Assembly (NCBI GenBank): GCA_951406725.2
Contig: OX597820.1
Location: 53,320,001 to 53,384,000, forward strand
Reading direction: 5' to 3'
Source: Octopus vulgaris
Lineage: Eukaryota
Length of the DNA stretch: 64,000 nt
Below the pieces are notes generated by a model. It was not told where the DNA came from. It saw only the letters and a list, made by a program, of their open reading frames with translations, and ran no database searches. Of this stretch, positions 1 through 64,000 are shown one piece after another (the stretch's first letter is position 1; the number at the start of each line of letters is the position of its first letter). The position numbers and the translations under genes are program-made.

Positions 1-16
1 TGGAGAGCAGAATACA

Positions 17-19
17 TGA

Positions 20-59
<40 letters not shown>

Positions 60-236
60 AACACACAAACAAAACAGTGCCAGGGACAGTGTTAGTATGA
101 AAGGGAGAGGAAAAGACAGACATGCAAAGCCCAAAGACAGAGCGAGCGAGAAAGAAAGAAAGAATGGAAAAAGAAAGAAAGAAAGAAAAAAAGAAAGGAA
201 AAGGAAAGAAAGAAAGGAAAAAGAACGAAAGAAAGG
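17..236. repeat. (GAAA)n-rich purine low-complexity tract
   Basis: Direct GAAA/GGAA repeats; accounts for the K/E/R-rich pseudo-ORF 16..243. Confidence 0.9.
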
Positions 237-655
237 GGAGTGAATGCAAGAGTCACAGCTATGTGACTAATGTCTTCGTATAATTTCCAAATAGTTTAGG
301 ATTTGATATAATATTAAACAGTGTGGAATTGTCTGGGGAATTTCTGCTGGAACAGTTTTCGAACCTGTGAACTAGGATTGGAATATTTAAAGAAACATTC
401 GAAAAAATTGGAAGTTCGTAAGTGGTCGCTTAACAAAATCTCCGTCAAATATCCCACCAACAGTTATTTCTTTAAAAAGAATGTGCAAAGGATACAGTGG
501 CCCTGAGATACAATATACTAAAAAAAAGGACGACAAATAGACACAGGAAAGTCACGGGTGGAACAAGTTTGATCACGCCTCATCTTTATCAGCTCTGAAA
601 TGAGATGATTCAATGGCTGCTCTATAGAAATCCTATCTTAATATTTATGTTTACT

Positions 656-1010
656 AAGGCGGCGAAACGTTCTGAGTTCAATTCCGCCTAGGTCGACTTT
701 GCCTTTCATCCTTTCGGGGCCGATAAATTAAGTACCAGTTGCATACTGGGGTCGATCTAATCGACTGGTTCCCTCCGCCCAAAATTTCGGTCCTTGTGCC
801 TAGAGTAGAAAAGAATATTTACGTTTACTTTAAAGCGGCGAACTGGCAGAATCGTTAGCACGCCGGACAAAATGCTTAGCGGTAATTCGTCCGTTTTTTT
901 ACTTCTGAGTTCAAATAAATAAAATAAGTACCAGTTGAACTCTGGGGTCGATGTAACCGACTAATCCTCCACCCCCGGAACTGCTGGCCTTGTGCCAACA
1001 TTTGAAACCG
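656..1010 (+). mobile_element. Two tandem tRNA-derived SINEs (family A: GGCGGCGAGCTGGCAG head, GTCGACTTTGCCTTTCATCCTTTCGGGGTCGATAAATTAAGTACCAG core)
   Basis: Matches more than 10 other copies in the window; A/B-box-like head (GAGTTCAAATTCC); flanked and separated by the 15-bp target ATATTTAYGTTTACT at 641-655, 815-829 and 1011-1025. Confidence 0.85.
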
Positions 1011-1494
1011 ATATTTACGTTTACTCTGTTATTCTGTTATTAATTATGCATTCTAAGTTTCAATTCCAGCAATATAAACAGAGTCGGACACATCAGTACC
1101 TGTAATATTATAAGGGCCGATTTAATCAACTCTGTCGCATCTCTACATATGTTTGACCTAGTGCCGGAAAGAAAAACTAATTTATTTTGTCTATTTCTCA
1201 ACTTGTTTATATATCTCTTCCATCTTTCTGAGTCCAATTAACGGTTAAACGGAAGAAAATTGTGTAAACATTATGAATATTTCTCATTTTGTTTCATATA
1301 ACGGACACAGCCTTCGCCGCCACCACTACACACACACACGCACGCACACACACACACACACACACACACAATCTTCGTGGCTACGCCCATGCATAGACAT
1401 ATGAAATGAATGGTGTCTATTTACTATTGAGATACCTGTTTGTAAGTTACATAAATATATATACGTATGCATGTATATGTATGTATGAATAATT

Positions 1495-1530
<36 letters not shown>

Positions 1531-1576
1531 ACACATATACAGATTTATATATATATATATATATACACATGTACAC

Positions 1577-1608
<32 letters not shown>

Positions 1609-1696
1609 AGTTTAAGTACATATAAACTCAAACGCATGTCTAAACATAACTACACCTAATATAGATAGATAGATTGATATATATATATATATATAT

Positions 1697-1753
<57 letters not shown>

Positions 1754-2228
1754 GGTATGGAGGGAGGGAGGGAGAGAGAGAAAGATTGGATCATAGACTA
1801 GCAAGTATGTTAGTGCATGCTTGACTAGATAACTTTATCATCTGCAATGAATGTATATATCTTCAGTCCCATCATAATATCGGTGTCATGAGCGTTGCAG
1901 CACATAGGCACAGATTATTTATGATGTCATTACATAATTTTTCTTTTTTTATAACATAATTTGGTGATATTTAGACGTAACTTCGCCGGCACAGTACCAT
2001 GGCCATGGACACATAAAATGACCCTTTGTATATGTATATAGTTATCTTTGTGTAAATGTAAACGAGAATTTGTAAGGTTGTAAATATTTATCAAACAGAA
2101 TGTATTTCTTTTTATTACTATTTTGTAATCGTTTTTGGTGTCCATATTGTCTTTTAATCCTATAGTTCTTGTTTTTAATACAAGCTGTCCAAATGTTATA
2201 ATTTTTGCAGTTATTATTGTAATCTTTA

Positions 2229-2545
2229 TGGTGGCGAGCTGGCAAAATCGTTAGCAAGCCGGGCGAAATGCTTAGCAATATTTCGTCTGTCTTTGCGTTC
2301 GGAGTTAAAATTCCGCCGAGGTCGACTTTGCCTTTCATCCTTTCGGGGTCGATAAATTAAGTATCAGTTGCGTTTTGGGATTGATCTAATCGACTGGCTC
2401 CCTCTCCCAAAATTTCGGGCTTTATGCCTAGATGAGAAAAGAATCGTTAGCACACCGGGTGAAATACTTAGCGGTACTTCGTCTGCCGTTACGTTCTGAG
2501 TTCAAATTCCACCGAAGTCGACTTTGCTTTGCATCCTTCTGAGTC
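2229..2545 (+). mobile_element. SINE family A, full copy plus head-truncated second unit
   Basis: Same head and core as other family A copies; tail GAAAAGAAT runs directly into CGTTAGCAC of the next unit. Confidence 0.85.
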
Positions 2546-2604
2546 GTCTGCAAGCCGTGGTTGAAGCCAATGGCGATTTCATTGAATAAGATTATATATA
2601 TGTA

Positions 2605-3736
2605 CTAGCATTAAAGACCCGTCGTCGCCGGGTCATAGTACTAGTGCATGTATATATGTGTATATATATGTGTACATGTTACATGTACATCTATATATAT
2701 ACATCTACACATAAAATACAAAATACAATGTTATATCTTGATATCGCTAGTGATAACAATACTCAAAATATATAACAGACTGGAATTGTTAGCCCGTCTC
2801 TTGTAATTTCGAACAATTGTATCTTGTCCTCCCTCTTGTATAGAAGTGTGGCTATAATCCAGCCTACCTCTACTTCTGGGGGGGGGGGGGGTAATTTAAA
2901 TTTTTTCCGGGACGTCCTACGTCCCAGATATAAAGGTAAAAGTAAAATATTTCCACTTTGCAAGTTCGAGTCGAGTACTCCCTTGCACGCTCTGTTGACT
3001 CGAACCTTGCTTCTATTGTGGCGAATTTACCGCCTCTGATTAGATACCTTTCATAGTCGCACCAAGACACTTTTCGAAGGTGCTTTCCTCCATGTGTTCA
3101 AATCTTCTTTTTTCTCTACATTGTATACTTTAAAGACAATAGTCTTTTCTTCAATTTAATTTTTTATTATCCATTTGGACTATTCCATTTCTGCACGCTA
3201 ATCTTATTTTTAATTTATTCACATTCATGTGAAACCACTTATTCAAGTTCAAATCATTGATGCAATTTTATACCAATTGCTATTTTTACTTTTGTTATGT
3301 TACTTTAGTTTGATTTTAATTATTACTTACTACATATAATTCAATTGTTATTATTATTTTTATTGTTAAAGTGAAAGTATCTGACATAAAATAGTGGAGA
3401 AGATATGATATTGCTATGGGCTCGTTCTAGACAAGAAGTTGAACATTTTTTTTCCCAGGAAACTACATGGACCCTAAGTAAGGCATGTATAAAATTTGAA
3501 TGGAATTGGTTGTGTAGTTCTCAAGTTTTAGGGAATCATAGTGGAGAAGATACGATATTGCTGTGGGCTCGCCCTAGGCAAAAAGTTTTAAAAATTTTGC
3601 CGATGACACTCCCCGGATCCTAAATAAGGCATGTGTAAAATTTGAATGAAATTGGTTGTGTAGTTCTCAAGTTTTAGGGAAACACACAGACAAACAGACA
3701 GACAGACACACATTGTCAGTTTTATATATATAAAGA
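2605..3736 (-). mobile_element. Non-autonomous Helitron-like element with an internal 147-bp tandem repeat
   Basis: Minus strand begins A|TCTTTATATATATAAAA and ends with hairpin GACCCG-N7-CGGGTC (2616-2634) then CTAG|T; 5' end resembles the element at 47833; repeat units start at 3393 and 3540. Confidence 0.7.
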
Positions 3737-3847
3737 TATCTTTAGTTAAATATAATCAATGAGAATATTATATACTGTATTTATATCGAGTGCTCTATTG
3801 TATCAAACTATTAATACTATTAAAGTATTTATATATTTAATACGAGC

Positions 3848-3884
<37 letters not shown>

Positions 3885-4020
3885 TGAATTTAAAGACTCT
3901 CATCAAAAGCAGTAATTTTTAATTTTTTAATTTATAATTCATCTTTCAAACAAACGCCATTTATAGTGTTGCCTCAAATTTAAAAAGAAAACTACCATTC
4001 GATATGTTATACAGAATTCC

Positions 4021-4120
4021 AAATTATATCTCTGAAGAGCAGAAGCGTTGTCTATAAATGCTTATCAATATAGGATTTCATTATAGGGACAACACTTCTG
4101 TGAAACGATCGTAATATGTT
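4021..4120 (+). ncRNA. Hammerhead ribozyme-like motif (type I, long stem II) in a (TA)n-flanked Penelope-like remnant
   Basis: CTGAAGA (4032-4038), stem II GCAGAAG/CTTCTGT extended by GTTGTC/GACAAC, GAAAC-GATC-GTA with palindromic stem III; stem I imperfect. Confidence 0.6.
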
Positions 4121-4299
4121 TTAAATACTTAAAAACTTTTCAACTGTCATATACATTATATATTTATACTTATACATATTTACATATATTTTTATACATA
4201 TATATATATTTATTTATTTATATACTTTTAATACAACAATTATTTTTCACACGTGCATATCTTTCTGAGGAGTTTTGCAATTGATTTCTTAATATTAAT

Positions 4300-4436
4300 A
4301 ATAATATATTATTAATATATATATATATGTGTGTGTGTATGTATGTATTTATGCGTGTATGTATGTAAATATATATATATATATATGTATAAATATGTAT
4401 GTATATATATATATATATACATGTATACATATATAC

Positions 4437-4471
<35 letters not shown>

Positions 4472-4528
4472 CATATATATACATATATATATACATATAC
4501 ATACATATATACTTGACTGTGGGTGGGA

Positions 4529-4564
<36 letters not shown>

Positions 4565-4600
4565 GTGTATGTGTGTTTGTGTGTATATATGTGTGCATGC
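4300..4600. repeat. Compound (TA)n/(TACA)n/(TATG)n microsatellite
   Basis: Direct inspection; source of Y/I-rich pseudo-ORFs. Confidence 0.95.
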
Positions 4601-5140
4601 GTCTTTTTCCTATCGGGCCGACTGTCATCAATCATTTCCCTATCTGTATAGTTACAAACATTCACATCCCTACAAGAATACTTATAATAAGCAATTAATC
4701 ACCAAATAAACACATGTCATATAGAATTTCATATGGGGTACGTGTACACATATATCTATATAAACTACTACAGTTTTCAGAGTAAAATTATAAGATACGC
4801 TAAGAACCAACTCGGGGAAGAAAAAGAGAAACCGGTTCGCAGACTTCTTCCACCCACCCCACTCACTCTATCTATCTATCCATCTATCTATCTATCTACC
4901 TATCTTTGTAACTATATATGTCTACATACATACATATACATATATAAAGGCGTTGGTCTAGCATAGTCGCAGTCAAATTACTGAAAGAAGTAAAAGAACA
5001 TATATATATATATATGTCTGCATATATACATGCATATATATATACATATATATATATATGTCTACATATATACATACATATGTGTAAATTTATATATATA
5101 TATCTGTAAATATAATATGTGACAATTATTCAGAAGCAAT

Positions 5141-5201
5141 GATAAAACTCCGAGTTTCGGATGTCGGGGCGGAAACCCACGCCGCCATCTCTTCAGTTAT
5201 C
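5141..5201 (-). ncRNA. Type I hammerhead ribozyme motif
   Basis: Minus strand reads GATAA-CTGAAGA-GATG...CATC-C-GAAA-CTCGGA-GTT-TTATC: perfect 5-bp stem I, GUU triplet, one extra C before GAAA. Confidence 0.65.
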
Positions 5202-5508
5202 GGGCCATCGTGAAGTATATTAGCCACTTAAATGTGGCTGGCGTATATGGGACGATGCTACTGTAGTTTATAGTCCCTGGAGGACATCTCTTCTAGCTGG
5301 ATAACGACAAACTATCTGTGTCCGTTCAATATTTGCGAAGGGAAAAACCATAGTGATTTCGAACGCAAAATGCAAAAGGCAATTTACATCTCGCTCAGAG
5401 ATTATTATTGCTTGTTTCTCCTTTTTCAATATCAGCGACTTTTAGTGACTGGAAAATCATATAGTATTTTGCGTTCGAAATCACTTCTCATCCCCAGCCG
5501 TTGATTCT

Positions 5509-5553
5509 CACACGCTGATGACGGGTTACTGCCCAGAAACCGGGATCCGTGTG
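5509..5553 (+). ncRNA. Type I hammerhead ribozyme motif
   Basis: CACACG-CTGATGA-CGGG-TTACTG-CCCA-GAAA-CCGGG-ATC-CGTGTG: perfect 6-bp stem I, GGG/CCC stem II, AUC triplet; mismatches at the bases of stems II and III. Confidence 0.65.
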
Positions 5554-5800
5554 TATCAAGTCAGGCTAGAGATGGGAACGATGATTTTCCTTCGCAAATA
5601 TTGATCGGGCACAGACAGTGTGTCGCTATCCACCTGGCGGAGCTGTCTTCCTGACGCTATAGACTACAGTAGCATCGTCCCATGTGTGTTAGCCACATTT
5701 AGGTGGCAAATATACAAATATATTTCACGATGCTGTGCTGTTACTGTTTACATCTCGCTCAGAGATTTATTATCGCTATATATATATATATATATATATA

Positions 5801-7631
5801 TCCTTAAATCCTTAAATCCTTAAAAATGTTTTAGCCCGAAGGCCGCGGCCATACCGGGGCACCACCGCTGAATGAGCTACACTAATATGTGAATCCACCT
5901 CTGATACGTGGCACTTGATCAACAAGGGAGTTAGATGCTGCTGCCCGCATCTGCGTTTCCTGTCGTGAGGTAGGTTCATCTAGGACTCCCGACAAGAAGA
6001 GATCCAGTTTAGTTTTAAAGAAACCCACATCCACACCATGTAAGTCTCTCAGGCATTTAGGGAGGATGTTAAAGAGCTGTGGTCCTCTGAAACCCAAGCT
6101 GTTGCAGTATCTGGACCTGTATTTTTATGGTGATGTTGGAATCTTTGGCACCATTCAGTGGCGCACCGTTCTGCGGTTGGGGTAACTTTGAATGCCAAAG
6201 TTTGGGACAAAACCCTCCAGGATTTTCCAGATGTATATCACCGCATATCTCTCCCGCCTCTAGGGAGAAGAGGTTTAATACTTTCAGTCATTCACAGTAG
6301 CTGATATTTTGCATTGAGACGATTTTCTTTGTGTAGCTTATCAGAATTGCTTCGAGTTCTGCTTTTAATTTTATATTGTGTGGTGACCATAGTTGGGAGC
6401 AGTAGTCCAAGCGGCTGAGGATGAATGTTTTCCATAGGACCATCAGTATCTCCTTCTCTCTTGTTCTGAAAGTTCGGAGAATCGATCGAGCTAGCCGTCT
6501 GCATTTTATCACCAGATTAGTAATATGCACTTGGAAAGATGCATCATTGCTCATGTCAATGCCTAGGTCACGCACTGATTTTGACTCAGGGATTGCAATT
6601 CTTCCTGGGCCAGGGTATCCAGTCTGTACGTCGTATACCTTTGTGTGCCGGTAGCGCACGGCCTGGAACTTACCTGCACTAAACTGCATGTTGTTGTCCT
6701 CAGCCCACCTGTATATTGTGTCCAACTTCTGTTGCAGATGCGCAATATTTTCAGGGTTTTGTATTGTGTGGGAGACTTTTGTGTCATCTGCATAGCTAGC
6801 AAGGGTGGCCATCGTAGCAACTGAAGGCATGTCTGAAAGGGCCACTATGAACATCAGTGGCCCCAAGACAGTGCCCTGTGGGACACCGATTGTTATTTGT
6901 GTTTCCTTGGAGGTGGCTCCATTGCTCACAGCTGCCTGTCTTCTGTCTTTTAGGAAGTTGTGCAGCCACTCTCCAAGTTTTCCGCCAATGCCGAGACCAC
7001 GCAGTTTGTGACAGATCATAACATGGTCGACTTTATCAAAGGCTTTTGCAAAGTCGAGATATATTACATCCACATTTGAGCCATTTAGTAGCTGTTTCAA
7101 CACCCAGTCATAGTGTTGCAGGAGCTGTGTTAGGCAGCTTCTACCTGGTCGAAATCCATGCTGGGTGTCAGACAGCAAGTCATTTTCTTGGAGGAACATG
7201 ATTAGTTTCTTACGGACTATTCGTTCTATGACTTTGCTGATGTGTGAGGTCAGAGAGATAGGCCTATGATTTTTAGCATCTGCTCTGCTACCTCCCTTAT
7301 GGATAGGGCATATTAGCCCCTCTTTCAATTTGACTGGGAGCTTACCACTTGCAAGAAAGCTCTGACAAAGAAGCTGTAGCGGTTTTGCAAGGGCTCGTTT
7401 GCACGATTTGAGAAGGATCGCTGGGAATCCATCAGGTCCAGCAGCTGAGTTTGTGTCAATCTCATCTATGGCTAGTGTGATATCATCATCTTCGATGTTG
7501 ATGTACTCAATTTTTGCCTCTTTGGCCGCAGGTAAAGTGGCAAAGAATTCTTCTGGGTTGTTTACTTGCCTGTGTCCTAGAGGTGTAGGGAAAACACTTT
7601 GGAATTGTTCGTTCAGTATTTCACTTATCCT
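5801..7631 (-). mobile_element. 5'-truncated CR1/L2-group non-LTR retrotransposon (LINE)
   Basis: RT motifs in ORF 6288..7673; C-terminal FRGPQLFNILP..FKTKLDLFL fragment; short 3'UTR with hairpin and (TTTAAGGA)3 tail at 5801-5824 abutting (TA)n. Confidence 0.92.
5882..7631 (-). pseudogene. LINE ORF2 reverse transcriptase, disrupted near the C-terminus
   Basis: AGPDGFP, NHRPISLTS, QHGFRPGRSC, YLDFAKAFDKVDH, GVPQGTVLGP, YADDTK, RLDYCSQLWSP. Stop at 6288 and frameshifts precede YIWKILEG and the 5882..6097 fragment. The first ~14 aa of the listed ORF come from flanking DNA. Confidence 0.9.
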
Positions 7632-7736
7632 ATGCCACACGCTAGGAGGGACTCTTAATGTCAAAACTACCAAAATAAATAATGTTTATTTATTTTGGTA
7701 GTTTTGACTTTAAGATTCCCTCCTACCGTGTGGCAT
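7632..7736. repeat. Near-perfect hairpin: 51-bp arms (48/51 paired), 3-nt loop
   Basis: ATGCCACACGCTAGGAGGGACTCTTAATGTCAAAACTACCAAAATAAATAA and its reverse complement at 7686-7736. Confidence 0.95.
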
Positions 7737-8009
7737 TTATGTATAGTAATGCCCTCTATAAAATATGAATAACTATATTTAAGAGAAATACTGGTGAATT
7801 TTTCTTATGAGGTTTTTCACGCTAACTACATGATAAATTCTTATAAATATTTTATCCTATTTTTAAATTGTATATATATATATATATGTATGTATGTGTA
7901 TATATATATACATATATATGTATATATATATATACATATGTGTATATATACATATATATCTCTTTTTTTTTCTTTTTACTTGTTTCAGTCATTTTGACTG
8001 CGGCCATAT

Positions 8010-8408
8010 ATCACTTCTTTAACTTTCTAAGACATCTCAACGCTTCTAAAGCAAACTTCGTTTGTTTGTTTACGTTCATCGTAATTTGAATTTAAGATAT
8101 GATAGCGTCTCATAAAGCGAGATTTCTATACATCTTACATTTGCGCAAGATTTTGTGGTTTGGGCGGTTTAGCCTAATTATTCAGAACAACGCGACACGT
8201 AATCACGGAGGTGTGTGTTCGTGTCTCATAGCCGGCCGCCAACACTTTTTTCTGCAAAATACGGGTAGCTTATCCTGTTCAGGCTATATTATTAGCATTA
8301 TCCTCCCCTTTGAGAATTTAAAATCACTTCTTTAACTTTCTAAGACATCTCAACGCTTCTAAAGCAAATTTCGTTTGTTTGTTTACGTTTATCGTAATTT
8401 TAATTTAA
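8010..8408. mobile_element. 313-bp unit with 86-bp terminal direct repeats and an internal tRNA-like module
   Basis: Direct repeats at 8010-8095 and 8323-8408 (3 mismatches); GGCGGTTTAGCCTA...GTTCGTGTC...CCGCC (8163-8241) followed by T6. Confidence 0.6.
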
Positions 8409-9024
8409 CATTTATATATATGTGTATGTATATATATATATATACATACACACACAAATTACTACATAACTGTGTTTCCAATTTCACAACAGAGATTCTA
8501 TTAATCTATTAAATTTAGATCAAATTTAAATAGTCAAATCTATAGGTTTTCAGATTTTGTTCTCATTTATTTTTCGAAATATTTCTAATATTTCAATGTT
8601 TTGCATATAAGTGTCCATTCAATACATTCATTAATGACATTCCAAGCGTTGATTTAGATTTTGTTAAAGATTCATTATTCATTTAGGTTGTCTGATATAT
8701 AAGACACCCAGTTGTGATTTGTGAGAATTCTGGCTGCTACTTACAGCCTGCCGTACCAACTTGTAAAATTTCTTTTCACTGGTTTATTGTAGAAACATTA
8801 AAAGTGTCCAAGATATAATACTGGGCAATGGTGATCTATTCATCTGTAAACTGTCATTCGCTCATATTGTTTGTTAAATTCAGTTAGGAAATAATATCTG
8901 TGGCTGCTCTACTGTAATATTGTGTGACTCTGGTTCATTGTCTGTATTTTCGCTGCTACGAGAAGAAATAACTTCAGTTGGTACTGGTTGTAGTTATCGC
9001 TTTTGTTGAATGAATAGAACTGTA

Positions 9025-9030
9025 AAGAAG

Positions 9031-9123
<93 letters not shown>

Positions 9124-9164
9124 CAGCAGCAGCGGCGGTTGTGGTGGTGGTGATAGTGGTAGTG

Positions 9165-9222
<58 letters not shown>

Positions 9223-9366
9223 AAGAGTAGAAGAAGAAGAGTAGGAGAAGAAGAGTGGTAGGAGAAGAAGAAGGAGAAGAAGAGTGGGGGAGGAGAAGAA
9301 GAAGAAGAGTGGGAGGAGAAGGAGGAGGAGAAGAAGAAGTGGGAGGAGAAGAAGAAGAAGAAGAAA

Positions 9367-9399
<33 letters not shown>

Positions 9400-9437
9400 C
9401 AGTAGCAGCAGCGGCGGTGGTGGTGGTAGTGGTAGTG

Positions 9438-9468
<31 letters not shown>

Positions 9469-9612
9469 AAGAGTAGAAGAAGAAGAGTAGGAGAAGAAGA
9501 GTGGGAGGAGAAGGAGAAGGAGAAGAAGAAGAAGGAGGAGAAGGAGAGTGGGAGGAGAAGAAGAAGAAGAAGAAGAAGAAGAAGAAGAAGAAGAAGAAGA
9601 AGAAGAAGAAGA
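9025..9612. repeat. Compound (AAG)n/(TAG)n/(GGT)n trinucleotide array with higher-order duplication
   Basis: Block TAG-CAG-GGC-GGT-TAG-AGAAGAGTAGAAG occurs twice (~9060-9300 and ~9368-9560). Confidence 0.9.
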
Positions 9613-10143
9613 ACTCTGAGAGCTGCAGTTAAAAACAAGAAGAAAGAGGAGGCAGAAGTAAAATAAACTCAGGGCTAGATAGATATTGAATGACTTGAAA
9701 AGAGAGACAAGCTTTGGAAACCGATAAAATACAGAAGGAAAAAAAAGATCTGACGTTGGCAGCAAATACAATAAATAAATATTAATTTATTACCGAAAAT
9801 CTATTCACAAATTCACGCCTCCAACAATTCTGTTATATATAAAGGTAAATAAAATACGTATCTGAATGGTATGTGTAGCATAAGGACTTGTGAAGTTGGT
9901 AAAAAGAAGTGAATTTAAATAAAGACCAATATAGAATGAATAAACTCTATTACAAAGTGTGTATTGTTGTATCGTTTTAGCATCAAGCATTGTAGGGTGA
10001 TTGAGGTCCTATAAAGGAGCCTAACGCTAGGAAACTATTCACAGTTCTTACATAATAAATGCCTTGGCTAGTTGGTTGGTTCGTTGGTTGGTTCGTTGCT
10101 TGCTTGGTTCGTTGCTTTCTGCAGTCACGCTTTGCAACGTGTG

Positions 10144-10201
<58 letters not shown>

Positions 10202-10265
10202 TATGTGTGTGTGTGCGCGCGTGAATATATATGTATATATATATACATACATGTATAAATACATT

Positions 10266-10433
10266 GCGCAGGCATGGCTGTGTGGTGAGAAGCTTGCTTC
10301 CCAACCACATGGTTCACGGTTCAGTCCTACTGCGATGAAACTTGGATAAGGGTTTCCTGCTATACCCTCGGGCCAAATAAAGCCTTGTGAATGGATTTGG
10401 TTGACAGAAACTGAAACTAGCCTGTCGTATGTA

Positions 10434-10471
<38 letters not shown>

Positions 10472-10850
10472 TTTGTGTCTGTGTTTGTCCTCCCCATCAC
10501 CACATGACAACTGGTGCTGGTGTGTTTACATCCCCGTAACTTAGTGGTTCGGCAAATATGAACGATAGAATAAGTACCAGGCTTTTTATAAAAATAAGCT
10601 CTAGGGTTGATACATTCGGTTTAAAAATTCTTCAAGGGGGTGCTCCAGCATGGCCGCAGTCTGATGACTAAAAAGAAGAAAAAGAAGTGTGGCGGTGTGG
10701 TAAGTAGCTTGCTTACCAACCGCATGGTTCCGGGTTAAGTCCCACTGCGTCGCGGCTTGAGCAAGTGTCTTTTACAATAGCCTTGGGCCGACCAAAGCCT
10801 TGTGAGTGGATATGATAGACGGAAACTGAAAGAAATCCGTCGCATATAAT
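10266..10850 (+). mobile_element. SINE family B (tRNA head + CORE-like CCTTGGGCAAGTGTC + internal microsatellite + LINE-like tail), full copy plus second head
   Basis: Aligns with copies at 22601-23015 and 12668-13185. Confidence 0.85.
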
Positions 10851-11072
10851 ATGTGTATGTGTGTGTATGAATATATTTCTATTCAATAACAGCCGATGTC
10901 AATTATAAATATTGGATGGCTCGTTGTTTGATATCTCCAGTTAAGATTTATATAGATTCACTTCAAGTGAATCTAACGGTTTTTGTGTGTTTCTTAAATG
11001 GATTATAAACACCTTCCACATGCAAGATTTCAGATCAAGTAACTCGCTATGCAAGTACATCTCCGTAATATA

Positions 11073-11158
<86 letters not shown>

Positions 11159-12029
11159 CATATATATATATAAATATATATATGCATTTTTACATATTCC
11201 ATTTTTCTCAAGACACTGCAATCAGAAACAATATTTATAAGCCAGGTATTCTCTGTATTCTATTTCATATGTCTGTGATATCTTCTAGAGATGAGGACTC
11301 TTTTGTTGTTTTTAGTTCTCTTGCCACATGCAATAAATATTATGGGCTCTACTTTGAATCATTGTGTTCTCAAATCATGTGATCCTATCCACTTATTTTT
11401 CTAGACATACCAAATACTGCCCACGTGGATATTTTTGCTGACAACGTTTTTAAGCATGGCAATTCGAAATACCAATTCCATTGTAGATTCTATTTTTTCC
11501 TTTTTTTTTTTTTCACATAGTTTCTATTGTTTCTCTGTCACTTCTCACAAATCTCTGTAACCCTCGCATCGGTTTTATATTCGATGTCCTCTTTGAAAAC
11601 AAAAAAAAACAGATTTTGTTCTGCTCGTGTTCTTAGCTATTTGCATTGATTTCCCTAATGGCGTTTTACCTTCGTTTAAATAGAAGAACCGATTTAAAAT
11701 CGGCACTCCGTTTGTCTAGTTTAATTTCTCTAAACCAAATTTGAATCAATTCCTCAAAAGGATCTTATATTTCCAGTTGTTTGCTATCGACATTGGGCAA
11801 CTTGTGCCATTGATATATATGAAACAAATGTTTGATTATCGTCTCAAGGCATTTGTATCTGCATCCAATCTGGTTCAGCAATTAATGCTGTTACCGCTAG
11901 GCAGAAAAGGAATTGAAAGAAGGACCCACATTATAATATTCCTCTTGTGTGAAATTCAATAATGTTATTCTCTTCCTTGTATATGATTCATTATCATATT
12001 CATAATAATATAAATGATATATTTTACCT

Positions 12030-12212
12030 TTTGTCTTTTTATTTGTTAAAGCCATTAGACTGCAGCCATATTGGGGTACCATCTTGAAGAACTTTTAGTC
12101 GAATGAATTGGCCCCAGTACTAAGTTACGGGGACATAGACAAACACCGAATGTGAACTGGGGGTGGGGGACAAACACAGACGCAAAGACACACCCACCCA
12201 TATATATATATA

Positions 12213-12287
<75 letters not shown>

Positions 12288-12455
12288 GCATACAAATCCG
12301 ATGGACTTCTATTAGTTTCCGTCTACCAAATCCACTCTCAAGGCTTTTGGTCGACCTGTGGCTATAGTAAAAGACATTTACCCAAGCGCCACACATTGGC
12401 ACTGAACCTAGAAACATGTGGTTGGGAAGCAACCTTCTTACCACAAAACATTCAT
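12030..12455 (-). mobile_element. SINE family B
   Basis: Reverse complement of the family B consensus with internal (TA)/(TG) tract. Confidence 0.8.
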
Positions 12456-12667
12456 GCTTCTGGAATCCACGCATGGAACAATGACAAAACCTTCTGGTAA
12501 GTAAGCCAGATCTTGGGCAGAAGACACTTTTGTTTTGATTTACTGTTTATTGGTCTCTAATTCATGATTAAAACTATCATACATAAGCCTTTCTACAATC
12601 ATTCCTTTTCCGGATGTTGTTTGTTGTCAGTTATTGCCGTTAAGACTTTGTAAACTGTATGTCAGTA

Positions 12668-12855
12668 CTCTTTTACTCTTTTGCTTGTTTCAGTCACTTG
12701 AATCTGGCCATGTTGGAGCACCGCCTTTTAGTCGAGCAAATCGACCCCAGGACTTATTCTACCGGTCTCTTTCTCCGAACCGTTAAGTTACGGGGACGTA
12801 AACACACCAGCATCGGTTGTCAAGTGATGTTGGAGGGACAAATAGAGACACACAA

Positions 12856-12923
<68 letters not shown>

Positions 12924-13185
12924 GTATATATATGTATATATATATATATGTATATATATGTATATATATGTCTATATATATATGTATATATATATGTATA
13001 TATGTATATATATACATACATACATACATACGACGGGCTTCTTTCAGTTTCCGTCTACCAAATCCACTAACAAGGCTTTGGTCGGCCTGAGGCTATAGTA
13101 GAAGACATTTGCCCAAGTTGCCACGCAGTGGGACTGAACCCGGAACCATGTGGTTGGAAAGCAAGCTACTTACCACACATCCGCT
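12668..13185 (-). mobile_element. SINE family B
   Basis: Reverse complement of the family B consensus, including tail and an expanded internal microsatellite. Confidence 0.85.
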
Positions 13186-13851
13186 CTTATTTATGATCCT
13201 GTAATATTTGGTGTCTTGCTCCCCCTTTATATGACGAGTTTCCTCTCGATGAACCATTTGTGATCTTTGTGTTCTCTTTTACACTTTCAGTTGTTGTTAA
13301 ATAACTTGGTTAGTACTTTATATGCGCTGATTAAATGTTCTAACTTGAAAATTCAGAATCCTGTCAATTCCTGGCTCTTTGAAATTTTGAATTGTTTTAT
13401 TTATTGTGTTTGAGCAATTTCTGTTACTGTAGCCCTTCACAATTGTCTAAGTTCTACACTTGTTGTTTTGGAAACATCTATCTACGGAAGCGAGCACAGT
13501 CCATATTCCTCTACATAACTGTTCTACTTTATTTTTGTTGTTTTTGCATTGCATATCACAATTAGTTGATTTAATTTTTGTTATTACTAAATTATTGATG
13601 AAATCGTTTTGGATTAGGGTTACACTGTTGTATTTCGCTTCATCCCTTTTATCTTTATTCAAACATTGCTGTCACTTTTGGGGGCACATTTCCTTTTCTA
13701 TCTGCTGTTTTTTATTTTATTATAATTTTTTTCGATTGAGGGTCTCTAATTTTAGAGGCTCTTCCATTTGGAGTAAGGTTTTAAACATATCTATTCGATT
13801 TTTCTATCTCCATCTTTCATCCTTACTGTCTCAGTCTGTCTCCCTATCTAT

Positions 13852-13947
<96 letters not shown>

Positions 13948-14028
13948 GTCTGTTTGTCTATCTGTCTGTCTGTCTATCTATCTCTCTATACATATATCTA
14001 CCTTTCTTTCTATATGTTACCTACCTAC

Positions 14029-14108
<80 letters not shown>

Positions 14109-15096
14109 GTCTGTCTGTTTGTCTGTCTGCCTGCCTGTGTGCCTGTGTGCACGTCTATCTGTCATTTACTTGCTTTCAATAAGGATTCAGAGTAATCTTT
14201 TATATCATTTTCTTTCACTGCATATTTGTTTACTACGTTTTAAATATTCTTTGTGACGATTCGACCTGCTACAGAGATTATTTAGTTTATATCGATGATA
14301 CTGATGGTTGCATTTGTTTTCATTAAATCAACGACAAGCTGGTCTCCATTTTGTGTTTTGCTGTTGTTCTTTTTTATTTTTGTCGCTTTTTATAGTTAAA
14401 CTTTATCTTTCGACGAGTCTACCATTCATCCATAGGAAGATCTATCGATTTTAATTTCTTTCACTATTCCCACATTTAAATTATTGTCATATTCAAAATT
14501 TCCACATTTAGAATTTTTTTATAATCATTTTATCCTTTTTGTTTTTTGTTTGTTTTTTACCATTTTAATTCTTCGCTTTTTTTTTTATCAATATTCTGTA
14601 GGTATGCTATGGATTGATTTTATTGCTTGCGCGCTTGTGAATGCATGTCTAAGCGAGATGGAATGGGAGAGAGACAGTGTATCTTAATTCATTTGACTCG
14701 GTTTGCATATGCTATGTCTATTCTCAGGATATACGTTGTCAATATTTATACTGTTATTTATCATTCGCATATTCTCGTTATTTGCATTCTCTTCATGTTT
14801 TTCTTTTTGCCCTCAGATTTCATTTTGTCTGCATGTTCTTTAAGCGTTCTACATCTATGGCTGATAACATTTCGATTTTCAGAATGTACGTTATATAATT
14901 TACTAATCTGTTATTGGGCGGCTCGAATTTACTTTTACACCAGATTTACTTTCTCTTCAAATATTAAATCTGTACAAATATTAAATCTGTTTCTAGTTAC
15001 AGGAAGAATGTTGCTGTAAAACATGTATGTAGTAAGGTAACAATATTACTCTCGTGGACATTTATGAGTGACTGCTTTTGCTGCGAGACTTGTGGA

Positions 15097-15580
15097 GTCA
15101 AGTCTGACCATGTATTTAGATTCATATTACTATTTAAAGACGCATTTGTTATCTGTTAATGGTTGACAAGGCCAGATACCTTAAGTTAAAAAACGGATAA
15201 TTGAAGAAAGAGCACGGGAGACTGATTATAGCCACATAAGAACAGCTCTAAGGATAAACTGGACCAAGAGAATGGCCAAATCTGGTCATGTATTTAGATT
15301 CATATTATTGTTTAAATACGCATTTGTTATCTGTTTAGGGATGACGAGGCCAGATACCTTAAGTTAAAAAAACAGAGAATTGAAGAAAGAGCATGAGAGA
15401 CTGATTATAGCCACATAAGAACAGCTCTAAGGATAAGCTGGACCATGAGAATGATCGATCAGCTGGACTGTTCAACCAGTTACAAAACTGCGTGGCAATG
15501 TAGATGAGGCTATGGATATTCACAAGATACACACAGCTTGCTCAAAAAGAATACGAGACATAAAATTGGGACAATATATT
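15097..15580 (+). pseudogene. R4/Dong-like retrotransposon C-terminal fragment with a 178-bp tandem duplication
   Basis: Units 15097-15274 and 15275-15453; translation KKEHERLIIAT*EQ...LAQKEY resembles the KETEGLIIAAQEQ...LA..EY..RH region. Confidence 0.5.
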
Positions 15581-15586
15581 GTAATT

Positions 15587-15875
15587 AAGGCGGCGAACTA
15601 GCAAAATTGTTACCACGCCAAACAAATGCTTAGCGGCATTTTGTCCGTCTTGACGTTCTGGATTCAAATTGTGAAGAGGTTAACTTACCTTTTCATCCTT
15701 TCGGGGTCGATAAAATAAATAGCAGTGAGCACTGGGGCCGATGTAATTAACTTCTCCACTCCCACCGAAGTTGCTGGCCTAAAAGACACTGGCCCAAGGT
15801 GACACACAGTGGGACTGAACCTGATACTATGTGAATGTGAAGCAAGTTTCTAACCACACAGCCAGGCCTGCGCCT
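15587..15875. mobile_element. SINE A (plus) abutting a SINE B head (minus)
   Basis: Family A head and core 15587-15780, then reverse-complement family B head to ~15875. Confidence 0.75.
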
Positions 15876-16545
15876 ATGGTGTTGATGATTATAATGATAA
15901 TAGCAATGATAAATGTTACGATGGGTTTACAGACTGGTGAGTAAATCATTATCGTTTTTCGCTTTCTTGAGGGACAAGGATGTCACAAAAATGAGAAACT
16001 GTGCAATGTGTCAGCGTCTATTTGAATATCGAAGGAAACACGAAGCATCGGTTTGGTAAATCCCCTGGAGACTGATAGCCGAATAACACAAATTGCAATA
16101 TTTTAAAAACACGCTCTCTAGAGATCTGAACACTTCAAACGACAGAGCACAATTTCTAACTTTAAAATATCTGCCCTATTCGACATGATGGTTGAAGGAA
16201 AATTATTACAGAGATGCGCTGATAAATTATAGAAATTTATTCATAGCGTTAAAGGTGGTGTGAAGAAGTGTAGAATAAGGAGGGGTGGAGAAAGAAAGGT
16301 ATGAGATGAATAGAAAAAAAGTGGGATATAGAGACAGAAGGAGAGGAAAAGAGGAAGGAAGAATGAGTGTGTGTGTGTGTGGTGCGTATGTGTGTGAGTG
16401 TGTGTGGTGCGTATGTGTGTAGGTGTGTGTGTATGTGTGTATGTGTGTGTGTGTGTAAAATAAAAGAGATAGGTGAAGTGAAATACAATTCGAATTATGA
16501 GTATGAAGAGAATGATACTGTGAGATTAATCATTAAGAGAAACGA

Positions 16546-16591
<46 letters not shown>

Positions 16592-16735
16592 GAGAGAGAG
16601 AGACGGAGAGAGAGAGAGAGATACATACATTTATATATATATATATATATATAGACTTACATACGAGAGCAGAGGTGACAGAGATGATGTATCATGTGAG
16701 AGAAGAGTAACAAAAGACAGAGTTTGTAGACAGAC

Positions 16736-16821
<86 letters not shown>

Positions 16822-17068
16822 GGGACTTGAGAGAGACAGTGAAAACACAAAGAGAATGATTGTGGACTCGTCCTCTCTTATTTTCTCCATGAAATTGAAA
16901 GAACATTCAGTGAAAGGACGAGAGGATTGGAAAGAAAGAAGAGGATTGGAAGAGAAGCAAGAAAATACAGCTCAAATATCAATAGAGAAAGGTGCAGAGA
17001 GAGAGAGAGAACTACTTAGAGATTTGAGAGAATATTTAAGGCAAGAAAACTTAATATATTAAAAAGGT

Positions 17069-17580
17069 AAGGCGGCGAGCTGGCAGAAACGTTAGCACCC
17101 CGGGCGAAATGCGTAGCCGGATTAAATCGAAGTAATCGACTTAATCCGTTTGTCTGTCCTTGTTTGTCCCCTCTGCGTTTAGCCCCTTGTGGGTAGTAAA
17201 GAATAGGTATTTCGTCTGCCGCTGCGTTCTGAGTTCAATTTCCGCTAGGGTCGACTTTGCCTTTCATCCTTTCGGGGTCGATTAAATAAGTACCAGTTAC
17301 GCACTGGGGTCGATGTAATCGACTTAACCCCCTTGTCTGTCCTTGTTTGTCCCATCTATGCTTAACCCCTTGTGGGCAATAAAGAAATAAGAAAGGTTAG
17401 CACGCCGGGCGAAATTCTTATTGGTATTTCGTCTGTCTTTACGTTGAGTTCAAATTTGGCCGAAGTCGACTTTGTCTATCATCCTTTTGGGGTCGAAAAT
17501 TTAAGTACCAGCTGCATACTGGAATCATTCTATTCGACTGGCCGCCTCTCCCAAAATTTCGGGCCTTGTACCTAGAGCAA
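17069..17580 (+). mobile_element. Concatemer of SINE family A units
   Basis: Three partial units joined via the tail AAAGAA(A)TA to GGTATTTCGTCTG or GTTAGCACGCC. Confidence 0.85.
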
Positions 17581-17936
17581 AAAATTCCCCAAGTTTTACT
17601 CCCCTTTTTTTTCCTGATCTCTACCACAGGGCTGTGGGCGGCATGTAAGCCACCCCAATATGGCTAAGGAAACTTAACTGTCTCTTACCTCAACATATGT
17701 TCTGTCAAGCACAAGTTATCTATCCCACCCGAGTGATCTTACAGTGCGCTCGTTCACCAGTTCGAGTTTTTAAATGTCGGCACGCTCTGTCATCCGTTTG
17801 TCATTGAAGCTACGATGAGCTCATCCGTCCTTTAGTTAACCCGGTACACGTGGTTGGGTCGACAATGATTAAAGCTCTACACAACCAGATTGGTATGATG
17901 ACGAAATTTACTAAAATTTAGCAACACGCGCGTACA

Positions 17937-17977
<41 letters not shown>

Positions 17978-18132
17978 AAATATTCAGAAAGTTTAATTTC
18001 TCAGCTTTACAAACGCACCGAGTTCTCTGAGGTAATCATACTTAGTATATTGTGCTTGAATATTTATATGCGAATGTGCATGTTTACATATGTATCTTTG
18101 TACTCTCACACACACACACACACAGAGGCATA

Positions 18133-18217
<85 letters not shown>

Positions 18218-19170
18218 GTGCGCTCACATATCCAAAGGGCTATTGAAATGAGTATCAGACATTATCAAATAAAGGATTTAAGTAGGTAAAAGTGCTGAGA
18301 ATTAATATTTATTTATTCATTACAAAGTTTCGTGATTCGCTGCAACAAGTTTTGATTACCACTTGATAAGATTATAAGATCGAAACATACTGCTGTTGGT
18401 CACGAAACTCAAGTTTTATACACACAGACACACAGGTACACAAGAACACACACACTACATGTACTACATTCACACAGACAGACATATATATACATATATA
18501 TGTGTGTCTGCGTGCGCACACACAAATACATATGCACATACACACATTCGCACACGTAGCTGCACACACATCTTAAGTATTTCCATACTTATTTCTCCTT
18601 TCTTCTGTACCATTTACTCTACCACTTTCAGTATGTATATATATACAACCATATGTGGATGTGGGTATATATAATTATATATATAATATATATATATATG
18701 ATTGTATGCACACGCATGTACGTATGTCTGAACGTATTTATGTATGTACGTATATAGGAAGAGAATTATTGCCTAATGTTTAATATATACTGGAAATATT
18801 TCATTGTTCTGTAGTATTGACATTCAATCCTACCTTTGATCTAGCAATTAGTTAATCACCTGATTTACACCCTGCCCCTCTTAAGATTCCATGTTATGTG
18901 TCATCTTAGCAGTCTATCTCCTGCAACCATATGCAATCCAGTTCATTTCCAGATCTTTCTTACATGTATCAGTCTGCAGAAGTGAATGCTGAACATAAAA
19001 ATTCGTTGATCCCCCAGTATAGTATTTTCTGCAATGTTTATGAGCACAATACTTCCTCTTCTCACTAAAAATTGAAATATATCTCCCGATATGAACTCAG
19101 AAATACTTGTTTGATATATAGGGATGTGGGAGATAAATGAAGTGTAGATAGGATATGTTGCTTATATAAA

Positions 19171-19498
19171 AAGGAGCACTCCGTCGATTAGAACGACGAG
19201 TGTCCCAGCTGATACGATCAACAGAACAACTTCCCCGTCAAATTAACGTGCAAGTGGCTGATCAATCCACAGACACATGTACCCCTAACATTGTTCACAA
19301 GGAGATTCAGCGTGTCACACAATGTGACAAGGCTGGCCCTTTGATGTACAGGTACAACTCATTTTTGCCAGCTGAGTGGACTGGAGCAACGTGAAATAAA
19401 GTGTCTTTTCTCAAGGACAAAACGCGTCGCCGGGAATTGAATTCACGACATTACATTCATGAGTCGAATGCCCTAACCACTAAACCACGCCCCTTCAC
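19171..19498 (-). mobile_element. tRNA-derived SINE family C (GTGAAGG head, CACTTTATTTC-GTTGCTCCAGTCCACTCAGCTG core)
   Basis: Head and core shared with 31167-31441 and 31795-32146; different 3' tail. Confidence 0.8.
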
Positions 19499-20577
19499 TG
19501 TTCATATATAGATATAGATGCTGCAGTAATGAAAAACTACTATTGCGACTAGTTCCTCAAATGAATGAATTGTTAAGGAATCTGCCTCCCAATCCTAGTT
19601 CGATCCTACAGCATGATGCTTGGACAAGTGTTTTATACCATATCCTCTAGTCGACCTGTTACATGGGTGAAACTGGGTCGAGCAAATCTATGAGGAATTC
19701 AAAGGTTCGGCTTTGTTATATTTTGTAACAAAATTTCTGCTTCAGGTTTGCATAACGAATACACGTGTTAATCGACTACTCATCCAATTGCACGATATAT
19801 CAATATGATCCAACACCTGAATATCCATCGTTGAAAGTAACAGATATGCAATTCTCTTATAAACAACCATCAGGCATTTCTTTCCTTTTGTTTTTAATTC
19901 GATGCTACCCTTTTAGCTTTTATTTTAATCTGACAACAGCTTCGACGCCCAAAGACGTTCCGTGCCTCCCCCAATAAGACGCAACTATTGTGAATGGTGT
20001 TTAGATTAAATTTCTATAGAAGGGGGAAATTTTGATGAAGTTTTAAATAAAGTCTTGAACGATATCTTAATTCAAAACTTGTAGGGTGAAACATAAATAA
20101 GTGTGCTGAGGAATAAAATTTTGTTGTGCGCGATTTGTAACTTAAACAAAGTTAGCACATTTGAGTAGACCTCTGGTGAGAAAAATTCCAGCTGTGAATA
20201 TCTCACCGTCAATATTCTAGGCTTAGTGTCCCACGGAACAAATTATTCGGTAAGGTGTAACTTGAAGAGGTGGGCAGCTTCTATTTCTAACAGTTCGGAT
20301 AATCACGTAGTGGTAGCCGATGTTGGTGCTTAGGAAAGAAGATTCATAAATCGAATTATACAACCGAGAAAATCGATGACAGCATTTAGTAAGTCATTGA
20401 AAGGATTCCATCGATGAGTTAGTAGCAGATGTATAGTCTTTTCTTCGATGATTTGGAACAGTGCTTCTCAAATATTTGAAACTATATCTCCCCACTTTCT
20501 TTTGCTTATACAGCTTTTGAAAGCCTCCTTTCTACAATTAAATGCTTCTTCCTATATGTAATGTATATACACGTAAT

Positions 20578-21990
20578 ATCGGTTTCAAATTGCGGCACAC
20601 TGCCAAAACTTTTGGGGGAGGGTTACGTCGATTACATCGACCCCGGTATTCAACTGGTACTTATTTTATCCACCCCGAAAGTATGAAGGGCAAAGTCCAA
20701 CCCGACAGAATTCGAACTCTGAAAAAGTTCTATTTTTTTCCGCCGCAATTTTTCCCGACGTACTAACGATACTGCCAGCTCGCTGCCTGATATATACGCA
20801 ATATCAAGGCACAAGAAGGCGGTGCAAGTCGAGAAAAATGCTTAGCGACATTTCGTCCGTCTCTACGTTCTGAGTTCAAATTCCACCGAAGCTAACTTTC
20901 ATCCTTTCGGGATTGATACAATAAATACCACTTGGTCACTGAGGTCGATGTAATAGACATACCTCTTACCCCGAAATTGTTGGCCTGGAGCCAAAATTTG
21001 AAACCAATATCAAGTTACAGTAATTTACATCCGGGTACTAGTCTGGCGCGGATGACTACTGACCACATCACTACAGTATTATAAGCAAACAACATACGCA
21101 TTAGATAGGATGTAATCGATTTTGTTTATTTATTTATACATATTTCCATGGCTATTATAATTGTTGAAGAAAAGGCTGCTAGCTGGCAGTAGCGTTAGTA
21201 CGCCGGGCGAAATGCGTAGCCGTATTTCGTCTGCCGTTACGTTCTGAGTTCAAATTCCGCCGAGTTCGACTTTGCCTTTCATCCTTTCGGGATCAATTAA
21301 ATAAGTACCAGTTACGCACTGGAGTTGATATAATCGACTTATTCCGTTTGTCTGTCTTTGCTTGTCTCCTCTGTGTTTAGCCCCTTGTGGGTAGTAAAGA
21401 AATAGGTATTTCGTCTGTCTTTACGTTCTGAGTTCAAATTCCGCCGAGGTCGACCATGCCTTTCATCCTTTCGGGGTCGATTAAATAAGTACCAGTTGGG
21501 TACTTGGGTCGATCTAATCGACTGGCGCCCCCTCTCCAAAAATTTCGGTCCGTATGCCTAGAGTAGAAAGAATCGTTAGAATGCTGGAGATAATGCTTAA
21601 CAGCTTTCCCTCCAAGTTCTGATTTCAAATTCTGCCCAGTCGACTTTGTCTTGCGTCCTCTCGGGATCGATTATAGAAGTACGAGATGAGCACGAGGGTC
21701 AATGAAATCGACAAGACACCTCCCCCAAAATTTCTGGCCTTCTGCTTATAGTAGAAAACATTATTGTTGATGATAATGCGGCAGACTGGCAGAGTTATTA
21801 GCACGCCGGACAAAATGCTTAGCGGCCTTTCATCCGTCTATTCGTTCTGAGTTCAAATTCCACCGAGGTAGTAGACGTTACCTTTCATTCTTTCAGGATC
21901 GATGAAAGAAGTACCAGTCGAGCACTCAGGTGCATAATATCGACTTACCCCTTCCCCTAAATTTGTTGATCTTGTTCCAAAATTTGAAAC
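20578..21990. mobile_element. SINE family A cluster (one minus copy 20578-20790, several plus copies)
   Basis: At least five family A cores. Confidence 0.85.
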
Positions 21991-22408
21991 TTTCATTATT
22001 GTTGATGTTGTCGTCATTGATATTGCAGCTAAGAGAGGCAGCTTATCGTAATATTACATTTTAAAAAAATGTTCAAGTTAAAAGGAGGCAACATCTTGAA
22101 AAACTACACATCTATCACTCTACTTACGGCTTCCTTCATTTTCAGTACCCATACAAAATTCTTTCTCTGATATTTTACATAGTTCAACCTGCAAAAGTTA
22201 ATGTGTATTAAACAAAATACGAATTTTGAAAGGAATATCTAGAAAACTAGCTTTTAAATATCGAATGGTTATGGAGGTGCACGAGAATAAAATAGTAATC
22301 AAAAGGGACATTAGATAAAAAAATAAGTTGAGAACTCCTACATCTGTTCTGTTCCAGCTCAATTTTGTTCAAATAATCGTCATAATCCCATTATATTTCC
22401 AGATATTG

Positions 22409-23362
<954 letters not shown>

Positions 23363-24699
23363 ATCAGTTGAGCTGAGGTAGAACTGAAATTACTTATACT
23401 GTGCAAAATATCTATGATTTGAAGCAGGTAACCAGTTATGTTCTATATCGCGTATCATTTTGAATATTCCCCACTTTAATCACAACTGACCTTCACAGAA
23501 ATGTATAAATCGTAGCGGAAGTTTTTAACGTATTCTTGTTTGAAATGTGTGAATGTATTCAAATTTTTTTTATTAATTCTGGAATTTATCCCAGCCAGTC
23601 CTTCATATAGATGACATTGTAAATTATTTTCGCGGCAGTATTATTCGACACAGGAAGTTAATATCTTTATTGAATTTTAGGAATGTTACTGATTGTATAT
23701 GAAATATATTTGCCAACTCTATGACATAATATGCATTTTACAGCCGCATTTTAAGAGATTAGAGGTTTCACGCACATCTCCCTCACTCTCTTTGCCCCCC
23801 CCCCTATCTCTTTCTCTTTCTTCTCAACCCCTAACACTGTCTCGTTTAGCTTATGTTATGTAGTTCTGTTTTTCTCTGATATTTAGTATTTGTTTATTTT
23901 AATTTAAAATTCATAGTTAAATTAGTTAAGACACTTCGTCGAAACGGGGCATATTTAGCCTCAATGTGGATACAACTCGAAGTTCAGGAGTTACACATAT
24001 CATCAACTGACGAGTGTTTTAAATGGAGTTAACTCCTGACTTGAAAAGGTCTTTTTCACTCCTCACTTGACTAACTAACTGATGCCTTTCTATTTATCTT
24101 GCTGTTGTTTAACGTGTAATTTGATTTATATCATATGACAGCTTTTTAATCCGACGCCACTACACATGTTCTTTCGTTTGACGGGAATGATGTCTATACC
24201 CCCATTTCTCTGCAAGATTCCATTTGATTTAAAGAATGTTGCGGGTGGTAATATCGATGGAGTGGTTTCCCTCTGTAAGTTAAGTCAACTACATGCTAGT
24301 ATTGTCACTGGAAAAGCGAAGTGAATGCATTGGAGTTCATTTTCTTTTAGTATGAGAAAATCAGCAACTGTTAGATATTTTAGACTTACTGCAATAATTT
24401 TTTTTATCAGTGTCTGGTCACAACGTCTTTACATGATATATTTTCGTCCATATTTAGATTATTTACAGCCCACATCATTAGTAAATTGGATGACAAACAG
24501 GGATGTATAGAAAAAGATGGGGAGAGAGAGGGAGAGAGAGAAGGAGAGAAAGAGAAACAACGGAATAGAAACCATTCTCGTCTGTTCACGTAAGTGAATC
24601 TCTAAATATATTTCTTTTTTCTTATATCTGATATTCTATATTAATATTTCTTATATCAGCTACAACCGTTCTTTTTGAATGTAATACATGTTGTGTAGA

Positions 24700-25701
24700 T
24701 CATTAGATCATCAGCCAATAAATTATGAGTTTCATGGCGTTTCTTCTTTCAGAAGACTCTCGGAATTTTATAAATTGTTCCTAAAGAAGTGGATTCAGTG
24801 ACAAAATAAAGAGAAGCATCAACAGATTCTCCTCACAGAATATTTTCTTTTGAAAGATTTATGACTTTGGAGATATATGCTTTTAGCTTAGAAGGACAAG
24901 GATGATTAACCAGGTATCTTTTAACCTTTCTGTAAAGTAGTAGCTGGGGGAGGAAATAATTTCGACAAATGGAATCATCATCACGAGAAGGGAATAGAGT
25001 CAAATGTCTTCCTGCAATGAAGTCATAACATATTACTAAGCATCCATAGTGCTTTTTTTTTTGTTTCTTATCAAATTTTTATTTAACTGATGAGACCAGA
25101 TTTATGTATTAAAAGTTCTTCAGTACCCCCACCTACACCCACACCCACACATAACCTCTTCCTGCTTGAACTTCCCATGGTCTTGCGAAGTTAGTTGAGA
25201 CAACTTATGTAAAACTTATTACAACATGTTTAAGCAGGCAGTAGACCTGAAATTTTTCTGATAAATAGTTGTTTTCATATAAACTCGTTTGATATATTAA
25301 TTTGACCTCCCATAGTTCTTTTAAATATACAGGTGAGTAGTCTTCTGCAACATAGCATCGTCTTATACTAATATCTAACTATTAAGTATCTTCCATTATG
25401 TAACTTTCTTGCGTCTTTAATGAAACTTTCAGAGTTCATAAAGTTTTACTTTTTGATGTTGGTACAATATATTCTCCTCATTGTATTCAACCATGATGTA
25501 TTATGGTTGAAATGATTTTCTTTTTAATTTCTTAGATATTACACCAAATAGATTTCATATCTTTTTCAAAAGAGAATCGTTTATTTATATTTTTATCGCA
25601 GATGAAACTTTTAAATCTCTGATATATAGCCAGCAGGAAAGAGACATACTTGTGGCTACATGCATATGTGCAATTATTTCTGTTTCTCTCTCCCTCTCTT
25701 C

Positions 25702-25799
<98 letters not shown>

Positions 25800-25891
25800 G
25801 ATAATGAGAGAGAAACATACAGTTAGCTAGCTAGCTAGATAGATAAATAGATAGACAGATAGAGAGATAGGTAGGTATTTAGGTAGGTAGG

Positions 25892-25977
<86 letters not shown>

Positions 25978-26600
25978 TATAGAGTATATGTAAATAAGTA
26001 TGTATAGAGAGACTCCGAAAGAGAGATAGAAGACAGAGTGAGATGTTGATATATAGATATTTGCATAAAATGCGAACAGTTTTTTTCAAACATTTGGTAG
26101 TAAATACACGACTGTGTTTGAAATTAATCTTTTGTCTTTATGGTGGATTTTTCTTATTTTCTTAGTCTTTCATATTTAGAATGGTATGATAAAAATCTCG
26201 AATCTTTCAGTCAAAGTTTCAAGAGTTTTTCTGTATCTTTGTCGGAATAAAATGCTGGCAGCAAGAGCGAATACAGCGCATGGTTTGCTGTAGACTGCGA
26301 AGTATGAAGGAATTATTGTAACTGATGAAATTGTCAATAGCAGGTCTTGAAAAATATTTCGATAGATTTTATGGCTTAATTTGAGATTTTGTGCTGTCAT
26401 TTTTTTTTTCTGATTTTTCTATTGTTGCATTTTATTATTCATAAGACTTCTATATATGTTTTCAACTTTTGTCGAATTCTATTCAAAATTCCAGGGCTGT
26501 CAGTTAATTATTTTCGATCTAATTTTTTTCGTGTTCTGTGCTCTAAGTTGCGATAGACCTTTGCTGTAAATGCATGGCCAGTCAACGAGAAATTTCCATA
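24700..26600 (-). pseudogene. Second fossil R4/Dong-like retrotransposon
   Basis: Minus-strand motifs: [10 protein letters not shown] (~26065-26095), NFRSTACLNML (~25220-25255, cf. NYRPIACLN), QAG...EELLIHK (~25100-25170), CRKTFDSIP (~24990-25015), FKR...LLFILSLNPL (~24788-24855). Confidence 0.6.
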
Positions 26601-26639
26601 CATGTGACTGAAATGTAAGCATTTGTGACATGACGCTAA

Positions 26640-27800
26640 TAACCTTCATATCGACATTGAAATTTTATATTACTTTGGGTGTCTGAGGAGCCTTCCATGG
26701 TTTGCTAATTTTCGATTTTATGTTGATGAGAGGGTTTCCATTCTGAGGGTTTGGGAATGACATGTACATCCATTCTTAACACGTTCCGGCAGACTTAAGC
26801 ATGGCCTTTCACTCTTAGTTGTAATATATGATGTGTGTTTGCAATGTATCCTAGTTCTACGTTTTTAGCTGTGTATGATACTTGTGTCCTATCTTATGAG
26901 TTTTAATGAAGTATTTCCCCATTCGATAACCAGTGTGCATTTTATTCTTGCAGTATAAGTTTCTGTGTTTTACATACTTTCAGTGGTTAGTGCATCTGGG
27001 TGAAGTTATTCATAAATTTCTCAACAGCTAAATCTACTATCATGTCAGAGAACTTCATATTAACTAGTGCTTTTTTTCTATAATCTAATCGCAAATTAGC
27101 ACTGAATGTTATTCAGATAACCAATGAAAGAAAAAAATTTGTTCATTGTAAATATAAGAAGTTTACGCTTCATTACTCAAACTGTTACACTGGGCTCAAA
27201 ATTTCGATATTTTATCCTTGATAGATTACATCTACATCAAGGAGCCATCGCAACAAATTATTATAATACAATACTTAAAAAAAAGTTACAAACCTGAATT
27301 GATAGTCTTAAATAGAGCAGTTTCCCTATGTTATTGTCTCCAAAAATATTTTTTAGTAGATTAAGACATTCTGATACAATGTAATGTAGATGTAGTGTAC
27401 AAGAAAATACACCACGCAAGCGGTATTTTTCATCGATATTGCCGGAATGCTTGATATCACTTTCAATATAGCTAATGATGTACGTTTGATCCCGAATAGA
27501 TCATGTTGTTTCTGTTGCACAACTTCAGTTGAATATGTTCAAACATGGCAGGCTGTTTATATTCTTTTTATTTATACATGACACACTAATTTCGGGGAAA
27601 TACTGGACACTAATCATGCAATGACATTTTATTTTTGGTTGTTTACGAAATCGACTTTTCCATCCTTATATCAGTATTTTGTTAAAAATTCTACATTAGG
27701 TTCAAATTTTAGTCGTTTGTATTCGAAACTAATTTCTTACAAGAATTTTGTTTGATCTATTTTGTAAGCTATTCATCTTATATGATAGCAGACAAGGACA
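26640..27800 (-). pseudogene. Possible highly degenerate RTE-like LINE remnant
   Basis: RVKGHA..MDVHVIPK..WKP (~26720-26820) loosely resembles the RTE C-terminal WAGHV.RM..IPK..W.P motif; otherwise weak. Confidence 0.3.
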
Positions 27801-27899
27801 CGTTATATTTCTTTTTATGACTTCGCAACGTAGTGGGTCACATTAGTATCTGCTTTCTGACGCAAAATATATTCCCACCTTTATTTGATATTCACAGTT

Positions 27900-29080
27900 C
27901 TTGGTTGTCAGGTTGTTACTTTCTTAGACGGTGTCTCGTATTACTGTCTATAGAAATCAAGTTTGCTATAACTCCAGTCCTTTACTAAGAACTATATATT
28001 ATATCTGCGTCTGTAAATGCGTTGATGGCATGGATGACTTTTGTCCTATTAAGATTAGTTTTTTTAAACTTTATTATTTCAGTCAAAATATTTATTTCAT
28101 GTTTTTACACAGCTTTGTCGAAATTCTGCGTTATAGACTATCCATGGTGTTCCAAACGATTAAATTTTTTGTTGTTGGATTCTGTATAGATAGTTTCTTT
28201 TTACGTTTATCCACTTCACAAGATGTTTATATATCCACGGTAAATTGGTTGATGATAGAAAGATGTTACTTAAGTGGTAGACCGTTTGCAGCATACCATC
28301 TTAGCTGATGTACTAAAAGAAAAGATTGGATTCTTGCTATGTCGTACCTTCCCTTTTGTATGATGACACAAGAGTAACAGACATGTAATAAAAAAATTGA
28401 AGACTTAATGGAGTTCACAGTTAGATCGTTGGATGCCCCCAAGAACTCTCCTGCCACTTCGTTATTCTTTGAAAGATATTTGCAATACACTTCAGGTGTG
28501 TGTATTTTGTGCATGCTAAGGTGAGACGTACGTAACACCGAAACAAGTGACTTCTTGTAGTCGATCCGGTCGCATGATGTTACATTTTCGCAATTTCACC
28601 GTATGATACAATTAAAAGGGACTTGTCAATTGTCCTGAAGGATTGGAGAATGAATCACTTTTGCACTTCGGGAATTATATTATTTAAAATTTTTTTCCTA
28701 AATGTTCAGTATCGTTTGGATACCAGTTTATAAATTACTAACCAAAAACTGATGGACGAATTCCTGTCGAGTCATTTGTGCAGACTCTTTGACCAGATTA
28801 TTTGACCAAATTATTCAAGAAATTATTGAAGATTAATATTAACTTCTAGTGCAATATGTCAAACTAAAACTACCAGCAATTTTGAATGATGTCAATGATG
28901 TAATTTTTCCAGTTTTCGAATCTGCTTAAAGGAATCCTCAAAATAGTTTTCAAAAGGCTTTGAGAACATGCTTTTTCAATTTGTATTGTCATTTCTCAGT
29001 CTTCTAACCAGCTAATATTTTTGTTATAATAGGGTCCTCTTTCAAAAACAAATCTCCAAAACAAGGGCTTTTTCAGTAGG
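27900..29080 (-). pseudogene. Possible fossil hAT (Charlie/Buster-like) transposase
   Basis: Collinear weak motifs VCTND (cf. VCTDG, ~28775), VIHS (cf. THC..H, ~28650), VNSIKS and FLLVHQLRWY (cf. LLLHTEVRWL) in ORF 28266..28538. Confidence 0.4.
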
Positions 29081-29315
29081 CACCTTATCAGTATTTATTT
29101 CGTGTGTGTTTATGTGTGTGTGTGTATGTGTGTATGTGCGTGTGTGTGCGTGCGTGTTTGGAAAAGAGTTTTTTGACACGGGTACAAGTTTGAGTAGCAT
29201 TGTTTGACCATAATACAGAAATATTTAAATCTCGTATTTAACATAAAATAGCTGTTTTAACGAGAAAAAGTTGTGCTTCTTCATTGTTTATTGTATCATA
29301 CAGGTTGTGTTCTGT

Positions 29316-29925
29316 TGTCTTCTTTTTCTTCTTCTTCTTCTTCTTCTTCTTCTTCTTCTTCTTCTTCTTCTTCTTCTTTTTCTTCTCCTCCTCCTCCTCC
29401 TCTGTCTCCTCTTTCTTGAATTTTTACTCCTATTTCATCTATTTCCTTCCTCCTCTTCTTTCCTTCTCTTTCATCTCTTCCATTCCTCTTCTCCTTCCTT
29501 TTATTCTCCTCCTTTGTCTCCTTCTTCTTCTTCTCCCCCTTCTCTCTCTTCTTGAATTCCTTCTTTCACCTCTTCCCTATTTCCTCTTTCTTCTTCTTCT
29601 TCTTCTTCTTCTTCTTCTTCTTCTTCTTCTTCTTCTCCTTCTTGTTTTCCTTCTTCTTCCACTTCTTGAATTCCTTCTCTTTCATCTCTTCCTTAATTCC
29701 TCTCCCTTTTCTTTTTCTTCTTCTTCTCCTTCTTCTTCTTGTTTTCCTTCTTCATCTCCTCCTTCTCCTTCTTCTTCTTGTTTTCCTTCTTCTTCTACCT
29801 CTTCTTGAATTCCTTCTCTTTCATCTCTTCCTTACTTCCTCTTCCTTCTTTTCTTCTTCTTCTCCTCCTCCTCCTCCTCCTTGTTTTTGTTAATGTTGCT
29901 CTTTTTTTTTCTTCTTCTTAACTCT
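29316..29925. repeat. ~600-bp polypyrimidine (CTT/CCT)n array with a repeated TCTTGAATTCCTTCT spacer
   Basis: Spacer recurs at ~29414 (variant), 29550, 29664 and 29803. Confidence 0.9.
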
Positions 29926-30105
29926 TTTTCTTATTTTTGACAGTGTGTTGCTGTTGTTGTTGTTACTTTTATTCTGTTTCTATTAGTACAGTCGATGCTA
30001 CTAATTAACGAAAATAGGAAACTTTTGGTGCATTATGATATGTAAATTATTCCGATAAAGTCATCCATTCACCACTGTTTGCTGTCCTTCACCATCTCCC
30101 GACCT

Positions 30106-30137
<32 letters not shown>

Positions 30138-30895
30138 TTGCCTGCAACACTGATTATTTGTAATATTTTGTATAAATACTGTCATTTCATTCTGCGGGGC
30201 TATATTAATCCATAAATGTTAATAACAACAACTACAACACCAACGAGAGCGGCAGCAAAAACAACAACGACAACAAAAAACAATAAAAGGATAAAAGAAT
30301 AAACAAACGAATAAATGATTCTGACAATTGAAAAACTCATGATTTCTGGGGCAATTTGCTTAAGGTATGTTCAAGAAATAGAAAAACGTTATAAAAACAT
30401 GATGAAATAACTGAATTGAATGAAGCAATTTCATTTTAGAATGTGACCTGAACCTAACGTCCATGAATGTGCTCAGATTTCGGATACTTGGTCGTTCACA
30501 TTAAATTGAAGTGTTTCAATCTGGCATTCTCAGGTGGACATGTCCCATATTTACAGAACTGTGAAGTAGTTAGGGAGGCTGAAATTAATTAATGCTTTGT
30601 TTCTCAGAGCTGTAACAGAAATTCTATGAAAACAACCCTAACGTTCTTCTGATGCTTCAGAATAGATATTTAAATCCTTAAAATTCTTACAATAAAACTG
30701 CAAAAGCCATAAGTAAAAGTTAATAAACTGTATTTTATGTCATTATTGGTGAACAATAGCGTCGTGAGTTATAAATTTCAGGCTGTCGGAGCTGATGCTC
30801 ACTCGTTAGCTCAATCGTCGAAAGATTGACTGTTGGAGCGATGGTGACGTCATTATCCAAATCTCACAGATGTCTCCTTTACCTCTTATCCTTTA

Positions 30896-31147
30896 GGATG
30901 GGATTATGTTAGTAGTGCAACGATGGTAGTAGTATGATAATGCGACAGTTGCAGTGGAGAAATAATCGTGTTGATGACATCATTATGATGATAATATTCT
31001 TTTCTACTCTAGGCACAAGGCCCGAAATTTTGGAGGTAGGAGGGGCCAGTCGATTAGATCGATCCCAGTACGCAACTGGTACTTAATTTATCGATCCCGA
31101 AAGGATGAAAGCAAAGTCGACCTCGTCGGAATTTGATTAGGACGATA
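30896..31147. repeat. Copy 1 of a ~250-bp direct duplication (unique flank plus truncated minus-strand SINE A)
   Basis: Aligns with 32201-32446, including the identical SINE breakpoint GGAATTTGATTAGGACGATA. Confidence 0.9.
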
Positions 31148-31166
31148 AATATCCAATCAAGTAAAT

Positions 31167-31441
31167 GTGAAGGCGTATGGATCAGTGGTTAGAGTGTCGG
31201 GTTTCCAATCATGGAGAAGTGAGTTCCATTTCCGGACCGGGCTGTGTGTTATGTTCTTCAGTAAGACACTTTATTTCGCGTTGTTCCAGTTCACTCAGCT
31301 GTAGATATGAGTTGCGATGTCAATGTATCGCCAAGCTGTATCGGCATTTGCCTTTCCCTTGGATAGCAGTGGTGTGGAGAAGGGAGGCTGGTATGCATGG
31401 CCGACTGCTGGTCTTCCATAAGCAACCTTGCTCGGAGTTGA
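31167..31441 (+). mobile_element. SINE family C, 3'-truncated
   Basis: tRNA-like head plus shared core; reverse complement of 31795-32146. Confidence 0.8.
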
Positions 31442-31664
31442 AATATTACAATTAGTCTTCAGTATGTGATTCTGTCTTGAAAGTTGTGACGTTAACAGTA
31501 GTGTGACGATGGTAGAGATGTGATTATGGAATTTATGTAACGATGGTAGTTCTTTGATGGTGGCAGTTGTGTACGTTTGTGGAAGCGTGACAATAAAAGA
31601 ATATGATGGGGATGATGATGGTGATGATAATGATGATGATGGTGATGGTGGTGATGATGGTGAC

Positions 31665-31718
<54 letters not shown>

Positions 31719-31794
31719 ACGATCATCGTGATGCGACGATTGTAGTAATGAAACAATTGCAGTGGTGTGACTAGGAGAACTATGACAATGGTAA

Positions 31795-32146
31795 AGAGTT
31801 AAGGGTAAAGACTCCCTGCGGTCATGAATGACCATGGGATTGCATCTAGAAAGTTCCCTCTCCGAGGCAAAGTCCGGGCAATGTCGTTTTAATGGGAAAC
31901 CAGCAGACGCCCATGCATACCAGTCTCTCCTCCCCACGCCACCGGTGTAATTCAAAGGAAAAGGAAAGGCTGATACAGCTTGGCACCAGTGACATCGCAA
32001 CTCATTCCTAAAGCTGAGTGAATTGGAACAACGAGAAGTAAAGAGACTTGTTCAAGAACTCAACACACTGCCCTGTCAAGGAACCGAACTCACTACCTCA
32101 TGATTATGAGCCCGACACTGTATCCACTGAGCCATGCACCTTCACA
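31795..32146 (-). mobile_element. SINE family C, full length with 14-bp TSD
   Basis: TSD TATGACAATGGTAA at 31781-31794 and 32147-32160. Confidence 0.88.
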
Positions 32147-32200
32147 TATGACAATGGTAATGACGCGATAAAAACAGTAACAAATATAATGGAATTGTAG

Positions 32201-32446
32201 GGATGGGATTATGTTAGTAGTGCAACGATGGTAGAAGTGTGATAATGCGTCAGCTGCAGTGGAGAAATAATCGTGTTGATGACATCATTATGATGATAAT
32301 ATTCTTTCCTACTCTAGGCACAAGGCCCGAAATTTTGGGGGAAGGAGTCGATTAAATCGACCCCAGTACGCAACTGGTACTTAATTTATCGACCCCGAAA
32401 GGATGAAAGGCAAAGTCGACCTTGCCGGAATTTGATTAGGACGATA
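32201..32446. repeat. Copy 2 of the ~250-bp direct duplication
   Basis: Aligns with 30896-31147. Confidence 0.9.
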
Positions 32447-32834
32447 TACGATAATATTAGTGCGACAATGGTCGTGGTTTAACGATGTTACAGAAATTAC
32501 GTTGTGACATTAAAGGCGATGTAACGACTTTGGTGACTGAGTGACGTTGATGGTGGTTGATGTTCTCGTTTTACATGATTTAGTCAAAGGAAGAATAGTA
32601 GCAATTTTCACTATTTTCAGAACATTTGAGATTCCTGAGGGCAAGGAGAATTAGGTAATAGCGTTAAATCTAGCGTAGGACTATGTCTACATCGGAAGAT
32701 CAGTAGTGATGACATGTTATAGGTGGTGTGACGCTGTTAATGGCACGGCGTAGTGAAGTAGTGTGACGTTGGTTTGCAGCATGGTATTGTGTAGTATGGC
32801 GATGAGAGGCAATGTTACGTGGTATATTTGTTAT

Positions 32835-33690
32835 CTGTGTGAAGTTCTGTAGCGTTATCCGTTGGTTAGCAATGTAACGTTGGTTAGCCGTACGTCATTA
32901 ATTAGAAACATCAGGCAAAATAGTGACGTATAACGCTGTTTTGCAGTTTGACGTTTAGTGGTGGTATGCTGCAATGTAGCGTTGTAACGTTGAGTAGCAG
33001 CATGACGTTGGGTAGTAGACTGACGAGAGTATAACTTTGAATAGCTGAGTAATTTTGATGTAATATAAAGTTGTGCCATTTGGTGGTAATCCCATGTTGT
33101 GTAGCCGTTTGACGTTGAGTAGCGTTCTACGTAGTGTAGCGATGTAACTTTGGTTAGCAGAGTGACACTGAACGGAGACATAACGTAATATAGTGCTGTG
33201 ATGTTACATAAAGGTATAATGATGTTTAGCTATGTCAGGTTTTGTTGTAGTATGCCGTAATGCAGCGTTGTGACGTTGAATAGCATTATGACGTTGTGTG
33301 GAATATTGGCGTGCATATGGCGTTGTGTGTCGGAGTGATGTAGGTGCAGTGTAACCCTATGGCGTTGGGTGGAAATGTTACGTAGTTCAGGCGTATGGCG
33401 TTAAGTAACGTTCTATGTATTGTAGCGATGTAACGTTGACTATCAGTGTGACACTGTGTGGGTGAATTACGTAGTGTAGTGGTGTGACGTAAGATAGATG
33501 AATGACGATGTTTAGCAGTGTGAGGTTCAGTGGTGGCATAGTGTAATGTAGCGTTGTGACGTTATATGTTAGTTTGACGTGAGCATGTATAGCGCGGTGA
33601 ATCTGATGTAGTGTCACAGTGACGACGTTGAGTGGTGACAGCATATTGAGAAGCGACGTGGTGATATTTTTTAGTAGGAGGGCGTGGGGT
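32835..33690. repeat. Diverged minisatellite, 286-bp period, about 3 copies
   Basis: AATGYAGCGTTGTRACGTT at 32973, 33259 and 33545; CGTTCTAYGTAKTGTAGCGATGTAAC at ~33123 and ~33409. Confidence 0.75.
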
Positions 33691-33983
33691 GAAAATTGCA
33701 GGTCATTTTGTGTATTGGTTGACAGATCAAAACAGTCCAATGTATAGAATGCAACTGTGATGGCATATCATCTGTAGCCAACGGTGTATTTACACAGTAT
33801 CATGATCAGTATGAAAAGGTGAGTTGGGGGGGTGAGGAAAGGGTCAAAAGGTTATGTAGGAAGGTGGGGAAAGCTTAAGTGTAAGGGGAAGGGCAGATTG
33901 GAATAGCACTTATAGTAGTAGTAATGGGAGTGGTAGGAGTAGTGATAACAGTCGGAGAAGTAGTAGAGCAGGAGGTCAGCGGC

Positions 33984-37200
<3,217 letters not shown>

Positions 37201-37329
37201 AAACGAAAAACAAAATGAAAGAACAGAAAGACGGACAAAGAACTAAAGTTAATGGTCTGTTCCACAAGATTTACCGCAGTTCATTCTCCCGACATATGCA
37301 AAGAAATATAGAAATAAGAGTGGAAATCA

Positions 37330-37333
37330 TATG

Positions 37334-37409
<76 letters not shown>

Positions 37410-37522
37410 CATACATACATTCACATATATATATACATATATATGTATATGAAGAATATATACGTTTATATATATATGTATATATATATGCATATATATA
37501 TATGTATATGAAGAATATATAC

Positions 37523-37621
<99 letters not shown>

Positions 37622-37970
37622 CGTACATATATACACATACATAAATATATATGTATATATATATATATATATACGTACATATATATACATACTTATATAT
37701 ATATGTATATATATATATATGTATTTATATATATGTATATATATGTATATATATATATGCATATATATGTATATATATGTATATATATATGCATATATAT
37801 GTATATATATGTATATATATATATATACGCATATGTGTGTGTATGTATTGATGTCTGTCTGTATGTATGTATTTATACATGCATTTATATATGCATGTGT
37901 ATGTAAATATATACAAGTTTATATGTATGCATAAATATCTATCTATCTATCTCTCTGTCTCTCTGTCTCT

Positions 37971-38008
<38 letters not shown>

Positions 38009-38584
38009 CTATGTATATAGACACGCACAATATGTACTTAATTTTGCATACGCTTGTGACAGCGTGTTTGTATACAGATACGCAAGTGTGTGTGCACATA
38101 TGTATGTGCATAGAATCATCTGTGTGTGTTTGAGTGTACATGTGTGCGTACCTATGTGTGTGTGTGTGTGTATGTATGTGTTCAGTGTGTGTATGTGTGT
38201 GTGTGTGTGTGTGCATTCATCAGTTCCTTCATTATATTGCAAAGATTGCAAATATCATCCTCACCTAACATAACTACTGCAACAACTGAAACATGGAAAC
38301 GAGGCACCAACACCACCACCACCACCACCACCACCACCACCAATACCGCCACCAACACCGCCACTAACACTACCACCAACACTACCGCCATCACCACCGC
38401 AACCACCGCCATTTTCCACTATTAATCAGGAAATTAACACGATATGCCTCAAACTATGGAATGTATAAAATATTTTTCTTAATGAAATCCATGCAATGTA
38501 CTTCCTGACCTTCTCATTCTTTCGATACTTTCTCTTTCTCTCTGACTTTCTCTGCCTCTGTATCCCCTCTTTCTCTCTCTCGCT

Positions 38585-38620
<36 letters not shown>

Positions 38621-38848
38621 CCCTTTATATCTTGATCACTCAGGTTCGTTTAATGTGTACCCTTCCGTGTTTCTACGCATGTATGGATACATATATTCAA
38701 CTATCTGCTTATCTCGCTATGTATATATATACATATATATATATATGTGTGTGTGTGTGCACGTTTGTATGTGTGTGTAAAGTAAATGTATATATATATA
38801 TATATATATACATATAGATAGCTAGATAGATAAATAGATAGATAGATG

Positions 38849-38931
<83 letters not shown>

Positions 38932-39060
38932 GCACTCCTTTACAGACACGTGCACATAGTAGTAAAGAAAGGAAGGAAGGAAGGAAGGAAGGAAGGAAGG
39001 AAGGAGGGAAAGAAGGAAGGAAGGAAGGAAGGAAAGGAGAAAAGAAGGAAAGGAAGAAGG
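37330..39060. repeat. Long compound (TA)n/(TG)n/(TAGA)n/(GGAA)n microsatellite field
   Basis: Direct inspection. Confidence 0.95.
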
Positions 39061-39439
39061 AAGGAAAAGATGGTAAGAGAGAACTGGAGATAGAATATAC
39101 ATACATAGAGACATACATACATACTTACTCATATACAAACAGTGTGTGAGAGGGAGAGAGAGGAGGAGAGGGCGGAGGGAGAGGCAGAGATAGCTCAGGT
39201 GGGTAGTGATGTACTTGAATGACTTAAATATTTCAGTATTAAATGTAATAGAAAATAAAATATCCTAAATTAATAGAAATTTTCCTCTCAGGTGATGAAG
39301 GAAAACAAAAGTCTTGCGATAATTATGAACAACTTTCGGAGGAAAATGAGAGATAGTTAATTAGAACCAATTAAAAATTAATTTCACAGAATATTTAATT
39401 TTCATTGTTTCGGTAAAATAAGATCTGACGACCTGGTTA

Positions 39440-39503
<64 letters not shown>

Positions 39504-39713
39504 GTAGTAGTAGTAGTAGTAGTTTTTGTGCAGAGTGGGGTAAGCCCTGAGCGAACACGCTTTTGGTTATAGGCACTCAAACAGTGAACTACCCTTCCTT
39601 TTTTCACCGCTATGAAAGAAACCATGCACATAGAAGTCAAAAGCAGTTTGAAGGAGCTTGGCTGTTATTTTTAGCAAGCTGAAGCTCTCTCGCTTCGATC
39701 TCATAGGAATATA

Positions 39714-39965
39714 ACTGGTACGAAAGTTTCGCTCTTATTAGAGCTCACCAGAGCTTCTAGAGCCTGCTCGAACAATGAACGTAGATTCTCGCAACCAGAA
39801 GTGAAGTTGCAAATAGTTTTAGACAATAACAATTCGTATAATTACAAGGAGTAAACTAAGAAAAATAATAAATGTGCACATATTCTATACTTCACTGATG
39901 AGGTCAAATATGCCGAAATATAACTGCAACTGGCAAAGATCAGGCTTGAAACATTAGCATGAAAA
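39714..39965. ncRNA. Pair of divergently oriented degenerate hammerhead motifs (Penelope-like remnant)
   Basis: Minus 39714-39757: CTGGTGA-GCTCT-AATA-AGAGC-GAAAC-TTTC-GTA. Plus 39891-39963: TTCA-CTGATGA-GGTC...GGCTT-GAAAC-ATTA-GCA-TGAA. Confidence 0.5.
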
Positions 39966-40199
39966 TTAAATTTTCTTTGCAATTAATTCTTAAATTCCTC
40001 GTATTATTTTCTCTCTTCTCTGAGAATCATAGACAATTGCTGTGAGAATTTTATTTTTTTTAAAGAGCCAACCGGCGAATTTCAAAACTTTGACACTCTT
40101 TTGCGTATAGGATTCAAATACTTCCACAACTACCTGAATGCATTCAGCGCATTGGCCTATTTGAGTTACTACTTATACGATTATTATAATACGTAGATG

Positions 40200-40501
40200 A
40201 GTGGAGGCACATGGCCTGGAGGTTAGAGGAGCGGATTCGAGGGATCGCGAGTTCGAATCTCAGACAGGATGATGTGTGTGTTTATGAGCGAAATATCTAA
40301 CCTCCAAGCGGCTCCAGTAGACGGTAATGAGGAACTTCTGCTGACTCTTTCACCACAACTCTCCTTCACTCTTTTGTCCCACATCTAGTAGCTCACTTGC
40401 GACGGACCGGCGTTCCGTCCATCTGGGGAACCTATACGCCAATGAAACGGGGAAACCGGCCATCATGAGCCAGGCATGGCTTGAGAAGGAACAAACAACA
40501 A
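40200..40501 (+). mobile_element. tRNA-derived SINE (fourth family) with 12-bp TSD
   Basis: A box TGGCCTGGAGG, B box GAGTTCGAATC, (AAC)-type tail; TSD AATAYGTAGATG at 40188-40199 and 40502-40513. Confidence 0.8.
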
Positions 40502-41719
40502 AATATGTAGATGTAATATTTTGTTATTTACGGGCATCGATATATATATTTACTTACACCGATATATATTTATTAATTTCTCAATACCTCAATAAGTACG
40601 ATAATGTAAATAACACTACGCAAACATTGTAATGGGTCATATTTATTTTCTGCGCATTATCATATCTCGTACACAATTTCAAAAATGTTATTAACTATTT
40701 TTTAAAATCCCTTTCATCAACCGTTAGTTTACTTTGGGAGGGTATTTACACTGTGGGAAGCCGTTTTCACTTATCTAAAATCAAATTTTTACATATCAAG
40801 CCTTTAATTCTACGATATATCAAGCGGAGATCTCATAAAACTGCAAAAGGTTTCAATTTTTGAGAGCACTATAAACCTTATCAAATATACGAAATCTATC
40901 AATCTGCTCTAGATATAAGCTTCTATGTTTTTCGCCATTGTCAGAAGATGAGGAAAATCAAGGACTCCTCCATGTCGACAGATATTTCAGCATACCTGAT
41001 GCGAGATGCTACACATTTCACGGAAGCTGAAGGAAAATAAGCACATTACTATTCAGAGATACTGTAAACTGCAGGATCTGTTTCTTTTAACGAAAGCTTA
41101 CAAATACCTAAACCACCAGCGAATGCAGTTAACGTTACTTGTAATTATACTTGTATGACTATGGATCTTGCACATTGAGTTACTAAGAACATGTAAGCTG
41201 AGCTCGCATGCTCTCTATTAATAAAGTAACCAAAGTAAATATTTACTCATCATTCATGCTTTCGATACATTTACAAGCAGCAAGTAATTTTTCTTTCAGT
41301 TTAGTAGGATATTTTATTTATTTAATTACTTTTTATCTTTTAGTCCAAAAAAGAAAGCAGTGCCCATGATTCTTCAACCTCTGAGGCTGGCGAGAAGGTG
41401 ATAGAAAGATATCTTCGTGCCCGAGTCCTAACGCACCTACTTACAGCAGAGTGGACTCCGATGATAAAGACACTCCAAACGCTAGACATAGTATTAAACT
41501 AGTTGACGGATTATGTTTCGCATGCAAGTAGCCAGCAAGGCATCAGCTTCTGGATCATATTTTTCATCGACCCTGAAAGAATGTAAGAAAAAAAAATGAT
41601 TTCGGCAGGATTTGAACACAGCGCAAAAACGTCTGAACAAATATAATAAAACATTATAGCCAAGGTTCAAACAACTCTGCCAATTCAACGAATATAATCT
41701 TTCAACTTTCATCGTACAC

Positions 41720-42112
41720 TTATTTCAATCATGAAAATACGGCCGTGCTGGACGACCACCTTGAAAAATGTTTAGTTGAATGAATCGAACCCCCAAACTT
41801 GTTCACTTTTTAAAAGCCTTGTACTTAATCTATTGGCATCTTACCGCATCGCCAAGTAACGGGACGTAAACAAACCAACGCTAGTTGTCAAATGGTGGTG
41901 GGGGACAAACGCAGACAGAAACGCACACACACACACACACACACAATATACAACGCCTTCTTTCAGTTTCAGTACACCAAACCAACTCACAAGGCTTTGG
42001 TCGGGCGAAGGCTATAGAAGACACTTGCCCAAGGTGCCACACAGTGGGACTGAACCCGAAACCATGTGGTTAGGAAGCAAATTTTCGTGCCAGACAGCAA
42101 TGCCTGCGCCTA
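41720..42112 (-). mobile_element. SINE family B (diverged)
   Basis: Reverse complement of the family B consensus. Confidence 0.8.
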
Positions 42113-42860
42113 TATTGTAGTCTCTTCGTGCAAATTTTCACCATTCGTAGCAGGTATATGTTTACGGCTACACTTTCCAAACCAAATCGATTTTGGTTAC
42201 TTCATTTGAGACTTCAGCTCCACTATGACAAAAACTACGATTTTAACAATCAGGCTAAAATAATTTTCGAGATATCTAACTGTCATCAACCTGAAGAGGT
42301 AAGCAGTATTTGCAATTTATGCTGTAAAAAAGCAGATATACAGGAGTTATAGTAAGCAAGTATGAGATGTATCATTCATTAGGACCGAAAAATGACTTCG
42401 AAGAATGCCAATTGTTCAGAGGGAATAATAAAAACCGAAATATACGTCTACAACTCAGTCGAAACAAAAAATGATATTGCTTTTTGCTTCTCGATATTTT
42501 CAGAAATGGAGTTTTGTACAATACACAAGTCACCGATGACTAGGTGTTGGATTTATTTATATTCTAGTGTGGAGAAGAAAAATATGACAACTTCTTTAAT
42601 TTTCTTAAGAAGAACCAGACTAAAAGTACTGCTCATGAACGTCTAACCATAGGTGAGCCATTTTGAAAATAAAATTTCCGGATTATTCTGTATTTATTGC
42701 TGAACTACTCTAATTCTTTGTAAATCAGAGAGAAACTCGGCATCAAATTGTATGTATATGTGTATGTATGTATGTATGTATGTATGTATGTATGCATGCA
42801 TGTATGTAGGTGTGTATGTATGCATACCTGTATGTGCGTGTGTATGTATATATGCCTGCA

Positions 42861-43045
42861 CCGCCATGTTAGATCGTTAGCCACAACACACATTTTTTTC
42901 TCTCCTTGTTTTTTCTGTGTCCCTTTCTGTAGAAGAGCGTAGGCTCGAAACGTAAAAGACTTTTTCTATTCCTGAACGTTATACTAATACATCTGTTTGT
43001 TTTGTACACCACCTGTCTTCGTCTTTTGTTTTTTTCATAAACTCT

Positions 43046-43050
<5 letters not shown>
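42861..43050 (+). mobile_element. (TA)n-terminated element end with a hammerhead-like core (Penelope-like remnant)
   Basis: CTTT-CTGTAGA-A-GAGC-GTAG-GCTC-GAAAC-GTA-AAAG at 42923-42958. Confidence 0.45.
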
Positions 43051-43115
<65 letters not shown>

Positions 43116-43374
43116 TGTTTAAGAACGAAGCAGCACTATTAGTATCAAATAACATTCGCTATATCCTACTTAATGTGGATATACTTTAAGAACTTCGATT
43201 TTCGACTTCAGAAAGCATCTCGTGTAGACATAAAATGCTAAAAGGTTCACTGATACTTCTGTGCTTTTTCACAGTATACGAACTGCATTCTTAAATTCAT
43301 AAAGCATATCCCGTGAATGAAGGCTATGAATATTGATATATCTATGCTGTAGACAGACAGACAGACAGACAGAC

Positions 43375-43455
<81 letters not shown>

Positions 43456-44001
43456 TGACTGAAGGAAAATTTTATAGAAATACATATATACATTCAAACC
43501 TCCATACATTCATATATTCATATATGCATGAACGCATACATTCATACATATATGCATATACGCATACATAGATACCTACCAACCTACCTACCTATCTAAT
43601 TACCCATCTGCCTGCCTACATACATACGTATGTATGTATGACAGACTGATAGACAAACAGACATAAATACATACAAAATACGTATGTATGTAAGTATGTA
43701 TGTATGTATGTATATATACATATATATATATGTGGGTGTGTGCGTGTGTGTGTGCGTGTGTGCGTGCGAATGTGTGTGTATAATGGTCACAGGATAGCGA
43801 AAAACTTCTAGAAGCGACGGATAGAATCATCGTTTTCGAACGAATAAACTCCACCTTGTATCTACATATTGATTATTTCATATTCCTTTTGAACATTCAA
43901 AAGTTTGCGGGTGTATATATGTGTGTTCTGCCTGTTTATTCACATCCATGCATAACACACACATACACACACACCTACACATGCACACATACATATATAT
44001 A

Positions 44002-44072
<71 letters not shown>

Positions 44073-44132
44073 ATGTATATAAACATATTTTGTGTGTGTG
44101 TGTGTGTGTGTAGTTTGTATATAGACATATTT

Positions 44133-44174
<42 letters not shown>

Positions 44175-44754
44175 GCATGTATGCATATATCTATATATAT
44201 ATAAGAATAAATAAGAATATATAAGAATAACTGATAGCGATGGAACCAACGAACCCATTGGTTGCTAGGCGACGGCATTACCGATTACACAACAGAACAC
44301 GTGCTAATGCCTTCATCTCTCAAATTTAGGCATTTAAATTTTATTCTATTTTGCATATTTTTTCTTAATCTGCTATATTTATCTCCCCAAGATTTTAATT
44401 GTTCAATTACTTACTGTAGCAGAACATGTAACAGTCCAACTTCAAATGTACGTGTGTGTGTGTATGTATGCAAGTATGTGTGTGAACGTGCATGGATATG
44501 TGTGCGTGGTTGCGCGTGCGTGCATGTGTTTGCTTGTGCGATCGCAAGTAGGCACTGACGCGCAGGCAAAACCTTTGAAAGTGTTAATAGGATACAGAAA
44601 ATAAAGAATAATGATGTATAGAATAGAGCTGGTGGTTCACACTGTCGCATCTTTGAGTTCCCCACTATAGTGTGCCGATTTAGTTTTTTTTTTTTTTTTG
44701 TCACCAGGAAACTAGGGGTGACGTTGCAACGAATAGGTGACGTCGAGTGAATAT

Positions 44755-44980
44755 ACGCGAGCTTGCACAATCGTTAGCACGTCGGGCGAAATGCATAGCC
44801 TATTTCGTCTGCCGTTACGTTGCGAGTTCAAATTCCGCCGAGGTCGACTTTGCCTTTCATCCTTTCGGGGTCGATAAATTAAGTACCAGTTACGCACTGG
44901 AGTCGATGAAATCGACTTAATTCGTTCGTCTGTCCTTGTTTGTCTCCTCTGTGTTTAGCCCCTTGTGGGCAATAAAGAAA
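44755..44980 (+). mobile_element. SINE family A
   Basis: Full core and TAGCCCCTTGTGGGCAATAAAG tail. Confidence 0.88.
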
Positions 44981-45058
44981 TATATACGAGTACGCATATC
45001 TGAGTCCTTCTGTTTAAATCTATATAGTATATAAATCTACATATATTCGGTGTGAGTG

Positions 45059-45683
45059 GTTTTGTTATACGGTGCCGTATTTTACAATCCTGTAAATAAT
45101 AATAATGATATTTTTATATAAACTTAAAGCTTATGGCGATCACCATGCAATGCCTACGGAAAATAGTCTAATGACGGGGCATATAAGCCCCTGACAGAAA
45201 AAAAAGAAAACTTTTCCTATCCGCGTGTGACACGAACCTACATCCCGTTGTTAATGCGACTAAGTGTGTTAACTTTAGACTAACGAATTAGCCTCCCAGT
45301 TTCTTTCGAACTTAAGAACTATATTAGTTCGTATTGGGCGGCGAGCTGGCAGAAACGTTAGCATGCCGGGCGAAATACGTAGCCGTATTTCGTCTGCCGT
45401 TACGTTCTGAGTTCAAATTCCGCCGAGGTCGACTTTTCCTTTCATCCTTTCGGGGTCTATAAATTAAGTACCAGTTACGTACAGGGGTCGATGTAATTGA
45501 CTTAATCCGTTTGTCTGTCCTTGTTTGTCTCCTCTGTGTTTAGCCCCTTGTGGGTAGTAAAGAAATATATATTAGTTCGTATTTGTTTATGTAAATAAAC
45601 TTACTATATGCTTCCGATGCGAATTGTTTTGTTATACGGTGCCGTATTTTACAATCGTGTAAATAATAATAATAGTATTTTTT
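45059..45683. mobile_element. ~319-bp terminally redundant unit with a tRNA-like module, interrupted by a SINE A
   Basis: ~55-bp direct repeat GTTTTGTTATACGGTGCCGTATTTTACAATC at 45059 and 45626; tRNA-like segment on the minus strand ~45221-45292 (GGTTCGTGTC) followed by a T-run. Confidence 0.55.
45336..45567 (+). mobile_element. SINE family A, full length with 16-bp TSD
   Basis: TSD TATATTAGTTCGTATT at 45320-45335 and 45568-45583. Confidence 0.92.
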
Positions 45684-45689
45684 GGTATC

Positions 45690-45847
45690 TCGTTTCTCTA
45701 TTTGTTTCTTTCGTTGTTCGGTTCCGGTTTCTCATTTTGTTCAGGTTTTTTTGACGTCCTGTAACCATATATGCATGTATATATATACATATATATGCAG
45801 GTATGTGTGTATATATGCATGTATATATGCATATATATATAAATATA

Positions 45848-45913
<66 letters not shown>

Positions 45914-46345
45914 TATATATATATACATATATATATTATTTATGTTATTATATGATCAAACGCCACACATCCATTTCCAAGTAATTTTTATCTTAATAAT
46001 TCCGATGCGCACTCTACAATGTCCTGTTTTTATCACCACTTTAACACTCCGCAAATCCCAATGTTTTTTTTAATTTGCTTTAGAGGAAGGACTGTTTTAA
46101 CAGAGTCGCGTCTTGTCCCTACCTTCGAAACGTGGAGTAGATAAAACAAGGGAAGACTGATGACTGATGAAGGGAATGTTCTTTATGTTGCCTGTCTAGT
46201 TTCTCTATTTGTTTCTTTCGATGTTCGAAAAAAGGTTAGTTTTCCATGTTTCTGTATTATATGTTCTCGTTTCTCATTTTGTTCACGTTTTTTTTGACGT
46301 CCTGTACCCATATATGCATGTATATATACATATATATGTAGGTAT
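45690..46345. mobile_element. (TA)n-associated element with a duplicated terminus
   Basis: TTTCTCTATTTGTTTCTTTCG...GACGTCCTGTA(A/C)CCATATATGCATG occurs at ~45693-45780 and ~46200-46320. Confidence 0.55.
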
Positions 46346-46366
46346 GTACGGATATGTATGCATATA

Positions 46367-46415
<49 letters not shown>

Positions 46416-46537
46416 TATGCATATATTATATATATATATGCATATATTTATATATATATATATATATATAAATATATATTTATGCATATTATATATATAT
46501 ATATGCATATATTTATATATATATACATGCATATATT

Positions 46538-46575
<38 letters not shown>

Positions 46576-47832
46576 CATATACATAGATATATGCATATAT
46601 ATACGTATATATATATATACGTGTATATATATTCATATGTAAATACATACATATATAAATATATATTTACATTTATATGTATATATGTATAATTATAAAC
46701 ATGTTTGCAGGTGTGTCTCCGATTGTATACATTAATGTTTCAATGTATGGTTGTATATATACATATATGTATGTATACATCTATGTTCTATGCATCTAAG
46801 TATCATAGTTTCTAAGCAGCTCTTTTTCAACACGTCCTTCAACTATAAACAATGTGTATTGTGTTTGTTTAGCTGTGCTATTATTATATAATTACTACTT
46901 TGTTTCTTTCACATCATTTTTTTCCCGTTCATATTGTTTGTTATATCTCTATGTAAATCTAGCATGGAAGTATGTTTAGATATATACAACATTCTCTTTG
47001 CTATGGATATCATTTTCTACACATGTGGTAAAACATACTCCACATACTCCAATACTAATCAATATTGCTACATTTACCAGTCACATTCCCACTTCACATG
47101 CACTCTCTAAACCTACCGTAACCCACTCACAAAAGTACTGATTGATTCGCGCTTTCTTCCCTCAATGCTGATGGTTTTTAAACATGATATATTGTTCACG
47201 AAATTCCTGTCTTATATTCCGCCATCGTTTTGACCTGCCAGGGTAAGGTCACCTATGTGGTCGAACGCTCTATTAGGAAGAACAGCTACATTTCTATCAA
47301 ATTCATACTCCACTCCAACTCTTTAGTAAAAGATTTATTGAATAATGTGGACTGGTACTCGCATCATAGAGGGAAAAGCGATGGAGTAGTCGCGGTTAGA
47401 GTGTTCATATTTACACATCTAAAAAACGAAATTAACACCATTACTCAACCACGATTTTTTATGTGGTTAATCCAGCTGCTAGAAATTGTAACTATATTAT
47501 CTTCAATGTACTCTCTGCTATTTGAAATTAGGAAAAGACACAATGGATGAGGTAGTCTTATAAGTCGTGATCATCAAAGCAAAAATGCTTCGCATCAAAG
47601 GTCTGTTCGATGAGAGTTAACTTGGGACTAAAATTAACAGCAACAAAAGCAACGACAGTAATCGATATACTATGTTGCGTTACGACATTATTTACTCATC
47701 CCTAGCTCTCATATAGCGACATTGCAAAGCTAATGCATTTCTATCGCAGCTGTGCAACATTCGCCTAAAATGCGGGCCCTACACAAACTACGGTCGTTTT
47801 CCGTTAAATCTCACACCACTCTCCGTTAGACA

Positions 47833-48233
47833 TCTTTATATATAAAAGTGAAGTTGTGTGTCTGTCTCCTACCATTTAGATTCCTAACTACTCCCACATT
47901 TTGCGGTGCAGTTTAACCAAAACCGGGTATCTTATAGTCGTGATTCATATCGAGCCCTTCTGGGTATTAGCGCGCGTCTACGATGAGTCTACGATTTAAA
48001 AAAAAAATTACCATCATTTTCTTCCATTTTAATGCATTTTTTCCGTCGCTATTATATAAGGGAAGTAACTCTCTAAAGATGTGTACGACGAGTCAACGAT
48101 TTAAAAAAAAATTTACCATCATTTTTGTCCATTTTTAATGCATTTGTTTGCTATTTTTTGGCTATAACTCTCTAAAAATGCTTATATAGTTATTTCCCTT
48201 ACAAACCCGAGCAACGCCGGGTGATACTGCTAG
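47833..48233 (+). mobile_element. Non-autonomous Helitron
   Basis: A|TC start; 3' hairpin ACCCG-AGCAACGC-CGGGT then CTAG|T; no TSD; internal ~105-bp tandem repeat. Confidence 0.8.
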
Positions 48234-48664
48234 TATTTAATAAACATCTACTGTAAGCAAAGCCGTTAACAATGACGTTATCGAGATAACGTCAACCTAC
48301 GTCAGTCACAAAAAAGCTAACTTACATTATCAACTGTCAAGGAAATCATTTCTCATAAATGCATTTTTCTATCCTCAATTTTTTTCTGTCCTCAATAACT
48401 CTCAAAGAACGCTCTCTTTTTTCAATTAATTTCCTTTTTTTCTGAAACGTTCTCAATTAAAAAGGCCCCAGTTCTCGATCAAGGCTAAACTAAGATGAAA
48501 TGTTATTACTGGCCATCATCCAGCCTCGTTTGGCTTTAATCTCCTTTATCTTCCTCACAACAAACATCATCTGCTGTCAATCACCATTAGTCATCATACG
48601 CTACCTTAGTTCCACATCCTTTATCATCAACAGCCGGGGTGTAGTAAGAAGCTTGCTTTCCAGC

Positions 48665-48852
48665 CACGTGTTTAGCCCCTTGTGGGTAGTAAAGAAATAG
48701 GTATTTCGTCTGTCTTTACGTTCCGAGTTTAAATTCCGCTGAGGTCGACTTTGCCTTTCATCTCTTCGGGGTCGATAAATTAAGTACCATTTGCGTACTC
48801 TAATCGACTGGCCCCTACCTCCAAAATTTCGGGCCTTGTTCCTACAGTAGAA
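48665..48852 (+). mobile_element. SINE family A (tail fused to a head-truncated unit)
   Basis: GTAAAGAAATAGGTATTTCGTCTG junction plus core. Confidence 0.8.
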
Positions 48853-48869
48853 AAAAAAAGGGTACATTT

Positions 48870-49560
48870 CTCGCTACAATGTATGGGTCTCTTACAAACT
48901 CTCAGAAAAGAATTGCTTGGACCGGTATTCTATTTGAGATATGCTTTTGAAACGGAATGAAAGCATGTCTTACTTGATGCAACTTGTGCCTGGAGATAAA
49001 AAAATGGATTGCGTATGAAAACATAGTGCGAAAAAGATCCTGGAGTTTGCGTAAGGATCCCCCAAAAGAGAAACCAAAGGTGAATGTCCAATCGAAGACA
49101 GCTATGCTTTGTGTTTAGTTGGATCATAAGGGCATTAGTTATTATGAGCTTCTCCCACAAAACCAGACCATTAATTCTTATGTGTACCGTCGCCAATTGG
49201 CTAATTTGAACAAATAAAAAATCAAAGAATTGAGGCCGAAGATTGGCAACAGTAAAGGGGTAGTGTTTAAACAAGACAAAGCTTGACCACATGTGTTTTG
49301 GCTACCCGAACAAAGTTACATGAATTTGGTTGGGATCTCTTACATCATCCATGATATTCTTCTGGTATTGTGCCACCCGACTACCACTTGTTTTTGTCTC
49401 TACAGAACTCATTACAAGGAAAAACATTTAACTACTTAGATGCTTAATGACTTTGATGCGAAAAGGATTTAATGACTTAGGTGCAAAAATGCATCTAGAT
49501 AACTCTTTTTTCTTCAAAACCAGTCAAATTTTATGCTGATGAAATATTTAAATTGCTTTC
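48870..49560 (+). pseudogene. Mariner (DD34D) transposase remnant
   Basis: DMLLKRNE...LVPGDKKWIAYENIVRKRSW; KGISYYELLPQNQTINS; GVVFKQDKA*PH; GWDLLHHP*YSSGIVPPDYHLF (cf. HPPYSPDLAPSDYHLF); multiple stops. Confidence 0.9.
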
Positions 49561-49740
49561 GGGCAGAGTGAATTGCCTTCGTGGTGTTGTTTTTCTCACA
49601 GACAGTGCCCAACTGACCCTAGTATACATTCTAGACGACAGAAGCAAAAAGCACACAATGCGCATGTGCGAAATTGAACATATAAAATGGCGAGAATTTA
49701 CCCATTGCAGGTGTATATTTGTGTGAGTGTGCGTGTGAGC

Positions 49741-49806
<66 letters not shown>

Positions 49807-50058
49807 ATCTTACTTGATTCAGTTTTCAGTCATTGAACTTCGGCCATGCTGAAGCACAACCCTGAAGTGTTTACTCGAACACATAAGTCCCAATAACTTA
49901 CTTTTTAAGTCTGGTACTAATTGTATAAGCTCTTTTGCCGAACCGCTAAGTTGCGGGTGCTAAAAAACTCCAACTTACTCACTAAACACACACCAACACA
50001 CACATACACATACATACTCACACATACACACAAACACACACACACATTAACACATATT

Positions 50059-50279
50059 TACGGAGGGGCACAAAAAAGTTCCTGGCTTCAAGGGTATCGC
50101 GAAAGGCCTAGCTGAAGGCCCAAACTTCTGAGTTCTTTAACAGGGTTTAAAAAAACTGAAGGACAGCTGCAGTTAGTGTGTGAACCTGAGAGGGGATCAT
50201 GTTAATTAAAATCATGCTTAACTGATCCTCAAGTATTTACTTTTACCCTGAGCCAGGACCTTTTCAATACACTCTCGTA
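50059..50279. mobile_element. Mariner-derived MITE
   Basis: Imperfect TIRs TACGGAGGGGCACAAAAAAGTTCCTGGCT / AGCCAGGACCTTTTCAATACACTCTCGTA bounded by TA. Confidence 0.7.
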
Positions 50280-50502
50280 TGTGGCAAGTCTATTCACCAG
50301 AGGATCTAGCAAGTGGCGCCTCATCTTAATGATTACTATCGACATTATTACTATCGACAAGAAGGCACCGAATCGGCGTGCATTCTTTCCTAGCAGTGTC
50401 TGGTATGCGAAGCTTTCAACTGGACGCACTTCTATCTGCAAGTTATTTGCAATATATATATATATGTATATACATATACCTAAAGATATATATATATATA
50501 TA

Positions 50503-50835
50503 TTGGTAAAACGGTAAGATAACAAAAGAAAGAAAGAGACCTCAATATTATGTAAATAGAGGAAATTTATCTATACAATAATATGTTACATTACTCGATA
50601 GTCAAGATAAAACTCTGAGTTTCAGATGCCGAAGTGGAAATCCACAACACCATCTCTTCGGTTATCTGGCTATTTTGGATTATCGCCTAACATCGGTTGA
50701 GGACTCTCACACACAGAAGAATTTAATATGTAAGAAAATAGCCAGATAACCGAAGAGATGGTGTTGTGGATTTCCACTTCGGCATCTGAAACTCAGAGTT
50801 TTATCTTGACTATCGAGTAATGAAACATATTATTG

Positions 50836-50896
<61 letters not shown>

Positions 50897-51046
50897 TATG
50901 TGAGCAAGATATAAACAGTAGCAATACGGAATCGTAACATATAGTTGCCAACCAAGTGTGGCGCTCTATACGAGACAGTGCTACTGACGATTATAGCCCC
51001 AGGATGACATATCTCCCAGCTGGCTAACGACACACATTCTGTGTCC
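50503..51046. mobile_element. Penelope-like/retrozyme-type element with a 104-bp palindrome
   Basis: Arms 50573-50676 / 50735-50838 (103/104 paired), homologous to 5118-5205; 50940-51046 homologous to 5222-5322; (TA)n on both sides. Confidence 0.7.
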
Positions 51047-51050
51047 TATG

Positions 51051-51153
<103 letters not shown>

Positions 51154-51179
51154 GTGTGTGTATGTGTGTGTGTGCGTAT

Positions 51180-51400
51180 AGTCTTTTATACTTTTACTTG
51201 TTTCAGTTATTTGATTGTGGTCATGCTGGAGCATCACCTTCAAGGGTCTTTTAATCGATGAAATCGATCCCAGGACTTACTCTTTGTAAGTGTAGCTCTT
51301 ACTCTATTGTTCTTTTTTCTAAGTGACTGGGACGTAAACAGACCAACATCGGTTGTCAAGTGAGAGTAGGGGTACAAATACAGATAGAAAAACACACATA
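51180..51400 (-). mobile_element. SINE family B 3' half
   Basis: Reverse complement of the family B tail. Confidence 0.75.
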
Positions 51401-51437
51401 AAAATATACATACACACACTCACACACACATACATAT

Positions 51438-51579
<142 letters not shown>

Positions 51580-51848
51580 TAGAGATAAAACCACTATTAT
51601 GCAACTCAAACAGTGATAGACATAACCAATACATAAATAACTGCAATTCATTTTCAGCCAAACGTTTACCAATTTCAAAGGATTTCACTCAAATTTGACG
51701 TCGATGTTACTTAGTTTGGTTTGAAATAAAGAGCTTGATTAGCTTAATAATCCTAACTTAATCCCGAGCAAAGCCGCACTATACTGCTAGTCTTATAAAT
51801 ATTTATTTTGTAATAAAATACTTACTGCTGGCAGACTTTTTGAACACC

Positions 51849-51900
<52 letters not shown>

Positions 51901-52669
51901 GTATGTATGTATGTATTAAGTACGTACGTATGCATGTTCGTATATAATCTTACATACAATTTCCATCTTTTCATCTACTAAATTCATTCACACGGCATTG
52001 GTCGAATTAGGGAGGTAGTAGAAGACACCCGAAATCACGTGGTTGGAAAAGCATACAGTCATGCCTGTATACGCACGTACGCATGCACGAACACACACAT
52101 ATACACACACACACACACATGCACATATGTTACTTTAACAGGTTTCAGCCATCCAAATATTACCCGAAAGGATCACTGCAAGCACCACCATCCCACATTA
52201 ACCAGCTTCAACTGCACACATCCTCATTGTCACTCCATCACCATCTCGACTACCTGCACATTAACTATCAGTTCAAACAAAATGTGCTTTCAATGAAACG
52301 GGCAGTTTACCTGTCATGCGATTGCACCATAACAAAACAGGAAAAGTAAGTGAAAGGGGGTTAATACAGAAATTAAAATGTCTGTGTGTGTTCATGTGCA
52401 GAAATGTTTATGATTAACCCTAGGTAAAGCCTTGTAGGACATCCCTTCAATCTAAAACACACTAATCCTGATCATGTCATATTTTATTGCATATGAGAGA
52501 CTATATGGTTAAAGGTGTTCTATTCTTAAAGCAGCTTGACGTCGTTTGGAGAAGATAGGGAGAGTGACTACGTGTCTGCACCCATATTGCCTTGCTGTGT
52601 ATATGTGAGTTTAACGTGCGCATGTATACGGGTGTATGTATACGAATGTGAATTTAACCTACGTATGTA

Positions 52670-58640
<5,971 letters not shown>

Positions 58641-58699
58641 TACATATGTAAGTGTATAAGTATATACACATGTGGTTATATGCTATGTGCGCCGAGTAC

Positions 58700-63233
<4,534 letters not shown>

Positions 63234-64000
63234 ATGACCTTAGTTAGACGTAACGGTGTTTGCAAGGTTCTTGTATTTCTTTTTCTTCTAATAGCCCACA
63301 TAGCCCCAAGTTATCATTATCAGTTTTACGAGACGTTGTCAAACAAAGGCAGTTCCCCTACGATTGGAATAAACCCCAGACTTGACGATCAAAGGAATAA
63401 GTCCACGCCGATCCTTCGGACAGTGAAAACATTGGATTATATACAAGGTTCTTCAGAAAAGGAAGCAGATACTACTACATACTTAAACGGAAGTAAATCG
63501 AGTATTAAGGATCTTAAAACAGGCAGCGTCGACAGTGAATTGAATGTAAATAGGGTGGAGATATCTGACAAAGCCCCGAATAATAGAAATGTTGGTGGGC
63601 TTAATAAAGAGCAAGAGCGGAATAATACATACCCAGAAGAAAATAACGTCGGCGTTATTGGTAACGATAAGCCGTATAACAATGGCGCCATTTTTTCACG
63701 CAAACGCCTTACCACTAGAATCAAAGAGAGGGCTCTCATCAACCCACATGTTATTGATACACTTAGGTATAAATCAAAAGATCTGGCCGCGGTCCAAAAG
63801 GAAAACGAACCTTTTAGAGTGTCTCCAACAGACATTAAACACCAAATAGATGTTACAGGAATTTACAATGATATTTCATCTGTACCAACACGTTCAGCAA
63901 TACAGTCAAATGTATTGGACAGACCCGTACCCTTCGTAAAACCCGTTTTTACTCTTCCTGTGATACCGAAACCAACAAAAGGATTGGAGAAAACTGATTT
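63234..64000 (+). CDS. N-terminal part (at least 255 aa, open at the window edge) of a secreted or membrane protein of unrecognised family
   Basis: Hand translation MTLVRRNGVCKVLVFLFLLIAHIAPSYHYQFYETLSNKG...VKPVFTLPVIPKPTKGLEKTD with no stop in 255 codons of non-repetitive AT-rich DNA; in-frame TAG at 63213; signal-peptide-like N-terminus; sequons NKS, NGS, NNT. Confidence 0.82.
   Translation, partial: MTLVRRNGVCKVLVFLFLLIAHIAPSYHYQFYETLSNKGSSPTIGINPRLDDQRNKSTPILRTVKTLDYIQGSSEKEADTTTYLNGSKSSIKDLKTGSVDSELNVNRVEISDKAPNNRNVGGLNKEQERNNTYPEENNVGVIGNDKPYNNGAIFSRKRLTTRIKERALINPHVIDTLRYKSKDLAAVQKENEPFRVSPTDIKHQIDVTGIYNDISSVPTRSAIQSNVLDRPVPFVKPVFTLPVIPKPTKGLEKTD

Follow-up and report, generated by a model that had tools for sequence, protein, structure and literature searches.

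Animal non-LTR retrozymes are described as tandem multimers of an ORF-less unit (350-390 bp in mussel; PMC7229834) that carries one type I hammerhead ribozyme with a short palindromic stem III, and they are proposed to depend on Penelope-like elements (PMC7229834; bioRxiv 10.64898/2026.07.22.740005). Repeated reading of a circle has been proposed for them by Cervera and de la Peña (2020, PMC7229834), and a Penelope origin of animal retrozymes is argued by Li et al. (2026, the bioRxiv preprint). Among the Penelope-like elements themselves, the Hydra clade (Craig et al. 2021, PMC8557442) is characterized by a single ORF with RWK, DKT, CxCx5C, CxxC and CxH motifs, a length below 3 kb, a (TA)n target, a 3'-end hammerhead of the form CUGAAGA-GAUG...GUU, inverted truncated copies and a tail, and it includes Hydra-1_Obim of octopus, which also targets (TA)n. 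Inverted truncated copies and a one-sided tail are reported for Penelope-like elements in both PMC8557442 and PMC3846280, the latter adding a microhomology 5' junction of a Penelope element, and opposite-strand hammerheads 100-700 bp apart are reported from Schistosoma (PMC4209133). Two start sites of reverse transcription, with both strands extended, have been observed in vitro (PMC11167929). For Octopus vulgaris, recently active Penelope-like families are on record, with neither Hydra nor ribozymes appearing in the available portion of the main text (PMC13282606).

The locus described here lies in a 64,000-nt window of the O. vulgaris genome (contig OX597820.1, 53,320,001-53,384,000), to which all positions refer. 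We observe that it is a composite of two families, named here A (5207-5776) and B (5101-5210, minus strand). The stretch is a known kind of genomic debris made mostly of known features, with A adding to the animal retrozymes, and it probably represents an aged head-to-head insertion of A into one (TA)n tract, with a stub of B inserted later at the left end of A. A preliminary description had read the same stretch as a single, non-autonomous, viroid-like element with ribozymes in both polarities. Our literature search found no paper on retrozymes in a head-to-head layout and no description of A, B or their sisters (A' and B2, below); these may be present in repeat libraries or in supplementary material to the octopus annotation paper and the bioRxiv preprint.

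Anatomy and fold of the composite

Both ends of the stretch lie in TA repeats (a degenerate left tract at 5000-5100, seen in the sequence and in a period-2 TRF array at 5000-5118, and a right tract at 5777-5801, also by TRF), and no target-site duplication can be read. Next to the left tract, the minus strand carries the B stub (5101-5210), which is the 5'-truncated 3' end (pLTR) of a Hydra-clade Penelope-like element and ends at a proximal, tail-less terminus common to other copies; a separate search with the first 93 bases returned 40 best copies at 95-97% identity. The 5' end of B overlaps by 4 nt (5207-5210, CGAT on the minus strand) with the proximal terminus of the left arm of A, which is inverted, 5'-truncated and tail-less (5207-5345, minus strand; 15/139 differences from the family majority) and which continues past a deletion of ~98 nt at 5352-5371 (minus strand; 20/20 matches to 5466-5485 in the alignment). 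The right arm (5383-5776, plus strand; 37/386 differences from the majority) ends at the distal, tailed terminus and consists of one monomer (5383-5746) plus ~30 nt of the next unit, A being present here as 1.08 units head-to-head with a truncated inverted arm. An 8-nt duplication near 5716-5723 brings the monomer to 364 instead of 356 nt. The arms disagree with each other at 24/139 sites and have two rare variants in common (present in 2/31 and 1/32 other copies), which suggests that one event likely made both of them. Beside the right TA tract, three 8-nt repeats occupy 5800-5824, and beyond 5825 the minus strand holds a LINE-type reverse transcriptase frame of 328 aa that resembles the 3' end of an unrelated LINE.

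Much of the structure given in the preliminary description is borne out. The inverted arms are real, though shorter than the ~150 bp given for them: they pair over 131 nt (5215-5345 with 5585-5715, 82% complementary) and reach 139 nt when extended to 5207 and 5723. The direct repeat placed at ~5383 and ~5746 is a 21-nt sequence at 5383-5403 and 5747-5767 (spacing 364), and it represents the terminal redundancy of the right arm, that is, the start of the next unit. Folding of both strands, which had been suggested as a check, gave very stable structures (plus strand, -315 kcal/mol, z = -17 against 20 shuffles; minus strand, z = -15), and the two inner hairpins described between the arms both appear in the plus-strand fold. 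One of them, at 5487-5580 on the plus strand, is an extended stem I with the hammerhead of A at its cap, and a young A' unit forms the same hairpin. The ~98 nt missing from the left arm correspond to the apex of the internal hairpin of A, hammerhead included, and this loss gave rise to the first inner hairpin and to the branched look of the fold; a search with the deletion-junction pattern returned 0 matches at 0 mismatches, which is a weak test in that the window's own junction was not returned either. As described, the stretch lacks coding capacity, none of the 21 stop-to-stop frames listed being longer than 77 aa. An Rfam search of 5110-5790 at E values up to 10 gave no hammerhead family, and a whole-window scan produced repeat-driven matches with no hammerhead among the 150 listed of 320.

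Both described hammerhead motifs are present in the sequence. The type I hammerhead of A (5509-5553, plus strand) has an intact core, CUGAUGA at 5515-5521 and GAAA at 5536-5539, with a predicted cut after 5547, and is supported by pairs changed on both sides between A and A'. It had been overlooked, however, that its stem III is damaged in this copy, with a C15.2-A16.2 mismatch and a non-palindromic stem where family A has C-G within a palindrome, and the mismatch means that the window hammerhead of A probably cuts poorly. A second irregularity, C.A at 10.1-11.1, is a family-wide trait of A. The type I hammerhead of B (5201-5141 on the minus strand) has an intact core, CUGAAGA, with a GUU triplet and a predicted cut after 5146. 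Its 5-bp stem I, long stem II followed by one extra C before GAAA, and near-palindromic 3-bp stem III follow the design of the Hydra-1_oBim hammerhead in File S2 of PMC8557442.

Family A and its young sister A'

A genome search with the whole stretch yielded copies that match query positions 266-659 and, inverted, 89-228, and the first 93 query bases had one match only among the other places listed. Family A proved to be an ORF-less unit with a monomer of ~356 nt. Across 45 A loci, both orientations occur in 20 and a head-to-head arrangement in 19, and the copies end at two recurrent 3' termini 45 nt apart, mostly before TA repeats. The copies of B also end before such repeats, and the targeting of (TA)n proposed at the outset is supported. 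Units within A loci are each ~6.5% divergent, and subfamily columns differ in 15.5% of comparisons within loci versus 48.9% between loci. The 5' ends of A copies do not cluster at the hammerhead cut site (3/97 vs 2.5 expected). A signature of ADAR editing was considered and rejected, as there is no A>G excess, and a small elevation of T>C counted by base (P = 0.04) is not borne out when columns are counted (P = 0.12). Rough first-look counts gave 4842 candidates for A, 2523 for A' and 2175 for B, and 600 kb of evenly picked stretches held, again as a rough measure, 0 A, 2 B and 5 B2 sites together with 526 TA tracts.

The sister family A' was reached through a divergent copy next to one A locus and is ~80% like A (239 identities, 60 mismatches), with full-length matches 97-100% identical to the query at a period of 352 nt. 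We examined 21 of the 30 A' loci fetched, the remainder overlapping the same arrays, and observed the same two termini as in A and a head-to-head arrangement in 8; one head-to-head array comprises 8 segments. Units of A and A' abut head-to-tail with no ORF between them, up to ~4.9 units in a single arm, and at least two consecutive hammerheads in head-to-tail order occur in A' arrays and at two A loci (L018 and L294), being absent from the window copy. Locus-private variants are common to the array units in 4/21 A' loci, extending across both arms in L243 and L244, and some other variants are confined to single units (L230, L232). Such sharing is compatible with several rounds of reading on a single template, the mechanism put forward for retrozyme circles, and does not in itself prove a circle. 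Young A' units with a canonical hammerhead in tandem two-armed arrays are found at L219:1501-1852 and L249:1316-4031. In L244, L232 and L234 some A' units carry clustered deletions beside near-perfect neighbours, which may be slips of the reverse transcriptase or assembly errors. A third subfamily of the A lineage is represented by a young palindrome (L111:79-455, locus L248) whose arms differ at 0/139 sites and are 88% identical to A'; it is centred on part of its own hammerhead and has a GUA triplet.

These features bring A and A' close to the animal non-LTR retrozymes as portrayed in PMC7229834 and the bioRxiv preprint. Likeness extends to an ORF-less monomer (352-356 nt) that is repeated in tandem multimers and bears a single type I hammerhead whose stem III is short and palindromic, and to a proposed reliance on Penelope-type enzymes. 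With a non-coding monomer of ~170-400 nt as the defining range, both families fall inside it (A, 356/364 nt; A', 352 nt). They differ in their two-armed, head-to-head arrays, which have (TA)n targets and a pair of start sites, in the C.A of the A hammerhead, and in the incomplete state of the window copy, with its 1.08 units and damaged stem III. By the definition at sequence level A/A' is an animal retrozyme, and from the near-identical tandem sister we conclude that A is an aged one with a Penelope-type insertion footprint, for which a Penelope-type reverse transcriptase/endonuclease is the likely mover. The affinity to Penelope-like elements and retrozymes named in the preliminary description is supported.

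It is very improbable that A instead belongs, as a terminal repeat, to some autonomous Penelope-like element yet to be discovered, with ordinary partial tandems as its tandem pieces. Such elements also have two termini and head-to-head arms, and one old Hydra-type ORF does lie upstream of an A copy (L094). The ORF-less abutment of up to ~4.9 units in one arm speaks against it, as does the presence of a different hammerhead repeat at the end of the remaining copies of the L094 ORF family; among the matches listed, A follows the ORF at L094 only out of 11 older Hydra-type ORF loci. The L094 ORF was itself rejected as the parent of A because its family has another end, and no ORF-bearing parent with the termini of A was found. 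An autonomous element of the GIY-YIG/RT kind for which a search had been proposed was met, as B2, for the B lineage. Near another A copy (L063:3536-4990) lies the remnant of another Penelope-like ORF, which by its motif has the appearance of a Neptune type.

The hammerhead of A appears to have been under some form of protection. Comparison of A with A' gives two doubly changed pairs, which fall in stems II and III, and the canonical hammerhead is present in A'; 26/50 A copies have an intact core with C15.2-G16.2, and the change of G16.2 to A recurs in 8/50. At 11 core positions across aged A copies, 12/550 cells are mutated versus 6.7% elsewhere. The deficit persists in copies picked without regard to the hammerhead (4/214 vs 8.1%) and in new loci only (3/104 vs 9.3%), and overall amounts to 19/716 versus 6.2% (trinucleotide-matched P = 1e-4; below all 283 slid controls), which across 66 loci makes the core ~2.3-fold less mutated than context-matched sites, with divergence that is mostly private to each unit. 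Within A loci the core differs at 0/104 positions and other sites at 11.7%, with 12.1% between loci. Such protection is not what neutral decay of copies of a single template would produce, and it may inform on the pool of RNA templates. The anticipated excess of core over flank conservation was thus found for A and not for B, where 27 copies picked by their upstream sequence show 13/264 mutated core cells versus 5.2%.

Family B, B2 and the Hydra clade

In other places B copies run upstream into their own sequence (UTR and ORF), while on the downstream side they stop ahead of (TA)n at either of two termini, and both orientations occur in 14/28 B loci. The non-autonomous character assigned to the stretch is supported for the ORF-less A part and does not apply to the origin of B, which is the end of an ORF-bearing element. 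An ORF fragment beside one A locus gave 146/146 scored matches at 99-100% identity, and in 30/30 fetched loci the ORF is followed by the B2 end with its hammerhead and then by TA repeats, B2 being the sequence found at 50.5-50.8 kb of the window. The end of the intact B2 element is 77-78% identical to B, and ORF remnants upstream of other B copies are 69-84% identical to the B2 ORF over their best stretches. This ORF encodes 717 aa, and RWK, DKT, CxCx5C, CxxC and CxH were read in it by eye against the published Hydra definition and against the Hydra-1_Obim sequence; Pfam returned no match for it. The tandem period of B2 is ~2.59 kb, which is below 3 kb, and an intact, very young B2 element, with U4C in its hammerhead core, lies at L124:2144-4294 (minus strand).

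By motifs and alignment, the B lineage belongs to the Hydra clade of C-terminal EN+ Penelope-like elements. The ORF motifs, the ORF remnants of B and the likeness to Hydra-1_Obim together make the window copy a stub of a known clade. B and B2 agree with that clade, as described in PMC8557442, in the single ORF and its motifs, the length, the (TA)n target, the 3'-end hammerhead, the inverted truncated copies and the tail. They differ from Hydra-1_Obim as sister families, by U4C in the B2 core and, for the stretch itself, by the presence of a 110-nt B stub only. A further sequence, L097, resembles the 3' end of Hydra-1_Obim by eye. The B hammerhead pairs in 92% of cells across 7 B-type sequences versus 34-52% when slid, with 3 doubly changed pairs; this degree of pairing was reached by 12/500 shuffles and the pair count by 95/500.

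Joins between families occur at two other loci. At L002:1801-2049 and 2450-2700 (L061), a young B2 insertion holds centrally a 248/249 inverted copy of a neighbouring old A insertion, which is a local templated capture of flanking DNA, not of RNA. A second local capture by B2 was considered for L111 and rejected, since the young A-lineage palindrome there stands on its own, at a distance of 300 bp. At L094 (L062:880-2630, minus strand), an old Hydra-type ORF and its 3' UTR, both from a different family, run into A near the hammerhead cut site.

The A-B junction and the order of events

The junction between A and B is unique in the genome, as a 29-nt pattern spanning it has 1 match in 2.8 Gb at up to 2 mismatches. 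Only 2/44 other A loci have B or B2 within 300 bp, with TA between the two in both cases, and chance nesting, named in the preliminary description as a refuting case, is the best fit. At 50.5-51.0 kb of the window, where a relative had been reported, an A-lineage fragment (50889-51049, minus strand; 75% to an A copy) and a head-to-head pair of B2 ends (50486-50831; 97-98% to the intact Hydra element) are indeed present; they are two separate things divided by (TA)n, and do not form an A-B composite.

Some viroids and viroid-like RNAs carry hammerheads in both polarities within a highly paired fold. The stretch shares with them one hammerhead per strand and a paired fold, and differs in having no recurring unit with both ribozymes. 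The presence of the two motifs and the very stable folds of the two strands speak for a single non-autonomous element yielding circular RNA from both strands, yet such an element is hardly credible here: the junction occurs once, B leads elsewhere into an upstream UTR and ORF of its own, the tandem monomer of A is self-contained, the stability of the fold stems from the inverted arm, which varies among loci, the plus-strand hammerhead is damaged in the window copy, and the site at 50.5-51.0 kb has a different arrangement. We infer that the fold-back is a by-product of insertion and that the two hammerheads never worked together.

The layout is in line with the footprint of EN+ Penelope-like elements, the inverted 5'-truncated copy, the partial tandem and the one-sided tail all being present in the window. 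It resembles the head-to-head Penelope insertions of PMC3846280 and PMC4209133 in the same inverted copy and tail, in the microhomology 5' junction and in opposite-strand hammerheads a few hundred bp apart. It departs from the Schistosoma-type pairs (PMC4209133) in that each of two families supplies one hammerhead, a consequence of the loss of the ribozyme from the inverted A arm.

With respect to timing, the window copy of B differs from its majority at 3/111 positions and the A arms at 52/525 (P = 0.014; P = 0.045 arm against arm), an age gap that depends on 3 differences in one B copy. The unique junction and this lower divergence make B likely to have inserted later. The families as such overlapped in time, given that B copies chosen without regard to the hammerhead differ from the majority by 6.6% on average (range, 1-12%), close to the ~6.5% per unit within A loci. 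Part of the divergence of A may be older than its insertion, as core protection may suggest, in which case its decay after insertion could be ~2.7%, equal to that of B.

Under later insertion of B, transcripts of A would have been multimers that its own hammerhead cut into monomers, which probably became circular. Cleavage of both DNA strands by a Penelope enzyme that targets (TA)n would have followed, with cDNA primed on either strand at the two start sites of A 45 nt apart, leaving a tailed right arm that runs past one unit and a tail-less left arm lacking the hammerhead hairpin. B would have been primed later in the left TA tract, with 110 nt copied and joined via the CGAT microhomology. 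Several points sit less easily with this sequence of events: no TA remains at the A-B junction, the age gap depends on one B copy, the family ages overlap, no ORF-bearing parent with the termini of A was found, some A' variants are confined to single units, and the 5' ends of A do not cluster at the cut site. The 4-nt overlap lies exactly at the natural proximal terminus of A, where A copies commonly end before (TA)n.

This seamless join would be expected if a Hydra reverse transcriptase had started on B RNA at the left DNA end and switched at CGAT to A RNA, with the right arm primed on A, in one insertion. The overlapping family ages agree with such co-insertion, and joins between families do occur (ORF/UTR to A at the cut site in L094; B2 with an A copy in L002). 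We consider it unlikely, because the divergence of B is ~3-fold lower than that of each A arm (P = 0.014-0.045), no young A'-B2 join was seen within 400 bp among the loci examined, and the L002 case is captured DNA, not RNA. U6-L1 chimeras have a similar layout. If co-insertion did take place, the handling of retrozyme RNA by a Hydra enzyme would be preserved here in fossil form.

We give a smaller chance to an extended form of co-insertion, in which one Hydra reverse transcriptase, during a single insertion, left its own RNA for that of a retrozyme and the A arms were copied from a varied RNA pool filtered for a working hammerhead. Such a pool would account for the protected core (0/104 vs 11.7%) although units of one insertion differ nearly as much as unrelated copies, and a switch of this kind would be direct genomic evidence that Hydra elements mobilise retrozymes. 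The stretch links the aged retrozyme A both to its very young sister A' and to a Penelope insertion footprint, which supports the still unproven Penelope spread of animal retrozymes. The presence of an intact, very young B2 and the young retrozyme A' in one genome also provides a pair suited to an in vitro test of Penelope mobilisation.

Contigs from 4 presumed RNA runs contain both families and none spans the stretch; these contigs show neither ends nor strand. Those of family B depart from the window sequence at 5207-5214, and one contig goes back 365 nt, as a genomic tandem would also produce. In another organism, one contig lacks 95 nt at roughly the hairpin that the left-arm deletion affects.
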